From the sequence record KY794643.1: DNA of 64,000 nt; one strand, 5' to 3'. The stretch comes from Staphylococcus phage vB_Sau_S24. Under the pieces are notes generated by a model, which worked only from the letters and a program-made list of their open reading frames with translations, searched no databases and was not told the origin of the DNA. The translations under genes were made by a program, and so were the position numbers. Shown here piece by piece: positions 1 through 64,000 of the stretch; the first letter of the stretch is position 1; the number at the start of each line of letters is the position of its first letter.

Positions 1-231
1 ATTAAATCTTATTAGTGAAGCACTTGATGTTAAAGAAACTTATCTATCTCTCAAGCAAAAAGGTAAGAAAGTAGAATCTATACTTCATACAGACCGAGTA
101 TATTATGTTCATAGAGGTAAGAAACTAATTGGTAAGTGTAGTATCAGAGAACAAAGAACTTTTAGAGGTAAACACTTAATATTTATATTCAAGACAAGAC
201 ATAGAGTTAAAGCAGAAAGGAAAGATAAGTA

Positions 232-1095
232 ATGTTAAAAGGATTTTCAGAACATGTAGATAAACCTACAACGATTAAGACCTTATATAAGACACTAACA
301 AGCGGTAAAGTAGAATTACTAGGTGTATCCTATGATAGTGATTATTTCCCTTCAGGTGTTACAGTACAAGCCTACATTGAAGATATAGGTAATGTAGATG
401 AAGGGATTCAGTTTGTTAATAAAGTAAACGTAGTGGAATCAATGAAACAAGCTGTAGTAGGAATGAATAATCAGTTAGGTTCTTCAGGTCTTGGGTATGT
501 TAGAACTGAACAACTTAAAAAAGAACTAGAAGAAACAGGATTAATGACAGATTTACTAGCTAGAGGTACTAACTTAACTTCTACTAAGAAAGTAGATATT
601 GTAAGTACATTCATAGAACCTACTGTAACTTACCAAGATATTACAATAGCTAAAGATATTAAATTACGTTTATATAAATTAGAAGAGGAATCACCATTAA
701 ATAGGTATACTCATATTGTATATTTACTTACTACAGAAAAATTATATGATGGTCAAACACTATTTGGTATGTTATCTAAGAAAGATAAGTTATCTAAGGG
801 TGATACAGAGAAGTTATTAGCATTCTTCAGAAATAATAGTTTAATAAGTAAAAGTGTATTTTGTGTTAAGTTATTAAGTAAAGACTATCACTTCAATTTG
901 TATAATACACATGAGACAGGTATATTCTTTTTAGAAGATACAGATATTATTACAGTTGCTTGTGGTCAATCATATGTTAAAGTTAACACTAAAGACATTA
1001 AGTCTAGTCATGTTAAAATTGAAAATGATACTAAGAAATTAACTGAGATAGTAATTAACTTAAAAGGTGAAGATACATTAACTATTTTATTATAA
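232..1095 (+). CDS. hypothetical protein (287 aa)
   Basis: Long ORF preceded by RBS aaaggaaag; no recognisable motif. Confidence 0.5.
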   Translation: MLKGFSEHVDKPTTIKTLYKTLTSGKVELLGVSYDSDYFPSGVTVQAYIEDIGNVDEGIQFVNKVNVVESMKQAVVGMNNQLGSSGLGYVRTEQLKKELEETGLMTDLLARGTNLTSTKKVDIVSTFIEPTVTYQDITIAKDIKLRLYKLEEESPLNRYTHIVYLLTTEKLYDGQTLFGMLSKKDKLSKGDTEKLLAFFRNNSLISKSVFCVKLLSKDYHFNLYNTHETGIFFLEDTDIITVACGQSYVKVNTKDIKSSHVKIENDTKKLTEIVINLKGEDTLTILL

Positions 1096-1453
1096 ATATG
1101 TAGTAATTAGGTATAAATATACGGTATATAAGAGGTTTTCATAATGTTTTTAATACAGAAGCTAGTTAGGTTTTTTCTACTTACTCTAGTTTCTGTGAAA
1201 TTATATTTATGAAAAGTTAAAATATCTTTTAGGTAAAGGCTTCGTAATTAGTTAAAAAATATATTAAAATTTTATACAAAGTAGTTAATAAAATTATATT
1301 ACATTTATATATTATGAAATTATAACAGAAATTATGATATATTATATAGTGTAACCCTGAAACAGTTGATGTGGTAAGGTTTGTTTATGTTCATTAAACT
1401 GGTTTCAGAAAACCAGTTACCATAAATAAATGACAGTTAAGGAGAGCTATATA

Positions 1454-2185
1454 ATGGCTAGAAAAAAGAATTTACGAAATAAAAACAGTGATATAAAAGT
1501 TGTTCCTGATAAAGAAAAAGAGAGTATATTATCTAAACTATATCATAATAAATTACTACGCTCAAAGGTAGATAATGCATTAGATGAGGATATGAGTTAT
1601 GATGATATTATAGAACTATGTAAAGAATATGATTTAGAGTTGTCTAAATCAGCTATTACAAGATATAAGAGTAAAAGAAAAGAAGCTATTGAAAACGGTT
1701 GGGATTTAGGAGAGTTAATTGATAAACGTAAGAAAACAAGTGTAAAAGATATTAAGGAAAAAGAAACTCCTATATTAGAAGAGGAGCAACTTTCTCCATT
1801 TGAGCAATCAAAACATCATACACAAACAATTTATGATGATATTCAAGTGTTAGATATGATTATTTCTAAAGGTGCAAAAGGGTTAGAATTTGTGGAAACT
1901 TTAGACCCTGCTTTAATGATACGTGCAATGGAAACAAAAGATAAGATTACCGGAAACCAATTAAAAGGTATGTCATTTATTGGACTTAGAGAGTTACAAT
2001 TAAAACAAACAGCTCAAGATACAGCTATGAGTGAAGTATTATTAGAATTTATACCCGAAGAGAAACACGAAGAGGTATTACAACGATTAGAAGAACTACA
2101 AAATGAATTCTACAAAAACCTAGATTTAGATGAGGAAAGTAGAAAATTAAAAGAAGCTCTTGATAGAGTAGGCTATACAATTTAG
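1454..2185 (+). CDS. hypothetical charged protein; start moved to the ATG after RBS aaggagag
   Basis: ORF track 1430..2185; RBS-proximal ATG at 1454. Confidence 0.5.
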   Translation: MARKKNLRNKNSDIKVVPDKEKESILSKLYHNKLLRSKVDNALDEDMSYDDIIELCKEYDLELSKSAITRYKSKRKEAIENGWDLGELIDKRKKTSVKDIKEKETPILEEEQLSPFEQSKHHTQTIYDDIQVLDMIISKGAKGLEFVETLDPALMIRAMETKDKITGNQLKGMSFIGLRELQLKQTAQDTAMSEVLLEFIPEEKHEEVLQRLEELQNEFYKNLDLDEESRKLKEALDRVGYTI

Positions 2186-2202
2186 ATAGTGAGGTTAGAG
2201 TA

Positions 2203-2661
2203 ATGGCAGATGAGATTAGTTTAAATCCAATACAAGATGCTAAGCCAATTGATGATATAGTAGAGATTATGACATATTTAAAAGACGGAAGAGTACTGAG
2301 AGTTAAGCAAGACAACCAAGGGGATATCCTTGTTAGAATGAGCCCAGGGAAACATAAGTTTACTGAAGTATCTAGAGACCTAGATAAAGAGTCATTCTAC
2401 TATAAAAGGCATTGGGTTCTATATAATGTATCTGTTAACTCTCTTATAACATTTGATGTTTACCTAGATGAAGAATACTCAGAAACAACTAAGGTTAAGT
2501 ATCCTAAAGATACTATTGTAGAATATACAAGAGAAGACCAAGAAAAAGATGTTGCTATGATTAAAGAAATACTTACAGATAATAATGGTAATTATTTCTA
2601 TGCACTTACAGGAGAAACAATGCTCTTTGATGAAAATAAATTAAATAAAATTAAAGATTAA
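2203..2661 (+). CDS. hypothetical protein (152 aa)
   Basis: ORF with RBS gaggttagag. Confidence 0.5.
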   Translation: MADEISLNPIQDAKPIDDIVEIMTYLKDGRVLRVKQDNQGDILVRMSPGKHKFTEVSRDLDKESFYYKRHWVLYNVSVNSLITFDVYLDEEYSETTKVKYPKDTIVEYTREDQEKDVAMIKEILTDNNGNYFYALTGETMLFDENKLNKIKD

Positions 2662-2725
2662 GGTTGACAGTTCTTAAAGTATATGATATAGTATATGTAT
2701 ACTAAAAATAAAGGAGCTAACAATT

Positions 2726-3169
2726 ATGTTTATTTCATTAAATCAAGAAGAGAAAGCATTATTAACTAAAGAGGAAAGCAAGTACACACCACTAGAAACA
2801 TCAAGAGAGTTTAACACACCTAAGGAAGAATTCATTGTAACAAGTTATAATGAAGGTAAACCTTTAGATTACATTGCAAAAGAAGCTAAAGTAAGTATGG
2901 GATTAATTTACACAGTCTTAAACTACTATAAAGTAGGTAAACGTAACAAGAAATCACCTGTAGAAGAAAAAATTGCACACATCTTAAAGGATAAAGACTT
3001 AGTTAAAGAGATTATCAAAGATTACCAGTATATGAATTTACAGGACATTTATAGTAAGTATAATCTTCATAAGAATGGTTTATATTACATCTTAGATTTA
3101 TACCATGTAGAAAGAAAATCTGAACTTAAGGACAAAGCATTAGAAGAAGATAATATTGTCGTTGAGTAA
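2726..3169 (+). CDS. putative DNA-binding protein with two HTH-like segments
   Basis: RBS aaaggagc; helix-turn-helix-like stretches (…IAKEAKVSMGLIYTVLNYY…); upstream TTGACA-N17-TATAGT promoter at about 2672-2700. Confidence 0.4.
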   Translation: MFISLNQEEKALLTKEESKYTPLETSREFNTPKEEFIVTSYNEGKPLDYIAKEAKVSMGLIYTVLNYYKVGKRNKKSPVEEKIAHILKDKDLVKEIIKDYQYMNLQDIYSKYNLHKNGLYYILDLYHVERKSELKDKALEEDNIVVE

Positions 3170-3185
3170 GTAAAGAGGTTATAAT

Positions 3186-3890
3186 ATGAGAAATAAAAAA
3201 TCATTTCAAGAACAGTTAAATGACATGCGTAATAAAGAGAAATGGGTATCTGAAGAGGAGTTCACTGAAGAAGTGGCTCCTACTGAAGAGCCTGAAGTAG
3301 AAGAAGGAAAACTATACACTTTAGATGAGCTAAAAGAAAACTTATTAGATGCTCAAGGATTAAAAGATGTTGTAGATAATTTTCCTGCATCTAAACCAAT
3401 ATACGAGACTAATAAGCTTTATATTTGTACAATACCAAAAGGGTATCGTTCTAAAGAGGTACAACCAGGTCAATACATTGGTATCAGTATAGGATTATTA
3501 TCAGAGTCAGAAGAATTTGACCATTTAAGAGGTCAAATGCCTAGAAATCTTTATGAAACTTCTCATGTTTTAAAACCTTTAGTCCGTATTAATAATACAA
3601 GTATCGAATACCAACAACATGAGTTACTTGAAGATATTAAAGATGATAAGAAAGTATATGATGCTGAATTAGAAGAACTGAGATTAGTAACCGGAGAAGA
3701 AATTTCTTATTTAGAGATTGTTGATAGTAAGTTTTTTGAAAGTCGTATTAATGAAGTCCTTGATTTTTACCATGAACTAACGGATTCCGATAATTTAATT
3801 AAGTATTATAGCAAATTACGAGAGTTAGTCGGAAATGATAGAATGATTTATTGTCCGCTTTTAAATAAATGTGTTAAAATTATAGAATAG
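3186..3890 (+). CDS. hypothetical acidic protein (234 aa)
   Basis: ORF with RBS aagaggtt. Confidence 0.5.
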   Translation: MRNKKSFQEQLNDMRNKEKWVSEEEFTEEVAPTEEPEVEEGKLYTLDELKENLLDAQGLKDVVDNFPASKPIYETNKLYICTIPKGYRSKEVQPGQYIGISIGLLSESEEFDHLRGQMPRNLYETSHVLKPLVRINNTSIEYQQHELLEDIKDDKKVYDAELEELRLVTGEEISYLEIVDSKFFESRINEVLDFYHELTDSDNLIKYYSKLRELVGNDRMIYCPLLNKCVKIIE

Positions 3891-3950
3891 TAACTAGTCT
3901 CCTCTTATATTAGAACTGTAAGAGGAGACATTTTTGTAGAGGTGTTAATT

Positions 3951-4349
3951 ATGTCAAAAAAAGCAAGTGTATTTTATATACTGGTGGTTATTGTTTTGGC
4001 TTTTTCTATCTCATCTTATTATATATCATCTTTCATGTATCACGACAAAACAAAAAACCAAGTCTCTACTGAGTTATCAAACACAGGAGAGATTAAAGAA
4101 GAAAAGAACGTAGAATTTGTTAGTGACTATACATTGAAAGAGGTTAAGGATAATAAGGCTTATTTTATGGAAACATTACCTACGTACCTTCCAGGTAGAA
4201 CAGGAGATAACAGCATAGATATGAGGTACTACAAAACAAGTAGATTTAAAGAAGGGGTAAATTTCAAGCTTATTAGGGTATATACTGAAGATGGGGAAGA
4301 TAATCCAATTCATAAGTATAGGTTTGAGGCAGTACCAACCGAAAAGTAA
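3951..4349 (+). CDS. membrane protein (N-terminal TM)
   Basis: Hydrophobic N-terminus; RBS agaggtg. Confidence 0.5.
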   Translation: MSKKASVFYILVVIVLAFSISSYYISSFMYHDKTKNQVSTELSNTGEIKEEKNVEFVSDYTLKEVKDNKAYFMETLPTYLPGRTGDNSIDMRYYKTSRFKEGVNFKLIRVYTEDGEDNPIHKYRFEAVPTEK

Positions 4350-4495
4350 TAGGGGGTGACTAAAAATGACAGTACTTATTGTTGTCATCTTTATTGCTAT
4401 CATTTATTACTTATGGAACAGTGATTGAGTCAAGTTAATTCTTGACTCTCTTTTTGTTTTATGGTATATTAATATATAGGAAGGAGAGATTAACT

Positions 4496-4738
4496 ATGGA
4501 AATGGCAGATTTAGAAAGATTTGATGCATTTGTAAGACTAATTTCAGATGATGAGCTTTCGGAGGAGAGAATACTAGAGCTAAGCGTAGATTTACTAAAT
4601 CCGATACTAGAAGGAGGTACAGCTTACAAAGCTAAAAAACGTATTCAAAGTAAATTTGGTAAGTTAGAAGCAAAAAACTTCAAAAGAAATTATAAGTTCT
4701 TACTTAAGTCGATAGCTCAAATAGACCAAAGGAGATAG
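4496..4738 (+). CDS. hypothetical small protein; start moved to the RBS-proximal ATG
   Basis: RBS ggaaggagag; promoter TTGACT-N17-TATATT at about 4438-4470. Confidence 0.4.
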   Translation: MEMADLERFDAFVRLISDDELSEERILELSVDLLNPILEGGTAYKAKKRIQSKFGKLEAKNFKRNYKFLLKSIAQIDQRR

Positions 4739-4742
4739 GACA

Positions 4743-5300
4743 ATGACAGAAAGGGAAAAATTAGTTAAAGATATTGATGAGGCTAATAGAGATATTCAAA
4801 TCAGGTTAAAAGAAGTAGACGATTATAAGGATATTATACGCTCTAAGGGGACACGTAATTATGTATCTACAAAAGTATTAGATTCAATTATGGTAGGGTT
4901 AATTATAAGTTTCTTTATTCTTGTGATTCTACGTGTTATTGAGTATCTTGTAACAGGTAATGCTGTTTACTCACCTTTAGCACCTGCAGTTATTATTATG
5001 TTTGTTTTAGCACTAGGAACTTGGAAAGTAAGTAAGATGAATAAAATAGTATCTTACAGGGGAAGTATAAAGATATATTGGGAGCTAAGTAATGCTGAGC
5101 AGAAACAAGCTGAGATATTTAAGTATCCGGATGATGAGGTAGATATAGTAGCAAAGCATAAGTTGAGACAAATTACTTTCAGTGAGATAAATATACTTCA
5201 CTTTAAATATATGAAGTATAATAAGGCAGTAGAGAACCACACTAAATTATCTAAAGAACTTTTTAAAAAAGATAAAGAAACTGTTGACAAGAACAAATAA
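4743..5300 (+). CDS. membrane protein (2 TM)
   Basis: Two hydrophobic helices; RBS ggagatagg. Confidence 0.5.
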   Translation: MTEREKLVKDIDEANRDIQIRLKEVDDYKDIIRSKGTRNYVSTKVLDSIMVGLIISFFILVILRVIEYLVTGNAVYSPLAPAVIIMFVLALGTWKVSKMNKIVSYRGSIKIYWELSNAEQKQAEIFKYPDDEVDIVAKHKLRQITFSEINILHFKYMKYNKAVENHTKLSKELFKKDKETVDKNK

Positions 5301-5501
5301 GTGTAGTATAGTATTACTAAAGAAGGAGAGATATTATGGTTATACCTAGTATTAAAGCACAAAACAAATTCAAGAATGAGTTAGAGTATTATAAGCAGGG
5401 TCACATTAGTGAAAGTGAAATGTTAGAATTAGCTTTTGATTACATCCAAGAATTAGAACAAAATAATGAATACGTTACAAATATGTTAGAAGAGGAGAGA
5501 T

Positions 5502-5753
5502 ATGGTGAGTAAATTTATTGGAGTGTACTTATTTAATTTATTAGTAGTAGCATTAATTTATACAGTAGGGTTTTTATTCTTTTATGGTGTATCTAGTTTA
5601 GTTATTCTTATAACACATGCTACGATTGACCCGTTTGTATTAGCTACTTTCTTAGGGATAGGATTCTTGGTTATTAGAACAGCACACAGAATTATGGTAC
5701 GAGTAGTAAATGACGCAGTAGCCCAAGCCATTAAGGATAAAGAAAATGAATAA
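5502..5753 (+). CDS. small membrane protein
   Basis: Hydrophobic 83-aa ORF. Confidence 0.45.
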   Translation: MVSKFIGVYLFNLLVVALIYTVGFLFFYGVSSLVILITHATIDPFVLATFLGIGFLVIRTAHRIMVRVVNDAVAQAIKDKENE

Positions 5754-5766
5754 AGGGGAATTTATT

Positions 5767-5979
5767 ATGGATAAAACATTACCAAAGTTTAGTGTATATG
5801 AAGTTATTGTAAAGACTGTAATTATGACACCTACAGAAGGAAGTTCTAACCGAGAATCATTTTACTTTTCAACCCAACAGTTAGCAGAAAGATTTGTTAA
5901 GGAAAATCAAGCGGAAACAAAAGACGGAAAGCGTGTATCTTTTTCTATTAAAGAACGTAAAGTCAATCAACCGAGCTAA
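5767..5979 (+). CDS. hypothetical small protein
   Basis: RBS aaagggg. Confidence 0.4.
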   Translation: MDKTLPKFSVYEVIVKTVIMTPTEGSSNRESFYFSTQQLAERFVKENQAETKDGKRVSFSIKERKVNQPS

Positions 5980-6059
5980 CATTAATTTGTTAGCTTTTTT
6001 TATTGACAAATCGTTTTATATAGTGTATAGTAATATTATACAGAAAAGGAGGAACTATT

Positions 6060-6704
6060 ATGAAAGTTTCAGAAGAAGTAAAACAGAGTTACTTAGAGAA
6101 TAAATCTAATACTAAGATGGATAAGATAAGTTGGTCTGAGTTAAGGTCTAGTCCTGCAGGTAGAACATTAGGAGAATTAATATACCTTAGTGTAGTCGTA
6201 ATAAATAATATCATAGCTATAGGATTAACATTAACTCTAGGAGACATTATCAAAGACTCAATTGACAGCACTCTAGCTCAAATAATTGTAGGGATGTTCC
6301 TAATCATTACTGTATATGGTATACTATCAGCTTTAATACCTATACTCATATTTAAATCTGTATTTCCTGGTTGGGAATACACTGAATGGAATAATTCTTA
6401 TTATTTGAGATTACCTGGAGAAAAAGATTATAAGTACTATAGCTACTGGTATTTAAATTTATTAGGTGTTACTGAGTTTTATCGGACAAATGATGAAGGT
6501 AAAGAAATTAAAGAAACTAGTTTAAGTTGGGTTTTTTATACTAAGGTTGATAGACCTGAGGATATTAACCATTGGAAAAATCAATTAATAACTAACAGAC
6601 CCTTAACAATTTCCGAGTACAAAAAACTAAAGAAAATAGATAAAGAAAGTGAAATTAGAAAGCAAGAAGATTTAGAAGAGTATCAAAGATACAATAATTT
6701 ATAG
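6060..6704 (+). CDS. membrane protein (214 aa)
   Basis: RBS aaaggagg; TM segments; promoter TTGACA-N17-TATAGT at about 6003-6031. Confidence 0.5.
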   Translation: MKVSEEVKQSYLENKSNTKMDKISWSELRSSPAGRTLGELIYLSVVVINNIIAIGLTLTLGDIIKDSIDSTLAQIIVGMFLIITVYGILSALIPILIFKSVFPGWEYTEWNNSYYLRLPGEKDYKYYSYWYLNLLGVTEFYRTNDEGKEIKETSLSWVFYTKVDRPEDINHWKNQLITNRPLTISEYKKLKKIDKESEIRKQEDLEEYQRYNNL

Positions 6705-6718
6705 GAGGTGAGAAACCA

Positions 6719-6967
6719 ATGATAAGTTCATTTGATAGTGTATTACTTGTAATATACATTATTATAGCTTTTGCAGTAGCTATGGCAATACTTTATTTAG
6801 TATTTAAAGGTATGGCTATCCTACTAGATAAACTAATGATGTTATTATTAAGTAAAACTACTCTAGATGTAAAAGCTTGCTCTGTAATAGTGTCAGGTAT
6901 CATTACAATTGTGTTTGGTATTATTGTACTTTTAATAGGGCTAGTGGTAAACAATATTTTATTGTAA
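6719..6967 (+). CDS. small membrane protein
   Basis: Highly hydrophobic 82 aa; RBS taggaggtg. Confidence 0.5.
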   Translation: MISSFDSVLLVIYIIIAFAVAMAILYLVFKGMAILLDKLMMLLLSKTTLDVKACSVIVSGIITIVFGIIVLLIGLVVNNILL

Positions 6968-7147
6968 GGAGATTTACTATGGATTTTAATGATTTTATAA
7001 ACAGTGAATCTGATAGAGTAGGAAAACCTAAACAAAAAAAGAAGGTAGAAAAACAACTACCTTCTTCTACTCCTATCGAAGAAAAGGAAGAAATGTTAAA
7101 AAGAATAAGAGAGAAATCATTATATATTGATTTAAGGAGAAAAAGAA

Positions 7148-7444
7148 ATGACTAAGGGAACAAATGTACTTTACAAAGATAAGTATAGAGGTTATACTAT
7201 AGTTGTGAGACTAGCAGGTAATATTATTGTTACTGAAGTAGATAAGAAAAATAAAACAAAATTCTCACCTATTATATTTGATAATGGTCGAGAAGGTGTA
7301 GAACTTGTAATGCGTGTAGGTTCAGAAGAGCTTGGTATGGAAGAACTTAGAGAGTTTACTAAAGAAGTATCAACAGCTCAAAAAGCTTTAGAATATTTTA
7401 ATAAAAAACTTTACATTAAAGGCTTGACAGATGGAGAATTTTAG
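7148..7444 (+). CDS. hypothetical protein
   Basis: ORF with RBS aaggagaaaaag. Confidence 0.45.
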   Translation: MTKGTNVLYKDKYRGYTIVVRLAGNIIVTEVDKKNKTKFSPIIFDNGREGVELVMRVGSEELGMEELREFTKEVSTAQKALEYFNKKLYIKGLTDGEF

Positions 7445-7482
7445 TATATACTAAGAGTATAAATAAAAAAAAGAAAAGAGGA

Positions 7483-7674
7483 ATGATTATTATGTTATTA
7501 GGAATTTTATGGTTTATATGGGGATTTGTATCTTATTTTGTAGTGATGCTTGGGATTGAATTTTATAAAGATAGATGGACACTAGGAGTTATTGGAGCAG
7601 GAGCAGTACTGATATTCTTATTTTGGGTTATGAAGTCTATCCACAATGCTATGACAGTAGTATACTTGTATTAG
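7483..7674 (+). CDS. small membrane protein
   Basis: Hydrophobic; promoter TTGACA-N17-TATACT at about 7425-7453 overlapping the palindrome TATACTAAGAGTATA. Confidence 0.45.
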   Translation: MIIMLLGILWFIWGFVSYFVVMLGIEFYKDRWTLGVIGAGAVLIFLFWVMKSIHNAMTVVYLY

Positions 7675-7686
7675 GAGGTAATATAG

Positions 7687-8055
7687 ATGAATATATTAGT
7701 TATCCATTATGAAGACACAAATAAACGAGTTCTAAAAGAAACAATAAAAACAATACAAAACCAATTAAATGATGAACATGGTTTGGTTAAAATGACAGCA
7801 ACAAAACTTAGTAGAAAAGCTATAGAAGAGGATTTTAATGATTACAATATAGTTATTGCAGAAAATGACCCTGGTAGTTTTTACAACTATGGAGAGGCAG
7901 TAGAGGAAGCGGATTTTGTTATAGATATACCAATTTCATATTTAGATATACATGCAGGTGTAGAGTGGGATGTAGATAATCCTGTAGATATGTTAGATAG
8001 AAACCCTGATTTTATAGAAGCTATGGGTCAATTAAATGAGGACTTAATGTTATAA
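7687..8055 (+). CDS. paralog family A member (small acidic protein)
   Basis: N-terminal I-x-I-x-Y…LKxxI…L motif shared with ORFs at 11879, 16612 and 24297-26599. Confidence 0.5.
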   Translation: MNILVIHYEDTNKRVLKETIKTIQNQLNDEHGLVKMTATKLSRKAIEEDFNDYNIVIAENDPGSFYNYGEAVEEADFVIDIPISYLDIHAGVEWDVDNPVDMLDRNPDFIEAMGQLNEDLML

Positions 8056-8067
8056 GGAGGAAATAAA

Positions 8068-8415
8068 ATGTTAAATGAGAAACTAAAAAATTTAGAAGAT
8101 ACGAAAGTGTATATGATTAATAGTATTGCAAGTTTACTAAGTTCAAGTACAGGTAAGTTAAGTAAGGTATTTTTTGATGAAGGAGATATTAAAATTGTAA
8201 GTGGTGACATTAAAGCAGTAGAAGTTATTGATAACTTAGTTCATCCTCATTCAGGACGTTTACCTATTAAAACAACAGAACGTATTGCTCTTGGTAGATT
8301 AACAGATTCTTTACAGTTTGTTATTTCAGAAATAGAAGTGGTTAAAGACCAAATTACAGATGAGGAAAACCAAGCTTACATTGATTTTATGATGGAAGAT
8401 TGGGATTGGGACTAA
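8068..8415 (+). CDS. hypothetical protein
   Basis: RBS aaggaggaaat. Confidence 0.45.
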   Translation: MLNEKLKNLEDTKVYMINSIASLLSSSTGKLSKVFFDEGDIKIVSGDIKAVEVIDNLVHPHSGRLPIKTTERIALGRLTDSLQFVISEIEVVKDQITDEENQAYIDFMMEDWDWD

Positions 8416-8693
8416 CGCCTATGGACTTAATGACAATTGCTTCTGTTGCCTTTATAGCTGTCGTTATCATTGACTTACTCAATGATGATATGAGCTATAT
8501 ATTAACGGGTATTGCAATATTAATAAACATTTGGGCAGGTTTTTATGAATGGTACTTTTTACTACAAGCAGGTATGCTACTTTTCTTACTCTTAGCTAGA
8601 AAAGGTGAAGATGCCAAGGAATCTATAGTATACTCAGGTGCTTCGATATTATGTGTATTAGGTATGATAGTAAATCTTCTTGTATTTTCTTAA
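8400..8693 (+). CDS. membrane protein
   Basis: Hydrophobic 97 aa. Confidence 0.45.
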   Translation: MGLGLTPMDLMTIASVAFIAVVIIDLLNDDMSYILTGIAILINIWAGFYEWYFLLQAGMLLFLLLARKGEDAKESIVYSGASILCVLGMIVNLLVFS

Positions 8694-8761
8694 AATAAGT
8701 GTTGACACTTCTAAACTTTTGTATTATACTATAAGTATAACAAGTACAGGAGATGATTAAT

Positions 8762-9067
8762 ATGAGTAAAGAAACAATCAGAAGACAATTTTCAAATGCA
8801 ATTGAGATTATGACAACAACTAAGGAATGGTGGAATTTCTCTAAAAGTTTTAATACAAATAAAGAGTTTAAAATTAAAACTTTTAAAAATGACACACTGG
8901 TATTTGAAGTTAGAGAAGGTAATAGAAACTTAGGAAGCTTTGTAGTTTTCACATGTATTGACTTTGATTATGATAAACTTGAAGGTACTTCAACACAATA
9001 CATGATTAATTACTTTGCTAAGAAATTAACTAAAGATATGTTTAACTATCATAAGTTACAATTATAA
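8762..9067 (+). CDS. hypothetical protein
   Basis: RBS caggagatg; promoter TTGACA at about 8702. Confidence 0.45.
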   Translation: MSKETIRRQFSNAIEIMTTTKEWWNFSKSFNTNKEFKIKTFKNDTLVFEVREGNRNLGSFVVFTCIDFDYDKLEGTSTQYMINYFAKKLTKDMFNYHKLQL

Positions 9068-9081
9068 TTGGAGGTGGAAAG

Positions 9082-9432
9082 ATGAGAGAAGAGTTAAAAC
9101 CTTTTAATAGGAAGCAAGTTAATGTTAAAGGGTACTTAGATGATGTTAGGCACTCAAAGCGTAGAAGACATAAAGGTAATCAACATGGGTGTGTAAAAAT
9201 CACAGTTACTGATGTAAAGATTAACGGTATACCGATTGACCATGTTAATATTGAAGTAGGTATTTCATTCTACGAAAAGTTAAGAGAACTTAAAGGGAAA
9301 AGAATTCAATTTGTAGGTACTGTTTACAAGTATGTTAAACATGCTAGAGGACGTAAAGGTAGAATTAAGGGATTTTATAAAGAGGATTATAGTGTAACTT
9401 TAGATAAGAAGTTACAAAAGGAGGAAAAATAA
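9082..9432 (+). CDS. hypothetical basic protein (possible nucleic-acid binder)
   Basis: Lys/Arg-rich 116 aa; RBS ggaggtgg. Confidence 0.45.
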   Translation: MREELKPFNRKQVNVKGYLDDVRHSKRRRHKGNQHGCVKITVTDVKINGIPIDHVNIEVGISFYEKLRELKGKRIQFVGTVYKYVKHARGRKGRIKGFYKEDYSVTLDKKLQKEEK

Positions 9433-9836
9433 TGAATGAGTGGTATGCCTTATGTTACTATGATAAAGTAGGCAGGAAGAAAGTACCTAAGCAAGTAAGA
9501 GCACACAGAGATATCTCAGTATTAGAGGAATTAAAAGAGAGACTAGAAGAAAGAAATCCTGATATAGAGTACACTATAAAAACAACAAAAGAATTTGATA
9601 AGGAGAGATAGAAATGTTGACACCGGAACAATGGACTACTTTAAAAGAGCAACAAAAAAAATTAAGTAAAAAGAAGAAATAACTGTTGACAAATAAGTGT
9701 ACATAGGTTATACTTAAGTTAACAAATAAAGAGGGGGTATGACCTATGTTACTTATAATTTTTATGCTAGTAGTAATGTTTGTACTTGGATTTAAGAATG
9801 GATATAACTCAGAAGACTAAAAAAGGAGAGGTTATA

Positions 9837-10247
9837 ATGAAGTTAGAAGATAAAGTATTAGAGAGAATTGATTCTCTTGGAGGTAAGTTAGGTGATATTA
9901 GCCAACATGCTTGGGAAGCCTTAGTAAAGTACCAAGTTGTATACGGTATTGTAGACCTTATATCAGGTATTGTAATTATAGCATTATCTGTATTTTTATG
10001 GAAGGTATTTATTAACCAATACAAAAAGGTAAATGATATAGATAGAGACGATGATTATAGTTTACTATTTGAAGATTGTGAAGATTTATCAGGTATAGGT
10101 TTGTTTTATATAATAGTTACATCAATCATATCAGTAGGTGCATTTATTTACTTAATATATGGAATACCTATGGATATTCTAAGAATAATGAACCCTGAAG
10201 TATTTGCAGTAAAAGATTTAATCGAACAAGTTAAAGGAGGAAATTAA
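9837..10247 (+). CDS. membrane protein
   Basis: RBS aaaaggagagg; TM helices; promoter TTGACA at about 9676. Confidence 0.5.
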   Translation: MKLEDKVLERIDSLGGKLGDISQHAWEALVKYQVVYGIVDLISGIVIIALSVFLWKVFINQYKKVNDIDRDDDYSLLFEDCEDLSGIGLFYIIVTSIISVGAFIYLIYGIPMDILRIMNPEVFAVKDLIEQVKGGN

Positions 10248-10248
10248 T

Positions 10249-10542
10249 ATGAAACAAAGAGATTTTGAATTTGAAGAAGATTTTGTACTAGCATATGAGT
10301 GTGAGGATTGTAGGCATTATGAAGATTGGGGTCATGATGAAGAACCTGAAGAATGTAGTGAATGTGGAAGTAGTGACTTAATTAACAATACAAGTCATGA
10401 AGATACTGAGTGCGACATGTGTAAAGGGTACATTGATATGTGGCAAGATGGATATAGATATATGGGAGACAATAAAGAGTATCTTGAGAAAGAAGATTCA
10501 GGTTTAATTTGTGAAGATTGTTATGAGAAATTAGATATTTAA
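10249..10542 (+). CDS. acidic double zinc-ribbon protein (4 CxxC pairs)
   Basis: CEDC…CSEC…CDMC…CEDC pattern; RBS aaaggagg. Confidence 0.5.
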   Translation: MKQRDFEFEEDFVLAYECEDCRHYEDWGHDEEPEECSECGSSDLINNTSHEDTECDMCKGYIDMWQDGYRYMGDNKEYLEKEDSGLICEDCYEKLDI

Positions 10543-10558
10543 TAAGGAGGAAATTAAT

Positions 10559-10846
10559 ATGAATAAAGCAGTAGAGCAAGCAAGTAACGCACTAGGTCAA
10601 GGATTTTCAGCCATGGTATGGCATCAAGTATTAGTAGGGTTAGGTTTTATTTTATTAGGACTGGTATTATCTTTATTAGTTTGGGTATTAGTGAAGAAAT
10701 TCCATGTACCTTTTAAACACCCAACAGCATTTGTAGTATATTCAATTATGTTAGTTAGTATTGTTGCTAGTTTTATTTGGGGCGGTTTACACGTCATTAA
10801 CCCTGAGTACTACGCAATTTTAGAATTAAAAGGATTTATAAAATAG
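10559..10846 (+). CDS. membrane protein (2 TM)
   Basis: RBS taaggagg; hydrophobic helices. Confidence 0.5.
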   Translation: MNKAVEQASNALGQGFSAMVWHQVLVGLGFILLGLVLSLLVWVLVKKFHVPFKHPTAFVVYSIMLVSIVASFIWGGLHVINPEYYAILELKGFIK

Positions 10847-10858
10847 GAGGAAATAAAA

Positions 10859-11134
10859 ATGGAAAGCAGAAAACAGAAAATTTTAACACTAAAGGTAAAT
10901 AACTTTTTAATTTTGGCTTTAGATATTGTAGCATTAGTTAGATATAAAAAAGGTAAAGATAAACAAAAGAGTTATAATACAGGACAAATTACAAGAATGT
11001 TAGCTACAACAGCTAACTCACTAGGTATTCTTTACTTAGAAGAACAGGAGCGTCAAGAGAAACGACAGAAGCATAATGATAAGATAGTTAAAGATTTTAG
11101 CCATACCTTAAATAAAACAAAAGGGGATAAGTAA
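10859..11134 (+). CDS. hypothetical protein
   Basis: RBS ataggagg. Confidence 0.4.
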   Translation: MESRKQKILTLKVNNFLILALDIVALVRYKKGKDKQKSYNTGQITRMLATTANSLGILYLEEQERQEKRQKHNDKIVKDFSHTLNKTKGDK

Positions 11135-11135
11135 A

Positions 11136-11801
11136 ATGGATATTAATTTAAAAGAATGGGAAGAAATTATTAATAAACAAGAAGAAATTGGTGGGTGCCC
11201 TAAAAAGGCTAAGATATCCTTTACAGGTAATAAAGACTGTCAATCATTTAAAGATAGCCTTACTGATGAGGAAGGAATCATATTCTATGTACAAAATGAA
11301 AAACTAGAGGTAGCCAGTTCAATTGTTGTACTAGCTAACGGTGAAGTTATTGTTACAACTGACAGTACCGTAACTCATGATACGATACCTGCTGATTTTG
11401 AAACTTCAGAAGAGTCTGTTGTGGAGTTTTTAGATAATTTATACATGAAAGCTACAGAAGAGTACTATAGTTGGTTACAATTACAATTAGTTGGTACTCA
11501 GCAGGAAGACAAATTACCAGGAATCATTGCAGAATTATCAAGAGGTCTTAGAGTAGGTAGTTTTACTATCAATGACCGAAATATGCTCATTCAAAGAAGA
11601 AAAGTAAGTATACATTTACCTGAGGGATACTTAATTGGTATTGAATACTCTAAGGATGAAGGTAGACATATTATAGATACTAAATTGCAAGATTCTGAAG
11701 GTACTCTTATTAATCGTATTATTAAAACAGATATTACGTATGATGGCTTCGGTCATTTAACTAATACCTTAGAGAGTATTGTAGAACCGATTTCATTATA
11801 A
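11136..11801 (+). CDS. hypothetical protein (221 aa)
   Basis: RBS aaaaggggataag. Confidence 0.5.
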   Translation: MDINLKEWEEIINKQEEIGGCPKKAKISFTGNKDCQSFKDSLTDEEGIIFYVQNEKLEVASSIVVLANGEVIVTTDSTVTHDTIPADFETSEESVVEFLDNLYMKATEEYYSWLQLQLVGTQQEDKLPGIIAELSRGLRVGSFTINDRNMLIQRRKVSIHLPEGYLIGIEYSKDEGRHIIDTKLQDSEGTLINRIIKTDITYDGFGHLTNTLESIVEPISL

Positions 11802-11878
11802 AAAAAGTTTAAGAAACCTATTGACATTAGGTTTCTTTTATTATATACTAAGAGTATATTAAATAAGGAGGTTAACTT

Positions 11879-12184
11879 ATGAAAGGTATTATTATATTTT
11901 ATAAAGAAGAAAATAAACACATCCTAAAGGAACTTTTAGAATTCATTAACACAACAGCAAAAGGGTTATCTTATACTACAGAAGGTACATTAGTCGATAA
12001 CGATATCGTTTTACTTGAAGATAATAATATGGGTAAATATAATTTGAGACAGTTTAGTAAGACAAATAATAGTTTAGTTGTAGGATTATTAAGTAAATCA
12101 CGTGATGATGTTCATTATTACGAAAAAGGGGATTCCTACGGTATAAGTATCTTGGATGAGTATTTAAAGGAGATGAGTCAATAG
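11879..12184 (+). CDS. paralog family A member
   Basis: MKGIIIFYKEENKHILKELLEFINT…LSYTTE motif; hairpin-embedded promoter at 11813-11850 plus palindrome TATACTAAGAGTATA. Confidence 0.5.
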   Translation: MKGIIIFYKEENKHILKELLEFINTTAKGLSYTTEGTLVDNDIVLLEDNNMGKYNLRQFSKTNNSLVVGLLSKSRDDVHYYEKGDSYGISILDEYLKEMSQ

Positions 12185-12591
12185 TGGAAAATGTATTTTT
12201 TGTTTTAGGGTTAGTAATGCTAATATTATGTTTAATCGGTCTTGCCATTATTAAAGTCCTAGAAACAAGACTAAAGAAAAAAGAACTAAGAGAAGAACGA
12301 GAATCTTTTGATACTTTGGAACCAAGTAAACTAGGTCATACAGGTTATGTTGAAAGTAAATATGCTTTGATTCATAAAGAATCAAGTAAAATAATAATAA
12401 GTGCAAATAAAAGTACAGTTATGGATACATTACAAAAAATGTATGGCTTAGAACTAACATCTGTAGATGTTTCTGAGGTTAAAGGACTAACCCCTTTCGG
12501 AGGTCATACAGAGAATATGGTATTACTTTCATACAAATTAGAAAGAGAAGGTCTCTATAAATTAATTGAGCTTAATAAGGAGGAGAAGTAA
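12184..12591 (+). CDS. protein with N-terminal TM (possible GTG start)
   Basis: ORF track; hydrophobic N-terminus. Confidence 0.4.
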   Translation: MENVFFVLGLVMLILCLIGLAIIKVLETRLKKKELREERESFDTLEPSKLGHTGYVESKYALIHKESSKIIISANKSTVMDTLQKMYGLELTSVDVSEVKGLTPFGGHTENMVLLSYKLEREGLYKLIELNKEEK

Positions 12592-12593
12592 TT

Positions 12594-12911
12594 ATGAAAG
12601 CAAAGTCAATAGAACGATTTTTTCAAGACAAGGTATTACAAATAGAAGGGTATAAAGTACGTTTTTCACAAGCTAGTTCAACATATATTTTAGACATAGA
12701 TATGATAGATGAATCAGTATTGTTTTTAGATACTGTAGTTTTCACCTTATCAGGTAAGTACTTATTAGATACACAGATTACGATTAATAAACCTGAAACA
12801 CTAAGCCCTAATGAATTATACACAGAGATTAGTAATAATTTACAAGATATTATAGGAGACCAAACTAAAACAAATATAGAGCTATCAAAATACTTTAAAG
12901 AGGTAAAATAA
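12594..12911 (+). CDS. hypothetical protein
   Basis: RBS aaggaggag. Confidence 0.45.
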   Translation: MKAKSIERFFQDKVLQIEGYKVRFSQASSTYILDIDMIDESVLFLDTVVFTLSGKYLLDTQITINKPETLSPNELYTEISNNLQDIIGDQTKTNIELSKYFKEVK

Positions 12912-12988
12912 ATAAGTTTATAAATAACTGTTGACAGCAGGTATTTATTATAGTATACTTTAGATATAAAGAAAAAGGAGAGGTTAAC

Positions 12989-13192
12989 ATGAATAACAAA
13001 CAAATTGAAAGATTACACAGGAAATCAAATGAGGTAGTAAGTAAATCAGAAGGTATTGAAGACTTAGGTTATGTACAAGCACATAAGATTATTAAGGAGT
13101 ACCTTGATTTACCAGTGTCTGATTTTGAAAAGAGAGATGTAATGACTGAATTACTATTAGCGTTAGATAAAGCTAACAAAACATTAGACTAA
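12989..13192 (+). CDS. hypothetical protein
   Basis: RBS aaaaggagagg; promoter TTGACA-N17-TATACT at about 12931-12959. Confidence 0.45.
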   Translation: MNNKQIERLHRKSNEVVSKSEGIEDLGYVQAHKIIKEYLDLPVSDFEKRDVMTELLLALDKANKTLD

Positions 13193-13225
13193 TTAGGATT
13201 TATATTATAAAGGAGGAAATTACAA

Positions 13226-13450
13226 ATGAATTATAAAGAGGTACTAGAAACTATTAAGAAGAATAAACCATGTAAGGTTAGATTTACTGGAAGTATTGTA
13301 GCAATTGTTAACACAGAATTTAATGCAGACACTGGTAAAGGTGTATTACAGATTGATGTATCAGATATCAATAGAGACGATTACATTAAGCTACAGCAGT
13401 ATTGCTTAGAAAGAGACGATTATACTGTAGCAGGTTCTATTTTATTTTAA
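13226..13450 (+). CDS. hypothetical protein
   Basis: RBS aaaggaggaaat. Confidence 0.4.
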   Translation: MNYKEVLETIKKNKPCKVRFTGSIVAIVNTEFNADTGKGVLQIDVSDINRDDYIKLQQYCLERDDYTVAGSILF

Positions 13451-13470
13451 AAAGGAAAGGAGTTAACACG

Positions 13471-14379
13471 ATGATTAAAGTATTTTCAGAAATTGATACA
13501 AAATATAAGACGATTGTACCGGAGAAATTCCCTAATGGTGAGATTAATTTTAAATACGATGACTTAGAATATTTAGTAGAAAAAGACCTACGGTTTGATG
13601 TTTTCTTTAAATGGGAAAGTGATGCGGACTTAATGCATTTGTATATGTTTACTAAGTATATAGAACAATTAGGTATTAAAGATAAAGCTGAGTTTTTAGA
13701 CATTGCATACGTACCTTATAGCAGAATGGATAGAGTAGAAGAAGGTCATAGTAATATGTTTAGTCTTAAGTATATTGCAGAGTTTATTAACAATCTTAAT
13801 TACAAATCGGTATGGGTAGCAGAGCCTCATAGCCCTGTAACAGAAGAATTACTTAAAAATTCTTTTGCTGTACATGTTACAATTAAACTATTAAACCAAT
13901 ATATTGAAATGTCTGAAGAACCTGTAACAATTGTACTACCTGATAAAGGAGCATATGATAGATACCTATTTGATGTAGAACGTATATTAATAGACTCTAA
14001 CATTGAAAATTATTCAATTGTATATGGTGAAAAGGAACGTGATTTTGAGACAGGTAAGATTAAAGGAATTAAAATAATTACAGATGAAAATACTGTATAC
14101 GATAACTGCATCATCCTAGATGATTTAACAAGTTATGGTGGGACTTTTGTAGGTTGTAAAAAAGCTCTTGACAAACTAGGTGTTAATAGTGTATCATTAA
14201 TATTGACTCATGCAGAGAAAATATTTATGGATGGTAAACTATTTGAATCAGGTTTTAAAGATATCGTTGTAACAGACTCAATGTTATCTGATAGCCCTTG
14301 GACAAAAGCTGTTGCTACCCATATAGCACAGGTAAATGGAACAGAATTACAAATAAAGGATATCGAAAGATATCTATAA
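13471..14379 (+). CDS. prs: ribose-phosphate pyrophosphokinase (PRPP synthetase)-like protein; candidate Adps of an NAD+ reconstitution pathway
   Basis: Prs-fold similarity with a phosphoribosyl-binding-type loop (…IILDDLTSYGGT…); start moved to the ATG after RBS aaaggaaaggag. Confidence 0.75.
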   Translation: MIKVFSEIDTKYKTIVPEKFPNGEINFKYDDLEYLVEKDLRFDVFFKWESDADLMHLYMFTKYIEQLGIKDKAEFLDIAYVPYSRMDRVEEGHSNMFSLKYIAEFINNLNYKSVWVAEPHSPVTEELLKNSFAVHVTIKLLNQYIEMSEEPVTIVLPDKGAYDRYLFDVERILIDSNIENYSIVYGEKERDFETGKIKGIKIITDENTVYDNCIILDDLTSYGGTFVGCKKALDKLGVNSVSLILTHAEKIFMDGKLFESGFKDIVVTDSMLSDSPWTKAVATHIAQVNGTELQIKDIERYL

Positions 14380-14396
14380 AAGGAGAAAAATAAACT

Positions 14397-15866
14397 ATGC
14401 TAAATCCAACATTAATGTGTGACTTCTACAAATTAAGTCACAGAGAACAATATCCTGAAGGTACAGAAATTGTATATAGTACACTTGTACCTAGAAGTAA
14501 CAAATATTATGAACATAGTGATAATATTGTAGTATTTGGTATTCAATCACTTGTTAAAAAGTATTTTATTGATATGTTTAATAGAGAATTTTTTAATAGA
14601 CCTAAAAAGGAAGTTATTAACGAATATAAACGTACAGTTAAATTCACATTAGGGCAAGAAAACCCTGACGCTAAACATTTAGAGCAGTTACATGACCTAG
14701 GCTACTTACCTATTGATGTAAGAGCTTTAAAAGAGGGTACAGTAGTTCACCCTAATACACCTGTTATGACAATAGAAAATACTCACTCAGATTTCTTTTG
14801 GCTAACTAACTACTTAGAAACTATTATTAGTACTCAAACATGGCAAGCAATGACAAGTGCTACACTAGCATATGATATGCGTAAAATGTTAGATAAATAT
14901 GCAATAGAAACGGTAGGTAGTATTGATGCAGTAGATTTCCAAGGACATGACTTTAGTATGCGTGGGATGAGTTCACTAGAAACAGCTCAATTAAGTTCAG
15001 CAGGACATGCAATTAGTTTTAAAGGTAGTGACACTGTACCTGTAGTGGAATTCCTAGAATCTTATTACAATGCAGATGTAGAAAAAGAAATGGTTGTTGC
15101 CTCTATCCCTGCTACTGAGCATTCAGTTATGTGTGCAAACGGTGATTATGAGACAATGGATGAATACGAAACATACAAACGTATGTTAACGGAAATCTAT
15201 CCAACAGGAGTATTCTCTATTGTATCTGATACTTGGGACTTTTGGGGTAATATGACTAAAACTTTACCTAGACTAAAAGATATTATTATGGAAAGAGACG
15301 GTAAAGTAGTAATCAGACCTGATAGTGGAGACCCTGTTAAGATTATCTGCGGTGACCCTGATGCAGATACTGAGCATGAACGTAAAGGTGCTGTAGAAGT
15401 ACTTTGGGACACTTTTGGAGGTACAGAAACTGAAAAAGGATATAAAGTACTAGATGAGCATGTAGGGCTAATTTACGGTGATTCTATTAACTATGAGCGT
15501 GCTCAACAAATTTGTGAGGGATTAAAAGAAAAGGGTTTTGCAAGTATTAACGTGGTATTAGGCGTAGGTAGTTTCTCTTATCAATTTAATACTCGTGATA
15601 CTCATGGATTTGCAATCAAAGCAACGTATGCTAAGATTAAAAATGAAGAGAAGCTTATCTATAAGAACCCTAAAACAGATAGCGGTAAACGTTCACACAA
15701 AGGTAGAGTAGCTGTTTACAAAGATGGCTCATGGGAAGATAACCTAAACCTTCACCAGTGGTTAAACAAACAGAATTTAAACCAATTAGAACGAGTATTT
15801 GAAGACGGTAAACTATATCGAGACCAGTCATTAAGTGAAATCAGAGAGATAATTAAAAATAATTAA
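14397..15866 (+). CDS. nadV: nicotinamide phosphoribosyltransferase (Nampt/NadV) family protein; candidate Namat
   Basis: 489 aa; Nampt-type N-terminus (NP.L..DFYKLSHREQYP) and overall Nampt-like length; RBS aaaggagaaaaat. Confidence 0.8.
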   Translation: MLNPTLMCDFYKLSHREQYPEGTEIVYSTLVPRSNKYYEHSDNIVVFGIQSLVKKYFIDMFNREFFNRPKKEVINEYKRTVKFTLGQENPDAKHLEQLHDLGYLPIDVRALKEGTVVHPNTPVMTIENTHSDFFWLTNYLETIISTQTWQAMTSATLAYDMRKMLDKYAIETVGSIDAVDFQGHDFSMRGMSSLETAQLSSAGHAISFKGSDTVPVVEFLESYYNADVEKEMVVASIPATEHSVMCANGDYETMDEYETYKRMLTEIYPTGVFSIVSDTWDFWGNMTKTLPRLKDIIMERDGKVVIRPDSGDPVKIICGDPDADTEHERKGAVEVLWDTFGGTETEKGYKVLDEHVGLIYGDSINYERAQQICEGLKEKGFASINVVLGVGSFSYQFNTRDTHGFAIKATYAKIKNEEKLIYKNPKTDSGKRSHKGRVAVYKDGSWEDNLNLHQWLNKQNLNQLERVFEDGKLYRDQSLSEIREIIKNN

Positions 15867-15880
15867 TAAATAGTTAAACT

Positions 15881-15913
15881 CCCTATTGACAAATAGGGGT
15901 TTCTATTATATAA
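15881..15913 (+). promoter_or_regulatory. Hairpin (CCCTATTGACAAATAGGGG) with TTGACA-N17-TATAAT consensus promoter embedded; doubles as terminator for the Nampt-like gene
   Basis: Inverted repeat plus exact -35/-10 hexamers at 17-nt spacing. Confidence 0.6.
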
Positions 15914-15944
15914 TATACCTATAATAAATAAGAGGAGGGTTAAT

Positions 15945-16199
15945 ATGATATACGTTGGAGTAACGGAGAAAGAAAAACTAGTTGCAGGAGACTTAGTAAA
16001 ATCAAAAGAAGAAAATAAATGGGGTATAGTAGTAGGAGATAAACAAGACTTAAATGTACTTATTCTAGATGATGAACCTTGGTTGTTTTATAAATCAGGT
16101 ATTAAAAGAGTAGAAGGGCAATTAGAGGAGGATTTTAAATTTATTAAAAATAAAAGTGAATATAATATGGATATAGGTGATGGGATTTATTCAGATTAA
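15945..16199 (+). CDS. hypothetical protein
   Basis: Consensus promoter inside hairpin at 15881-15913; RBS aagaggagg. Confidence 0.4.
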   Translation: MIYVGVTEKEKLVAGDLVKSKEENKWGIVVGDKQDLNVLILDDEPWLFYKSGIKRVEGQLEEDFKFIKNKSEYNMDIGDGIYSD

Positions 16200-16221
16200 A
16201 CTAAATAGTAAGGATGAGAAT

Positions 16222-16533
16222 ATGAAAAAAGTAATAGTATTACTTACAATCACTTTGTCTTTACTATTAGGAGGTTGCTCTCCTGATAATCATGAAGGTA
16301 AAGTAGTAGGTGTAGGTGAGTATAGAGAACCAACTACTTTTATAAAATCAGGGAATGTCACTGTACCGGTCATTGGTGAAATGAGATACTATGTAGACTT
16401 AGAGACAGATAAAGGAGAAGACCGTGTATACCTTAATAGGAAGGTTTATCATAAGTTTGATAAAGGTGATGATTTCTCTAATGTAGGTGGGAAAGTGTAT
16501 AGGAATGATGAATTAATTTATAAAGAAGAATAA
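16222..16533 (+). CDS. lipoprotein
   Basis: Signal peptide with lipobox LLGGC; RBS aaggatgag. Confidence 0.5.
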   Translation: MKKVIVLLTITLSLLLGGCSPDNHEGKVVGVGEYREPTTFIKSGNVTVPVIGEMRYYVDLETDKGEDRVYLNRKVYHKFDKGDDFSNVGGKVYRNDELIYKEE

Positions 16534-16600
16534 AAAACTTTAACTCTATCTATTGACTTAGGTAGAGTTTTATAGTATACTAAGAGTATATCAAATAAGG
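16533..16600 (+). promoter_or_regulatory. Promoter/operator cassette (copy 1): hairpin with TTGACT, -10 TATACT within the palindrome TATACTAAGAGTATA, RBS
   Basis: About 70 bp nearly identical to 21509-21578. Confidence 0.55.
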
Positions 16601-16611
16601 AGATGGAAAAT

Positions 16612-16902
16612 ATGAGAATTTATATAAGCAATGATTACAATGAGAAGTTACTTGATAAGTGTTTGAGAGATATCAGAGAGACTAAAAAGAGTATTACTTA
16701 TAGTATGAACTATGGAGAGAAGGATATCAAGGAGGCAGATATTGAAGTTATTCATCTTGATAAGAATATGTTAGAAACAGAAAGAAGGGCTTTTGCGTAT
16801 TCTAAGTTTACAGGAGACTGTATTTGCTTGTTCCCTTACAAAGTTATACTTATAAGAGAAGGGCAACTAGTATTTAATTTTAAATGGGAGGAATTAATAT
16901 GA
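16612..16902 (+). CDS. paralog family A member
   Basis: MRIYISNDYNEKLLDKCLRDI…ITYS motif; promoter cassette 16533-16600. Confidence 0.5.
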   Translation: MRIYISNDYNEKLLDKCLRDIRETKKSITYSMNYGEKDIKEADIEVIHLDKNMLETERRAFAYSKFTGDCICLFPYKVILIREGQLVFNFKWEELI

Positions 16903-17042
16903 ATACAGAGAAATTATTAAAAACATCACATATGTATGAAAATGTAAAGCAGTATGACATTAAGAAACTACCAAAACCAAGTATGGTAAGTAAAGACAAA
17001 TATATGAAGTAATAGAAGAATCATTTTATAGGAGGAGTTATA

Positions 17043-17264
17043 ATGTATATAAAAATATATCCTAAAACAGGAGAGCCATATTATTTCCAAAAGATGATTG
17101 GTAAGTATGCTGTAAAAGGAACTAAGAATTTAAAAGATGCTACAATGTTTAAGACATTCAAAGATAGTAAAAAGATAATGGATTCACTAAATCTAAAATT
17201 CTCATTAGACTATTCATTGTTTGAAGATGTACGAGACACAGATTATCTTTTAAGAGGTTTTTAA
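17043..17264 (+). CDS. hypothetical protein
   Basis: RBS taggaggag. Confidence 0.4.
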   Translation: MYIKIYPKTGEPYYFQKMIGKYAVKGTKNLKDATMFKTFKDSKKIMDSLNLKFSLDYSLFEDVRDTDYLLRGF

Positions 17265-17298
17265 AATTAAAACACACATTTTATAAGGAGGAAATGCA

Positions 17299-17532
17299 AT
17301 GAAATATATAACACATAGACAAATTGATTATATAGTACATTTACACAAGATACTCTCAGAGTTTGGGTTTGTCGATTTCGAGTTTAAAACCTACTCAGAA
17401 TATAGCAAACTAAATATTAAACAAGCAAGTTCATACATTAGAAAACTAGAGAATGAAATGACACCTAATGTATATGATAACATAGAAGAGAAAGCTTGTT
17501 TAGAAGAAGTATATGGTATAGGGCAAGAGTAA
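17299..17532 (+). CDS. hypothetical protein
   Basis: RBS aaggaggaaat. Confidence 0.4.
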   Translation: MKYITHRQIDYIVHLHKILSEFGFVDFEFKTYSEYSKLNIKQASSYIRKLENEMTPNVYDNIEEKACLEEVYGIGQE

Positions 17533-17561
17533 TATTAAATAAAGGGGAAGGAGGAAATACA

Positions 17562-17843
17562 ATGATAAGTAGAAAAGATTTAATTAATAGAGTTAATAAC
17601 AGTATAAATAATCCAACAGATGAAGAAATTAAACATGGAGAGAAGATTTTAAAAAAGTTAGATAAAGGGGTTAAAGAGGTTGCTTATAGAGGAGGAGACT
17701 TAGTTCATTTTCCTTTCTTCATCAGACCTACATTAGGCACTGTTAAATATGTCATAGATAGACTAGAGAATCTAGGTTATGATGTACAGGTACATGATGG
17801 TGATGCAGGTCACTATATAAATATTTATTTAAATAAGGGTTGA
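17562..17843 (+). CDS. hypothetical protein
   Basis: RBS aaggggaaggagg; track ORF 17496 trimmed to the RBS-proximal ATG. Confidence 0.4.
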   Translation: MISRKDLINRVNNSINNPTDEEIKHGEKILKKLDKGVKEVAYRGGDLVHFPFFIRPTLGTVKYVIDRLENLGYDVQVHDGDAGHYINIYLNKG

Positions 17844-17880
17844 CATTAAATAAATAACGTGTTAAGATTAATATATAATC
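17840..17880 (+). promoter_or_regulatory. Conserved promoter box TTGACA-N17-(TG)TTAAGATTAATATATAAT (copy 1 of 4)
   Basis: Repeated at 20215, 23218, 24237. Confidence 0.5.
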
Positions 17881-17900
17881 AATTAAGGAGGAAAGTTAAC

Positions 17901-20174
17901 ATGAAACAATTAGTATTAATGAGAGGGGTGCCGGGAGCCGGAAAGTCTACTTTTATTAAAGAGAATGGGTTAGAACCTTACACTCTCTCCCCTGATGAAC
18001 TTAGAACAATGCATACAAGCCCTATATATAATGAGCAAGGAATGAAAGTTATATCTCAGAAACACGATAATAAAGTTTGGGATAACCTAATGGAAATTCT
18101 TGAAGAAAGAATGATTAATGGGGATTTTACTGTTATTGATGCTACGCACTCTACAGGAAAATTAATTAAAAAATATGAGACACTAGCTCGTAAATATCGT
18201 TATCGTACTTATGTAGTAACTATTGAGCAAGATTTAGACACATTAATTGAACGTAATAACCAAAGAAAAGAGTTAAAAAAGGTTCCTGAAGAAGTAATTT
18301 ACAATATTTATGAAAGGTTACAACATGAACATATCCCTAGTTATGCTACAGAAATTAGCTCAGATGAATTAATGGATAAGATTAAATGGAAAAAAGATTC
18401 CTTTGATGCCGATAATTATGATAAAATCCATGTTATTGGGGACGTTCATTCATGTTTTACAGTAATTAATCAGTTTGCAAGTTATCAAAAAATTATTGAT
18501 AATCCAAATGAGTTATTTATCTTTGTCGGGGACTACTTTGATAGAGGTTTAGAGACTAAAGAGGTGTTTGATTACTTAGAACTAATTTATAAACAACCTA
18601 ATGTAGTGTTGTTGGAAGGTAATCATGAGAGACACTTAAGACGATATGCCTTTTTAGATGAGGAAGATTATTTAAGTTTAGATTGTACAGATAAAGATTT
18701 CTATGATACTGCAATGAAATTATTCCATGCAAGAGGTTTTATTCCTACGCTTAAAGAATTCATGACATATGGAATTACTCAAAAACAAGTAAGACGTATT
18801 GTTCATAAATTACAGCAAATAGTATACTTCAATTATAAAGGGCAATACTATATGATTAATCATGGTGGTATCTTACCTAATATGTTAGATGACATTAACT
18901 TAGTATCAACTCACCAAATCATTAATGGCGTAGGTGGGTATGAATATCAAATTGATGAGCAATGGGATGACTCAGATGTTATTCAGATTCACGGTCACAG
19001 AAATCTTTATAGGGAGCCTTTAGATGTAACAAAACAATCTATTAATTTAGAGGGAAGAGTTGAAAAAGGAGGTTCTTTAAGAGCTGTAACGATTAATGAA
19101 GACAATACTTTAACGCCTTATGAAATTAAAAACGAAGTATATGATTCTAAATTTTTATTAAACAATGACTATACAGAAGATATTGACCCTAATCTAACAG
19201 TTGAAGATTATTTAAAACTAGCAAAAGAAGACCCCTATATTAAAGTCGTACCTCAATATGATAATGTAGTATCTGTAAACTTTACTAGAAAGGCTTTTAG
19301 CAGAAAGCATTGGAACCAATTATCTGTTACTGCTAGAGGATTATTTATTGATGAGAGTACAAATAAAATTGTTGGTAGAGGGTATAATAAATTCTTTAAT
19401 ATTAATGAAAGACCTGAAACAAAATTAGAAAATCTACCTGATACTTTAGAATTCCCTGTATATGCTTCATTAAAATATAATGGATTCTTGGGGTTAATGT
19501 TCTATGACAATAATCGTGATGAACTAATTTACGCTAGCAAATCGAAAACACATTTATCACAACATGATAATTCTTTTGCTCTATTATTTAAAGAAATTGT
19601 TGAAGAAACATGGACTACTGAACAAATTAAAAATACAAAAAAATATTTAAAAGAAACAAATAAAACACTTTTATTTGAAGTAATAGATAATATTAATGAC
19701 CCTCATATTATTGATGATGGAGATAAAAGAAGAGTAGTATTATTAGATGCTGTTGACAACACGCTTAAATTTAATAAACTAGTTGGAGAAGAGCTCATTT
19801 ATCTTGCAGTAAATGTGATTGGTATTGATAAAAATGTATCCACTTCTAATTTCTCTTTCTCTAATTGGAATGACTTATTTACTTTTTACCAAGACTTAGA
19901 AAAAGATAATTCTTTTGCAATAGAAGGGTTTGTGTTAGAAGACTCTAATGGGTTCATGTTAAAATATAAAACACCATATTACAATAATTGGAAATATATG
20001 AGAAGTTTAGTTGATTCATTATCAAAGGATAACTTACAAAGAAGACCTATTCAAGCAATCTTACAAAAAGATAAAACTCTTACAGACTTTTATTACTGGG
20101 CAAAACAACAAGACAAAGAATATTTAAAGAACGATATTATTACTTTAAGAAATGATTTCTACAAAGAATTATAA
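17901..20174 (+). CDS. pnkp: polynucleotide kinase-phosphatase / RNA ligase fusion (Pnkp-like RNA repair enzyme)
   Basis: N-terminal P-loop GVPGAGKST; central calcineurin-like phosphoesterase motifs GDVH…GDYFDRG…GNHE; C-terminal nucleotidyltransferase (ligase) motif I KYNG. The domain order matches bacterial Pnkp. Confidence 0.75.
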   Translation: MKQLVLMRGVPGAGKSTFIKENGLEPYTLSPDELRTMHTSPIYNEQGMKVISQKHDNKVWDNLMEILEERMINGDFTVIDATHSTGKLIKKYETLARKYRYRTYVVTIEQDLDTLIERNNQRKELKKVPEEVIYNIYERLQHEHIPSYATEISSDELMDKIKWKKDSFDADNYDKIHVIGDVHSCFTVINQFASYQKIIDNPNELFIFVGDYFDRGLETKEVFDYLELIYKQPNVVLLEGNHERHLRRYAFLDEEDYLSLDCTDKDFYDTAMKLFHARGFIPTLKEFMTYGITQKQVRRIVHKLQQIVYFNYKGQYYMINHGGILPNMLDDINLVSTHQIINGVGGYEYQIDEQWDDSDVIQIHGHRNLYREPLDVTKQSINLEGRVEKGGSLRAVTINEDNTLTPYEIKNEVYDSKFLLNNDYTEDIDPNLTVEDYLKLAKEDPYIKVVPQYDNVVSVNFTRKAFSRKHWNQLSVTARGLFIDESTNKIVGRGYNKFFNINERPETKLENLPDTLEFPVYASLKYNGFLGLMFYDNNRDELIYASKSKTHLSQHDNSFALLFKEIVEETWTTEQIKNTKKYLKETNKTLLFEVIDNINDPHIIDDGDKRRVVLLDAVDNTLKFNKLVGEELIYLAVNVIGIDKNVSTSNFSFSNWNDLFTFYQDLEKDNSFAIEGFVLEDSNGFMLKYKTPYYNNWKYMRSLVDSLSKDNLQRRPIQAILQKDKTLTDFYYWAKQQDKEYLKNDIITLRNDFYKEL

Positions 20175-20273
20175 GATTAGTCCTTAACAGGGCTTTTCTT
20201 TTTACTATATACTGTTGACATTAAATAAATAATGTGTTAAGATTAATATATAATAAATTAGGAGGAGTTAATT

Positions 20274-20543
20274 ATGAAAGTATTAAACATAAAAGAAATT
20301 GTAGGAGTTAAAAGTGCACTAAATAATTTAGGGATTAACAATATTAAAAAAGAGTTTAAAGATGGTTTTTGGACTTTAAAATCTATGACTAAAAATAACT
20401 ATATAGAAATTGATAATTCTACTAATCAAGATAACTATGTGAATTTAAAATATTATGCAAGACCTGATAGTTCTTATATGTCATCTGTACAAGTAGAAAT
20501 AGATTTTTTAGAAAGCTTTTTGGGAAGACAAGTAAATTATTAA
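20274..20543 (+). CDS. hypothetical protein
   Basis: Promoter box 20215-20260; RBS taggaggag. Confidence 0.45.
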   Translation: MKVLNIKEIVGVKSALNNLGINNIKKEFKDGFWTLKSMTKNNYIEIDNSTNQDNYVNLKYYARPDSSYMSSVQVEIDFLESFLGRQVNY

Positions 20544-20571
20544 AACATAGATTTTATAAGGAGGAATAGTT

Positions 20572-20961
20572 ATGTATAGATTTTTATTGTTTAGTTATGC
20601 TGAGTATTACCCTAGTGGTGGATTGGACGATTTGATATTGCAGTTTAATACAATAGAAGAACTTAAAGAAGTAGATACTTTTGATATATCTGATTATGTT
20701 GAAGTTTATGATTTTAAAGCAGGAGAAGAAATATTTGGAGACCATTCACCAGATAGCAGGGAGCATAAAGTAGCTAAGTTAGTTTCTCAGATGGAAGAGT
20801 ATTTAAAAAACAATGCTTGGGATTTAAAAAGTCCTAAACCTGGAGTTAGAAATGAGAAAACGTTAGAAGAAATGATGGAAGATAGCCATAATAAGTTTGG
20901 TGAATTGTATAAAGGTTTAGCAGAGATTGAGAGAAAAGAAAAGGAAGATGATTTAAAATAA
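20572..20961 (+). CDS. hypothetical protein
   Basis: RBS aaggaggaat. Confidence 0.45.
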   Translation: MYRFLLFSYAEYYPSGGLDDLILQFNTIEELKEVDTFDISDYVEVYDFKAGEEIFGDHSPDSREHKVAKLVSQMEEYLKNNAWDLKSPKPGVRNEKTLEEMMEDSHNKFGELYKGLAEIERKEKEDDLK

Positions 20962-21176
20962 AAATTTTATAGGAGGAGATTTTATAAATGGGACATTACG
21001 TTGATGATACAGAACAAAGATTATTATTCCTCGAGAGGGTTGTAGCGGTATTAATAGCAGAAAAAAAGGGCGTTGAATTAGATAGTGAAGATGAAGACAT
21101 GCTTGATGAACTATTAGAAGAAAAATACTATAGATAAAAACATATTTAAAATAACCGTTTTATAGGAGGAATTATA

Positions 21177-21488
21177 ATGAATGCATTTCAAGCTAGAACG
21201 TTATCTATTGTAACTAAATTAGAAGCAAATAAAGAGTACAAAGAAATGTTACCTACACATATAAGAAGTGCTTTAGAAGATATTGATAAGAGAATTGAAT
21301 ATGAAGCTAGTGTAGGTCGTACAAAGCTAATAGTAAAAGAAGCAGATTATCCTATCCTTAACAAAGAAGCATTTAAAGATATAAAAGAAGATTTAAAGAA
21401 AAAAGGGTTTAAAGTAAAGTTTAAAACTTTTAAAAAAGACTATGGTATGGCTACACTTATCTCTGAGGGATTACTTATTAAGTGGTAA
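21177..21488 (+). CDS. hypothetical protein
   Basis: RBS taggagg. Confidence 0.45.
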   Translation: MNAFQARTLSIVTKLEANKEYKEMLPTHIRSALEDIDKRIEYEASVGRTKLIVKEADYPILNKEAFKDIKEDLKKKGFKVKFKTFKKDYGMATLISEGLLIKW

Positions 21489-21508
21489 GGAGTAAAGAGA
21501 ATAAATTA

Positions 21509-21578
21509 AAAAACTTTAACTCTATCTATTGACATAGGTAGAGTTTTACTATATACTAAGAGTATATCAAATAAGGAG
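21509..21578 (+). promoter_or_regulatory. Promoter/operator cassette (copy 2)
   Basis: Near-identical to 16533-16600. Confidence 0.55.
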
Positions 21579-21588
21579 ATGATTTGGA

Positions 21589-22680
21589 ATGAGAAAGAAA
21601 TGGACTGATAAGGATTTTAAGTTTAACAGAGGTGATATTGTAAAAGGCGTAGAGATACTGGGGTATACGTATACAAAGTTTAATGATGAGAAATATAATA
21701 AAGCTTTTTGGGTAAAAAATATAAAAGAAAATATTGTTTTTAAGATAGAACAGAATGCTATAAAGAGAAGTAAGTCTACTAACTTACTACCAAAAGGTAA
21801 ACAAGCTAGGTTATTTAATACAGTAGCTAAGAAACGTCCTGACTTAATTCCTTTTATTGTTAATAAGGAAGACCTGCAACTTCAACCAGGCTCAAATAAA
21901 AAAGTTAAAGTAAGATGCCCTATCTGCAAGAAAATAAATGAAAAACCTATGATGGTTAATGATTTAGTACGAAGCGGTTTTAATTGTAAGGACTGTACTT
22001 TACATAAATCATTTCCCCAACAAGTCATAGAAGCTTATTTATCTTTGAATGATATAGAATATATTACTGAGTATCATATTAGACATAATAATAAAAATAG
22101 ATATATAGATATTATGATTCCTAGTAAAAATATAGCTATCGAAATTCACGGTTATCAACATTACAATGATGTCGTATATTGGAAAAACACGTTAGAGCAT
22201 CATGAAATATCTACAACAATAAAGAAACAATACTGTAAAACTCACAGTATAAAACTAATAGAGATTAATGCAAAAGAGTCTAAACTACCTTATATAAAAA
22301 GAAGTGTAAGGAGCACAGAACTATCTTATATTTTATCTATATCAGATACAGAGGTAATGCAATACGTTCAGACTAATAACTACATCTTAAGAGAAATGGT
22401 AGCTATGTATAAAGAAGGTCACACATTAAAAGAAATAGGCAATAAGTTTAATATGAGCAGTTCCGGTGTAGGTAAAAGAATGACTCAGTTAGGGTTAAAG
22501 TCACGAGGAAAAAGACCTGTTAAATGTATAACTACTGGAGAAGTATTTGAAAGTGTAAGAGAAGCTAGTAGATGGGCAGGGATAAAGAATAGCGGAAACA
22601 TCTGTAATAATATATCCGGGAGAAGTAAATACGCAGGAGAACATAGAGGGGAGAAACTACAATGGGAGTATGTTGACTAA
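21589..22680 (+). CDS. free-standing homing-endonuclease-like protein (PD-(D/E)XK-like core, HTH, C-terminal NUMOD1-like motif)
   Basis: IAIEIHGYQHY resembles the restriction-endonuclease-fold E-x-K/H signature; C-terminus VFESVREASRWAGIKNSGNICNNISGRSKYAGEHRGEKLQWEY fits the NUMOD1 consensus F.S..EAar.lGi..s.I…l.G..k.aGG..W.Y; followed by a 450-bp ORF-free region. Confidence 0.55.
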   Translation: MRKKWTDKDFKFNRGDIVKGVEILGYTYTKFNDEKYNKAFWVKNIKENIVFKIEQNAIKRSKSTNLLPKGKQARLFNTVAKKRPDLIPFIVNKEDLQLQPGSNKKVKVRCPICKKINEKPMMVNDLVRSGFNCKDCTLHKSFPQQVIEAYLSLNDIEYITEYHIRHNNKNRYIDIMIPSKNIAIEIHGYQHYNDVVYWKNTLEHHEISTTIKKQYCKTHSIKLIEINAKESKLPYIKRSVRSTELSYILSISDTEVMQYVQTNNYILREMVAMYKEGHTLKEIGNKFNMSSSGVGKRMTQLGLKSRGKRPVKCITTGEVFESVREASRWAGIKNSGNICNNISGRSKYAGEHRGEKLQWEYVD

Positions 22681-23275
22681 TAAGAAACAAATAAAAACAA
22701 ATCAAAACAAATCTAAGTACCTGGGAATTCTTTTACCTCTCCCACTCAGCCTATTACTTACTACCGACTTTCCTAACTACTTATTCTATAGTTATACTAT
22801 TCATTTATTATACAATAGTAAACTATAGTATTCTACCTGTAAACTATGCTGAAGAGGTAGTAATCTATTGTTATTATATAATAAACTTATCTAATGGTAT
22901 GTTAATCTATGATGTTACACAAATATAGAAAATAGCTTAAATTTAGAAAATATATAAAACTTTCCCTAGGGGAAAAGTATATACCTATGTACTATAAAGG
23001 CTGTAGGTATGAGATTCTATATTTTAGTATTCTTATGTTACACAAATATATCCGCTTCAATTACAATTAATTGTTGACGGATATGAAGCGGTATGTTATA
23101 CTTAGTATATAAAGTTAAGAGGAGGAGTTAATTATGACTAGAGAAGAAATGGAAATGGAACAAGCTAGACAAGACTACGTAACTGCAAAAACAATCAGAA
23201 ACTTTTAATCAAAAGTATTGACATTCAATAAGTAGTATGGTAAGATTAGTATATAATCAATTAGGAGGAGAAGTA

Positions 23276-24067
23276 ATGAAATTTCATTTAAATAGTAATA
23301 TTGTAGAAGGTACACCTGAGGAGTTAGTAGAGTACTTAAGACTACTAGAAGCGGAGAGCACTGAGAATGATAAAGATAAAGATGAAGGGGAAGAAGTATA
23401 TAACGATGTATATGATAAAGGAGCTTTCTATACAGTAACTGATGAGGCTGAGGATTCAGCATTGCCTGTAGGTGCTATTCTTCAACATCAACATGGTAGA
23501 ATGTTTAGAGATTCACAAGGGAATCTATGTATTATCTCTAGACCATCTCTTTTAAATAGAGGACATGTGAATGGTGATGAAATTAAAAAACAACGTTTTG
23601 AACTAGCTAAACAATTAGGTATTCAACTAACGACTACTATAGATTTTGCTGAGGAAGCTAAAGGTAAATACTTCAAGGTAACAAAAAAGTACTCACACTT
23701 AGATGTGGGAGACCTTGTTACTATTGATTATGACGAGGAAGATACTCAACCACTATGTAGGGATAAATATGGTAACTCCCTTTATGTGTGTATACATGAC
23801 CTGGAGTTATTAGAAGATGCTCCTATGGGATATACATTTTGGTATATAGACGGAGTTTATAATCGTACCAATAATGTACTCGAAGCAACACTTGACGGAG
23901 ACTTTGAAGATTCAACAGGAACTAGGTATACTTATCAAGCTGTACATGGTTTGATAAAACCTCTTGATAAAGAAGATGCTCGTAAGCACTTTGAAGAAGC
24001 TAAGCATTATGACTGCCTATTAAAGTATTATTCTACAGTGGATGAATTTACGATGTCTAAATATTAA
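23276..24067 (+). CDS. hypothetical protein (264 aa)
   Basis: Promoter box 23218-23262; RBS taggaggag; followed by multi-hairpin terminator region. Confidence 0.5.
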   Translation: MKFHLNSNIVEGTPEELVEYLRLLEAESTENDKDKDEGEEVYNDVYDKGAFYTVTDEAEDSALPVGAILQHQHGRMFRDSQGNLCIISRPSLLNRGHVNGDEIKKQRFELAKQLGIQLTTTIDFAEEAKGKYFKVTKKYSHLDVGDLVTIDYDEEDTQPLCRDKYGNSLYVCIHDLELLEDAPMGYTFWYIDGVYNRTNNVLEATLDGDFEDSTGTRYTYQAVHGLIKPLDKEDARKHFEEAKHYDCLLKYYSTVDEFTMSKY

Positions 24068-24074
24068 TTAACAA

Positions 24075-24232
24075 TTGAAGCGGTTATCCGCTTCTCCTAC
24101 TTAGAGTATATAAGTAATTGTATATTGTAAGTAGGAGTGATTAACCTACAGACCTTTTAGACTGAGGTCGAGTCATTTTGGTTTGTTCCAAACGCCGGCA
24201 CCCTATTGGCAGATAGGGTGTTTTTTTTATTT
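24075..24232 (+). terminator. Multi-hairpin terminator region ending in CACCCTAT-tggcag-ATAGGGTG plus T8
   Basis: Three inverted repeats; last has a T-run. Confidence 0.55.
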
Positions 24233-24296
24233 ATCTGTTGACAAGTAGTAAGTAGTGTGGTAAGATTAGTATATAAATTAATTAGGAGTGGTTACA

Positions 24297-24590
24297 ATGA
24301 TTAGTATTTATTTACGTAGGGATTATAGTAAAAATAAATTAAAAGGTATCCTTAAAGAAATAAAAGGGTTTGCTCCTAGGGAGTTAACCTATGGTGTTGA
24401 CAATGTAGAAGCGGATGTTAATATTGAGGGATTATTAAGGGATGATGTAGATATATTTTATTCTTTAACATTACGTTACCCTGATGATATTAATATCCTA
24501 GTAGGAGATAGCGGGTATATGATAATGTACCAGGATGATTATCTTACAATTCCTGGGCTGAGAGTGGTTATAGAGGAGGCGTTATTATGA
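24297..24590 (+). CDS. paralog family A member
   Basis: ISIYLRRDYSKNKLKGILKEI…LTYG…EADV motif. Confidence 0.5.
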   Translation: MISIYLRRDYSKNKLKGILKEIKGFAPRELTYGVDNVEADVNIEGLLRDDVDIFYSLTLRYPDDINILVGDSGYMIMYQDDYLTIPGLRVVIEEALL

Positions 24591-24769
24591 ATAAAGTATT
24601 AGAATTTGTTATGTATTATATATTGTATTTAGTAGCAGGATTTATAGGTGTTTGTGTAGGTAATTTAGTTACAGGAGGAGATATTAATCCTTTTACCTTT
24701 TGGTTACCTTATGTATTTGCTTTAATATTTGCTATAGTAGATTATAGAAGTAGTAACAAGGAGGAATAG
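24587..24769 (+). CDS. small membrane protein
   Basis: Hydrophobic 60 aa; overlaps the previous stop. Confidence 0.4.
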   Translation: MNKVLEFVMYYILYLVAGFIGVCVGNLVTGGDINPFTFWLPYVFALIFAIVDYRSSNKEE

Positions 24770-24771
24770 AT

Positions 24772-25071
24772 ATGATAATATTATACAGAGAGAACTTCAA
24801 AAGAGATACAATGTCAGAACTGCTTACACTAATACAGGATATTAAGCCTGATTGGACTTATTCCTTTAATGATGATAGTGAAGCGGATGTAAAGGTTATA
24901 AAGCATACTGGAAGTAGTTTACCTGATACCGCAGAGGAATTAGTTGAAAGTACTGGAGGATTAGTTATATCTATAGTTGGGAATGGTTGTGTATCAGAAT
25001 GCCCTAAGGAATTTAATGCAGGTATGACTGATGTTAGAGAACATATTAGAACATACACATATGGAAAGTAA
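24772..25071 (+). CDS. paralog family A member
   Basis: MIILYRENFKRDTMSELLTLI…WTYS…EADV. Confidence 0.5.
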   Translation: MIILYRENFKRDTMSELLTLIQDIKPDWTYSFNDDSEADVKVIKHTGSSLPDTAEELVESTGGLVISIVGNGCVSECPKEFNAGMTDVREHIRTYTYGK

Positions 25072-25086
25072 TAAGGAGGAATAGAT

Positions 25087-25272
25087 ATGATAGGATTCAC
25101 AATATTAATTACAATAATAGTTATCATGACTATAGCTATGTACACTCAGGTGTTAGTAGATATGATTCAATCAATCAGATATGATAGATTTGATAAGGTA
25201 CTTAACATAGTAACGTTTATACTTATGACAGTTGTACTAGTATCAGGTATTTTAATTATGTTTGGCATTTAG
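25087..25272 (+). CDS. small membrane protein
   Basis: Hydrophobic 61 aa; RBS aaggaggaat. Confidence 0.4.
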   Translation: MIGFTILITIIVIMTIAMYTQVLVDMIQSIRYDRFDKVLNIVTFILMTVVLVSGILIMFGI

Positions 25273-25379
25273 AGCTCATTTAAGAGTATTCTAAGTAGTA
25301 GAGGATAAATTGTACTAGAAATATAATAGAAGCTCTGTATGGAAGGCTGAGAGGGCTTAGAATTGAAAGGAGAGATTTA

Positions 25380-25694
25380 ATGCAAGCAACTATATACTGT
25401 GCTAATAGGTACAGTAAAAATACATTAAAGAGTCTTTTAGAGAAATTAGAAGCGGAGAATAGAAACTTAACATATAGTACTGACATAGCAGATATGAAGG
25501 AAGTGGATGTTATTGTACAACACACTGACCTATCTTTTGCAGAGTTAATGGATTCTTGTGATAGAGTAAGTAAAGGGTCTGACCGCTTCCAAGTATTTGT
25601 AGGTAATCACGCAGGGTATTATATAAACGGTGATTTATACATTAACGAAGTAGGTAAGTTTATTGTACCTAGGAAAACTAATATGATGATGTAG
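25380..25694 (+). CDS. paralog family A member
   Basis: MQATIYCANRYSKNTLKSLLEKL…LTYS. Confidence 0.5.
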   Translation: MQATIYCANRYSKNTLKSLLEKLEAENRNLTYSTDIADMKEVDVIVQHTDLSFAELMDSCDRVSKGSDRFQVFVGNHAGYYINGDLYINEVGKFIVPRKTNMMM

Positions 25695-25707
25695 AGGGGG
25701 AGATTTA

Positions 25708-26007
25708 ATGAACATTAAGTTATCTTATACACCTGATTGTAGAAGAGGTAGTTTAAAAGATATAATACATGCAGTAGAAGACAGTAATAGAAGAACTTTA
25801 AGATACTCTGAATCCATGAGAGAAGAAGCGGATGTATACGTTATTCAAATAGATGATAGTTTTAAAAATTTACAGAAACATACAAAACAGATTTCTGAAG
25901 ATATTCCTGATACTATATTTATCGTAGTAGGTGATTATTGGGAAATATATTATCGAGGGGAAGGGTTAGGTTTAATGAGTGCACTTCCTATTATTAGAGA
26001 GGTATAA
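25708..26007 (+). CDS. paralog family A member
   Basis: MNIKLSYTPDCRRGSLKDIIHAV…LRYS…EADV. Confidence 0.5.
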   Translation: MNIKLSYTPDCRRGSLKDIIHAVEDSNRRTLRYSESMREEADVYVIQIDDSFKNLQKHTKQISEDIPDTIFIVVGDYWEIYYRGEGLGLMSALPIIREV

Positions 26008-26021
26008 AAGGAGGAGATATA

Positions 26022-26312
26022 ATGATTCATATATTTGTAGTAGAGAACTATAATAAAGAAACATTAGGGGATTTACTTGGATATATTAATACTAATGTAG
26101 ATAGGGAATTAACTTACGGTCTTAATACAGAGTATGATAAGGATATAGTAGTTGAAATAGATATGCCAATAGATGAGAAAACTGCACGTGAGTTATCAGG
26201 TATCGACACATTCAAAGGTGACTTATGTATTATTGTAGAAGAAGGTTACTGTAAGGCATTTCTGAATGGTCACCCTACTCTCATACGTACCTATGTAGAA
26301 AGGATGATATAA
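26022..26312 (+). CDS. paralog family A member
   Basis: MIHIFVVENYNKETLGDLLGYI…LTYG. Confidence 0.5.
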   Translation: MIHIFVVENYNKETLGDLLGYINTNVDRELTYGLNTEYDKDIVVEIDMPIDEKTARELSGIDTFKGDLCIIVEEGYCKAFLNGHPTLIRTYVERMI

Positions 26313-26599
26313 TGATTAAAATATTTATCGGGAAGCGGGATTATAAATATACTTTAGAAGCGGTATTGAGGTTTATTAAAAATAAGTCTGAAAGAGAGTT
26401 TACCTATAGTACAAGTGATATGGTTGGTGTAGATGTATATGTATACGTAACTGAGTTATTTAGTAGTAGTCGTATTAGAGAGCACTCAGAAGAATTACCA
26501 CAGGATATAATTGTACATATTGCAGACGGTTTAGGTATATATGTAGATGGTGAGATAGTGTCTATTGATGAACTTGAAGATTATATAGAGAGGATGTAA
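26312..26599 (+). CDS. paralog family A member
   Basis: MIKIFIGKRDYKYTLEAVLRFI…FTYS. Confidence 0.5.
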   Translation: MIKIFIGKRDYKYTLEAVLRFIKNKSEREFTYSTSDMVGVDVYVYVTELFSSSRIREHSEELPQDIIVHIADGLGIYVDGEIVSIDELEDYIERM

Positions 26600-26602
26600 T
26601 GG

Positions 26603-26854
26603 ATGTATTCAAATAGTGTTTATAAGATACCTAAGTATAACGTATATCATAATCCATCTAAGAAAATAATAAAAGAAGATATTGATATAAGAGAATTAGT
26701 TCATTTATTATTTACTATGCACGAAAAAAACATTATAAAGGTATACCCTATGGATTATGGTCTTTCTCTTTTAACTATTCATGTACAGGAATTAATTAAG
26801 GATGTTGAAGCGGAAGGAAATATAATTATCAATAGAACAATATCGAGTATATAG
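26603..26854 (+). CDS. paralog family B member
   Basis: Y.VYH…KVYP.DY motif shared with 26933 and 27194. Confidence 0.45.
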   Translation: MYSNSVYKIPKYNVYHNPSKKIIKEDIDIRELVHLLFTMHEKNIIKVYPMDYGLSLLTIHVQELIKDVEAEGNIIINRTISSI

Positions 26855-26925
26855 GATAGGATAGGATAGGATAGGATGAAAATAACTTAGGATGCTTAGG
26901 ATGAAATACGATAAGATAGGAGGAT
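26853..26925. repeat. (GGATAG)4 microsatellite followed by TTAGGATG x2
   Basis: Direct reading: ggataggataggataggatagg. Confidence 0.7.
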
Positions 26926-26932
26926 GTAATAA

Positions 26933-27181
26933 ATGTTTAATGTATATTATACAGTTTACCATAGACAAAGTATGAAGACGATTAAAGATTATTTAAGTAG
27001 GAGTGATTTAATTGAATTCTTATATGAGACTTGGAATAAGGATATAAGTAAGGTATACCCAACAGATTATACTACGTATGAAACAAAATTCTGTATAGAC
27101 ATAGACCTAGATAGATTAATTGAAGCGGTTAATGAAGAAGGTATACTACTTATCAACCGTGGTTATGATGCAGAGTTGTAG
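26933..27181 (+). CDS. paralog family B member
   Basis: MFNVYYTVYHRQS…KVYPTDY. Confidence 0.45.
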   Translation: MFNVYYTVYHRQSMKTIKDYLSRSDLIEFLYETWNKDISKVYPTDYTTYETKFCIDIDLDRLIEAVNEEGILLINRGYDAEL

Positions 27182-27193
27182 GAGGAGATAAAT

Positions 27194-27430
27194 ATGAATC
27201 AGTTTTTCACGTATACAGTGTATCATCAAGAATCAGGTAAAGTAGTAGCTAAGGATTTGTTTGATGCATCATTGGTGCACCTTATTAACAAGATGATAGA
27301 GGAAGATTTAGTTAAGGATATAGAATTATCTGACTATAGTATTTCTAATGGGGATATAGCTGTACTTAGTCTAATAAAGGCTATAGAATCACAAGGTGTA
27401 TTTCTATTCAAACGTAAGATACATGGATAG
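27194..27430 (+). CDS. paralog family B member
   Basis: MNQFFTYTVYHQESGK…. Confidence 0.45.
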   Translation: MNQFFTYTVYHQESGKVVAKDLFDASLVHLINKMIEEDLVKDIELSDYSISNGDIAVLSLIKAIESQGVFLFKRKIHG

Positions 27431-27439
27431 GATGTTGAC

Positions 27440-27600
27440 AAATCGTAGAGAGGGCTTAAGTAGTCCTCTCTTATTTAGGTTAGAATGTTGACTAAGTAGC
27501 TCCCTTGTTTTTAGGTTAGAATGTTGTCTAAGTAGTTCCCTGTATTTACAAGTAGCTCTCGATTTTTTGATATAGTTGTAAGTAGCTCCCTCTTATTTCC
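27440..27600. repeat. Five degenerate tandem repeats of about 30-36 bp with core (TTGAC)TAAGTAGCTCCC
   Basis: Visible direct repeats; first unit overlaps the terminator hairpin GAGAGG…CCTCTC. Confidence 0.6.
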
Positions 27601-27680
27601 CCTAGTTTATCCCAACCGCTTCAAGCAGACCGCAAAAAGAATCCCCAGGAATTATATTCCCAGGGATTTCTATAATTTTT

Positions 27681-28019
27681 TTATAGAATATTTATAACAT
27701 TATATTCAAATTGATTTACTTCATGTTTTGATTTAATTAAATTTTTAATTAATCCATTTTGTGTTTTGTACGATTTAATTAACTTTTCATTTTCTATAAT
27801 TAAATTATTGAATTCTTTTTCTGTTGTTTCTTCATCTACATAAAATCTACTTTCATATATTTCATAATATTTTTTATCTGTACCACAATCTAAATCATCT
27901 GAAATTTGATAATTTTTGAATACAATTTCAGTAGATTCTAATTCATTTTGAATTAATTCTGTTTTTGCATATTGTAACACGTCTTCATTTTCCCACATTG
28001 GAATATAGTTTATTTTCAT
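27681..28019 (-). CDS. hypothetical protein on opposite strand of the early block
   Basis: 112-aa ORF; imperfect hairpin at about 28095-28125 downstream of the gene start, so unlikely to be its terminator. Confidence 0.4.
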   Translation of the reverse strand: MKINYIPMWENEDVLQYAKTELIQNELESTEIVFKNYQISDDLDCGTDKKYYEIYESRFYVDEETTEKEFNNLIIENEKLIKSYKTQNGLIKNLIKSKHEVNQFEYNVINIL

Positions 28020-28330
28020 TTAAATCAAATCCTTTTCTTATAATTTTTTTATATAATTTCTGTAGAAACGGTTGGGGGTTTGTCCCTTGCCTTACTACAC
28101 TTAATATATTACAGTATAGTTATTCAGAAGTCAATACTTTTGAATAACTTTTTTTAAATTCTTTTTTCTTCCATATAATAGTAGTTTTTAGCCCTAAAAA
28201 TGTTTTTAAATAAATTTTAAAAAACCTATTGACTTATTAATCATATGGTAGTAATATAAAGGTACAGCAAGGGAACAGCAACAAGATATTAGAATTATAT
28301 AAAAAAATTATTTAATTGGAGCTGATTTAA

Positions 28331-28639
28331 ATGGAAATAAAAGAAATTGCAGATGCTATTATGGAGTTGTGGCAGATGGACGGGTACAAATGTTCAGAAC
28401 CTCCACTATATGAAAGCACAATCAATCACACACGCAAATATACGGCTTTAATCGTTTCTATTAAAGGAAACTATGAAACTGTTCAGATGTTCCGTAAAAC
28501 GCCTTTAATGAGCTTGAGAGGGCAAAGCCAACCGGCTAGCATGTTGGTTAATGTAATTGAAGATGTGATTATAATCGTATATGAAAATACGGTTTACGGT
28601 GTGAAAGATAAAGAAATAAAATTTATTGAAGAAATTTAA
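28331..28639 (+). CDS. early small protein
   Basis: Promoter TTGACT-N17-TAATAT at about 28237-28265. Confidence 0.45.
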   Translation: MEIKEIADAIMELWQMDGYKCSEPPLYESTINHTRKYTALIVSIKGNYETVQMFRKTPLMSLRGQSQPASMLVNVIEDVIIIVYENTVYGVKDKEIKFIEEI

Positions 28640-28737
28640 AAATAGGGGTTGCAATACCCCTTAAGATGTAGTAATATAATAGATGTAAGGGATAGCAACA
28701 CACCTTAAAAACTTTTTTAAAAAGTTAAAGAAAAGTG

Positions 28738-28766
28738 TTGACAACTTACAAGATACATGTTATTAT
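28738..28766 (+). promoter_or_regulatory. Early promoter TTGACA-N17-TATTAT
   Basis: Consensus hexamers; repeated cassette also at 30587, 30969, 31064, 32872. Confidence 0.55.
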
Positions 28767-28843
28767 TAAGATAACAAATAAGACAAGCCACATAGCAAAT
28801 AACGAAATTAAATAAAAAAATTATAGAATAGGATTTGATTATT

Positions 28844-29104
28844 ATGACAAACACAAACAAACAATTTAAAAGATTTGAAGATATGGTAGCAGACAAATTG
28901 GAAATTTTGAAAAATGTTGATATTGATAATATTGAAGAATTTGAATATAATGAAATTATGGGGGTTACGATTGAATTAACTACAATGATTTTTACAACAA
29001 AGGAATTAACAGAAATTACAGAATCAGAAATTGAACAACATATTAAAAATGAAATTGGATTGACTATTGACGATTTACAACAATTAGAAAATAGTTTTTA
29101 CTAA
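28844..29104 (+). CDS. early small acidic protein
   Basis: Promoter 28738-28766; conserved UTR aggatttgattattATG. Confidence 0.45.
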   Translation: MTNTNKQFKRFEDMVADKLEILKNVDIDNIEEFEYNEIMGVTIELTTMIFTTKELTEITESEIEQHIKNEIGLTIDDLQQLENSFY

Positions 29105-29220
29105 ATTTAAAAATAGGGCTTGCAAAAGCCCTAAAGATGTAGTAATATAATAGATGTAAGGAACACAAGCACACGGAACAGAAATTAAATAAAAAAATTA
29201 TAGAATAGGATTTGATTAAT

Positions 29221-29694
29221 ATGACAAACTTAAACCAATTGAAAGCAATTAAAGTTTCACACCTAGACACTGAGAACAGAAAAACAGTAAGCTACATTTC
29301 ACATGAACAGTTTAAAACTAGCTTTGTAGACGAACGTTGGAAAGGTGAAAGACGTACGAATAACAAATATACTATCTTTGGTTATTACCACACTAAAACA
29401 ACAGTTACAAGCCCTAGCGGTAGCCAATCAGTGAGAATGTTCGAATTCCCAGATACTCACGAAGAAGCGGAACTAAACCACCGCAAATACACAAACGACA
29501 ATGAAGCACGCTATAGAATTGAACATAGTAACAGTGATGTAAAAACTTTATGGTTACTAGCTAAAAACGGAATTATGAGTTATCAAACTGTACGCAATAT
29601 ATTTAAAAATGAATCTGATAACTTTATTATCTTCAATAGTAAAAGAACTTATAATAAATTTATGGAAAACAGATACAATAGAAGTTTAGTATAA
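29221..29694 (+). CDS. early small protein
   Basis: Hairpin-embedded promoter at about 29116-29150; conserved UTR. Confidence 0.45.
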   Translation: MTNLNQLKAIKVSHLDTENRKTVSYISHEQFKTSFVDERWKGERRTNNKYTIFGYYHTKTTVTSPSGSQSVRMFEFPDTHEEAELNHRKYTNDNEARYRIEHSNSDVKTLWLLAKNGIMSYQTVRNIFKNESDNFIIFNSKRTYNKFMENRYNRSLV

Positions 29695-29920
29695 TAGTAT
29701 AAAAAAATTATAAAAAAGGAAGTTGATTAATTATGTTTAGAATTAAAATAGATACAAATAAATTAGAAGGTAAAGCATATAAAGAATTTATAGAATTTAC
29801 AAAAAATCAAAATTATAATATATATTATAATAATGGAATATTAGATACTTGCATAGATAGTATGGAGGAATTAAATTTATATCCGAATTTAAAACCATAT
29901 GTAATTAAATAAAAAAATTA

Positions 29921-29958
29921 TAGAATTCCCTAGGATTAAATTCCTAGGGATTTTTATT
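29921..29958 (+). terminator. Rho-independent terminator TCCCTAGGA-ttaaat-TCCTAGGGA plus T-run
   Basis: Perfect 9-bp stem followed by tttttattt. Confidence 0.6.
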
Positions 29959-30656
29959 TGTTTCAATTTATATAAAAAAATTATTTAATAAAAAAATTAG
30001 TGTAAAATTGACTGTTGACAAGAATATATTTTTTATGGTATAATGAAGTGAAGACCTTTTTTAGTATAAAAATATTATTATATAAAAAATTTATATTAAA
30101 TGGTTTTAAAGCCCCTCTTTCTCCCCACCTTGTCATATTTATAGTGGAAGGGTTAGGCGGGTTACCACTGTTTTACTTTCTATATATAGTATACTATGAA
30201 TAACGGTAATTGTCAACACCTTTCAGAAACTTTTTTTACTTTCTTTTATTATTATATAAAAAAATTATATATAAAAAAAGGCTCCAATTCCATTATATAA
30301 TAATTCGGACTTATTGTCAATACTTTTATTAAAAAAAGTTTTTTAAATTAATTTCAATAAATCTATTGACTTATCTTTTATTATCCTTTAATATATAGGT
30401 ATACCAACAAGGGAGGTAATACAAATGCTAAAATTCAAATGGAAAAACAAAACAATTAAATCAACTCAAAAAACAGATAACATTCTTTTACTTATTATAG
30501 GTGGTTTAGTTGCAACAGTCACACCTAAACTTGTAAATTGGTTTTTACTACTACAAGATAACATAAACATTTTTATTAAATAAGTGTTGACAACTTAGAA
30601 ATTACATGTTAATATTAAGATAACAAATAAAACAACTGAAAAGGAATTGATTAATT

Positions 30657-30965
30657 ATGAAAAACTTACAAAACTTGAAATTTTACTCTTACAGTGGATT
30701 TGAAAGCCCTGAATTACTAGCAATCGGATTTGACAACTTAATAAAAGATTTAACTGTAGAAAGCAATTATCTAGGTGATGTAACAGACGATACTATAGAT
30801 GAATTAAAAGATTGGTTGGATTTGTTTGATACTATTGAAGAAATGCAACAACACCATGAGAATGTAATCAACGGAATTTGGATAAACCCAACATATGAAA
30901 ATTTAAAAGATTTTAATTTATCTGTTGGACTTGATGAAAATGATTATATAGAAAGTTTTAAATAA
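30657..30965 (+). CDS. early small acidic protein
   Basis: Promoter 30587-30615; UTR aaaggaattgattaattATG. Confidence 0.45.
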   Translation: MKNLQNLKFYSYSGFESPELLAIGFDNLIKDLTVESNYLGDVTDDTIDELKDWLDLFDTIEEMQQHHENVINGIWINPTYENLKDFNLSVGLDENDYIESFK

Positions 30966-31127
30966 GTGTTGACAATCTAGAAATTACATGTTATTATTAA
31001 GGTACAAGGTAAGGGAAGCGGTTGACCGCTTCCAACCTAGTAAAAAAAGTTTTAAAAAACTATTGACAGTCACTTGAAACCATGATATTATTAAGATAAC
31101 AAATAAACAGAAAAGGAATTGATTATA

Positions 31128-31454
31128 ATGAAATTTATCAAAACTATCGAAAACTTATTAGAAAAAGCCGAAAACAAAGGGGAAGCAATTTTAAATGGTC
31201 GTATGAACATGGGTTGGGGAATGTCTGGAGGACTTGAAGAAAAATATGCAATTGAGATTGACGGTAATAAATTAGTTATGAGACATTGGGGAACACAAAC
31301 AATTGAGATTGACTTAAGCATGAAAGAGATTGTTTCATACTATGGAGAGTCTAACAGTGATAGAGATAGCCTAAACACGCTCGTATATTGCCTAGGGATT
31401 GCACCAAACTTCCGTTACTTGCCTAGCAAAGATTTATTCATTTACGAAAATTAA
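31128..31454 (+). CDS. early small protein
   Basis: Promoter at about 31064-31092; UTR aaaggaattgattataATG. Confidence 0.45.
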   Translation: MKFIKTIENLLEKAENKGEAILNGRMNMGWGMSGGLEEKYAIEIDGNKLVMRHWGTQTIEIDLSMKEIVSYYGESNSDRDSLNTLVYCLGIAPNFRYLPSKDLFIYEN

Positions 31455-31533
31455 TTAAATAAAGGGCTTGACTTCCAAGCCCTAGCATGATATACTTGTA
31501 TTAACAAATCAAAGAGAAAAGGAATTGATGAAA

Positions 31534-31935
31534 ATGTTCAAATTACAAAATAAAGTGGAAATTATCGTACCTAAGGAAGATAACAACGGTGTTGAGATTG
31601 ACGACTTAGCAATTCGTGAATCATTAGAAAATATCACTAAAATATGTGGAGGTTGTACTACTACAGACGTTAAAGGTCAATGGTATTCAGACAATGAACA
31701 ACGTATCATGCAAGACAATAACACTAACCTTGAATGGTACTATAATAAGGCTATGGAGGACGTGAACGACCAACAAGGGCTATTAAAAGGCTTATCAGAT
31801 ATTACTAGAATTCTAATCACTGAGTACGGTCAAGAAGGCATTAGCATTAAAATTAATGGTACACTATATATCATTGATGAAAGTGATTTAAATTTCTTAT
31901 CTTATGAATTATACGCTTTAATGTTTAAAAATTAA
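31534..31935 (+). CDS. early small protein
   Basis: Hairpin promoter 31464-31482; UTR aaaggaattgatgaaaATG; hairpin terminator at about 31959-31990. Confidence 0.45.
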   Translation: MFKLQNKVEIIVPKEDNNGVEIDDLAIRESLENITKICGGCTTTDVKGQWYSDNEQRIMQDNNTNLEWYYNKAMEDVNDQQGLLKGLSDITRILITEYGQEGISIKINGTLYIIDESDLNFLSYELYALMFKN

Positions 31936-32174
31936 ATAAAAAATTTATATAAACCGCTTCGGATTAAATTCTTGAAGCGGTTATTTTCTTTTAAATTAGG
32001 GCTTGACAAATGTACGAAAAAATGAGATAATGAAGTGATGACTTTTTTTCGTATAAAAATAATATTATATAAAAAAATTATATAAATGAATTTAGTTCGG
32101 CTCTTTCCCGATACCCCTCTTGGGCATCTCTGGTATCTCTACAATTATTATTATACTATGAGTAAGGGAAAAGG

Positions 32175-32669
32175 TCAACCCTTTCCCTTAAATTCTTTTA
32201 AAATATATTTTACAGAGTCTAAACTTAAATTATATTCCTTTGCTAGCATTGGCATGGTATACTTATATGGTTTATACTTTTGTTGTATTTCTTTGATTTC
32301 TTTTTGTGTTGGTGCTTTACCTCTTTTGTATCTAAAATCATCAGTTTTATTGTGGTGTGTGGTGTGTTCTAATGGGCTAATACATTCTAGGTTATCAATA
32401 CAGTTATTTTGTTTATTACCGTCTATATGGTGGATATGGTAGTCTTTGTTGAAGTCTGTTCCAAAATACTCATATACAAGCCTATGCACTCTGATATTTC
32501 TTTTTGCTATCCTAACTGTTGAATACCCTTTTTTAGTTGCAGAATGTTTTAAAATACGCTCTTTTCCTTTGATGTTACTTTTAACAATACCATTACTAGA
32601 AACATAATATTTATTATTTTCATTAGATAATTTTTTTATAAGTTTCCAAATTTCTTTTATTTCTTTCAT
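32175..32669 (-). CDS. free-standing HNH homing endonuclease
   Basis: HNH motif HRLVYEYF…HIHHIDGNKQNNCIDNLECISPLEH; opposite strand inside a plus-strand block; RBS aggagg after revcomp. Confidence 0.8.
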   Translation of the reverse strand: MKEIKEIWKLIKKLSNENNKYYVSSNGIVKSNIKGKERILKHSATKKGYSTVRIAKRNIRVHRLVYEYFGTDFNKDYHIHHIDGNKQNNCIDNLECISPLEHTTHHNKTDDFRYKRGKAPTQKEIKEIQQKYKPYKYTMPMLAKEYNLSLDSVKYILKEFKGKG

Positions 32670-32929
32670 ATAATATTCCTCCTAGTTTTTGATTCTCTCT
32701 TTTATTATATAATAATTTGCCCCCAATGTCAAGAACTTTCTTCAAAATAATTTATTTAAAAAAGTTTCATAAATCTATTGACTTATCTTTTATTATAGTG
32801 TAATATATAGAGTGTAATAAGGAAGCGGAACACTTAAAAAAAGAAATTAAAAAACTTTTAAAAAAGTGTTGACAAACTTCCAACCACATGTTATTATTAA
32901 TATATACTAAAGAAAAGGAAATGATAATT

Positions 32930-33184
32930 ATGAAAAAAACATTCGAGCAAGCTTTAAACCACGCACAAGAGGAAATCAGACAAGGCAACTTAGGGGAAAC
33001 AATTGTAACGCTTCAAATAGCATTAAGAAGCAAAGGAATTGTCAAGGTAAGCCAGTTCATGTGTCACAGAAATATGGACGTTGAAACTTTCAAAAATAAA
33101 GCAATCAAAAACATTTGGGAAAACTTTGAAACAAGCATTGAAGAGTCTGACCTAGAATTACCTTACACAGTGATTTGTAAATAA
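32930..33184 (+). CDS. early small protein
   Basis: Promoter TTGACA at about 32872; UTR aaaggaaatgataattATG. Confidence 0.45.
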   Translation: MKKTFEQALNHAQEEIRQGNLGETIVTLQIALRSKGIVKVSQFMCHRNMDVETFKNKAIKNIWENFETSIEESDLELPYTVICK

Positions 33185-33430
33185 ATTAAATAAAGGGGTT
33201 GACATCCAACCCCTATCATGTTAATATTAGAGTATAAAGAAAAGGGAGGAAATACAAAATGGCAAATTCAAACTTAGGCAACATTCAAAAAATGGCGGAC
33301 AAATTCATGCCACCTGCAGGCTATCCAAATAAGAAGAAAAAGCAAAGCAAAAAGAAATAAAAAAATCTAAATAAGGGGTTGACACTTAACCCCTTAGATG
33401 TTATTATTAATATATACTAAAGAAAAGGAA

Positions 33431-33604
33431 ATGATGACAATGACAAAAACAATCAAACAATTAGAAAGCCAACTTGAAAGGCTAGAAAGAAAATCAGATG
33501 AGGAGTTAGCAAACGGATATTATGATTCATTTGAAAGAACATGTGCACAGATTAGAGAATTAGACCTACAAATCGAATTAAAAAAGAATTCAGAAACTGT
33601 TTAA
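33431..33604 (+). CDS. early small protein
   Basis: Hairpin promoter 33376-33394; same promoter and UTR as 32930. Confidence 0.4.
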   Translation: MMTMTKTIKQLESQLERLERKSDEELANGYYDSFERTCAQIRELDLQIELKKNSETV

Positions 33605-33691
33605 AAAAATTAAATACAGGGCTTGACACTCAAGCCCTAAACCCTTATAATTAGAATTAACAAATAAAACAAATGAGAGGAATTGATAAAC

Positions 33692-33928
33692 ATGAAATTA
33701 TTAAACCAAGAAAATCAAATCGTAATTAGCATAGTGACACTTGAGAGTGTCAAAAAAGCCCTAATTTGGGAGTACATCGACCACATAGACAATAACATCC
33801 TAGGCAATAAACTTTATGACACAGAAGCGGTTGTCATTACTTCTGAGACCTTGCAGTCAATCAAATTTGCAGAGACTATGGAAGACCTACAGGAATGCAT
33901 TGCAGATATTAATTGGAAATTAGTTTAA
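33692..33928 (+). CDS. early small protein
   Basis: Hairpin promoter 33622-33640. Confidence 0.4.
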   Translation: MKLLNQENQIVISIVTLESVKKALIWEYIDHIDNNILGNKLYDTEAVVITSETLQSIKFAETMEDLQECIADINWKLV

Positions 33929-34018
33929 AAAAGTTTTAAATAAGGTCTTGACTTCCAAGCCCTACAATGGTAATATTAAGGTAGTTAGAAAATACTAAAT
34001 GAAAAGGAATTGATTATA

Positions 34019-34363
34019 ATGACAAACTTACTAAACACTATTGAAATGGATTTTGAATATAACGGAGTACAATTTGAGGGAAATTGGAAACATAATGCCT
34101 ACACTGTAGAGCTAACGCATAATGGAGTTACAGAAGAATTTGACTGGAAACAAGGCATGGGAATTTACGAAGAGCCTGAACTAGAAAGAATTTTAGAAAG
34201 CTTAATGCTAGATATTCATTACTATGAAGAAGATATCTATTCAATGTATGAGGACGAAGAACAGGCAGAAAAAATAATTGAGCAGTTAAAAGGGCAAACT
34301 AAAAAGGTAAATAAACTATTTACAGATGAGGAACAAGCAGAGCTAGTTGAATATTTTGAATAG
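34019..34363 (+). CDS. early small acidic protein
   Basis: Hairpin promoter 33945-33963; UTR aaaggaattgattataATG. Confidence 0.45.
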   Translation: MTNLLNTIEMDFEYNGVQFEGNWKHNAYTVELTHNGVTEEFDWKQGMGIYEEPELERILESLMLDIHYYEEDIYSMYEDEEQAEKIIEQLKGQTKKVNKLFTDEEQAELVEYFE

Positions 34364-34436
34364 TACCAGGAAGCACACAGAGACACACAGAGAAGCTTAA
34401 CCGCTTCTCTAATACAAATATTAGGAGATGTTGAAC

Positions 34437-34700
34437 ATGAAAGTAAAACAACTTAACAATGCCAAGGAACTATACGAAAATTTATTTGCTATCGAATATG
34501 ATAGCACTATCGAGGAAGATTGGACGATAGATAATGAATCACTAGAAGCGGAATTATTTTTAGGGTTATCAGATGAGGGCAAAAAGGTTTATGCAATGAG
34601 TCAAGCCAAGCAGTGGGCTAATACTGTTATGGATATGGAAGAAGAGGAATATAGAAGACTTTACGGAAATGATTTAGATTATATTTTAGAGGAGATGTAA
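34437..34700 (+). CDS. early small acidic protein
   Basis: RBS ttaggagatg. Confidence 0.4.
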   Translation: MKVKQLNNAKELYENLFAIEYDSTIEEDWTIDNESLEAELFLGLSDEGKKVYAMSQAKQWANTVMDMEEEEYRRLYGNDLDYILEEM

Positions 34701-34876
34701 ATAATGAACACAAGAAGGGTAAACAAAGCGTTAGACGAAGCAGTTAGATTATTAGATAAGCAAATAGCAGACACACAGAAGACAATGCAGGAGCTAAACA
34801 AACAACTGGAACAACAAATAAAGGCTAAGCAGGAGCTAATGACACTAGTGGATGCTATGACTGGTGATGATGATTA

Positions 34877-35146
34877 ATGAACATTAAAGAGGTGCATAAT
34901 GTTGTTAAGAGTGCAAAGAGCAAGCTCTTGCAGGAGCAGGAGCACATATCAAATCATGTTATTGAAGACTACATCACAGAGGAGCTACACAGACGCACGC
35001 AGGGAAGCGGAACAATACAGATGAACAATAACACCGCTTCATATAGTAATGACTCATATGGTAGCTTAAAAGAGCTTAGAGAAGCTTATGACCTATCTTC
35101 GTTATCTACTGGTGAGATTAAAGAGCTGATAAAAACATTTGTTTAA
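34877..35146 (+). CDS. early small protein
   Basis: ORF track. Confidence 0.4.
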   Translation: MNIKEVHNVVKSAKSKLLQEQEHISNHVIEDYITEELHRRTQGSGTIQMNNNTASYSNDSYGSLKELREAYDLSSLSTGEIKELIKTFV

Positions 35147-35241
35147 ATTTATTTAAAAAAGTTTAGTCAAAACACTTTACAACTATTTAATTTGTATGTT
35201 ACAATGAACTTAACAAATTAAAAGAAAAGGAAATGATACAA

Positions 35242-35463
35242 ATGAGAGACTTACAAGAGAGAAAAAGAGAATTAAAAACATTACTATTTAACTTAGCTAT
35301 AGAGAAGAACAGAGCAACTGATGAACAGTTAAGAGAGGTATTAGAACAATCTCATCAAGAGGTGATGAATCAATTAAATAAAGTAAGAAAAGAAATTGAA
35401 ATTTTAGTCGAAGAGAAAGAAAGAGAATTTTGGAACGATTTCGATTTTAATGGATTAGATTAA
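35242..35463 (+). CDS. early small coiled-coil protein
   Basis: Promoter TTTACA at about 35176; UTR aaaggaaatgatacaaATG; terminator 35461-35500. Confidence 0.45.
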   Translation: MRDLQERKRELKTLLFNLAIEKNRATDEQLREVLEQSHQEVMNQLNKVRKEIEILVEEKEREFWNDFDFNGLD

Positions 35464-35522
35464 GAGGAGGGCAAACGCCCTTCTTTATTTTTGTCTTATT
35501 ATATAATTTTTTTATATTATAC

Positions 35523-35721
35523 GGGGGCAGGGGTAAAATGCCACTCAAAGGGGGTGGGTCTATATACCCCTACCCTCTACCCAGGTACTTATTTTTTGGG
35601 GAAAATTATGAAAATAAATATTTAAAAGTCAACACCATTATAATAAGTCAACATTATAACCCTACCCTGTCAGTCAACAATTTATAGTATAAATAAGAAG
35701 CCCTTAAATATAAAGTCAACA
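35523..35721. repeat. G-run cluster (GGGGGCAGGGG…GGGGGTGGG) followed by four AGTCAACA repeats in an ORF-free convergent zone
   Basis: Direct reading. Confidence 0.6.
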
Positions 35722-35737
35722 TATCTAAAATAAAAAA

Positions 35738-35768
35738 GAGGAGGTATATTCCCCCCCTCCTCTCTTAC
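35738..35768. terminator. Bidirectional terminator hairpin AGAGGAGG…CCTCCTCT between convergent transcription units
   Basis: Inverted repeat flanked by A-run and T-run contexts. Confidence 0.5.
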
Positions 35769-36059
35769 CTATACAAGTAATCTTCTATTATCTAGTTCCT
35801 GTTCAACGACATTCAAGTGTTCCCAAACCTCAATCCAGTTTACTCTTGAATCATCATGATAAAGGTGGTAGTCTTGAGGGTTTTCTAAATACTCCTCTAG
35901 CTCGTCAAAGTATAGAACCTCAAAAGCTGTGTCGTCTAAACCTAGTTGAATCTTTAGTATATCCTTATACCCTAATTGTTTATCTCCTATATAAGCTGTG
36001 TCCTCTAATCTCTTCTCTAGTTTATTAAATAATGTTTGTACGCCTTGTAATTCATTCAT
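35769..36059 (-). CDS. hypothetical acidic protein
   Basis: First gene of the minus-strand block; bidirectional hairpin terminator at 35738-35768. Confidence 0.5.
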   Translation of the reverse strand: MNELQGVQTLFNKLEKRLEDTAYIGDKQLGYKDILKIQLGLDDTAFEVLYFDELEEYLENPQDYHLYHDDSRVNWIEVWEHLNVVEQELDNRRLLV

Positions 36060-36149
36060 AATTAATTCCTCCTTATTGGTTATATACTTAGTATAAAGGA
36101 TAGGAATTAGAATGTCAATAGTTTTATATAAAAAAAAAGAGAAAGAATA

Positions 36150-36398
36150 TTATTCTTCCTCTAAGGTATTATTAATAACTTCTAATTCATGAATAGTAAT
36201 CATATCCATGCTATCGAATCCTCTTGGGTCTCCTTTAATGAACTCTTGTTCTCCTCTATAGGTAATCTCTTCTTTATACCCTTCTTCTTTAATACGTTTA
36301 ATTAAGTTCTCCTTATTTGTATAAACTTCATCTTCTCTGAAATGGAAATTATCTTCATAGGGCTCACAATTATTATGTTCTACTTGATATAGTTTCAT
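36150..36398 (-). CDS. hypothetical protein
   Basis: ORF track. Confidence 0.45.
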   Translation of the reverse strand: MKLYQVEHNNCEPYEDNFHFREDEVYTNKENLIKRIKEEGYKEEITYRGEQEFIKGDPRGFDSMDMITIHELEVINNTLEEE

Positions 36399-36413
36399 AT
36401 TAGTTATCCTCCT

Positions 36414-36659
36414 CTATTCTCTATAGTCATCATATATTTCTAGGTAAGGTGAAAATGGTGAGTCACCTCTAGTATTGATAATAACTTCACCTTCATGTTT
36501 ACTTATCTCTGTGAGCTCTTCTAGGCTATTAATTTCTACACACCAACGTTCTAGTGTAAATGGATTACCTTTTTGGTCTACAAGTTCTAGTTTCTTTATA
36601 TAGGCACCCTCTATAGGCTTTTTATTAATGGTGCTTGTTCTATCTATAAAAAATTCCAT
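36414..36659 (-). CDS. hypothetical protein
   Basis: ORF track; RBS. Confidence 0.45.
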   Translation of the reverse strand: MEFFIDRTSTINKKPIEGAYIKKLELVDQKGNPFTLERWCVEINSLEELTEISKHEGEVIINTRGDSPFSPYLEIYDDYRE

Positions 36660-37141
36660 TAGTTTTCCTCCTTATATTCTTTATAACTTTTAATAACAAT
36701 CTTACAGATACCTCTATTAACAGCTAAAAACAATAAAAATGATAACAGAGTTATAACTGCTCTAGTATCTCCTGTGAAAGGTAATACTTTAAATAGTAAA
36801 ACACTTTCTAAAACACTTGTAGCTGTGATAATTGTAAGATATAAGATAGATAATAAGTAATCCTTTAATTTTAGTTTAACAAAAGGTTTTTTATTATCTT
36901 GAGTTCTTACTATACCGTATAGAATTATAAACCATTCTACAGGTATGAGCATAGTTATAAAGTCATTATTTATGTCTAATGCATATAAACCATAAATGAT
37001 ACCTGCAGGAATACCAATAATGAATGCTAAAAATACAGAGAATATAATTAGCATTATAGGAAGAGCTACAAGGAATCCTAAGCCTTGTTTTGAGTACTCT
37101 AATGTATTCTTTCCTAAGGATTTAAAGAATGTTTTACTCAT
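36659..37141 (-). CDS. membrane protein (4 TM)
   Basis: Hydrophobic helices. Confidence 0.5.
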   Translation of the reverse strand: MSKTFFKSLGKNTLEYSKQGLGFLVALPIMLIIFSVFLAFIIGIPAGIIYGLYALDINNDFITMLIPVEWFIILYGIVRTQDNKKPFVKLKLKDYLLSILYLTIITATSVLESVLLFKVLPFTGDTRAVITLLSFLLFLAVNRGICKIVIKSYKEYKEEN

Positions 37142-37562
37142 ATGATTCTTCCTCCTCTTCTATAGAATTACTTTCCGTAATAGTTACTTCTAGCATGTTA
37201 TTGTAATACTCATTCTTTTGATTGATATTGTAGAAGTCGTTATATTCATTAAAGTCTACATAAGTGTATTCATTTGTATCATCATCATAAATAATATCTA
37301 TAGCTGTAATATCTGAGTATGCTGTAATCATTTCATAAGCATCTGTATTATCCGGATAAGTAAAACCAACTTGAGGTATTTCTTTAGGGTTATCAATAAG
37401 GATACCAAAATAAGTACATCTACGTGTTCGACTTATGTGTGAAGTACCGTAGTAATCTATACCTTCTGTAATTCCATCTACATGGAACCTTTTTACATCT
37501 TTAGGTTCTAGTCTTACAACATCACAATTTTCTAATACTAAATCAATATATTTTATATTCAT
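37134..37562 (-). CDS. hypothetical acidic protein
   Basis: ORF track. Confidence 0.45.
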   Translation of the reverse strand: MNIKYIDLVLENCDVVRLEPKDVKRFHVDGITEGIDYYGTSHISRTRRCTYFGILIDNPKEIPQVGFTYPDNTDAYEMITAYSDITAIDIIYDDDTNEYTYVDFNEYNDFYNINQKNEYYNNMLEVTITESNSIEEEEESYE

Positions 37563-37576
37563 TTTAATTCTCCTCT

Positions 37577-38071
37577 TTATTTAAACTTATTATATACGCA
37601 ATGGACTCTAACATCTTCCATTACTTTACCTAATAGATTCTGACCTTTCCAGTTGCTTTTATCTAATATCTTAGGGTCATTTGCTTTAAGTCCTACGCCC
37701 CATATTTTATCATAAGGTGATGCTTCTACGAAGTCTTTACATAAATCTGTATCGAGTATTTCCCGTTTTAAGTGTGTAGTCATAAATTTATCTTTAACCA
37801 CTTCTACCATAATGTCATATCTTACTTTATTCCATTGCTCTTCATTAAAATTACGAACTTTACGTCCTAAACTTTTAGCATGTTTCGGATTCTTAGCATT
37901 TAATATTTCTCCTGCTATTTGCCAGTCTCTGAAATATTGAGCTTTACGCCACATAAAAGCTTGTTCTGAATTATTAAATGTTCTTCCTTTATGTTTAAAC
38001 TTTATAGGGTAAAAGTTAGAGTAAATATCTTCCTGACCCCAAAACATAATGTATCTTTTAGTCTCTCTCAT
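37577..38071 (-). CDS. NADAR (YbiA-like, DUF1768) domain protein
   Basis: SNF…F.HKG..F.NSEQAFMWRKAQYF.D…EIL…P…K.LGRKV.NF…W…IM…KF…L..T….L.EASP.D.IWGVGL pattern typical of NADAR. Confidence 0.65.
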   Translation of the reverse strand: MRETKRYIMFWGQEDIYSNFYPIKFKHKGRTFNNSEQAFMWRKAQYFRDWQIAGEILNAKNPKHAKSLGRKVRNFNEEQWNKVRYDIMVEVVKDKFMTTHLKREILDTDLCKDFVEASPYDKIWGVGLKANDPKILDKSNWKGQNLLGKVMEDVRVHCVYNKFK

Positions 38072-38088
38072 TTGTTATTATCTCCTTT

Positions 38089-38796
38089 CTAATCCCCCAA
38101 TTTAATAAGTGGTAAATCTATATCCCTAAATACAGCACCTACATCACATAACAACATATCATTATGTTCTTCTACTTCTCCGCTAATAGTGGGTGTGTGC
38201 CCGCATACGTGAATAAAGCCATCATTACGTGGTTGGAAATCTCTTGACCATAGTAGTTGGTATTTGGTTTGGTTTTTAGCAGGGTTCCAACTAACTCCAC
38301 CTGAATGCGTAAACTCATATTTATCTTGCTTATATATAACAGCACAGTTATGCATTAGTATTTTAAACTTTCTATAGTCTTCAGACTCTTTGAATTCCCT
38401 AATTTCTTCAACGAATTTATCGAAGTATTCTCTATAAAACTCATTTTGATTTAACTCAAAGCTCTTTAATGGTGTTGTGTCAATACCGTACGACTCTAGT
38501 GTTTCTATACAGTACCTTGCAAACCATTCAACATTATATATATCCAGTTTATCAATATTTTCTATACTATGCCAAAATGCATCATCATGATTTCCTAATA
38601 ACGGTATAATGTCATCATCGTTTGAGACTCTTTCAAAAACGTAATTAACTACCTCTCTAGATTTATCCCCTCTATCAATATAATCTCCTAAAAATACTAT
38701 AACATCTTCAGGTTGTCTTTCCTTGTCTATCTTATTCATAATTGTTATTAGTTTTTCATATTCTCCATGAATATCAGGTACTACGTATATAGCCAT
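38089..38796 (-). CDS. serine/threonine protein phosphatase (calcineurin-like metallophosphoesterase)
   Basis: Motifs DIHG, GDYIDRG, GNHD, HGG…GH. Confidence 0.8.
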   Translation of the reverse strand: MAIYVVPDIHGEYEKLITIMNKIDKERQPEDVIVFLGDYIDRGDKSREVVNYVFERVSNDDDIIPLLGNHDDAFWHSIENIDKLDIYNVEWFARYCIETLESYGIDTTPLKSFELNQNEFYREYFDKFVEEIREFKESEDYRKFKILMHNCAVIYKQDKYEFTHSGGVSWNPAKNQTKYQLLWSRDFQPRNDGFIHVCGHTPTISGEVEEHNDMLLCDVGAVFRDIDLPLIKLGD

Positions 38797-38970
38797 TTAA
38801 TCTCCTCCTTATTGTATATAACTATCTTACCATACTTATTTATAAAAGTCAATAAAAAAACACCTATTAATTAAAATAGGTGTAGAAAGAAATCCACATA
38901 TACTCAAGATATACTAGACTTCTCTAATTAATCATTATATATTTCGTTTTCTTATGTAATTATAGATAAT

Positions 38971-39040
38971 ACTGGAAGGATTTGAACCTACGCCACAAAG
39001 ACCGTGTCTCCTGCTCTACCAAACTGAGCTACATGTATTA
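38971..39040 (-). tRNA. tRNA-like sequence (isotype not resolved)
   Basis: Minus-strand reading contains a canonical D-arm AGCTCAGTTTGGTAGAGC and T-loop GGTTCAAATCC. I could not close the anticodon stem by eye, so this may be a pseudo-tRNA or I mis-set the boundaries. Confidence 0.4.
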
Positions 39041-39052
39041 TCTATTAATTTC

Positions 39053-39136
39053 AGTGGGAAAGTTGGTATCGAACCAACATTTTATCTCGGTGCATACCCA
39101 AGACGTGTAGAGTATACCTCTCTACTGCCTACCTAA
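39053..39136 (-). tRNA. tRNA-like sequence with long variable region (possibly Tyr-type, anticodon GTA in a 6-bp stem-loop) or degenerate tRNA
   Basis: Perfect 7-bp acceptor pairing GTGGGAA/TTCCCAC, T-arm GTTGGTTCGATACCAAC, internal stem GTAGAG-aggtata-CTCTAC. Confidence 0.4.
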
Positions 39137-39565
39137 GGTTTCCCACTATGTATTAGCTCACACCTACGTAAGGCAATGAGCTTAGTTATTTAGATACTGG
39201 AGTTGGAAGGGTATTACCACTCAGAATCAACAGCCAGATACAAAGCCTCTGCCGGGCAACATACGGTATCTCTCGTACATCAGGTTGACTAGACCTTTAG
39301 AGATTTTCACTCCTTCTCTTATAACCAGTAACTTAAGAGAAATAGGATTTACTCAGTAGATATGAAACAATAAATCCACATACAATATTAAATCATAGTC
39401 AAGTAATTGCACATATGTCTAACACCTATAAGTTTTTTGCTAGCCTGGTATATGTATAACCGACCCTACCATAGGTCGGTTTATCCTCTAATTAGCGGTT
39501 AGAAGGACGTTTAAATGAATAATAACTACTTTACTATTACAGTATACCACAAAATATATACTGTG

Positions 39566-40111
39566 TCAAGTTAATTTATAAATAGAGTCTATAATTTTTT
39601 TAGTACTTCTTATATCTGCTTCTTTACTGTGCTTAAGTAAATATTCTAATTTCATTAAAAAAGATTTTTTTCTACTTTCTAAAGAATTCTGTTTGTTATC
39701 ATATTCTGAATACATCATAACATCTATAAATATATTATTTCTATCATGTGAAGGCATACTTATAGAGAAAGGTGAATCAAAGGTTATATCATCTTTATTA
39801 ATACTGAAATCTTCAGTAATATGTGAGTCATTTATTTTAGACACTTCAAAGTACCCATCAACTCTTTTAAGTTCTATAGTACTATTATATCTGTAGTAAC
39901 GTTGTTCTTCTATTAATTTCTCTTTTGTTAGATAGGGATATTCATTGATAACTATGTCATTAGTAGTGTCGTAATTGTCTTTAATATATTCAGCATCTTC
40001 TAATGAATAAGTATACCCTAAAACTTCATACTTTGTGTCAACTACAGTGTACTCCCAATGGTCATAGTCCTTTTCCTCTACTTCTTCTTCTATTATATAA
40101 ATTTTTTCCAT
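39566..40111 (-). CDS. hypothetical protein
   Basis: ORF track. Confidence 0.45.
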   Translation of the reverse strand: MEKIYIIEEEVEEKDYDHWEYTVVDTKYEVLGYTYSLEDAEYIKDNYDTTNDIVINEYPYLTKEKLIEEQRYYRYNSTIELKRVDGYFEVSKINDSHITEDFSINKDDITFDSPFSISMPSHDRNNIFIDVMMYSEYDNKQNSLESRKKSFLMKLEYLLKHSKEADIRSTKKIIDSIYKLT

Positions 40112-40114
40112 ATA

Positions 40115-40330
40115 TTACTCCTGAACACCGATAAGATTTTTAAGTTTGGCTATAACCTCTTCTTCTGTTTGGTAAGAAAAGACTCCTGTAATGTGTTCAT
40201 AGTTACCTACAATCTCATAATAACCTTCATAATAATCTACTAAGTACGAGTTATTAAGTAAATTTAATCCTCCATCTCTATAACTAAAGTTAATGTTATA
40301 GTCCATTAAAAACGCTACAATATTTTTCAT
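40115..40330 (-). CDS. hypothetical small protein
   Basis: ORF track; tightly packed with neighbours. Confidence 0.4.
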   Translation of the reverse strand: MKNIVAFLMDYNINFSYRDGGLNLLNNSYLVDYYEGYYEIVGNYEHITGVFSYQTEEEVIAKLKNLIGVQE

Positions 40331-41079
40331 TTATTTACCCCTCTTCCACTGTATTCTTTTGTAAGAAATTCTACAGTTTTATTTTTTAGAGATTCTTCAA
40401 CTAAGCCCATTGCAACTCTATAATGTTGCATACTAGACTCATTTTCTTTTAACTTTCTTTTTACTTCATTGATAATAGGTTCTACTTTACTAACTAGGTC
40501 GTCTCTTTTTTCTAGACTTACGTTACTTCTTTTATTATCTAATACCTCTACTGGCATATGTTTTACTTTTGCAAAATCTTTATAACTGACTTGTAAGTTA
40601 TCTAAATCATCTAATAGTTCATTATAATATTCTAAATGATTATAGAATGTATAGAATTTAACTAAGTCTTTACCTGTCAATTCCTTCTTTTTAAGAATAC
40701 TATTAATATTACCCATTACTGAGTAAGCTAAAGTTTTAAAATTAGCTCTCACATAAGTCAGAAATACAAAGTCATCATAGAATAAATCTAAAACTTCTTT
40801 ATTAAATCTAGTATTTTTAGCCTGCTCTAATTGAGCACATAAGTTAAGAACATTATCAAATCCACTTTTTAGGATTAAACTTATAAACCTCTCTACAGCG
40901 TAGTATCTTGACACTTCTGTATGTTTACTTGATTTCTCATTATTACGAAAAACTGTATCTGATAAGGGTTGAACTACTAAGCTCATATAATCCCTATCTG
41001 AATGTTCATCCGATGTTCCTTGATACGTACTACCAAATTCTATTTTCGATAATAAAACACATTTTTCTAAATTCATCAA
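40327..41079 (-). CDS. predicted pol-beta-superfamily nucleotidyltransferase
   Basis: N-terminal GS-x(3)-G-x(5)-SD-x-D motif (FGSTYQGTSDEHSDRDYM). Confidence 0.5.
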   Translation of the reverse strand: MMNLEKCVLLSKIEFGSTYQGTSDEHSDRDYMSLVVQPLSDTVFRNNEKSSKHTEVSRYYAVERFISLILKSGFDNVLNLCAQLEQAKNTRFNKEVLDLFYDDFVFLTYVRANFKTLAYSVMGNINSILKKKELTGKDLVKFYTFYNHLEYYNELLDDLDNLQVSYKDFAKVKHMPVEVLDNKRSNVSLEKRDDLVSKVEPIINEVKRKLKENESSMQHYRVAMGLVEESLKNKTVEFLTKEYSGRGVNK

Positions 41080-41212
41080 TGTATCCTCCTTTATTGTTAA
41101 CTTAATTATACCATATCAATATCGTCTTGTCTATATTTAAAGTATTCATAAACTTTAAATAATATAACTCCTAGTGTTACTAATCCTAAAATATATTTCA
41201 TAACAATCCTCC

Positions 41213-41452
41213 TTAATAGCCATGTCTAGTTAACCATCCATCCATAGCCATAGCATACTCTTCTTCATTTTTAACTCTTATAATACTCTCAATCTCTTCT
41301 TTTGCTTGTCTAGAATCCATGAAATCAATATCTACTATATCTAAATTTGTGTAATCAATATTTTCTTTTATAAACTCTTTCTGTGATGATGTTATAGAAT
41401 TAACTCTTACATTTTCGTGATTTAAAAATTGATAGAAGTCCATATTATTCAC
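41213..41452 (-). CDS. hypothetical protein
   Basis: ORF track. Confidence 0.4.
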   Translation of the reverse strand: MNNMDFYQFLNHENVRVNSITSSQKEFIKENIDYTNLDIVDIDFMDSRQAKEEIESIIRVKNEEEYAMAMDGWLTRHGY

Positions 41453-41831
41453 CTTCTTTTAAACAGTCTGCCATATCTTTTAAAGTATTAAGTACATATT
41501 TCAAATCTCTATAGTGGTCGTCAGAAGAATAAATAGTATAGTAAGGTATCATATCACTATAATGGGCACAATCAAATCCCAATACTATGTAATCACCTTC
41601 TTGCTCATCATACGTAATACCTCCATGAGAAAAGTTTTCTATAGCATTAAACTTCTCTTCAGTTATGTCGGTAGGTACATTAATATACCCATTCAAATGC
41701 CCCATGTCAGGGTGACGCTTAACCGTTAATTCTATACCTCTATAATCTATATTTAAAGTTAAGTCCTCTCCTAATATATTATCCTCTTTGGCTATAGTTT
41801 TCATAACATGTTCCGGTGCTTTTTCAAACAT
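41445..41831 (-). CDS. hypothetical protein
   Basis: ORF track. Confidence 0.45.
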   Translation of the reverse strand: MFEKAPEHVMKTIAKEDNILGEDLTLNIDYRGIELTVKRHPDMGHLNGYINVPTDITEEKFNAIENFSHGGITYDEQEGDYIVLGFDCAHYSDMIPYYTIYSSDDHYRDLKYVLNTLKDMADCLKEGE

Positions 41832-42143
41832 AATGTATACCTCCTTTTATTTATAATTCTACTATACACTATTTTTTATGTTTTGTCAACAAAAAAAAGG
41901 CTACTAATTAAAGTAGCCTTAAAAATTAATTACTTAACCTTATATTTCCATTGCCAGTAACCATTTTTCTGTGAGAACTCAAAGTGAAAACCGTCATAGT
42001 CAAATTCAATATTATAGTCCCCATCTTGAAGCGGTTTTGAATTTAGTACAGGACTATTACTCTTTGCCAATTCTGCTAGAAACTCATGATTTACTTTTTC
42101 CATATGGTTTATTCCTCCTAGTTATTCTTACAGTATTAATATA

Positions 42144-42626
42144 TCACAGGTCTTTTTCTAGGTCGGTTTTAAACTTCTCCTCATATGAGCTAGCATAAGT
42201 TACTTCATACCCTATTATCTTAGTATAATCTATACATAGTAATTTGTAATTGGACTTTATTTTAATGTCTTCTGCTTGTTCTATTTTGTTGATAATTTCA
42301 TCTAGTTCATCTGAAGAATAGTGTTCATTATCTACCTTTATTGTTTTTCCTTGGGTATAGATATCAATTTCTTGTATCATCATTTCATCCTTTTGATTAT
42401 TCATTATTTGGTTATACGTTTCTAAATCATCAATGTTATCTGTATCTGAACCTTTCACTAACCACTCTCCCCTCTTCTTAAGGAGGTCGTCAAACTTCTC
42501 ACGCTCTTTAATTATCTTTTCTACTTCACTCGGTATCAAAACAGCCCTAGCGTAGTTTATATGCCACATAGACATATTATCAACAAGATAATTAACCATT
42601 CTTATAAGTTCCTTCTCGTTTGCCAT
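42144..42626 (-). CDS. hypothetical protein
   Basis: ORF track. Confidence 0.45.
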   Translation of the reverse strand: MANEKELIRMVNYLVDNMSMWHINYARAVLIPSEVEKIIKEREKFDDLLKKRGEWLVKGSDTDNIDDLETYNQIMNNQKDEMMIQEIDIYTQGKTIKVDNEHYSSDELDEIINKIEQAEDIKIKSNYKLLCIDYTKIIGYEVTYASSYEEKFKTDLEKDL

Positions 42627-42675
42627 ATACCAACCTCCTTATATCTAATACTAATATAAGAGAAAAGCAGACCTA

Positions 42676-43212
42676 TTAAAGGTCTGCCTCTTCTTTTAAT
42701 CCTAACTTTCTATCTTTAGTAAAGGGAATCGTTTTTCTATTTCCTGTTAATAGGGTTAGCTCTCTAGCCTTTTCTTTAGATAATGTTACTAACCCATTAT
42801 AATTATCTACTTTAGCATTATATTGTTGTACTAAAAATTCTATCTCATCTAATATACATCCTAATTCTCCTGATTTAACTCCAAGTAATTTTCTGTACAT
42901 TTCATAATCTTTAGAGAGGATTTCTACTTTATTTTTAGATAAAGAGTCATAAACAGCTTGTAAATTACCTTCTTCAATAAGTTTAAAATTATGCTCTCCA
43001 ATGATTAATTCTTCTTCGGACGAATCAAGAGTTACTAAACCGCTTGTTGTATAATCTTCTGTAACGTTTACAACAACACCTTCAGTTACTTTGTCACCTA
43101 ATTCAATAGTCCCATCTTCATTTTCTTTAAATTTACGAGCATCGTATACTTCTACTTTGTCACCTAGTCTTAAATCTTGGGTTAAGTTATGTTTACCTAT
43201 AATTCTATCCAT
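42676..43212 (-). CDS. hypothetical protein
   Basis: ORF track. Confidence 0.45.
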   Translation of the reverse strand: MDRIIGKHNLTQDLRLGDKVEVYDARKFKENEDGTIELGDKVTEGVVVNVTEDYTTSGLVTLDSSEEELIIGEHNFKLIEEGNLQAVYDSLSKNKVEILSKDYEMYRKLLGVKSGELGCILDEIEFLVQQYNAKVDNYNGLVTLSKEKARELTLLTGNRKTIPFTKDRKLGLKEEADL

Positions 43213-43745
43213 TACGCATTCTCTCCTTTATTAATAGGGTCTTGTGTTAAAAACATTTCTAAATTATCTTTTGTAATAGGGAACCAAAAATACTGACTGT
43301 CCGGAGTTGAAACCGTGTAAAAGTCCTCTCCTTCATTTACTACAATATTTACTGGAATGAATTCATCTTGCATTAACCAATGAGTAACAACTATATCATA
43401 AGAACCGTCACCACTATAACTTAAGTCTAATCCATGTTTATATGCTAAATCTTCTAAATATTCTAATAAATCATTTTTTGTATCGGGTTTTTCTTCTATA
43501 GGATTATCTTTAATAGGGTTAATTAGCTCTTTACAAACGATATTATATAATTCACCATCTGTAACTTCGTAATTCTTTTTAATCAATACATCTTGAATTT
43601 TATCAATTGAATTTGTAACTACTTCTGCGTATTCTTCTTCTGTAAACTTACATTTATCTAAATCAACATCAGTAATTAATTCTGCAATCCATTTATTTAA
43701 AATTGATACCGCCATTGTTCTAGAAATAATATTATCATATGTCAT
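43212..43745 (-). CDS. hypothetical protein
   Basis: ORF track; start overlaps the next gene. Confidence 0.45.
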   Translation of the reverse strand: MTYDNIISRTMAVSILNKWIAELITDVDLDKCKFTEEEYAEVVTNSIDKIQDVLIKKNYEVTDGELYNIVCKELINPIKDNPIEEKPDTKNDLLEYLEDLAYKHGLDLSYSGDGSYDIVVTHWLMQDEFIPVNIVVNEGEDFYTVSTPDSQYFWFPITKDNLEMFLTQDPINKGENA

Positions 43746-43914
43746 ATTTATTTAATCTCCTTGTTTAGGTGAATGTGGTCTTCTAATGAAAAATCTAAAG
43801 GCACTACACCATTTCTTTTAGTATTTTTTTCTTTTTTAAGTATAACACATACTATTGGAAAAGTCAAGACAGTTGCTATTAACGTTATTGAAATTTTATT
43901 TAACTTTTCCATAA

Positions 43915-44196
43915 CTATTCTAACTCCTTAAGTTTATTCCTTACTTTATCTTTATCATACTTATAATCCTTCTCGGATGTATTCTCTATTTTTTCTTCTT
44001 CGTTAAGCTCCCTATATTGTGCTTCTTCTACTTTCTGTTCCTCTTTATCAGAACCTTCTTTAGATTCTCTCACCTCTTGAACCTTACCTTGATTACTAGA
44101 ACCTCCAATTTTTTTTCTAAAAAGAAACCAAAGTATTAGTAAAACTATGAATAAAATAATAATGCTTAGTACAACAGCCCAAATATTATTAACCAT
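43915..44196 (-). CDS. small membrane-anchored charged protein
   Basis: N-terminal TM then Lys/Glu-rich tail. Confidence 0.45.
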   Translation of the reverse strand: MVNNIWAVVLSIIILFIVLLILWFLFRKKIGGSSNQGKVQEVRESKEGSDKEEQKVEEAQYRELNEEEKIENTSEKDYKYDKDKVRNKLKELE

Positions 44197-45041
44197 TACA
44201 ACCTACCTCCAAATAATTTTTTTACAGCTTTTAAGTTTTCTGATGAATCGTTATTTATATTAATTCCAGTGCTAGAATCAAAAATTACAGCATTATCAAG
44301 TAAACTCTCTTTAAGTTCATTTTCATAACTACTTTTACCGGTTACACTACCATAACCATCGTGTGTTAAATCAGTCATATCAGATTCAACTTCTAATACT
44401 CTAAACGAAACTCTACGTAAAAATGACGGGTTTACTAAATAAAACGATGATTTAAAAACATTTAATCTTTGATAAGAGTGCTTTATGTTAACAACAAACC
44501 CTGTAAGTTTACCTGTGTAACTTGAGTTTGACAGTTTACCTAAGTATAGATTTATACTATACCCTTTTGTTTCTAATGTTTGGATAGCACTTAACATTAT
44601 AGCACCTCTATAAGCAAGATTCTCAGGGTCTTCCATCCAACTTATACTAGAATTATAGAATACATCAATGACTTTCTTCTCTGCCTTAACTCTTTGTTGA
44701 GACATCATAGAGTTAGGTAAACCCTTTATAGCATTAGGTACGTGAGGTTGATAACCTTCCGGAGCTATAACCGGTTTTCTTTTTACAGATTTATCCATTC
44801 TGAATAATGCATCAGTCATCTTTTTAAGTTTAACAACCATGTCATAAGACTCTCTATCTCCCTTAACCATTAAGTTATAGGCTTCATTAAAGCTGTGAGT
44901 ACCTGTGAAATCGTAGCTACCTGTATCTGATGAGTTGTCTCTACCTGAAACTCTATTCTTTTTTAAAGCAGAAAAGAAATCAGGTAGACCATCATATTTA
45001 ATTACATTTAATTTTGAGTTATCTATTAATCGTCTACCCAT
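44196..45041 (-). CDS. hypothetical protein, translationally coupled partner of the AAA ATPase
   Basis: Starts 12 nt after the AAA ATPase stop. Confidence 0.45.
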   Translation of the reverse strand: MGRRLIDNSKLNVIKYDGLPDFFSALKKNRVSGRDNSSDTGSYDFTGTHSFNEAYNLMVKGDRESYDMVVKLKKMTDALFRMDKSVKRKPVIAPEGYQPHVPNAIKGLPNSMMSQQRVKAEKKVIDVFYNSSISWMEDPENLAYRGAIMLSAIQTLETKGYSINLYLGKLSNSSYTGKLTGFVVNIKHSYQRLNVFKSSFYLVNPSFLRRVSFRVLEVESDMTDLTHDGYGSVTGKSSYENELKESLLDNAVIFDSSTGININNDSSENLKAVKKLFGGRL

Positions 45042-45052
45042 TGTTTTTCCTC

Positions 45053-46192
45053 CTATTCTAATCCTAGTTTATCCATAATAGTGTCAAAGTCCATTGAATC
45101 ACTAGATGAGCTTTGAGTTTTTCCTGGTTCTTGTTTAGGCTCTTGTCTAGGTTCTTGTTTAATACCCAAAAGATTTTTTGTTGCTTCTGTGTATCTATTA
45201 CCTTCAGGTAAAGAACTAATAAACTGATTAATCTCGTCTTTTGGTACAGACTTGAAGATGATACTTTCTACAACAAACTCATCATCCATTACTCCGTCTA
45301 ATTTACTTCCATTAATAATTGCACGCATTGAGAAGACGTAAGGTAATCCTTTTTCATCATTTTCATATCTTAATTTTTGTACAAAGTTTACTAAGTCTTC
45401 ATTACTTGATAGTTGGTGCTCTACCTTATTATCATAATCAAATTCAACTTGAGCAAATCGGTCTAATGTAGCTCCATCTAGTTGTTGTCTACCTACGTAA
45501 ATGTGGTCTGCTCCAGTTCCCATAGTATTACCTGCTGATACTACTCTAAAGTCTTCATGTGCTGAAACACGACCAGTTGGGAAGTCAAAGTATTTATTTG
45601 CAATAGCTGAGTTAAGAATTAATAATACTTCAGGAATAGAAGCATCCATTTCATCTAAGAAGAATAATCCTCCGTTTGTAAATGCTTTATAGAATTGAGT
45701 TTCATGAAACTTACCATTTGCATCAATAAATCCTGTTAATTTAAATTCTTGAGTGATTGCATTACTGAAATAGAAGTCTAGGTCTAAGGCTTCTGCTACT
45801 TGCTCTAATACATGGTTCTTACCTGAACCTGCTCCACCTTTTAAAAACACTGGAATGTTTTGGTTAACCAGTTTCAAGATATCTTGGTATCTGTAATGGA
45901 AGATTCCTGAGATATCCTTAATTGTTTTTCCTTCTTGTTGTAATTCAATCTTAACTGGTAAGTTATTAAGCTGTTCCGCTACATATTCTTCAATTTGTTT
46001 TTTAACATCAGTAATAATGAATTCTCTACTCTCAGTTCCTGCTTTCTCAACAATTGCATCTACAATTGCTTGTTCATAAGGATTAGAGTTCTTCTCTCCT
46101 AGTTTCTCTGATAGTTCCTTTGTTGTTTCCATTTGTTGTTCTACCAATTTCTCTAATCTTTCAATAGTATCTTGCTTTGCCATAATTATCAT
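45053..46192 (-). CDS. AAA-family ATPase (MoxR/AAA_5-like)
   Basis: Walker A GGAGSGKN, Walker B LFFLDEMD; coiled-coil N-terminus. Confidence 0.7.
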   Translation of the reverse strand: MIIMAKQDTIERLEKLVEQQMETTKELSEKLGEKNSNPYEQAIVDAIVEKAGTESREFIITDVKKQIEEYVAEQLNNLPVKIELQQEGKTIKDISGIFHYRYQDILKLVNQNIPVFLKGGAGSGKNHVLEQVAEALDLDFYFSNAITQEFKLTGFIDANGKFHETQFYKAFTNGGLFFLDEMDASIPEVLLILNSAIANKYFDFPTGRVSAHEDFRVVSAGNTMGTGADHIYVGRQQLDGATLDRFAQVEFDYDNKVEHQLSSNEDLVNFVQKLRYENDEKGLPYVFSMRAIINGSKLDGVMDDEFVVESIIFKSVPKDEINQFISSLPEGNRYTEATKNLLGIKQEPRQEPKQEPGKTQSSSSDSMDFDTIMDKLGLE

Positions 46193-46333
46193 TCTCCTTT
46201 AATTTGTTATACATTTATTATAATACAAGTATTTGCATTTGTCAACAACTTTCTAAAACTTTTTTTAGTTGTTAATAAAAAAATACCTTACACCTATAAC
46301 TTAACATAGGGTAAGGTAATTGTCAACACTTTT

Positions 46334-46675
46334 TTAAAAATACTTTGAATTAAAAAAGTCATCTATATCTTCAGTATCGTGTGTCTCCATATAATACATA
46401 AACATACAATTATATGTATGGTTATTCACTATTTCTAGCATATTATGCATAGAAGTTGCCTTATTTAATTCTTTTAAATCAATAGTTATTGTAAGTTCTT
46501 GTCCTTCATAAAGAATGTTTGCTATATAATATTTTTTAACACCTTCCATTGTTCCATGAGAAGTTTCATTATGATTAATAACTTCTATACCTAATGAAGG
46601 TAAATACTTTGAAAAATAGTATTTACAGAAATATATAAAATTGTCTGTTCTTTTAGACACGTGTACTATCTCCAT
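46334..46675 (-). CDS. hypothetical protein
   Basis: ORF track. Confidence 0.4.
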   Translation of the reverse strand: MEIVHVSKRTDNFIYFCKYYFSKYLPSLGIEVINHNETSHGTMEGVKKYYIANILYEGQELTITIDLKELNKATSMHNMLEIVNNHTYNCMFMYYMETHDTEDIDDFFNSKYF

Positions 46676-47069
46676 ATTTTATATTCCTTTCTAATCTTAC
46701 ATAGTATGTTTTAATTTTTTGAACTTCTTTTTCTACTGCATCTTTTCTTCCTAGCCTAGTAGTATACTTAACAATATTAAATAACATTGAGTCTACAAAC
46801 CCATCATAAGAAAAATGTTCTTCTAAGAAGGAAATAACATCCTTACTGCCTTTATAGTGCTCAGGTAAATTTGCCTCTACCGATATGTTATAATAGTCTT
46901 CTAGCAAACCAATACTTTCACCTAAACTAGTTAAAGCATAATCTAAATCATTAGAGTCATTAGACCATTCTTTAGATACTGATAACGCATCCTCTATAAT
47001 TGTTATTTTTAATTTATCTAGATAATCTTCTACTTGAGCCTGTGTTTTCATAAATTCTTTTGCATTCAT
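46653..47069 (-). CDS. hypothetical protein
   Basis: ORF track. Confidence 0.45.
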   Translation of the reverse strand: MNAKEFMKTQAQVEDYLDKLKITIIEDALSVSKEWSNDSNDLDYALTSLGESIGLLEDYYNISVEANLPEHYKGSKDVISFLEEHFSYDGFVDSMLFNIVKYTTRLGRKDAVEKEVQKIKTYYVRLERNIKYGDSTRV

Positions 47070-47202
47070 TTAATACCCTCCTAAATTGTATATAAAAAAA
47101 CACCCTGCTTGGTTACAAGCAAGGTGAAAAAGGAAAGATATTATGGAAGTGTACTATCTAAGTACACCTCATAATATAACAGTTTTCCTTGCCAGTTATT
47201 CC

Positions 47203-47505
47203 TTATTTTTTAAGGTCTTCTTCCTTAACAAATACTCCATTAATAAGTTTTCCTTTACGGTCTTTTATTTCATCATATGCCATATCAATGCACTCTTCAA
47301 TATCAATATCTAATTGTAAGCAAAGCACTGTTAATACTACAAATATGTCCCCTACGCTATCTCGTGTTACGTGGTCATTGCTCTTAGCAATTCCTGAAGC
47401 TAATTCCCCTGCTTCTTCTAATAATTTTAACATCTGTCCTTCAGGTTTACCTGTTTGTAAATTTCTATCTTTTGCCCATTGTTTAATAAGTTCTACTTTT
47501 TCCAT
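47203..47505 (-). CDS. mazG: MazG-like nucleotide pyrophosphohydrolase
   Basis: EEAGELA…, D..GD motifs of all-alpha NTP pyrophosphatase. Confidence 0.7.
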   Translation of the reverse strand: MEKVELIKQWAKDRNLQTGKPEGQMLKLLEEAGELASGIAKSNDHVTRDSVGDIFVVLTVLCLQLDIDIEECIDMAYDEIKDRKGKLINGVFVKEEDLKK

Positions 47506-47693
47506 TATTCTATATCTCCTTTAATTTCTGTATCTTTGATAATTAGATTCTCAGAGTCACTTGTTATATTTAAGTTATCTTCAACTAATTCATGTAGGTT
47601 ATTAGTAATATCTTCTTCATACCGATAACCTACACGAGCATAAGCTTTCACTCTGACATCTATATTAACATAATCTTCTTGGAATTTTTCCAT
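47505..47693 (-). CDS. hypothetical small protein
   Basis: ORF track. Confidence 0.4.
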   Translation of the reverse strand: MEKFQEDYVNIDVRVKAYARVGYRYEEDITNNLHELVEDNLNITSDSENLIIKDTEIKGDIE

Positions 47694-47898
47694 TTCTAAC
47701 TTCCTTTATTATATCATATTGTTATACATTTGTCAATTAATCTGAATAGTTTCCTTTAGCAAGTTGATACTTTTTGTGTAATTCTTCATATACTTTTTCC
47801 ATATCTTTATACTTACGTACGTCTTCTTCAAAATGACTTAAATACTCTATTAGTATTTTAACTTCTTCAGGCTCTAAAGTTATAACTGGTTTGACCAT

Positions 47899-49950
47899 TT
47901 ACGCAACCTCCTTAAACTCTTCTTTATTGATTTTCTTAATATCTTTTTCTAATACTTCTTTTAATTCATTAGGTAATTTATAAGCATCAATTGATTGTTG
48001 CTGTCCTAACACATAACCATTATCTGTAATACGTATTTCAACTGTAAACCATGAATTATCTAAATCTTCTTCTAATCTTGCTAGTAGTATTAAACAGCTA
48101 TTCTTTAAAATTCTATTAGCATATCCCCCAACACAATGAGATAACATTCTACCTTCATCTTTTAATTTACTTACAGTATCTGCAGGAAGGAATTTTACTT
48201 TTCTACCGTCTTTTAATTGATAAGTTTTATCAATTATTTTTTCTAACTTATTATCATACTTAGCTTTAAGTTCTGCATCATCTAATTGTTGTTGAATAGA
48301 TTGTTTCTCATCTGTAACTATATCATGCTCTAGTTTCAGTGAAAAAGGTGTTAAGTTAACACTCTCTAATGTTCTATACCCTTCCCGTATTAAAATTGAT
48401 AAATCATGTAAGTAATCCAGGTAATAGTTATCTAGTGCGTATCCTGTTATACGTTGTCTGTCTTGAGCATCTACATCTAAGTAGTGAGTCATCTTTTTGT
48501 AGTTAGCAAAAGATATAGATAATATTTCATTTACAATAGGTTTTACTTTTAAAGCATCTGTAACATTTCTTACATCCTGAACCATTAAAAATGTATCATC
48601 AAATAGTTGATGTAAATTAACCTCATTGTGTAAATGATTATAGTAATTGTATAAGGTATATGAAAATCTTAAGTAATTACCTTGCTCAAATTTATTTAAA
48701 GTTAGTAATTTTTTATAAGTTTGTTTTGTAAGATTGAAAGCTTCATGAACTTTCCATTTAGGATTTTTAGGTATATGAAATAGTAATGCATTTCTTTCAA
48801 ATAATCCGAATTCTTCTAAGTTATTTATTTTATCAATATTTTTAACAATATCTGTTAAAGTTGTTAAATAATTAGAAGTTGAATTTTCTCCTATAAAAAT
48901 CCTATATTTATCTCCTCTATAATTTATATGACCATAAACATCTATATTATCCGGACACCAACTAGAAAAATCGAAATTATGGTGTTCTAATGTTTGTTCT
49001 ACTATCTTTATTATAACCCCTCTAGTTAAGTTAGGTTGTGAGTAATTTTTTAAAATAACATTTAATAAAACAGATAATGTCAATTCATTTTTATATTCAC
49101 TTTTACTAATATCGTCTTTGTATAGATTTAAAGTTAGTTCTTTATTAACAAGGCTATCTGTTAAGAAAACTTTAACCTCTCCTGTTTTAACATCGAATGA
49201 GCTTTTATTTTCTAAAACCCATTTATTACCCATATTATGTTTATTTCTGATATGTCTAACTTTAAGACCAAAAGATGAATTATTCTCAGTACCTGGATGC
49301 ATGTACCAAGAACTGCTATACAATGAATCTGACATTTCCTTATAGTACTTACTAGAGCCTTTTCCTGTATCTTCCTGAAGTTTGGAAGTAATAGATGATT
49401 TTATTAAACCGTACTTACCTTGGTCTAGAATATCCATAATATCATTATTTAAATTATCTACTGCTTCCTTATACTCATCTAATTGTCTAGATTCATACCC
49501 CCATAAACGGTTTTCATTTTCTAATTCTTTAATTTTTTCTTCTACATAACCTTTAGATTTTATTTGTCTTCTTCTCTTACTACCATATAAAGGAAATTCT
49601 TTTCTTTCTTCTCTACTGGATTCAATATATTCTTTGTAATTTCTTCCTTGATTATTTTCAACAATACCTTCAACTAATTTTTCTACCGTTTTATATGGGT
49701 CACCGGTAAAGTTAGTTACCTCTTTGTTTCCACATAGTGCTAAGAATAAATGTATTTCTGTAGCAGTATCAAAATTAAAGATATTATGAATATCTCTAAA
49801 TAGTTCCTTAGAACCTAAGTTAATTATATTATTTTTCTTCTTCTTAAGGAATACATCTTCTTCTCCTATGTAGATACATCCTTTATTAACTTTAGGTAAA
49901 TTAATAATTTCTTGTTCTGTTAATCCTTTTTGTTTGTATGTTATTGCCAT
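47899..49950 (-). CDS. large hypothetical protein (683 aa) with conserved C-terminal HCVGGY module
   Basis: Long ORF; C-terminal …RMLSHCVGGYANRILKNSCLILLARLEED…WFTVEIR… motif (possibly PcfJ-like, unverified). Confidence 0.5.
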   Translation of the reverse strand: MAITYKQKGLTEQEIINLPKVNKGCIYIGEEDVFLKKKKNNIINLGSKELFRDIHNIFNFDTATEIHLFLALCGNKEVTNFTGDPYKTVEKLVEGIVENNQGRNYKEYIESSREERKEFPLYGSKRRRQIKSKGYVEEKIKELENENRLWGYESRQLDEYKEAVDNLNNDIMDILDQGKYGLIKSSITSKLQEDTGKGSSKYYKEMSDSLYSSSWYMHPGTENNSSFGLKVRHIRNKHNMGNKWVLENKSSFDVKTGEVKVFLTDSLVNKELTLNLYKDDISKSEYKNELTLSVLLNVILKNYSQPNLTRGVIIKIVEQTLEHHNFDFSSWCPDNIDVYGHINYRGDKYRIFIGENSTSNYLTTLTDIVKNIDKINNLEEFGLFERNALLFHIPKNPKWKVHEAFNLTKQTYKKLLTLNKFEQGNYLRFSYTLYNYYNHLHNEVNLHQLFDDTFLMVQDVRNVTDALKVKPIVNEILSISFANYKKMTHYLDVDAQDRQRITGYALDNYYLDYLHDLSILIREGYRTLESVNLTPFSLKLEHDIVTDEKQSIQQQLDDAELKAKYDNKLEKIIDKTYQLKDGRKVKFLPADTVSKLKDEGRMLSHCVGGYANRILKNSCLILLARLEEDLDNSWFTVEIRITDNGYVLGQQQSIDAYKLPNELKEVLEKDIKKINKEEFKEVA

Positions 49951-50027
49951 TTAAAATCACTCCTTATTTGTTATGTACTAATCATATCATAGTAATTAAT
50001 ACTTGTCAACAAAAAAAGAAGAACTTT

Positions 50028-50291
50028 TTAAAGTTCTTCTAAGTGAGTTTCGTATATGACCTTTCGAATTTTATTTAGCGGTTCTAAATCTAAATTTCTA
50101 ATAAGTTTTTCGTACTTTCTCGAATTTTTAAAATTGATAGTATTTGGCATAGCAAGAGCCTCATCAACGTCTTTAGTATAGCTTACGACATCTGAATAGA
50201 TATCTACTTCTTTTACATATAGACCTTGAGTTAAACTTTTAAATACTACCTCATTATGTGATACAACTTCTTCTTTCTTTTCTATGCTCAT
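50028..50291 (-). CDS. hypothetical protein
   Basis: ORF track. Confidence 0.4.
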   Translation of the reverse strand: MSIEKKEEVVSHNEVVFKSLTQGLYVKEVDIYSDVVSYTKDVDEALAMPNTINFKNSRKYEKLIRNLDLEPLNKIRKVIYETHLEEL

Positions 50292-50307
50292 TTGTAAACC
50301 TCCTGGT

Positions 50308-50481
50308 CTATTCTACACAAACAAGTACGTACTCTAAGCTAGTTAATGATACTGATTTAATATTATTTAATTCTTGCAATTTCTTAATATCTACATCATA
50401 GTTTTTACTTATAGTCCATAATGTCTCTCCTGCTTTTACTTTATGGTAATACTCATTTCCCTTTTTAATAAGGTCATTCAA
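50308..50481 (-). CDS. small LysM-domain protein (TTG start), not in ORF track
   Basis: Revcomp reads (TTG)NDLIKKGNEYYHKVKAGETLWTISKNYDVDIKKLQELNNIK…, a LysM-type Y.VK.GDTL..I…Y….L..LN pattern; RBS aaggagg 9 nt upstream. Confidence 0.4.
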   Translation of the reverse strand: MNDLIKKGNEYYHKVKAGETLWTISKNYDVDIKKLQELNNIKSVSLTSLEYVLVCVE

Positions 50482-50487
50482 TATTAC

Positions 50488-51066
50488 CTACCTCCTTGAG
50501 TAATAATTAGCCTGTAGATAACATATAAGTATAAGAACAAAGTTTACAAATTCAGTAGCTATAATGTGAACATAGGTATGTGATAAAACCATACTCGATA
50601 TCAATGAAGCTAATCCTAATCCAATAATAAGGAATAGAAATCTGTTTGTACCTTCTGCACTTTTAGTTTTATAGAATGTTGTTATCTGAGTTACATACGC
50701 AAGGATAATAGTAATAGTTGCTACAGTTTGTGTTAAAGCTGTAAAGTCACTTAATAAAAATAGTAACAATGAGAACACAATAATAAAAGGTATAGAGAAA
50801 TAATCCTTTTTTCTATATGAAGCTACTAGTAAGCAAACAATACCTAGAGTTAAATTAAGACCAACTGATACTACTTGAAACATTGAAGCATCAGTTAATA
50901 GTAAATTGTAAAAACTAATACCTACTGTAGCTACAATTAGATACCAAAAATAACTACTAACCCCTTTAACACTATCTGATTTAACTAAAGCTATTAGACC
51001 TGGTATATAACCTACTGTAACTAATATAGCATATAATATACTCAAGTAATGTGATAAATTATCCAT
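50488..51066 (-). CDS. polytopic membrane protein
   Basis: About 6 hydrophobic helices. Confidence 0.55.
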   Translation of the reverse strand: MDNLSHYLSILYAILVTVGYIPGLIALVKSDSVKGVSSYFWYLIVATVGISFYNLLLTDASMFQVVSVGLNLTLGIVCLLVASYRKKDYFSIPFIIVFSLLLFLLSDFTALTQTVATITIILAYVTQITTFYKTKSAEGTNRFLFLIIGLGLASLISSMVLSHTYVHIIATEFVNFVLILICYLQANYYSRR

Positions 51067-51685
51067 CTTGTTCTCCTAACTTCTCTAATCTGTTAAGGAC
51101 TTCTTCCCAAGAGATAAACCCTTCTCCGTCTGTTAATTCTAAAACCATACCATATACAAATTGATTTGTACTAAACTCAGCTCTATCAGGGTCATCATAA
51201 CCTTTTCCATGTCCTTGTCGAATATCCGAGCAATAAATTAAAACAGGTTTATTTACAATATTTTCAAGTTTTTCTACGATTAATTCCTCTTCTTCACTTA
51301 ACCAAGTTTCAAATCTATCTGATATATAATTAAAGTGTTCTTCTCCATTATCGTATATATGGTTAATTGTTTCTTGTGCTTGATGTTTCATACCCAATAG
51401 AATACCTAGTTCTGCAATTGTTCCTAGTCCTTCGTTAAGAATGTCAAATACAAAAATATCTGACTCTTGCATAGCTTTAAAATCATTGTTTAAAATACGT
51501 TCCGCTAACTTAGTTTGTTCTGCGTTAGCTTTGTCATTAATTGATTTATCTTTGTGAGGGCTGTAAGGAGTTACTCCTACAATACCTTCTACTTGTTTAT
51601 GTTGTTTGTCTCTATAATCTACCATTGCGTCATTAAGTAGGTGACCTCCCATGTAGATTACTTTATCTTTAATATAATTAGTCAT
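51059..51685 (-). CDS. nucleoside 2-deoxyribosyltransferase family protein
   Basis: Ndt-like motifs (…GIVGVTPYSP…DIFVFDILNEGLGTIAELGILLG…). Confidence 0.6.
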   Translation of the reverse strand: MTNYIKDKVIYMGGHLLNDAMVDYRDKQHKQVEGIVGVTPYSPHKDKSINDKANAEQTKLAERILNNDFKAMQESDIFVFDILNEGLGTIAELGILLGMKHQAQETINHIYDNGEEHFNYISDRFETWLSEEEELIVEKLENIVNKPVLIYCSDIRQGHGKGYDDPDRAEFSTNQFVYGMVLELTDGEGFISWEEVLNRLEKLGEQDG

Positions 51686-51910
51686 TTATTTTTCCTCCTT
51701 AGAATTATGTACAATTGAAAATAAAATAAGACTTACACTTGCTAAAAATGCTAATACCACTAAACCAGGTAAATTTAGAACTGTTGATAAGAATAATGAT
51801 ATTGCACTTATAATGTAAACTAAACCGCTTAGAAATAAAGTTAATAATACAATTGTTATAAGTTTTACCAACCAGTTGTTATTAATAAATACATTAGCTA
51901 AATAATTCAT
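51686..51910 (-). CDS. small membrane protein
   Basis: Two TM helices. Confidence 0.45.
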   Translation of the reverse strand: MNYLANVFINNNWLVKLITIVLLTLFLSGLVYIISAISLFLSTVLNLPGLVVLAFLASVSLILFSIVHNSKEEK

Positions 51911-51977
51911 AAAAAATCCTCCTTAGTTATTATAAAATAAGTATACCATAACTAAGGAGGCTTGTCAACATATTATT

Positions 51978-52718
51978 TTACCATTTAAAATCGTCTGCGT
52001 ATTGGGCTAATTTAGAACGGAAGTTAACTGTAAAGTTATGAAATACTGCCCCGTCATACTTTCTAAAATAGTCCATATAGTCTCCAAAACCTGATTTGCG
52101 TTCATCTTTTAAATCTATTTGTTTGAAGTTACCCTCAACTATTACTGTTGAATTCTTTGTATGAATTCTAGTAAGTACTTTTTTAAGTTCACTACGTTTA
52201 AAGTTTTGAGCTTCATTTATAATTATAGTAGCATCCCTTAAGTTACCACCTCTTAAAAATAGGTGTGATATCTGAGATACCCAACATTCACCTAATTTAT
52301 CTTCTTTAACATTATCTTCCATCATTAACATTTCAGTTATTTGTTGCTCAGGATTCATATTAAGTTCAGTAAGTGCGTCATGTAACCCCATGAAATATGC
52401 CATTTCTTTTTCTGTCTGATTACCTGGTCTACTTCCCAAATCCTCTGATACAGGTGAAATTATAAATACTAACTTTCTATTTTTATTAAGATAATCAGCA
52501 TAAGCACAAGCTACGGAACACATTGTTTTTCCTGTACCGGCTTGACTCTCATTCCAAAGTATTTCAACATTATCATCAAAGAAATCTTCACAAAAATCTA
52601 ATTGTTCTTTTGTAGCCATTTCTAGAAAGTCATTAAATACTAGGTGTTCTCCCATGTTATATCTTACATTAGGATAATCTTTTAACTTAAAGTCTAATTC
52701 TTTTAGTTGTATTGCCAT
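51978..52718 (-). CDS. phoH: PhoH-like ATPase
   Basis: Walker A AGTGKT; PhoH-like length and layout. Confidence 0.7.
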   Translation of the reverse strand: MAIQLKELDFKLKDYPNVRYNMGEHLVFNDFLEMATKEQLDFCEDFFDDNVEILWNESQAGTGKTMCSVACAYADYLNKNRKLVFIISPVSEDLGSRPGNQTEKEMAYFMGLHDALTELNMNPEQQITEMLMMEDNVKEDKLGECWVSQISHLFLRGGNLRDATIIINEAQNFKRSELKKVLTRIHTKNSTVIVEGNFKQIDLKDERKSGFGDYMDYFRKYDGAVFHNFTVNFRSKLAQYADDFKW

Positions 52719-52769
52719 ATTTTAAAGTTCCCCTATCTATAAATAGTTTTACTCTCTTTTAATATAGTA

Positions 52770-53480
52770 CTAATTACCAATATATTCACCTGTTGATGAA
52801 CAGTAGTTATCACACTCACATTCAGGGTAGTTATCACAAACTTCTTCGGATTGGTAAACTTCTTCATCTACTTCTTTTTTTCTCTTTGTAATATATTCTT
52901 TAATCTCTTTATTATCTATACTATTAAATCTTTCTTCTGCCTCATCTGCATAATATTCGTTAGAGTAAAAATCTTTTGTATAGTCACTAATACTAAACTC
53001 AACAATTGCATTCTCTGTGTTACCTTTAGATAATCCTGTGTAAATGACCTCTACTTCCTCCTCTTTATCATAGAATGTCGAAATAAAATCATTAACAGAT
53101 TCATCAAATAATGTTGTTACTCCGCCACTATCTCTAACTAAAATATCTCCTTGAGGTAATACATCATTAATTAAATCAATTTCTGTTTCTTCTTCAATAG
53201 TAAATACAGTTCCTTCTAATTTTTCAGGTGTAGTATGTGTTAAATGTTTAACATCTTCTCCTGATTCTTCATAAAATCCTACTGCATTCATTTCTTTGTT
53301 ATACTTTGCAATAAACTTACCATTATCACTAACTAAATACTGACTGCTTGCATTATAATCTTCTGCATCTTCTAAAGTCATAGATGGATTATGGTCTCTA
53401 ACATAATAACTAATTTTCATAACATCTGTTGTTTGTACTTTCTTACCTTTACCTTTAATTACTGAGTTAATTTTCTTCAT
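52770..53480 (-). CDS. hypothetical acidic protein with C-terminal Cys cluster
   Basis: …CDNYPECECDNYCSS…. Confidence 0.45.
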   Translation of the reverse strand: MKKINSVIKGKGKKVQTTDVMKISYYVRDHNPSMTLEDAEDYNASSQYLVSDNGKFIAKYNKEMNAVGFYEESGEDVKHLTHTTPEKLEGTVFTIEEETEIDLINDVLPQGDILVRDSGGVTTLFDESVNDFISTFYDKEEEVEVIYTGLSKGNTENAIVEFSISDYTKDFYSNEYYADEAEERFNSIDNKEIKEYITKRKKEVDEEVYQSEEVCDNYPECECDNYCSSTGEYIGN

Positions 53481-53498
53481 AATATTTTCTCCTTTTTT

Positions 53499-53924
53499 CT
53501 ATATACCTATAGATTTTTTTGCTAGGTTATCCGCATATTCATTCCACTCATCCCCAGTATGAGCTTTAACTTTTACAAAGTTTATATCTATTACTTTTTG
53601 GTATTCTCGTATCATCTTAATATATGTTTGACTTAATATATTTCTAGCTGACCAGGTACCTTCATACCAGTGAATTAAACCAATATAATCTATATAAACT
53701 ATTGCCTGTTTGTATCCTAAGTTAATAGCCTCTTCAATACCATAACAACAAGCTAATATTTCACCTGCAACATTATTATACTTTATTAATCCTGGTTTGT
53801 CAACACTTTTACTAATTTCTGATATAATTTTTCCATCTGTGCTTACCAAGACAGCACCTGAACCTACTTTACCTTTATTATAAGATGAGCTACCGTCAGT
53901 GTATATATTTACTCTATCATGCAT
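53499..53924 (-). CDS. rnhA: ribonuclease H
   Basis: IYTDGSS…GSGAV…E.E.A motif set; start trimmed to the RBS-proximal Met (MHDRVNIYTDGSS). Confidence 0.75.
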   Translation of the reverse strand: MHDRVNIYTDGSSSYNKGKVGSGAVLVSTDGKIISEISKSVDKPGLIKYNNVAGEILACCYGIEEAINLGYKQAIVYIDYIGLIHWYEGTWSARNILSQTYIKMIREYQKVIDINFVKVKAHTGDEWNEYADNLAKKSIGI

Positions 53925-54105
53925 ATTTATAATCCTCCATGAACTGAGGGTAATCATAGTCAGAATAGATATCTCGACAAAATGTTATAGAAATATAATC
54001 AAAATCAAAACATTTAAAACAGTGTTCTTTCACTTCTATTTTATTTCTAGCAATTACACTAAATTTAAACCCATCCGCTATTACAGTAAATAATCCTTTT
54101 TTCAT
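53917..54105 (-). CDS. hypothetical small Cys-containing protein
   Basis: 62-aa ORF on the same strand as neighbours with minimal overlap. Confidence 0.3.
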   Translation of the reverse strand: MKKGLFTVIADGFKFSVIARNKIEVKEHCFKCFDFDYISITFCRDIYSDYDYPQFMEDYKYA

Positions 54106-54127
54106 AAAACAAATACCTCCACTAAGT

Positions 54128-54769
54128 TTATTTTAAATTAATAACTAACTCAATAAATGATTTAATCGTTTTGTTTTTACCATCATCAATATCTGAGAAG
54201 AAATTACTTATACTGCTATCTTCATCAAATAAATCTTCCACATCATCAAATTTATTTAAAATATCAGTAACGCTGTAACCTTCCTCTGATATATATTCAT
54301 GTAAGTCTTCTCCATCCTCTGACAGAGATGCTTCTATCTTACCATTTTTACTTTCGATTAGGTACAAAGTATTTAACACTTTAACAGAATCTACTACTAC
54401 ACTGTAATTACTAATAGTAGGGTACTCTACATAAAGTATTTCTACATTAGTATTCATATAACTATCAATTACAGAATTAACTGTGTCCCTTTTTAATTCA
54501 GATACATTATGTTTCCGTATAGTGGGGAAGTCTTCGTCATATTCTACTAATTCTTTTCTATCTGTATTCAATAACTTATCTAAAGAAGACAATAATACTA
54601 TTTTATATTGGTTATCCGGAAGACTATCTGTAATTTCCATTATTGTTAAAAACGTATCTTCACCTAAAACTTTGTTTATGTCTTGTAATTCAAATGAATC
54701 TACCATTTCTATAGTATCATCTATATCATCTGTAGTCATTAAAAAATTAACTAAATTATTATTCTCCAT
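54128..54769 (-). CDS. hypothetical acidic protein
   Basis: ORF track. Confidence 0.45.
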   Translation of the reverse strand: MENNNLVNFLMTTDDIDDTIEMVDSFELQDINKVLGEDTFLTIMEITDSLPDNQYKIVLLSSLDKLLNTDRKELVEYDEDFPTIRKHNVSELKRDTVNSVIDSYMNTNVEILYVEYPTISNYSVVVDSVKVLNTLYLIESKNGKIEASLSEDGEDLHEYISEEGYSVTDILNKFDDVEDLFDEDSSISNFFSDIDDGKNKTIKSFIELVINLK

Positions 54770-54989
54770 CGTCTTCCTCCAATTCCTTAAATAGCTCTTT
54801 ACCTGGAGTATTTAACGCTTTCTCTAACCTCATTAAATTAGCACTCCTTGGTTTCTTCTTACCATATTCCCAATAAGATATGAGAGAGTAATGAACACCT
54901 ATTTCAGAAGCTAGGCTCCTTAACGTATGCCCTTTTTCTACTCTAATTTTTTGAAGATTTAGAGGTTTACTTTCCTTTTTTTCATCCAT
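54759..54989 (-). CDS. XRE/Cro-type helix-turn-helix transcriptional regulator
   Basis: …GHTLRSLASEIGVHYSLISYWEYGKKKP… HTH_3 pattern. Confidence 0.65.
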   Translation of the reverse strand: MDEKKESKPLNLQKIRVEKGHTLRSLASEIGVHYSLISYWEYGKKKPRSANLMRLEKALNTPGKELFKELEEDDGE

Positions 54990-54991
54990 AA

Positions 54992-55219
54992 CTATTTCTC
55001 CTCTACTTTTAAAAATTTAAAATCCTCAGATGCCTTTGCATTTTTTAGTATATACTCGTGTGATTTGTCTCTTGCCTCTGCTTTACTCTTAGCATATAAC
55101 TCTATATGAAATACATGAGGTTTTTTTAAAGATGGTGATTCATATCTCCAATAAACTTTAAAAAGTAGGGTTTCTTTTTTTAGAACATTAATCCGAAACC
55201 ATCTTTTAAATTTATTCAT
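54992..55219 (-). CDS. hypothetical basic protein
   Basis: ORF track. Confidence 0.4.
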   Translation of the reverse strand: MNKFKRWFRINVLKKETLLFKVYWRYESPSLKKPHVFHIELYAKSKAEARDKSHEYILKNAKASEDFKFLKVEEK

Positions 55220-55327
55220 TTATTATCCTCCTTTATTTATTTGTTAAACTAATTATAGCATAATTAACTCAGGAAGTCAACTATAATATACAAAAAAGAC
55301 TAAGAAATTAATCTTAGTCTTAATATA

Positions 55328-56026
55328 TTAATAATATCCGTTAGATTTATGGAAGCTTAAAGCTTGTTCAGGTGAACCATAACGGTCAATCATATATTGT
55401 TTAGCACCTTTAGTTTGTTCTGCTACAGAACCTGAAGACCATGATTTACCTAAACCTTGGAATAGTCCTTGAGCACCTGATGAAGCATTAACTGCATTAG
55501 GATTCATAGTAGATTCTAAACGAGCAATTTCAATCATTGCCTCGTTTCCACCTGCTTGTCTAATTTGCTCTGCTACAGAACCACCTGTAGAGCTAGTTGA
55601 TTGTGTAGGTTGCTTAGTTTCTTTTTGTACTGGAGCCGACACCGATGTCGGTTGCACATTTTCTTTAGTATCTTGTTTATTTTGAGTATCGAATTGTGCT
55701 TGTTGTTGGTCTACTTTTTGTTCAGGTGTTTGTTCTTCTCCTGCTAATCTAGATACTGTATTATCTACTTGAGTTGAACCTGAGTGATATTCGTAACCAA
55801 AGTTACCATTATAATTATAGAAATGATAAGTAAATTCACCATCATTAAATGAGAAATCATAGTTACCTTCTTGAATTGGTTTCGTATTAACTTCTACTGA
55901 ATTTGATTTAGCTTGCTCTGCTAATTTATTATAATCAATTTCGTCTGCACTAGCTTCGTTTGTAGTAATACCTCCAAAAGTAATAGCTGTACCTAAGGCT
56001 AATGTTGCAAAAATTGTTTTCTTCAT
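55328..56026 (-). CDS. secreted transglycosylase-like protein
   Basis: Signal peptide MKKTIFATLALGTAITFG…ASA; C-terminal SLT/IsaA-like domain. Confidence 0.6.
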   Translation of the reverse strand: MKKTIFATLALGTAITFGGITTNEASADEIDYNKLAEQAKSNSVEVNTKPIQEGNYDFSFNDGEFTYHFYNYNGNFGYEYHSGSTQVDNTVSRLAGEEQTPEQKVDQQQAQFDTQNKQDTKENVQPTSVSAPVQKETKQPTQSTSSTGGSVAEQIRQAGGNEAMIEIARLESTMNPNAVNASSGAQGLFQGLGKSWSSGSVAEQTKGAKQYMIDRYGSPEQALSFHKSNGYY

Positions 56027-56217
56027 AAATTTAAAACTCCTTAATATTTTTTATATTGTACTATTTTATCGACATAAGTAATCATAACATATATCTTTAA
56101 ATAACGCAAGTATAATATAGCACTATTTAGTGTAATATTATTAAGGTTTTGTTACAAACATTACCGTTGTCAGATAATTAAAAGCAAAAAAAAGAGAGGT
56201 ATTAACCTCTCTCTCTA

Positions 56218-57012
56218 TTATTTACCTGTTACATCTACTATAGTTCCGTCTCCACCAATTTGGATAGGTTGCTTACCATTCCATTTTTCAATTAGCTGTT
56301 GTTGTAAAACCTCATCTGTTAATGATTCACTTCTGATATCATTAGCTTTCTTCTCACCTTTTGCCTCAACTTCTTTTTTCTTAGCATTTTGTTCTGCAAT
56401 TTGTTTATCCACTTTAGTACGTTCTAACTCTTGGTTAGCTTTAACTCTTTCGTCAATTGCTTTTTGAGTATTCTTATCTGCTTTAGGACTAGATAATGCA
56501 ATATCCTCAATTACAAATCCTTGTTTTTCTAAGTTATCATTCAAGCTATCTAAAGTATCTTTTTTAATTTGTCCTGTTTTAACACCAAATGCGTCAATTA
56601 CAGAATACTTAGATACTGCTTGACGGACATTATCTTGTACACGTGAACGTAAGTAACCTTTTTCTAATTCTTCGATATCTGCACTACCAAAACGATTAAA
56701 TAAATCTACAGCTTTAGTTGCATCTACTTTATATGAAACGTCAATATCCATTTGTAAATTCTTACCGTCTGAAGTTGCCACGTTTAAATCTTTATATTTA
56801 TGTGTTTGCGTTTTAGTTGGATATTTGTTTACCTTATCAAAAGGTGCTGTTAAGTGCCAACCTGGTGATTTAGTATTTTCCTTAACACCATTTACTGAAT
56901 ACACAACTCCAACGTGACCTTGTGGAATCTTTGTAATACACATTAATAAAATAATAAATCCTAAAATTGCTAAAAACCCTAATACTCCTGAAATAACTAC
57001 TGACTTCCTCAT
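56218..57012 (-). CDS. SPFH/band-7 (prohibitin-like) membrane protein
   Basis: N-terminal TM then SPFH-like domain and coiled-coil tail. Confidence 0.55.
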   Translation of the reverse strand: MRKSVVISGVLGFLAILGFIILLMCITKIPQGHVGVVYSVNGVKENTKSPGWHLTAPFDKVNKYPTKTQTHKYKDLNVATSDGKNLQMDIDVSYKVDATKAVDLFNRFGSADIEELEKGYLRSRVQDNVRQAVSKYSVIDAFGVKTGQIKKDTLDSLNDNLEKQGFVIEDIALSSPKADKNTQKAIDERVKANQELERTKVDKQIAEQNAKKKEVEAKGEKKANDIRSESLTDEVLQQQLIEKWNGKQPIQIGGDGTIVDVTGK

Positions 57013-57321
57013 TTACATTTCTCCTTTTTCTATCTCTTTTATTAAACTATTTAAAGCTTTTTCTTCTTGGTCTATTTCTTGTTTATCGGCTCTAGTTACA
57101 ATTGATTGTCTACGGTCATTTAAGAATTGTTTTTTATATTTTACATATTGTTCTAAACCGTACTCATCTAATGTACCTTGCCTAACTAATTCCCTGTATT
57201 GTTTTCTTATGTTACTTTTCTTCTCCTTCATTGAAAGAAAATCAAATACGTAACTTATACCAAAACCTACAAGGACTAGAAAAACAATAAAAATAGCAAA
57301 GTATGTTAAAAATAATGCCAT
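57013..57321 (-). CDS. small membrane protein
   Basis: N-terminal TM; adjacent to the SPFH gene. Confidence 0.45.
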   Translation of the reverse strand: MALFLTYFAIFIVFLVLVGFGISYVFDFLSMKEKKSNIRKQYRELVRQGTLDEYGLEQYVKYKKQFLNDRRQSIVTRADKQEIDQEEKALNSLIKEIEKGEM

Positions 57322-57433
57322 GTAATTCCTCCTTTATTTGATTACATAAATAACTATACACTATGTATTCACATTTGTCAACTCTTTTTTGCAAAAAAAA
57401 TAGACGGATTTTATATCCGTCTAAATTACTATT

Positions 57434-58921
57434 CTACTTGAATGTTCCCCAAGCAACACCAGGTACTTGATTAGGTGGAACACCTTGACAAGTTCTAACA
57501 GGGCAATATACTCTGTTACCATTATAAGCGTTATAACCAATCCAAATATGACCCGCTTGGATTGCTACCTCGTCATATACAATTGTAGCTCCTGCCGGTA
57601 AGTTACCTCCTACTGGAGCGTTTAAGAATGGAGAACCTATTCTAGTTACTATAGGTTGGTTACCATTAACGAATGTTGCGTTTTCCGGTTTATACCAAGT
57701 TCCGTATTGGTTCTTTTTCCAAGAACCTGTAACTGGTCTAGTTGCCGGTGTACTTGCACTACTTGTTTTACCTTTTTTAACTACAGTAGAACTTGAAGTT
57801 CCGTTATTCATGTAGTTTTTAATTTGTTTAATGAAATAATCTTTAAGTTTATTCATTATTGCTTGTGATGGTCTTCCTTGTGTTACTGGATTGAATCCTG
57901 TATGAAGAACCATTGAACGGTGAGGGCACGCAGTAGGAACGAATTCCATATGCAATCTTACAGTTTTACGGTTAGGAGTAAGACCCCATTCTTTAAATTT
58001 CTCTGCTGTAAATTGGAATACTGCCTGTTCATTTTTAAGGAATTGAGCATCACTAGCACTCATTGATTGACAGACTTCAATACCTGCAAATCTAAAGTTA
58101 CCTGAGTTTGCTCCTGTTCCGTCTCCTGTATGCCAAGCAATTTGATTCTTAGCATCTATTGCTTCCCATACATAACCTTCAGAACCGTAGTAATGAGCAA
58201 TACCATTAGCATATCTAGCATAACCTGCTTTAGCTAATGAATTCTCGTATTGTTGTCCTGAAGAACGACCCGCATCGTTGTGTATTACCATGCCTTCAGG
58301 TTTTTTACCACGTTTATCCATTGTATAGTTAATATGATTCTTAGAAACTTTTAATGTTGCTTTCTTTTTAGGTGCAGGAGTTTTACTTGCACTCTTCTTA
58401 GCTGTTTCTTTTTTAACAGTAGTTCCTGCTTTTACAGGTATTTCAATGAAATGAGTTAATCCATAATAATTATCTACACGTTTTGTAGGTTTTTTATTAG
58501 CATAACCATTCCAGTTCTGCTCTAGGATAGTAAATGTTGAAGTATTACCTCCATCATATACAATACCTATATGACCCCATTGCTCATAACTACCTTCTGT
58601 ATAAACAGCAATCCAACCTTTTTTAGGTACTGTAGAAGGTTTGTTCTCGTGTATTTTAAAACCTGTACCATAGTTCTGTTTAATTTGGTCTTTAGCATTA
58701 CCCCAAGTTCTAACTTTATTATCTGTTAGCCATAATACATAATCTGTAATTAAGTCTTGACATTGTGCGTGATAATATTTATCTGCATCAATTGCCCCTG
58801 CTTCCATTACACCAAACGATGGGTCATAACTTGTTGCTTTTTTAACTCTATAAGGGCTATCCACTGTTCCTTTTGCATAAGCGTCTAAACGTTTGTTTAT
58901 TTCTGCTTGAGTCTTAGCCAT
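57434..58921 (-). CDS. lysK: endolysin, CHAP peptidase + amidase_2 + SH3b (LysK-like), intron-less
   Basis: 495 aa, near-identical to the phage K endolysin as I remember it; continuous ORF. Confidence 0.9.
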
Positions 58922-59424
58922 TACTTAACTTCCTCCTCCGCAAATACTTTACCGTGTTCTTCGGTATCTTCTTCGTCTTGAGAAGGTGCTGAACCGCCAT
59001 CAATTTCATCTTCAATAGCAGGTACTTCATCACTATCATCTGTATCAGGCTCTGCATTGTTTTCGTAGTTGTCTAATTCAAAAGTACTAGCTGTGTTTGC
59101 ATTTGCTTGCCATTGAACAAATTCATTAGGGTCTTTACTATTACGAGGTTTTGTATAGTCTGTTTGAACAATCTCACTGTCTTTAAGACCTTTAGTATTA
59201 TTATCAACAATAATACCTAAACCTGCTAATAATGTTAGTATAGAACCTACGATATTAACACCTTGCTCAATTTGAGCTGAATAGTCTAAACCAAAAGCAC
59301 CTGTAATTTGATTAGCAAATACTGCTACTGCTGATATAATTGCTACCCAAAATGTTTTACTCTTAGTTCGTGTGCTAAGGTTTATTCCTCCAACAACTTT
59401 AGGTTGTTTAGTTTCATTAGCCAT
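58921..59424 (-). CDS. holA: holin (HolK-like)
   Basis: 167 aa, 2 TM, acidic C-terminal tail; overlaps the endolysin start. Confidence 0.85.
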
Positions 59425-59508
59425 TAAAAAACCGACCTTTCTATTATATTTATTTCTAACAATAATATAACAGTAGGTCGGTCATGTTTAACTATATTAA
59501 TTTAACAC

Positions 59509-59694
59509 TTACTCGTTTATTTGATTTAATTTTTTAATAACTTCTGACATTTGTTTATTGTCTAAGTCTTCTAATTTAGTTTCAGGTAGTAGCTCTAATT
59601 TATCCCAAACTTCTTCTTTATTGGAAACTTTATTATTGATTACTGCTTTACCTACTAAACTCTCTGTATAGTATATTTGTTTTGCTGATGCCAT
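59509..59694 (-). CDS. hypothetical small protein
   Basis: ORF track. Confidence 0.4.
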   Translation of the reverse strand: MASAKQIYYTESLVGKAVINNKVSNKEEVWDKLELLPETKLEDLDNKQMSEVIKKLNQINE

Positions 59695-59734
59695 TTATAT
59701 CTCTCCTTTTAAATATGTAAAGTATATTAGTTTA

Positions 59735-59808
59735 CGACTCATACGAGACTCGAACTCGTACTCTCTGCCGTGACAGGGCAGTGTGTTAACCAGTTACACC
59801 AATGAGCC
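59735..59808 (-). tRNA. tRNA-Asp (anticodon GTC)
   Basis: Revcomp GGCTCAT…CTGCC-CTGTCAC-GGCAG…GAGTTCGAGTCTCGT-ATGAGTC-G; acceptor, anticodon and T arms all fold. Confidence 0.75.
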
Positions 59809-60919
59809 AAAATAAATGCTATACCCTAACCTTACCTTAATGTATAGCAGGTTTTCTCTTAGGTTCGAAGCAACGATTATTACCACTCATAACAACTATA
59901 TTTTAAGTGAAAGGAGGTGAAATGAACAAAGCGTGGTAATTGGTACCTAAGAAGGAAATATGTATAATCTACAGGGAGGGAGATATTCGTTTTTAAAGGA
60001 GTGTGAATAATCTAAAACATGAAAGAATGAAATTAAACTCCCTGTAGATTCTTTTAATTATCAATCAAAGGAGGAAACTGATAATTGTTAATAATAAACT
60101 ATAAAGAGGAAAATATTTATAGTCACATTCTGATATAATGCAACTAAACATCCAAGCATAACCCTTCTCACAGGGAACGTATGTATAAGACCTGTTATTA
60201 AGTGAATCACTACGATTGACTCTATTAAGGAGCTACCTTAAGTCCATCTCACGCAATCTAGTAGGGACTTACAAACCATTAACGGTCATAAGTTTAATAG
60301 ATAATGTGATATTAACATATTAGTTAATAACTTTCACACGGTATGAAGAATTAAATTATGTGGATATCATTATTTTTTTTCCAACATACCAAATATTTTT
60401 TAGTTCTGTAGATTTGTGCTACTTATACTGAGAACCTCTATTATCAAACACATTTCTGTGCTCCAACTACAGTTAGTCTTTACAGCGTATCTTTATAGGA
60501 TTCCGCTAAGACCCTATAAAGAAGTTAAACCCTAGTCGTTCTCATACTCTACAGACCTTATACACAAGTACCAAGTATACCAATCATATCTAACGATACT
60601 AATGACGACCTATCCTACCGATTGACTAAACCGATAAGTTTTAGTTCGTTTGATTATCTTGTACCTTATAGCTACCAAACTATTGTTCAGTCACTATGCT
60701 CAGATGTTTAGTTGTATTATTTATATATTAAGTATAACATAATGTATATTATTTGTCAAGTTAAATTAATAAAAAATTTTAAAAAAACATTGTTATTGTT
60801 TGAACTGGAAAACAATGTTAGAAAAAACAGTGATGTGTAAGGTATTTGTTTTATTGTTAATTACATTATAGCATATACTGATACCTTTGTCAAGTTAATT
60901 TAATACTTTTTTAAAAATA

Positions 60920-61138
60920 TTATTTATCTTTTGTTAATTCATCTTGAATAGCATCCCATCTTCTTTCTGCTTCACTACGATTATCTTCTACATGTTTTGT
61001 AGTTTTACAACATTTGATACAATATATATCTTTGATATGACCTTCTTCTCTTTTATTTGCTCTTTTTCTCGGTACTTTGAATACATTACCACATTCTTTA
61101 CATATTAAACTTGAGTAAAACATTTTCTGTCTTTTCAT
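60920..61138 (-). CDS. zinc-ribbon protein
   Basis: CKEC…CIKCC; leftward promoter TTGACT-N17-TATAGT at about 61160-61195. Confidence 0.5.
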   Translation of the reverse strand: MKRQKMFYSSLICKECGNVFKVPRKRANKREEGHIKDIYCIKCCKTTKHVEDNRSEAERRWDAIQDELTKDK

Positions 61139-61262
61139 AATTAATCAATCCTTTTCTTGTTTTATTTGATAGTTTAACTATATACTATATTGATAAATAA
61201 GTCAACAGTTTTCTAAAAATAATTTAAATTATTTTGAAGAATCCTTTAATACCAAGGGTTAC

Positions 61263-61486
61263 AAGAGAAAAAGTACGTATTTAGAAAATAAGGAGTACTC
61301 CTATTATATATAATTATATTCTGATATAAGTAATTAATAATATTAAATATATAATTATAATTAACAAGAACAGAAAAGTTACTATTCTGAGTAATAATTT
61401 ATAGTTATTTAAAGTAAAATCCCTTTATATCAGTACTTACAGAAGAAAAAGTACGTATTTAGAAAATAAGGAACTCTCCTATTATA
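61263..61486. repeat. Two about 45-bp direct repeats AAAAAGTACGTATTTAGAAAATAAGGA(G/A)…CTCCTATTATA, 177 bp apart
   Basis: Direct reading; copy 1 contains the palindrome GGAGTACTCC. Confidence 0.6.
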
Positions 61487-61604
61487 GTTATATATATATA
61501 TTTATTACTTATTATTAATTACTAATATATAATATATAATTAACAATGTTAAGAAGTCAACAATAAGACAAATAAAAAAGTGACTACTTAAAGTCACTCA
61601 ATAA

Positions 61605-61814
61605 TTAAAATACTAATTTAAAAGATTCTATTCTTCTTGGGTTAATATAAACTATACTAGAACTAATATCTTCAGTTGTATTAACTTTTACTGATACTGA
61701 ACTAGAACCACTAATCATATAATCTATATCTTGCCTACTATAACTCTTTTCATCAGTAGATACTAAAAAATATTTAGCACCACTTGACATTGTTATTTCA
61801 ATATGTTTTGACAT
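61605..61814 (-). CDS. hypothetical protein
   Basis: ORF; downstream hairpin plus T-run terminator at 61570-61600 (minus). Confidence 0.45.
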   Translation of the reverse strand: MSKHIEITMSSGAKYFLVSTDEKSYSRQDIDYMISGSSSVSVKVNTTEDISSSIVYINPRRIESFKLVF

Positions 61815-61826
61815 CTACAATCTCTC

Positions 61827-62159
61827 CTATGCAAATTTGTTAAAGACAAAGGATAATATAGCTCCTAGAACAAGTAAAAGAACCTTCTCAGTAGTATCCT
61901 TTTTCTTGGTATCCTTAGTTTTTGTACTTTCAGCAAGTTCTGAAATCTTTTCATCAAGTCTTTCTAATTGGACGTAAATTGCTGATTGTTTTTCACTATT
62001 GACAGCTACATCTTTATCTATACTAACTATCATTTTTCTTAGTTCAGCTACCTCAACTTCTAAATCTCTGAAAGTTCCTCTATCTATATAATTACCTTCT
62101 TGTATCTTAGACTTAATAGTATCTACTTGAGAAACAAGGTTGTTTATTTCCTTATCCAA
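61827..62159 (-). CDS. coiled-coil protein with C-terminal TM anchor
   Basis: ORF track. Confidence 0.5.
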   Translation of the reverse strand: MDKEINNLVSQVDTIKSKIQEGNYIDRGTFRDLEVEVAELRKMIVSIDKDVAVNSEKQSAIYVQLERLDEKISELAESTKTKDTKKKDTTEKVLLLVLGAILSFVFNKFA

Positions 62160-62171
62160 TTAGAATCACCC

Positions 62172-62498
62172 CTAAGGTCTAACCGTTTCAGACTCAGAAT
62201 GGGTATCATAATTTTCTAAGAAATCATTGATAATCTCCATATAATTATCTGTTACGACTTTTCCGTAGGATGTTCTAACGTCAATTTCGAATCTAAGTTT
62301 ACCGAAGTCTTGGAGGTCTAACTCTTTTATTACAATATTCGGGTCATCAGAAGGAAGGTAATAATAGTCGAAGTATATAATTGAGCCATTTATTAGTAGA
62401 CGGTTTATTCTATACATATGAAAGAATTTTCTGTCTCGTTTGAAATGAGCTAGTGCATCTTTAAACTCTAACTTAAGGATATCCTTATATTTAGTCAA
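62172..62498 (-). CDS. hypothetical protein
   Basis: ORF track. Confidence 0.45.
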   Translation of the reverse strand: MTKYKDILKLEFKDALAHFKRDRKFFHMYRINRLLINGSIIYFDYYYLPSDDPNIVIKELDLQDFGKLRFEIDVRTSYGKVVTDNYMEIINDFLENYDTHSESETVRP

Positions 62499-62530
62499 AG
62501 TGGTAACCTCCTTACTATTAATTTTTAATT

Positions 62531-62797
62531 TTACTTATTTTGTGGTATAATAGTTATGATAAAAGCAGTTATTATAATTATATTAAGGATAACGATAATA
62601 ATTATTTTTTCTGAGAAAATAAGCCAAATACTAACAACAGATAAACCGTAGATAGCTGATAGATATACTATATTAATAGTTATCTTACTTTTATCTTTTC
62701 TATAGATAGAATAACCTAAAGACGTTGTAACACCACTAAGTATAAAATAATAGAAACAAAAAAGAGGTATAGACACAAAAAAAGATACGATAATCAT
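62531..62797 (-). CDS. small membrane protein
   Basis: Hydrophobic. Confidence 0.45.
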   Translation of the reverse strand: MIIVSFFVSIPLFCFYYFILSGVTTSLGYSIYRKDKSKITINIVYLSAIYGLSVVSIWLIFSEKIIIIVILNIIIITAFIITIIPQNK

Positions 62798-62936
62798 TGT
62801 TAAACACCTATTTCTTTTGACCTATTATTTCTAGAACTTTTAGATTACACCACTAATATAACATTAAAATATAGTCATAAAAGTCAATTGTTAGATTAAT
62901 AATATAATAAAAAAAGACAATAGGAGGTTAAAGTGG

Positions 62937-63323
62937 TTGAATAATAACATAGCTATATTCATATTCAAAACTTTGGTTATTATTATATTCTTACTGCTAA
63001 TTTTGTCTGTTATTAATTCCTTGTCCCTTATTTACTCAATAAGACCGAGTGTAGTTATGACATACTTTCTCTTTGGTGGTCTTGTTTCTAATGTCGCACT
63101 TACTATAACAGATAAGTTCCTACTTAAGAAAGAAGACCCCTTACCTGAGTATGTTCTTAAACAGGTAGAGATAAACGATAAAGAAATAAAAATAATCAAG
63201 AAAATCATAGAAAGTAACTACGGTATAACAGCAGAAGAGATAAAAGTTAGAGCTAAAGCACAAAGAAGGGTAGAGGAAGATAGTAAAAAGGAAGATTACG
63301 ATGAAAACGAAGAAAGAAATTAA
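62937..63323 (+). CDS. membrane protein (first gene of the rightward module)
   Basis: RBS aataggaggtt; TM helices. Confidence 0.5.
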   Translation: MNNNIAIFIFKTLVIIIFLLLILSVINSLSLIYSIRPSVVMTYFLFGGLVSNVALTITDKFLLKKEDPLPEYVLKQVEINDKEIKIIKKIIESNYGITAEEIKVRAKAQRRVEEDSKKEDYDENEERN

Positions 63324-63579
63324 AGAACAAAGGAAAGAACTTAAGGATGGTGCTACAACTGTTTCTTTAGTAAAAAAAGGAGATAAGAGAATAGCTAGTC
63401 CTAGTAGAATTTGTAGTCTATGCGGTCAGCAGTTATCAGGTATGAATTATACTAAAGGGAAAGCATTAGCAAAAGTTAATCATTTCCATTTACAGTATTC
63501 TAAGTATATTTATTTTGATATCTGTGCTGATATCAACAATTGTTATAAAAATTTAAGAAAACGAGGTGAAATGGATTGA
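63301..63579 (+). CDS. hypothetical basic protein
   Basis: ORF track. Confidence 0.4.
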   Translation: MKTKKEIKEQRKELKDGATTVSLVKKGDKRIASPSRICSLCGQQLSGMNYTKGKALAKVNHFHLQYSKYIYFDICADINNCYKNLRKRGEMD

Positions 63580-63986
63580 GTGCAGAAAATATTAGAGATA
63601 TAATTAACAAGAAAAAGTTAGAAGAAGAGGATACAAGAAAGTATATAGCTGATGGATTTATGAACGGTATCGGTAAATTAATGTATGAATTCAATAAAAA
63701 AGTAGATAATAAAGAAATAGAAGTTAAAGACCCTAACGATTTATATAAACTATTTGTGATATTCTCTCAAATGCAGAATATGGTTAATGAAACTTCTGAA
63801 GGTGGAGCAATACCTCAGCTATCTAGACCTCAACAAGAATTATTTGAAGAGATTACAACAGAAGATAGTAACGGAGAGTCTACAGTAGACTTACAAAAAA
63901 TATCAGAAATGTCAGCGGAAGATATTACAGAAATGATTTCCGAGAAGGAAAGAGTAATGAATGAGGAAAATTCTGAGACATTCTAA
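63576..63986 (+). CDS. hypothetical acidic protein
   Basis: ORF track. Confidence 0.45.
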   Translation: MSAENIRDIINKKKLEEEDTRKYIADGFMNGIGKLMYEFNKKVDNKEIEVKDPNDLYKLFVIFSQMQNMVNETSEGGAIPQLSRPQQELFEEITTEDSNGESTVDLQKISEMSAEDITEMISEKERVMNEENSETF

Positions 63987-64000
63987 GGAGAAAGATATAA

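Follow-up and report, generated by a model that had tools for sequence, protein, structure and literature searches.

A predicted NARP1 operon for NAD+ reconstitution in a Staphylococcus Twortvirinae phage

Two neighbouring genes in the genome of a Staphylococcus phage raise the question of whether they encode a PRPP synthase (Prs) and a nicotinamide phosphoribosyltransferase (Nampt), or whether they belong to NARP1 (NAD+ reconstitution pathway 1), in which the enzymes Adps and Namat rebuild NAD+ from ADP-ribose (ADPR). The stretch of DNA that was analysed, hereafter the window, comprises 64,000 nt and derives from a phage of the Staphylococcus Twortvirinae; at the locus, the DNA shares 98.8% identity with phage vB_Sau_Clo6 (Clo6). 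The original prediction favoured Adps and Namat over Prs and Nampt, and all in-silico tests that it proposed support this choice.

As predicted, the two genes are adjacent and co-oriented; they are separated by 17 nt and each of them is preceded by the sequence AAGGAG (Table 1). The length of 489 aa that had been given for the second protein is correct, while the first protein consists of 302 aa and not of 303 aa because the stop codon had been counted. The corresponding entry of the ORF list spans 13402..14379 and its first ATG is located at 13471. Since this ATG is supported by the upstream AAGGAG, it was taken as the start of adps instead of the upstream TTG. A NARP1 system consists of a PRPS-like gene of the Adps clade with a Namat gene at a distance of no more than 10 genes, and here the two genes are direct neighbours in the same orientation.

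Table 1 Coordinates and annotation of the features at the adps-namat locus
Feature	Position in the window	Strand	Basis or remark
Sigma-70-like promoter candidate (TTGACA-17-TATACT)	12931..12959	+	11/12 consensus match
67-aa ORF, function unknown (PHROG 7235)	12989..13192	+	also in Clo6
74-aa ORF, function unknown (PHROG 7618)	13226..13450	+	ORF list, PHROG assignment
RBS AAGGAG	13457..13462	+	8 nt ahead of adps ATG; sequence read directly
adps (ORF1), 302 aa, predicted ADP-ribose pyrophosphokinase, PRPS-like fold	13471..14379	+	ORF list; homology
RBS AAGGAG	14380..14385	+	11 nt ahead of namat ATG; sequence read directly
namat (ORF2), 489 aa, predicted nicotinamide ADP-ribose transferase, Nampt family	14397..15866	+	ORF list; homology
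Terminator-like hairpin followed by T-rich tail	15880..15899	+	14 nt past namat stop
Promoter candidate of the next gene	15886..15914		12/12 consensus match

Of the strong promoter-like sites that precede the pair, the sigma-70-like candidate is the closest, and its position alone suggests that it may serve both genes. Promoter-like sites are not in excess in this region (22 sites vs. 24.2 +/- 5.0 in shuffled sequence), and for the 11/12 and 12/12 matches it is only the placement in intergenic gaps that counts, which is suggestive. The hairpin downstream of namat has a fold energy of -14 kcal/mol (z = -3.2), which was equalled by none of 200 shuffled sequences, and it overlaps the -35 box of the promoter candidate of the next gene. 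The two small ORFs upstream of adps, which are outside the NARP1 core, may form one transcript with the pair. The region is gene-dense, as had been described, with many small genes that lack a known function, and the flanking small ORFs belong to PHROGs of unknown function.

For both proteins, the homology greatly exceeds chance. The assignment of ORF2 to the Nampt family is evident from the Pfam matches to NAPRTase (PF04095, 3.6e-46) and NAMPT_N (PF18127, 9.2e-10), from the NCBIfam model NF006629 (561.7 bits, cut-off 405) and from PHROG 448 (2.3e-217). Within this family, ORF2 is closest to the Namat of the Bacillus phage SPbetaL1 (PDB 9W5X/9W5W), with which it shares 60.7% identity over 478 aligned residues (662 bits, E = 3.5e-198), whereas no Nampt structure exceeds 228 bits, the best non-Namat chain being 6tac (about 228 bits). 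Moreover, the helix GSFSYQFNTRD at residues 391-401 fits the published selectivity-clamp pattern GSX-phi-X-phi-X-phi-TRD with aromatic residues at X, and the alignment places F393 and F397 opposite F392 and Y396 of the SPbetaL1 enzyme, respectively. At the same site, the Nmnat-associated Nampt of Caulobacter phage CcrSC carries GGGMATADMDRD and lacks the aromatic residues. In the clamp loop, K36 is aligned to R40 of SPbetaL1 Namat, with Y37 and Y38 as the next residues. Namat enzymes possess at this position either Arg or Lys/Tyr plus a stacking residue thereafter, a rule to which K36-Y37 conforms. R307 is located opposite the catalytic arginine R306 of SPbetaL1 Namat. The greater similarity of the 489-aa protein to Namat than to Nampt is thus visible in both the scores and the clamp signature.

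The expectation that the 302-aa protein is an Adps and not a Prs is also supported. ORF1 shares 42% local identity with SPbetaL1 Adps (146 bits), while it scores only 66 bits against the best solved Prs (S. solfataricus, 4twb) and 20 bits against E. coli Prs. PHROG 619, to which ORF1 belongs (2.7e-87), is named 'ribose-phosphate pyrophosphokinase'. However, ORF1 fails the curated thresholds for this function because all 10 NCBIfam Prs models listed remain below their cut-offs, the best being TIGR01251 with 78.1 bits (cut-off 113), and no Pfam family is matched at E <= 0.01, neither Pribosyltran_N nor Pribosyl_synth. A search of a PDB set that contained no Adps structure aligned ORF1 with the genuine Prs 4twb (2.5e-17) and 1u9y (1.2e-7). 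At long range, the sequence-based distinction between Adps and Prs is only moderate and the separation from distant Adps weak: ORF1 scores higher against the PRPP synthase from S. solfataricus than against the Adps from ICP1 (58 bits) or Bas63 (54 bits). Judged from pairwise and profile scores, ORF1 groups with the phage Adps and not with cellular Prs. Scored with a profile of 6 Adps from non-staphylococcal sources, ORF1 reached 164 bits, compared with the 78 bits on the TIGR01251 Prs model. With small Adps profiles of 5-6 sequences from the table of Osterman et al., ORF1 reached 120-164 bits and E. coli Prs 108-115 bits; the gap of only 12-49 bits means that the Adps profile counts as weak support.

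The residues of the predicted active site were compared with those of known Adps enzymes. K188 of ORF1, which is part of the motif K-E-R-D-F-E-T-G-K-I, is aligned to the catalytic beta-hairpin lysine of the enzymes from SPbetaL1 (K162) and ICP1 (K185). The hairpin motif K-x-R-D/N-x-x-T-G-x-I seemed specific to Adps when compared with E. coli Prs, but it was dropped as a discriminator because the S. solfataricus Prs contains KERDRTTGEV. Among the acceptor-groove residues of ICP1 Adps that were compared (F18, R87, H121, D161, D212, D213, D216 and F92), the first six are conserved in ORF1 as F20, R85, H120, D158, D217 and D218. By contrast, D216 and F92 are replaced by S221 and E90, and SPbetaL1 Adps shows the same changes (S195 and E74). 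ORF1 and SPbetaL1 Adps also have the PP loop DDL(T/S)S(Y/F)GGTF, which is of the Gram-positive type, in common. With regard to a further signature of Adps, the loss of the alpha11-alpha12 module at the C-terminus of Prs, the sequence of ORF1 is ambiguous. Its tail past the TDS motif comprises about 29 aa, whereas this part measures 14-24 aa in other Adps and E. coli Prs has 41 aa here; in the alignment, the final NEESISAMFEH-like segment is absent from ORF1.

The original prediction had further stated that the 64 kb contain no NMN adenylyltransferase (NMNAT), and three kinds of searches confirmed this. A greedy choice of non-overlapping ORFs with 100 aa or more gave 64 ORFs in the window, and a Pfam scan of all of them detected neither a CTP_transf_like nor a Nudix, Macro or RyR domain. 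With E. coli NadR and the NMNAT of Enterococcus phage EFDG1 as queries, tblastn and phmmer searches of the window returned only noise (E > 0.5), and the motifs GxFxPxHxGH and ISSTxxR do not occur in its six reading frames. Furthermore, no NMNAT was found in positions 1-113702 of Clo6 or in the Clo6 annotation; by gene content, the remaining part of this genome (113703-143734) is colinear with 36-64 kb of the window, which was scanned directly. Staphylococcus is absent from the top ten organisms with NadR-like genes among 50,697 phage records. For the window and Clo6 1-113702, a NARP2 system was therefore rejected, as none of the Pfam, tblastn, phmmer and motif searches revealed an NMNAT. Neither a Macro domain (Adpp) nor a RyR domain (PF02026, RyDEP) was present in the selected window ORFs of at least 100 aa or in the small flanking ORFs, by which an extended NARP1 with Adpp or RyDEP was rejected as well.

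These results bear on the classical salvage route, according to which ORF1 would be an unregulated PRPP synthase of the archaeal class III type and ORF2 a Nampt. The two would produce NMN from nicotinamide, ATP and ribose-5-phosphate, with a host adenylyltransferase converting NMN to NAD+. More than 200 phage records annotate the two genes in this way, and the alignment of ORF1 with genuine Prs structures, the conservation of the Prs catalytic lysine and ribose-binding aspartates and the NF006629 score of ORF2 are all compatible with it. Moreover, Namat enzymes still synthesise NMN from PRPP in vitro (PMC12774641), and some classical Nampt chemistry may therefore be retained by ORF2. However, ORF1 reaches none of the curated Prs cut-offs, and the closest of its relatives that have been characterised, SPbetaL1 Adps, produces ADPR-PP and gave no measurable product in the published Prs-type control assay. 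ORF2 possesses the adenine-clamp aromatics that Nampt lacks, and the phage window provides no NMNAT. The host enzyme NadD prefers NaMN, which also argues against this route. Canonical Prs + Nampt salvage was rejected on the basis of the sub-threshold Prs scores, the clamp motif and the absence of NMNAT, and we regard it as highly improbable.

It is also conceivable that the enzymes perform the NARP1 reactions in a housekeeping role, recycling ADP-ribose and supplying NAD+ for phage metabolism. NARP1 homologues are found in non-mobile regions of bacterial chromosomes, for which such a role has been proposed (PMC11724313, PMC12774641), and the pair of Listeria phage LMTA-57 adjoins ribonucleotide reductase and thioredoxin genes. 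The near-universal occurrence of the pair in staphylococcal Twortvirinae (196 records) fits a core metabolic and an accessory function equally well. However, in all phages that have been tested (Bas63, Fado and SBSphiJ carrying the SPbetaL1 operon), the loss or gain of NARP1 mattered only on hosts with NAD+-depleting defences, and it is mainly during NADase activity that ADPR builds up. A housekeeping role in place of counter-defence is very unlikely, although the two roles can coexist. Another idea arises from the differences between the staphylococcal/Bacillus-type Adps and ICP1 Adps, because of which the former could have another acceptor range and use, for instance, modified ADP-ribose; in addition, the two small ORFs upstream of adps could be counter-defence factors acting alongside NARP1. 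To this idea we assign a distinctly low likelihood.

With a probability of roughly 85%, and judged from homology, the adps-namat pair represents a NARP1 operon of a Staphylococcus Twortvirinae phage. In the proposed pathway, a NADase effector of the host, such as the type I Thoeris protein ThsA or an effector of the SIR2 or DSR type, would split NAD+ into ADP-ribose and nicotinamide. In the reaction catalysed by Adps, the terminal ribose of ADP-ribose would receive the beta,gamma-pyrophosphate of ATP, yielding ADPR-PP and AMP. Namat would then catalyse the displacement of the pyrophosphate of ADPR-PP by nicotinamide, releasing NAD+ and PPi. These two steps would restore NAD+ without an NMN intermediate and without an NMN adenylyltransferase, and phage replication could proceed despite NAD+-depleting immunity. 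Both reactions and the counter-defence phenotype have been demonstrated in other phages (SPbetaL1, Bas63, Fado and ICP1), and by analogy we infer that the enzymes encoded in the window catalyse the same reactions and counteract staphylococcal defences. A staphylococcal type I Thoeris system depletes NAD+ (PMC12578639); thus, the host genus does harbour a relevant target. We found no paper in which NARP1 was tested in Staphylococcus or in a staphylococcal phage.

The pair is an example of an already described system. NARP1 was described in 2024, crystal and cryo-EM structures are available and the system is included in AntiDefenseFinder. In the discovery paper, NARP1 was reported in 859 phage genomes, and Tables S1 and S2 list the Twortvirinae Clo6, phage K, P108 and Stab22 (Osterman et al.). 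In Table S1, the Clo6 protein KY794642_00110, whose sequence matches ORF1 at 100% identity, bears the flag 'Namat within 10 genes: Yes', and the Clo6 Namat is entered as 'Adps-associated' in Table S2. Because the ORF1 sequence and the Clo6 Namat are already contained in these tables, the interpretation is right but no discovery, and it carries little weight as such. The spacer and the gene order are the same in Clo6 as in the window, and the Adps of phage K is 84% identical to ORF1. However, the Clo6 namat gene contains a 307-aa intein that splits it at IRPD|SGDP, beside the active site, whereas the namat allele of the window is intein-free. This intein polymorphism is the sole addition to the record. 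Among Staphylococcus phage records, 196 contain an Adps homologue. Adjacency of adps followed by namat is kept in Kayvirus P108, Listeria phage LMTA-57 and Alicyclobacillus phage KKP_3916, but the surroundings differ; in P108, extra small ORFs are interspersed in the flank of the pair.

The re-annotation is of practical value since the phage K-like Twortvirinae are the principal phages in therapy against S. aureus. Most database records still list the two genes as 'ribose-phosphate pyrophosphokinase' and 'nicotinamide phosphoribosyltransferase'. Their re-annotation as Adps and Namat predicts that Twortvirinae resist NAD+ depletion of the Thoeris, SIR2 and DSR types. Following the logic of the aRES preprint, the same phages, being devoid of the Adpp phosphatase, would still be vulnerable to cleavage of the aRES type.

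Among the known systems, the operon of SPbetaL1 (Adps WIT26982.1 and Namat) has the same two-gene order and orientation as the pair in the window. It differs in the host genus and the genomic context, and its enzymes have been assayed whereas the window pair is known from its sequence. The Namat enzymes differ in the clamp loop, in which Arg40 of SPbetaL1 is replaced by Lys-Tyr, and in the last aromatic residue of the clamp helix, which is Phe in the window and Tyr in SPbetaL1. Compared with its SPbetaL1 counterpart, the window Adps contains an 11-residue insertion past the PDxGA motif, and its C-terminal tail is slightly longer. The structurally characterised ICP1 Adps is set apart from the staphylococcal/Bacillus-type branch by the ribose-contacting Asp216, which is Ser in this branch, and the branch is marked by SYGGT, the 11-residue insertion and the longer tail. 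Canonical Prs (E. coli b1207 and S. solfataricus 4TWB) share the fold and the catalytic Lys, His and Asp residues with ORF1, but their PP loop reads DTGGT instead of SYGGT, and E. coli Prs is only 18% identical to ORF1, with RF and regulatory regions that are not alignable. NARP2 of Vibrio phage KVP40, which consists of Nampt and a bifunctional Nmnat, resembles the window pair in employing a Nampt-family enzyme and in rebuilding NAD+ against NAD+-depleting defences. However, NARP2 proceeds via PRPP and NMN and depends on an NMNAT, whereas in the window no NMNAT was detected and the Nampt-family protein carries the ADPR-PP clamp. Finally, NARP1-AP, which additionally contains the Macro-domain phosphatase Adpp, and NARP1 with RyDEP, an RyR-domain cADPR glycosidase, are built on the same Adps and Namat core as the predicted operon.

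In the AT-rich window (GC content ~30%), the two adjacent genes of the original prediction are present exactly where it had placed them according to the ORF listing, and the reading frames, their ribosome-binding sites and the spacer of 17 nt confirm the two-gene arrangement. AAGGAG lies at normal spacing 5' of both ATG codons; for ORF1, the mechanical ORF listing also gives an alternative TTG start at 13402 and a longer frame. At the DNA level, the NARP1 locus is 98.8% identical to that of vB_Sau_Clo6 (Herelleviridae, Twortvirinae), and many other staphylococcal Twort-like phages are 90-96% identical (227 phage records matched). The promoter match and the hairpin that flank the genes suggest a transcription unit orf67-orf74-ORF1-ORF2, and the two small ORFs may be co-transcribed with NARP1. 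This layout can only be suggested because promoter-like sites across the scan were not enriched in comparison to shuffled sequence. The perfect consensus promoter of the next gene overlaps the hairpin.

Features of the NARP1 locus and of other genes in the window
Feature	Position	Strand	Description
Sigma-70-like promoter match	12931-12959	+	11/12; 5' of the 67- and 74-aa ORFs preceding ORF1
Small ORF (orf67)	12989-13192	+	PHROG 7235, no function assigned; between nearest strong promoter-like site and adps
Small ORF (orf74)	13226-13450	+	PHROG 7618, no function assigned; between nearest strong promoter-like site and adps
ORF1 (adps)	13471-14379	+	ATG start, 302 aa
ORF2 (namat)	14397-15866	+	489 aa
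Hairpin with T-rich tail	15880-15899	+	3' of ORF2; -14 kcal/mol, z = -3.2
Kinase/phosphatase/ligase fusion	17859-20174	+	771 aa; 2 kb 3' of the pair
HNH_3 + NUMOD4 endonuclease ORF	32175-32669	-	within plus-strand gene block
NADAR-domain protein	37577-38071	-	164 aa; PF08719, 8e-37
Calcineurin-like Ser/Thr phosphatase	38089-38796	-	adjoins NADAR gene
Multi-pass membrane protein	50488-51066	-	192 aa; PHROG 2642, function unassigned, zero Pfam matches
Nucleoside 2-deoxyribosyltransferase	51059-51685	-	start shares 8 nt with preceding entry
tRNA-Asp (GTC)	59734-59809	-	single; downstream of holin/endolysin genes

The assignment of ORF1 as a putative Adps is supported mainly by its ortholog in the Bacillus phage SPbetaL1, by the Namat partner and by the published analysis (Osterman et al.). 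ORF1 had zero matches in Pfam, and the best NCBIfam Prs model, TIGR01251, reached 78 bits where its cut-off requires 113, all others remaining still further under threshold; PHROG 619 was a strong match. Against the SPbetaL1 Adps, one of the Adps reference sequences (Osterman et al., Supplementary Table 1), ORF1 scored 146 bits (42% local identity), versus 66 bits against the PRPP synthase of S. solfataricus, the best solved Prs. The Adps proteins of phages infecting Gram-negative bacteria (KN2, a Pseudomonas phage, ICP1 and Bas63) gave 54-84 bits, and the E. coli Prs, with an identity of 18%, reached 20 bits. In the assays of the discovery paper, the SPbetaL1 enzyme converted ADPR and ATP to ADPR-PP, and its product in the Prs-type control assay was below the measurable level. 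The numbering of UniProt F1D1Q1, the Adps behind the 2026 structures (F18, D212, D213, I214, D216, A218-S220), agrees with the ICP1 sequence of the table. In the alignment, the ICP1 residues F18, R87, H121, D161 and D212/D213 are kept in ORF1 as F20, R85, H120, D158 and D217/D218, and K185 corresponds to K188 in ORF1 and to K162 in SPbetaL1. D216 and F92 are replaced by S221 and E90, which probably mark the Gram-positive branch rather than a loss of function because the validated SPbetaL1 enzyme has both changes. The proposed family signature, a missing C-terminal alpha11-alpha12 module, is not distinct in ORF1, since the protein extends ~29 residues past the last conserved motif. Distant Adps and Prs proteins appear to be only moderately separable by sequence alone, since a small profile built from six non-staphylococcal Adps proteins gave 164 bits with ORF1 and 115 bits with the E. 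coli Prs.

ORF2 contains the Pfam domains NAPRTase and NAMPT_N. Rather than ordinary Nampt enzymes, the solved structures that match it best are 9W5X and 9W5W (E = 3.5e-198), which are the SPbetaL1 Namat with bound nicotinamide and NAD+ according to the depositors' paper. These structures scored 662 bits versus ~228 bits or less for the Nampt chains remaining in the hit list after a 9KE8 chain, which ranked third with 528 bits. The printed alignment gives 60.7% identity to the SPbetaL1 Namat over 478 residues, and the catalytic R306 corresponds to R307 in ORF2. Namat is distinguished from Nampt by a "selectivity clamp" stacking on the adenine of ADPR-PP, which consists of a conserved helix (GS-X-phi1-X-phi2-X-phi3-TRD, X being aromatic) and a variable loop carrying either Arg or a Lys/Tyr with the stacking residue directly after it (depositors' paper of 9W5X/9W5W). 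The helix reads GSFSYQFNTRD in ORF2 (residues 391-401), F393 and F397 being aligned to the adenine-stacking F392 and Y396 of SPbetaL1, and K36-Y37 occupies the loop position of R40. By contrast, the Nmnat-associated Nampt of Caulobacter phage CcrSC (supplementary table of Osterman et al.) has GGGMATADMDRD at the helix site, with zero aromatics.

The original prediction depended on no NMNAT-like ORF being visible in the 64 kb, and a five-way test bore this out. In the Pfam scan, cytidylyltransferase-like, Nudix, Macro and RyR domains were absent from all 64 ORFs of at least 100 aa that a greedy, non-overlapping selection yielded for the window, and likewise from the ten ORFs nearest the pair. 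No NMNAT signature motifs were detected in any of the six frames; in the positive-control NMNATs, the first motif was present in both and the second also in that of the Herelleviridae phage EFDG1. Searches with the E. coli NadR and the NadR-like NMNAT from EFDG1 (tblastn and phmmer) yielded only noise in the window and in Clo6 1-113702, beyond which Clo6 is colinear in gene content with 36-64 kb of the window, and the annotation of Clo6, with its 214 features, includes no NMNAT. Furthermore, a NadR tblastn search against 50,697 phage records matched 773, among which Staphylococcus is outside the ten commonest organisms (the tenth having 10 records); Adps occurs in 196 Staphylococcus phage records. 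It is very improbable that ORF1 and ORF2 are a classical Prs and Nampt, given that ORF1 stays below the Prs thresholds, ORF2 has the clamp motif and these searches detected no NMNAT. As shown in other phages, Adps would transfer the beta,gamma-pyrophosphate from ATP onto ADP-ribose, at its terminal ribose, and Namat would then exchange the pyrophosphate of ADPR-PP for nicotinamide to yield NAD+. That this NARP1 chemistry serves a housekeeping role is unlikely, and such a role would be compatible with the anti-defence explanation.

While homology, the clamp motif and the published tables support the Adps/Namat reading, it is no discovery, as the NARP1 pair in the window is already known. ORF1 is identical in every residue to KY794642_00110 of Clo6, an entry of Supplementary Table 1 flagged as having Namat within 10 genes, and the Nampt-family protein of Clo6 is listed as "Adps-associated" (Osterman et al., Supplementary Table 2). 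The tables also list phage K, S25-3, phiSA12, G1 and many more phages of staphylococci. The discovery paper counts NARP1 in 859 phage genomes (4.3%) and reports a Namat neighbour for 97% of the Adps-clade proteins, in contrast to almost none of the bacterial prs genes. AntiDefenseFinder holds NARP1 as a two-gene model. The adps and namat genes move as a unit and their neighbours do not. In Kayvirus P108, the 909-nt and 1470-nt genes and the spacer are unchanged and the flanks contain extra interspersed small ORFs; in Listeria phage LMTA-57, the pair adjoins ribonucleotide reductase and thioredoxin genes, and an unclassified Alicyclobacillus phage has two unannotated adjacent genes of the same size and order in yet another context. 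Therefore, the two small upstream ORFs are probably not pathway members. One small addition to the known record is an intein of 307 aa in the Clo6 namat (sequence L001, 22324-23248), which starts with Cys, ends with CGN, its last residue being Asn, and has Ser at the +1 position. It interrupts IRPD/SGDP two residues past the catalytic Arg, equivalent to 15322-15327 (codons 309/310) in the window. Because the window allele is uninterrupted while the near-identical Clo6 has the intein, the active-site region of this counter-defence enzyme is a homing site whose occupancy varies between phages that are otherwise almost the same.

NADAR enzymes reportedly undo guanine ADP-ribosylation by DarT-type toxins, and with the NADAR gene the phage may possess a second counter-defence gene related to ADP-ribose. 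The domain set of the 771-aa fusion (AAA_33 kinase, metallophosphatase and T4-type RNA ligase 1), annotated merely as "RNA ligase" in Clo6, suggests an RNA repair enzyme, possibly one that counters tRNA-cleaving defences. The HNH_3/NUMOD4 ORF, around which the Clo6 alignment breaks, is likely a free-standing homing endonuclease. The membrane protein gene and the overlapping deoxyribosyltransferase gene suggest a nucleoside uptake and salvage pair, and the tRNA-Asp is annotated at the equivalent position in Clo6.

The defences of staphylococci include a type I Thoeris that acts through NAD+ depletion by ThsA; the study describing this mentions neither Twort-like phages nor NARP (PMC12578639). 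Since the NARP1 locus is devoid of the Macro-domain phosphatase Adpp, rescue of NAD+ after aRES-type cleavage to ADPR-1''-phosphate would not be expected, following the logic of the aRES preprint. EFDG1, an Enterococcus phage of the sister subfamily Brockvirinae, encodes its NadR-like NMN adenylyltransferase between two PnuC-like transporter genes (L005, NC_029009.1, 28751-37806), and its strategy for NAD+ supply differs from the NARP1 pathway of the staphylococcal and Listeria phages.

Follow-up and report, generated by a model that had tools for sequence, protein, structure and literature searches.

In the genome of Staphylococcus phage vB_Sau_S24 (KY794643.1), a cluster of promoters at positions 31463-33963 carries inverted repeats around the -35 hexamer, which raises the question whether one short element can terminate the upstream gene and promote the next one. 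An initial annotation of the window, i.e., the whole analyzed stretch of 64,000 nucleotides, had proposed this for at least 11 sites. Indeed, 12 such sites were found on the plus strand (the -35 hexamers start at 4442, 11821, 15886, 16553, 21529, 28649, 29120, 31468, 33199, 33379, 33623, and 33948) and one on the minus strand (32178), and at every site a -10 hexamer follows 17 nt after the -35 hexamer, as had been described. All but one of the quoted repeat strings are present in the window, but coordinates were partly off by 1-3 nt: the starts at 31464, 15881, 11813, and 29116 were correct, and the others had to be moved to 33195 (not 33198), 33375 (not 33376), 33619 (not 33622), and 28645 (not 28646). 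The string that is absent is a second copy of GGGCTTGACTTCCAAGCCC at 33945. Position 33944 reads GGTCTTGACTTCCAAGCCC (GGTCTTG...), an imperfect stem with a T-C mismatch and a folding energy of the RNA of -6.3 kcal/mol, compared to -13.5 to -14 kcal/mol at the other sites.

Anatomy of the promoter/stem-loop cassettes

The layout is that of sigma-A promoters, with TTGAC(A/T), 17 bp, a TATAAT-like -10 hexamer, and an A-rich block at -60 to -42. The spacing of 17 ± 1 bp and the presence of a downstream ribosomal binding site and open reading frame (ORF) are those of sigma-A early promoters. Two classes can be distinguished by their location, outside of the terminal repeat or in the cluster within it, and by the T-tract. 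Class 1 comprises the sites at 4442, 11821, 15886, 16553, and 21529, at which the hairpin is followed by a T-tract (5-6 T in 8 nt) inside the promoter spacer:

4427..4470, plus strand: overlap with the -35 in the 3' arm; hairpin GAGTCAAG/ttaatt/CTTGACTC, T-tract TCTTTTTGTTTT, TGn and -10 TATATT at 4465-4470.
11811..11849, plus strand: overlap; hairpin AAGAAACCTA/ttgacat/TAGGTTTCTT, -35 at 11821-11826 in the loop, T-tract TTTTATTA in the spacer, -10 TATACT at 11844-11849, no TG.
15881..15914, plus strand: overlap; hairpin CCCTATT/gaca/AATAGGG, -35 at 15886-15891, T-tract TTTCTATT in the spacer, -10 TATAAT at 15909-15914.
16542..16581, plus strand: overlap; hairpin CTCTATCTA/ttgact/TAGGTAGAG with one U-G pair, -35 at 16553-16558 in the loop, TTTTATAG in the spacer, -10 TATACT.
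21518..21557, plus strand: overlap, nearly identical to the preceding cassette; hairpin CTCTATCTA/ttgaca/TAGGTAGAG, RNA -12.9 kcal/mol, -35 at 21529-21534, TTTTACTA in the spacer, -10 TATACT.

By their anatomy these five cassettes are true overlaps of a terminator and a promoter, and for them the proposed union of both functions in one element is supported. At the class 1 sites with the -35 in the loop, the T-tract takes the place of the TG extension. Class 2 comprises the cluster at 31463-33963 and the cassettes at 28644 and 29114, listed here together with the minus-strand site:

31463..31496, plus strand: family A; hairpin 31463-31483 AGGGCTTG/acttc/CAAGCCCT, RNA -13.5 kcal/mol; -35 TTGACT at 31468-31473, TGn and -10 TATACT at 31491-31496; 9 nt past the stop codon of ORF 31119-31454, drives ORF 31525-31935.
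33194..33227, plus strand: family B; hairpin 33194-33214 AGGGGTTG/acatc/CAACCCCT, RNA -13.5 kcal/mol; -35 TTGACA at 33199-33204, TGn and -10 TAATAT at 33222-33227; after the stop codon of ORF 32888-33184.
33372..33407, plus strand: family D; hairpin 33372-33396 TAAGGGGTT/gacactt/AACCCCTTA, alternatively 11 pairs with one G-U; -35 TTGACA at 33379-33384, -10 TATTAT at 33402-33407; after ORF 33259-33360.
33618..33651, plus strand: similar to family A; hairpin 33618-33638 AGGGCTTGA/cac/TCAAGCCCT, RNA -14.0 kcal/mol, z = -4.6; -35 TTGACA at 33623-33628, consensus -10 TATAAT at 33646-33651, no TG; after ORF 33398-33604.
33943..33976, plus strand: imperfect chimeric cassette; hairpin 33943-33963 AGGTCTTG/acttc/CAAGCCCT with one T-C mismatch; -35 TTGACT at 33948-33953, -10 TAATAT at 33971-33976; drives ORF 34010-34363.
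28644..28677, plus strand: TTGCAA variant; small hairpin 28644-28661, -35 TTGCAA at 28649-28654, -10 TAATAT at 28672-28677.
29114..29148, plus strand: second copy of the TTGCAA variant; hairpin 29114-29133 TAGGGCTTG/caaa/AGCCCTA..., 8 bp; -35 TTGCAA at 29120-29125, -10 TAATAT at 29143-29148.
32150..32189, minus strand: hairpin 32164-32189 with TTGACC (32178-32173) in the loop, RNA -16.8 kcal/mol; -10 TATAAT 17 nt on; after an HNH endonuclease gene.

On the plus strand none of the class 2 sites has a U-tract, and the tails contain only 2-4 T in 8 nt, compared to 6-8 in the canonical terminators of the same window. The TGn extension is kept at four of the five class 2 TTGAC sites. The presumed location of the -35 within the loop applies to 11821, 15886, 16553, and 21529 only. 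At 4442 the -35 sits in the 3' arm, and in the cluster it straddles the 5' arm and the loop, so that the inner end of the 5' arm consists of TTG(A), and AC(A/T) alone is in the loop. The stems of the intact terminal-repeat cassettes have 8-11 bp and folding energies of the RNA of -13.5 to -14 kcal/mol (z of -3 to -4.6). At 28644 the small hairpin has a competitor for its CCCC in a longer hairpin, GTTGC...GCAAC.

When the region from -49 to -13 was folded, 9 of the 53 strong promoters reached -8 kcal/mol or lower; when the flanks were shuffled 200 times with the -35 kept fixed, 1.08 promoters did so on average and at most 5. This is an enrichment of about eightfold. A promoter -35 lies inside 7 of the 31 perfect hairpins of the window (at least 7 bp with at least three G-C pairs). 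Nevertheless, the hairpin over the -35 is a minority design and about 80% of the strong promoters of the window do not have it. The genes of the terminal repeat (Tre, 33-136 aa) have one cassette each, and no strong hairpin was found at three co-directional junctions of the repeat (30587, 30969, and 35176).

Structural conservation and recombination

The conservation of the hairpins was analyzed with 15 related terminal repeats, all of which differ in gene content. The hairpins belong to the families A (AGGGCTTG), A' (AAGGCTTG/CAAGCCTT), B (AGGGGTTG), C (GAAGCGGTT), and D (TAAGGGGTT). At orthologous intergenic positions the family differs, while the stem is always paired. For example, the position of 33372..33407 is occupied by a family C hairpin in FS19-1, SAP01, and S25-4, and relatives have a family D hairpin at the position of 33618..33651. 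The hairpin at 33194 is kept in L001-L019, with either the loop acatc or an additional A-T pair. Among 26 distinct sequences, stem pair 9-21 was CG in 13 cases, GC in 13, and in no case unpaired. Double changes occupied 22 cells, compared to 11.6 in shuffles, and none of 500 shuffles reached the observed value; the signal was lost when the pairing partners were slid. In related Kayviruses the -35 hairpins are thus kept by compensatory changes and by swaps between hairpin families, and the expectation that the stems are conserved among related phages was borne out at the level of structure. The independent compensatory events are few (about 4-6), because the sequences are related, and the wobble asymmetry, with about two events in favor of each strand, does not single out an acting strand.

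Outside of this group the hairpins are scarce. They were found at 1-2 of 14-15 promoters in Sciuriunavirus and at none of 10 in Harbinvirus, and the design is largely absent from the host-takeover module of SPO1. It is therefore not essential to such early regions. Phage K and 515A1 have one or none of the class 2 hairpins of the terminal repeat (families A-D).

Within the window the cassettes form dispersed repeats, with self-matches of 45-120 bp at 70-91% identity. The cassette at 28644 belongs to a 72-bp repeat (28632-28703), to which the element at 29114..29148 is 87.5% identical, and the stems of the two differ by a compensated G/C swap. Cassettes have been swapped between relatives, and the cassette with the -35 at 33948 is a chimera: its flanks match hairpin-less orthologous cassettes of SAP01 and FS19-1, and its core of about 20 bp matches family A. 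Cassettes occupy 24.8% of the region and contain 33 of the 68 distinct homology breakpoints versus relatives (p = 2e-5). As the cassettes are dispersed and conserved over about 50-120 bp, they would also be recombination points.

Such a dispersed repeat family, the cores of which are exchanged by patchy conversion, might also consist of hairpins without a function of their own, i.e., of palindromes that duplication and gene conversion have spread along with the promoter cassettes. The restriction of the hairpin to a minority of promoters and the loss of most hairpins in phage K and similar relatives would agree with that. However, passengers would explain neither the enrichment over shuffled flanks nor the convergence of several stems of unrelated sequence on one position with respect to the -35. 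In addition, changes at pair 9-21 are compensated with zero unpaired intermediates, orthologous sites stay paired across family swaps, and in a relative, termination by class 1 members has been demonstrated. Functionless hairpins are thus regarded as unlikely.

Published transcription data and possible roles of the hairpins

Early promoter activity and class 1 termination have both been documented in relatives. For Kayvirus vB_SauM-515A1, the pairs t174/p175, t194/p195, and t204/p205 are listed as terminators derived from RNA-seq and as early promoters (PMC7698491, Tables S2/S3). The cassette 4427..4470 corresponds to the first of these pairs; 11811..11849 matches the second across the hairpin, the T-tract, and the -10; and 15881..15914 is the orthologue of the third, which has the stem ACTCCCT/AGGGAGT, so that pairing is kept in another register. 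Further overlapping pairs are t69/p68 and t198/p199, and TTGAC is found in 19 of the 43 terminator sequences listed for this phage (PMC7698491). The minus-strand site 32150..32189 is the orthologue of 515A1 t13 and of phage K terminator no. 5.

For class 2 the published data are different. The orthologue of 31468 in phage K is promoter no. 10 at 6690 (gp017), which is early (PMC9241854, Tables S2A/S2B). Between 5150 and 8370 of phage K, neither the tables nor the annotation gives a terminator or a marked transcript end (PMC9241854, S2A/S2B; NC_005880), but a promoter firing there would hide any fall in coverage, so that the missing entry does not speak against termination. The support for the proposed union of terminator and promoter thus does not extend to the five sites of the cluster, with their tails of 2-4 T in 8 nt on the plus strand and no transcript end listed at the phage K orthologue of 31468. 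For the orthologue of 28645 in phage K and 515A1, a curated early promoter (p11) is recorded, and also a "marked end of transcription" (PMC9241854, S2B no. 3, position 4128). The length-adjusted drop in per-gene expression of phage K is as large from gp017 to gp018 (hairpin-less promoter) as from gp016 to gp017 (hairpin promoter), and therefore gives no specific support for attenuation by the hairpin.

The chances are about even that the cassettes are composite promoter/stem-loops of the PeSL type, the promoter-early stem-loops of the T4-type phages RB49/phi1, PST, and nt-1 (Arbiol et al. 2010, PMC2839356; Comeau et al. 2014, PMC4122927), with class 1 terminating, class 2 attenuating or protecting, and all of them aiding recombination. 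In each cassette, a G+C-rich stem-loop surrounds the -35 of a strong host sigma-A promoter (TTGACA, 17 bp, often TGn, then TATAAT), which is preceded by an A-rich UP region. The cassettes are placed between small early genes, both in the long terminal repeat and in the early region of the right arm of a Kayvirus-like phage, and their promoters would be active immediately after infection. The stem-loop is located upstream of its own start site, and therefore it is present solely in read-through RNA from an upstream promoter. In class 1 the T-tract in the spacer would complete an intrinsic terminator, so that an element of about 45 bp ends one unit and starts the next. In class 2 the extended -10 (TRTGn) is kept in the spacer instead of a T-tract. 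For this class we infer both the activity at the RNA level and the strand of action: the hairpin would merely attenuate read-through, or fix or protect the 3' end of the upstream message. In this way, transcription would pile up less, and strong promoters in close succession would be less occluded. The cassettes would also let phages exchange small early genes and cassette cores.

Alternatively, the class 2 hairpins might act on the minus strand, as fail-safe intrinsic terminators against antisense transcription, because the T-rich complement of the A-rich UP region directly follows each G+C hairpin. Antisense transcripts could originate from strong leftward promoters at 30216, 30320, 32178, and 32732, or from read-through of converging leftward genes beyond 35.7 kb, and consensus leftward promoters are indeed present in the terminal repeat. 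A consensus scan scored six hairpins as terminator-like on the minus strand (31483..31463, 33214..33194, 33396..33372, 33639..33617, 29133..29114, and 28661..28644), and the one at 33372-33396 on both strands. The minus-strand tails of class 2 contain 4-5 T in 8 nt versus 2-4 on the plus strand (at 31463, five in TTATTTAA and two in AGCATGAT), but they stay below the 6-8 of the canonical terminators of this genome. The A-rich upstream block is also found at hairpin-less promoters, so it is not selected for antisense termination, and the conserved hairpin 31014-31033 has a T-tract on neither strand. Furthermore, stronger bidirectional terminators (29927-29950, 31950-31975, and 35732-35765) separate the leftward promoters from most class 2 hairpins. 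The class 1 region is devoid of leftward genes, the class 1 orthologues are plus-strand terminators in the published data, and no minus-strand terminator is listed for the phage K orthologue (PMC9241854). A role on the minus strand is therefore judged improbable.

The inverted repeats might instead be duplex operators, at which a dimeric phage or host protein covers the -35 and shuts off or times a subset of the immediate-early promoters. They have perfect dyad symmetry centered on or beside the -35, and the authors of the phage K transcriptome have proposed that a factor binding to the -35 region, with gp126 and gp201 as candidates, is responsible for early shut-off (PMC9241854). However, the stems vary by family (GGGC, GGGG, AGGC, GCGG, CCTA...), and so does the distance of the half-sites, as the loops have 3, 5, 7, or 8 nt. 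Both arms always change together, which fits base pairing and not recognition of a fixed half-site; G-U pairs are tolerated in family D; and the repeat is missing from most early promoters. Taking these points together, operators are very unlikely.

It is highly doubtful that the hairpins without a U-tract constitute a genuine switch, either by termination assisted by factors of the NusA/NusG type or by extrusion-based early shut-off. The former would amount to Firmicute-specific termination without a U-tract, in which the A/T-rich -10 region of the promoter replaces it, and thus to a new terminator grammar. In the latter case, extrusion in supercoiled replicating DNA would turn off the immediate-early promoters.

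The idea of the initial annotation that a hairpin on extruded or single-stranded DNA hides the -35, extended here to supercoiled DNA and to promoters that sense genome topology, found no support and is extremely improbable: G+C cores within very A+T-rich flanks, as present here, favor extrusion, and the DNA hairpins beat shuffled controls (-8 to -9 kcal/mol with DNA parameters, z about -4 to -7), but the arms of just 8-9 bp are at or below the length generally thought able to extrude at physiological superhelicity, injected phage DNA is duplex and linear, and G-T positions are tolerated in family D.

Relation to known systems

Short hairpins of 5-7 bp are also known from early promoters of another lytic phage, i.e., those of the virion RNA polymerase of phage N4. 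There a phage-encoded RNA polymerase recognizes the hairpin as such, on extruded single-stranded DNA. A hairpin promoter of this kind was rejected for the cassettes, as these promoters have the full sigma-A consensus -35 and -10. Staphylococcal Herelleviridae phages do not encode an RNA polymerase (PMC10383478).

The cassettes share with canonical bidirectional terminators the G+C-rich stem of 8-10 bp, the loop of 3-8 nt, the A-rich upstream flank, and the placement 5-15 nt past a stop codon. In contrast to these, class 2 lacks the downstream T-tract, and the upstream A-tract is the UP region of the promoter. The 515A1 and phage K tables share with class 1 the TTGACA in the hairpin loop or 3' arm and the T-tract in the spacer. 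In both studies transcript ends and starts were derived from steps in RNA-seq coverage, terminators and promoters are listed separately, and their overlap is not discussed (PMC7698491; PMC9241854). The class 2 hairpins (families A-D) are absent from the terminator lists. Neither "overlap" nor "hairpin" occurs in a 2023 review (PMC10383478). The statement that the design had not been characterized for staphylococcal myoviruses is thus correct insofar as the overlap is undiscussed in the literature searched, but overlapping pairs were already contained in published tables, and the design itself is known as PeSLs (PMC2839356).

Five subclasses of PeSLs have been described, one of them with the stem-loop over the -35, and lacZ expression fell as much with one PeSL stem-loop as with rrnB T1 (PMC2839356). 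PeSLs and the cassettes of S24 have in common a strong early promoter of the host sigma-70 type, an A/T-rich upstream region, and a G/C-rich stem-loop inside or beside the promoter. Both occur in hyperplastic regions, where small orphan early genes flank them; copies are conserved over about 100 bp, and boundaries of indels and replacements lie at the cassettes. Recombination has been mapped within or beside the stem-loop of PeSLs, and the cassette at 33948 is its chimeric counterpart here. A further trait of PeSLs is the excision of mini-circles when flanking cassettes recombine. The composite design is thus real and conserved, but it matches a kind already described in T4-like phages. PeSL phages are T4-like and infect Gram-negative hosts, whereas S24 belongs to the Herelleviridae and has a Firmicute host. 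[quoted passage not shown] The likeness is one of analogy, not homology.

If the PeSL-type reading is correct, the concept would no longer be confined to T4-like phages of Gram-negative hosts but would include an unrelated family of myoviruses, and the likeness would point to convergent evolution for the packing of many strong early promoters. In phage therapy against S. aureus, Kayviruses are the phages mainly used, and their terminal-repeat genes are expressed first. The exchange of self-contained cassettes between phages would explain why the gene content of the repeat is mosaic. Annotation and engineering could then follow the natural boundaries set by the cassettes, which would also serve the synthetic biology of S. 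aureus as compact, insulated expression units.

Hairpin promoters of the window

The window stems from a Kayvirus-like staphylococcal myovirus. The interval 31464-33963, for which the initial annotation had described -35 hexamers in the loops of hairpins, matched 256 Staphylococcus phage records in a database comparison, with vB_SAP01 at 89% identity, and an IMG/VR scan with the protein of the ORF 31525-31935 returned only four loci, all of them Kayvirus-like. Comparison with annotated relatives placed a long terminal repeat at about 25-35.7 kb, which includes this interval. Within the repeat, small 'Tre' genes are oriented rightward; from 35.7 kb on, leftward genes run towards it.

The described architecture is real, conserved, and had been spotted correctly. 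Folding at or below -8 kcal/mol over positions -49 to -13 was found for 9 of 53 strong promoters (both strands), while 200 shuffles of the flanks with fixed hexamer gave a mean of 1.08 and a maximum of 5. The window has 31 perfect, G+C-containing hairpins, and 7 of these include a promoter's -35. The coincidence of -35 and hairpin is non-random, and the hairpin over the -35 is a minority architecture among the window's promoters. An Rfam search over 24-37 kb (E <= 1) yielded three sub-threshold chance matches, none of them at the hairpins. Two classes were distinguished, with (class 1) and without (class 2) a T-tract in the promoter spacer.

Hairpin promoters (class 1, -35 position; class 2, hairpin span or, for the TTGCAA variants, hairpin start)
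4442, 11821, 15886, 16553, 21529: class 1 sites, upstream of the terminal repeat
31463-31483, 33194-33214, 33372-33396, 33618-33638, 33943-33963 (imperfect): class 2 TTGAC sites, inside the terminal repeat
28644, 29114: class 2 TTGCAA variants, inside the terminal repeat

The sites have the anatomy of sigma-A promoters with a stable hairpin on the -35. The annotated -10 at 17 nt past the -35 was found at each site, and a TGn extension at most of them. All but one of the sequences quoted in the annotation are present in the window, four with starts shifted by 1-3 nt. A second copy of GGGCTTGACTTCCAAGCCC had been claimed at 33945; the actual sequence is GGTCTTGACTTCCAAGCCC at 33944, and its stem has a mismatch. 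The -35 is indeed located in the loop at 11821, 15886, 16553, and 21529, but not in the flagged cluster, where TTG(A) forms the loop-proximal part of the 5' arm and the loop holds AC(A/T) only.

On the plus strand, the stem is followed in class 1 by a T-tract within the promoter spacer (5-6 T in 8 nt) and in class 2 by an ordinary spacer leading to ATGn-TATxAT (2-4 T in 8 nt), compared with 6-8 T in 8 nt at the canonical terminators of the window. On the minus strand, what follows a class 2 hairpin is the A-rich UP region in complement, with 4-5 T in 8 nt, and this explains why a scan called them terminator-like on that strand. As the T counts are below the canonical values on both strands, the flagged hairpins have no proper U-tract in either direction. 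The end of the spacer showed an either/or pattern: the class 1 promoters with the -35 in the loop have the T-tract and no TGn (-10 at 11844, 15909, 16576, and 21552), while four of the five class 2 TTGAC promoters have TGn and none has a T-tract (-10 at 31491, 33222, 33402, and 33971 compared). This suggests that the spacer has space for a T-tract or for TRTGn, not for both, and that class 2 has gained promoter strength at the cost of efficient termination.

Transcription across the hairpins

Early activity of the promoters and termination at class 1 sites have been established in relatives. In vB_SauM-515A1, 58 early promoters were defined by RNA-seq coverage steps, as were some 42 terminators (43 in the table), and the terminator/promoter pair t194/p195 of this phage is identical in sequence to the hairpin, T-tract, and -10 at 11811-11849 of the window; further supplementary entries are t204/p205, t174/p175, t69/p68, t198/p199, t165/p166, and t13 (PMC7698491). 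Of the 43 tabulated terminator sequences, 19 contain TTGAC, about nine of these within the core hairpin. The annotated fusion of terminator and promoter has been established only for sites outside the flagged interval, where it is already contained in published tables, and was an over-interpretation for the flagged sites. The phage K table includes terminators such as CCACCTATTGACATAGGTGG and lists the orthologue of site 31468 as promoter no. 10 at 6690 (TTGACTTTCAAGCCC...), classed as early (PMC9241854). For the 6690 site, a terminator or marked transcript end is absent from this table and from the reference annotation. The overlap of promoters and terminators is discussed neither in the 515A1 and phage K papers nor in a 2023 review, and a literature search for -35-in-hairpin overlaps in staphylococcal phages found no explicit description.

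The class 2 hairpin would be present only in RNA that reads through from an upstream promoter. There it might attenuate transcription, or define and protect the 3' end of the preceding message, and the outcome would be less cumulative read-through and less occlusion among promoters that are 180-400 bp apart. Counting against attenuation are the missing U-tract, the lack of a recorded transcript end in phage K, and the uninformative per-gene levels. The published, length-corrected expression of phage K drops by about 1 log2 from gp016 to gp017 across a hairpin promoter, but the drop from gp017 to gp018 across a hairpin-less promoter is at least as large, and therefore this proxy gave no specific support for attenuation. 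Termination assisted by an RNA polymerase bound as a roadblock at the overlapping promoter was rejected on geometrical grounds, as a polymerase arriving there would be halted about 70 nt upstream and leave the hairpin untranscribed.

Alternatively, the class 2 hairpins could be fail-safe terminators of the minus strand, the strand of the terminator-like calls. This fits fewer observations. One that speaks against it is the conserved hairpin 31014-31033, which has a T-tract on neither strand and indicates that the bare hairpin itself is a recurrent feature of the repeat.

Conservation of the stems and exchange of the cassettes

The comparison covered the terminal repeats of 15 Kayvirus-like phages as well as some from more distant relatives. 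Each Kayvirus repeat contains one to five hairpin promoters, which belong to the stem families below. Phages rich in class 2 cassettes are that of the window, vB_SAP01, GH15, and S25-4.

Stem families of class 2 hairpins (the two arms)
Family A: AGGGCTTG/CAAGCCCT
Family A': AAGGCTTG/CAAGCCTT
Family B: AGGGGTTG/CAACCCCT
Family C: GAAGCGGTT/AACCGCTTC
Family D: TAAGGGGTT/AACCCCTTA

Covariation was counted for 26 distinct sequences in the same register. Pair 9-21 is split evenly between C-G (13 sequences) and G-C (13) and never unpaired; at pair 6-24, 23 sequences have G-C and two have A-U. Double-change cells numbered 22 versus 11.6 after shuffling, 0 of 500 shuffles reached the observed value, and the signal was lost when the partners were slid by one column. 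Because the 26 sequences are related, the independent compensatory events are few, about 4-6. A wobble pair G-U of one strand corresponds to A-C in its complement, and by this asymmetry about two independent events favour each strand as the acting one. Orthologous intergenic positions are more telling than the counts. Ahead of the conserved 'MTKTIKQLE...' gene the window has family D, whereas FS19-1, SAP01, and S25-4 have family C; behind it, family A in the window is opposed to family D in these three phages. Wherever the families differ at orthologous intergenic positions, the stem is paired in every case. The compensated changes and family swaps thus show that the stems are conserved among Kayvirus relatives; a lack of conservation had been named in the initial annotation as evidence against the proposal.

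The inverted repeats might also be the operator of a dimeric protein. However, unrelated stems at one position, loops of 3-8 nt, and the tolerance of G-U pairs speak for base pairing and against a fixed half-site of a protein. Neutral hitch-hiking palindromes likewise fit fewer observations than a role of the hairpin in read-through RNA, and so does the initially annotated idea that extruded hairpins might occlude the -35.

Hairpins were found at 1-2 of 14-15 promoters in Sciuriunavirus terminal repeats and at 0 of 10 in the early region of a Lactobacillus Harbinvirus, and a G+C-clamped hairpin over a -35 was not found in the host-takeover module of SPO1. Therefore, the class 2 design is a trait of the Kayvirus lineage.

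The intergenic cassettes of the window (UP region, promoter, leader, and RBS) are mobile repeats that match one another over 45-120 bp with 70-91% identity. Between the window and 15 relatives, homology blocks start and stop preferentially in cassettes, where 33 of 68 distinct breakpoints are located, although cassettes make up 24.8% of the sequence (p = 2e-5). The cassette at 33948 is chimeric: a core of about 20 bp matches family A, and the flanks match the orthologous cassette that SAP01 and FS19-1 have without a hairpin. Its stem is imperfect for this reason. In the region 33340-33660 of the window, compared with L004 6160-6520, L001 8880-9250, and L006 8370-8720 of relatives, a well-conserved gene of 54 aa (MTKTIKQLESQLE...) has kept its coding sequence, while the hairpin-promoter families in front and behind vary by phage; regulatory cores have thus been exchanged independently of genes.

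The cassettes 16542-16581 and 21518-21557 are near-identical, including leader and RBS (aaaaaactttaactctatctaTTGAC...TATACTaagagtatatcaaataaggagatg). They are 5 kb apart and outside the terminal repeat, and thus cassette duplication is not limited to the repeat. A 72-bp element is present twice (28632-28703 and 29103-29174, 87.5% identity), behind two consecutive genes. Its -35 is TTGCAA, with TAATAT 17 nt further on, and it includes a small G+C hairpin whose stem sequences in the two copies are related by a compensated G/C swap. The first copy also has an alternative, longer hairpin GTTGC...GCAAC, which encloses the whole promoter and competes for the same CCCC; in phage K and 515A1, a marked transcript end coincides with a curated promoter at this spot.

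In the promoter-early stem-loops (PeSLs) of T4-type phages, a strong sigma-70 early promoter with A/T-rich DNA upstream is combined with a G/C-rich stem-loop. Five subclasses differ in the position of the stem-loop, which overlaps the -35 in one of them; PeSLs are found on either side of orphan genes in hyperplastic regions and mediate the shuffling of modules, and one stem-loop cut reporter expression as strongly as rrnB T1 (PMC2839356; PMC4122927). The window's cassettes have the same organisation, a likeness that is functional and convergent, not homologous. The flagged cluster is best regarded as the Kayvirus counterpart of PeSL cassettes, with putative stem-loop activity. A literature search for PeSLs in connection with Staphylococcus phages had no relevant result.

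Neighbouring elements in the terminal repeat

At 30969-31063, the promoter P30969 is followed by about 10 nt of transcript, the 8-bp G+C hairpin 31014-31033 (GGAAGCGG-TTGA-CCGCTTCC), and the promoter 31063, with no ORF between the promoters. The 4-nt loop reads TTGA in some relatives and, inversely, TCAA in others, and thus the whole 20-mer occurs in both orientations. The small RNA snc003 has been reported for phage K at the corresponding position.

The minus-strand ORF 32175-32669 is the orthologue of an annotated HNH homing endonuclease of vB_SAP01. Its flanks recur 2 kb to the left with 81-84% identity (30040-30121 and 32027-32107; 30292-30398 and 32704-32810), separated by 171 bp in the left copy versus 597 bp at the HNH ORF. 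Judged from this layout, the two loci look like the empty and the occupied insertion site in one genome; the HNH gene of phage K is at the position equivalent to the window's empty copy. At 32003-32189, the consensus promoters 32003 (rightward) and 32178 (leftward, inside the HNH terminator hairpin) converge across about 100 bp devoid of an ORF, and should generate small sense and antisense transcripts that overlap. Facing promoters in a paralogous layout are present at 30015-30216.
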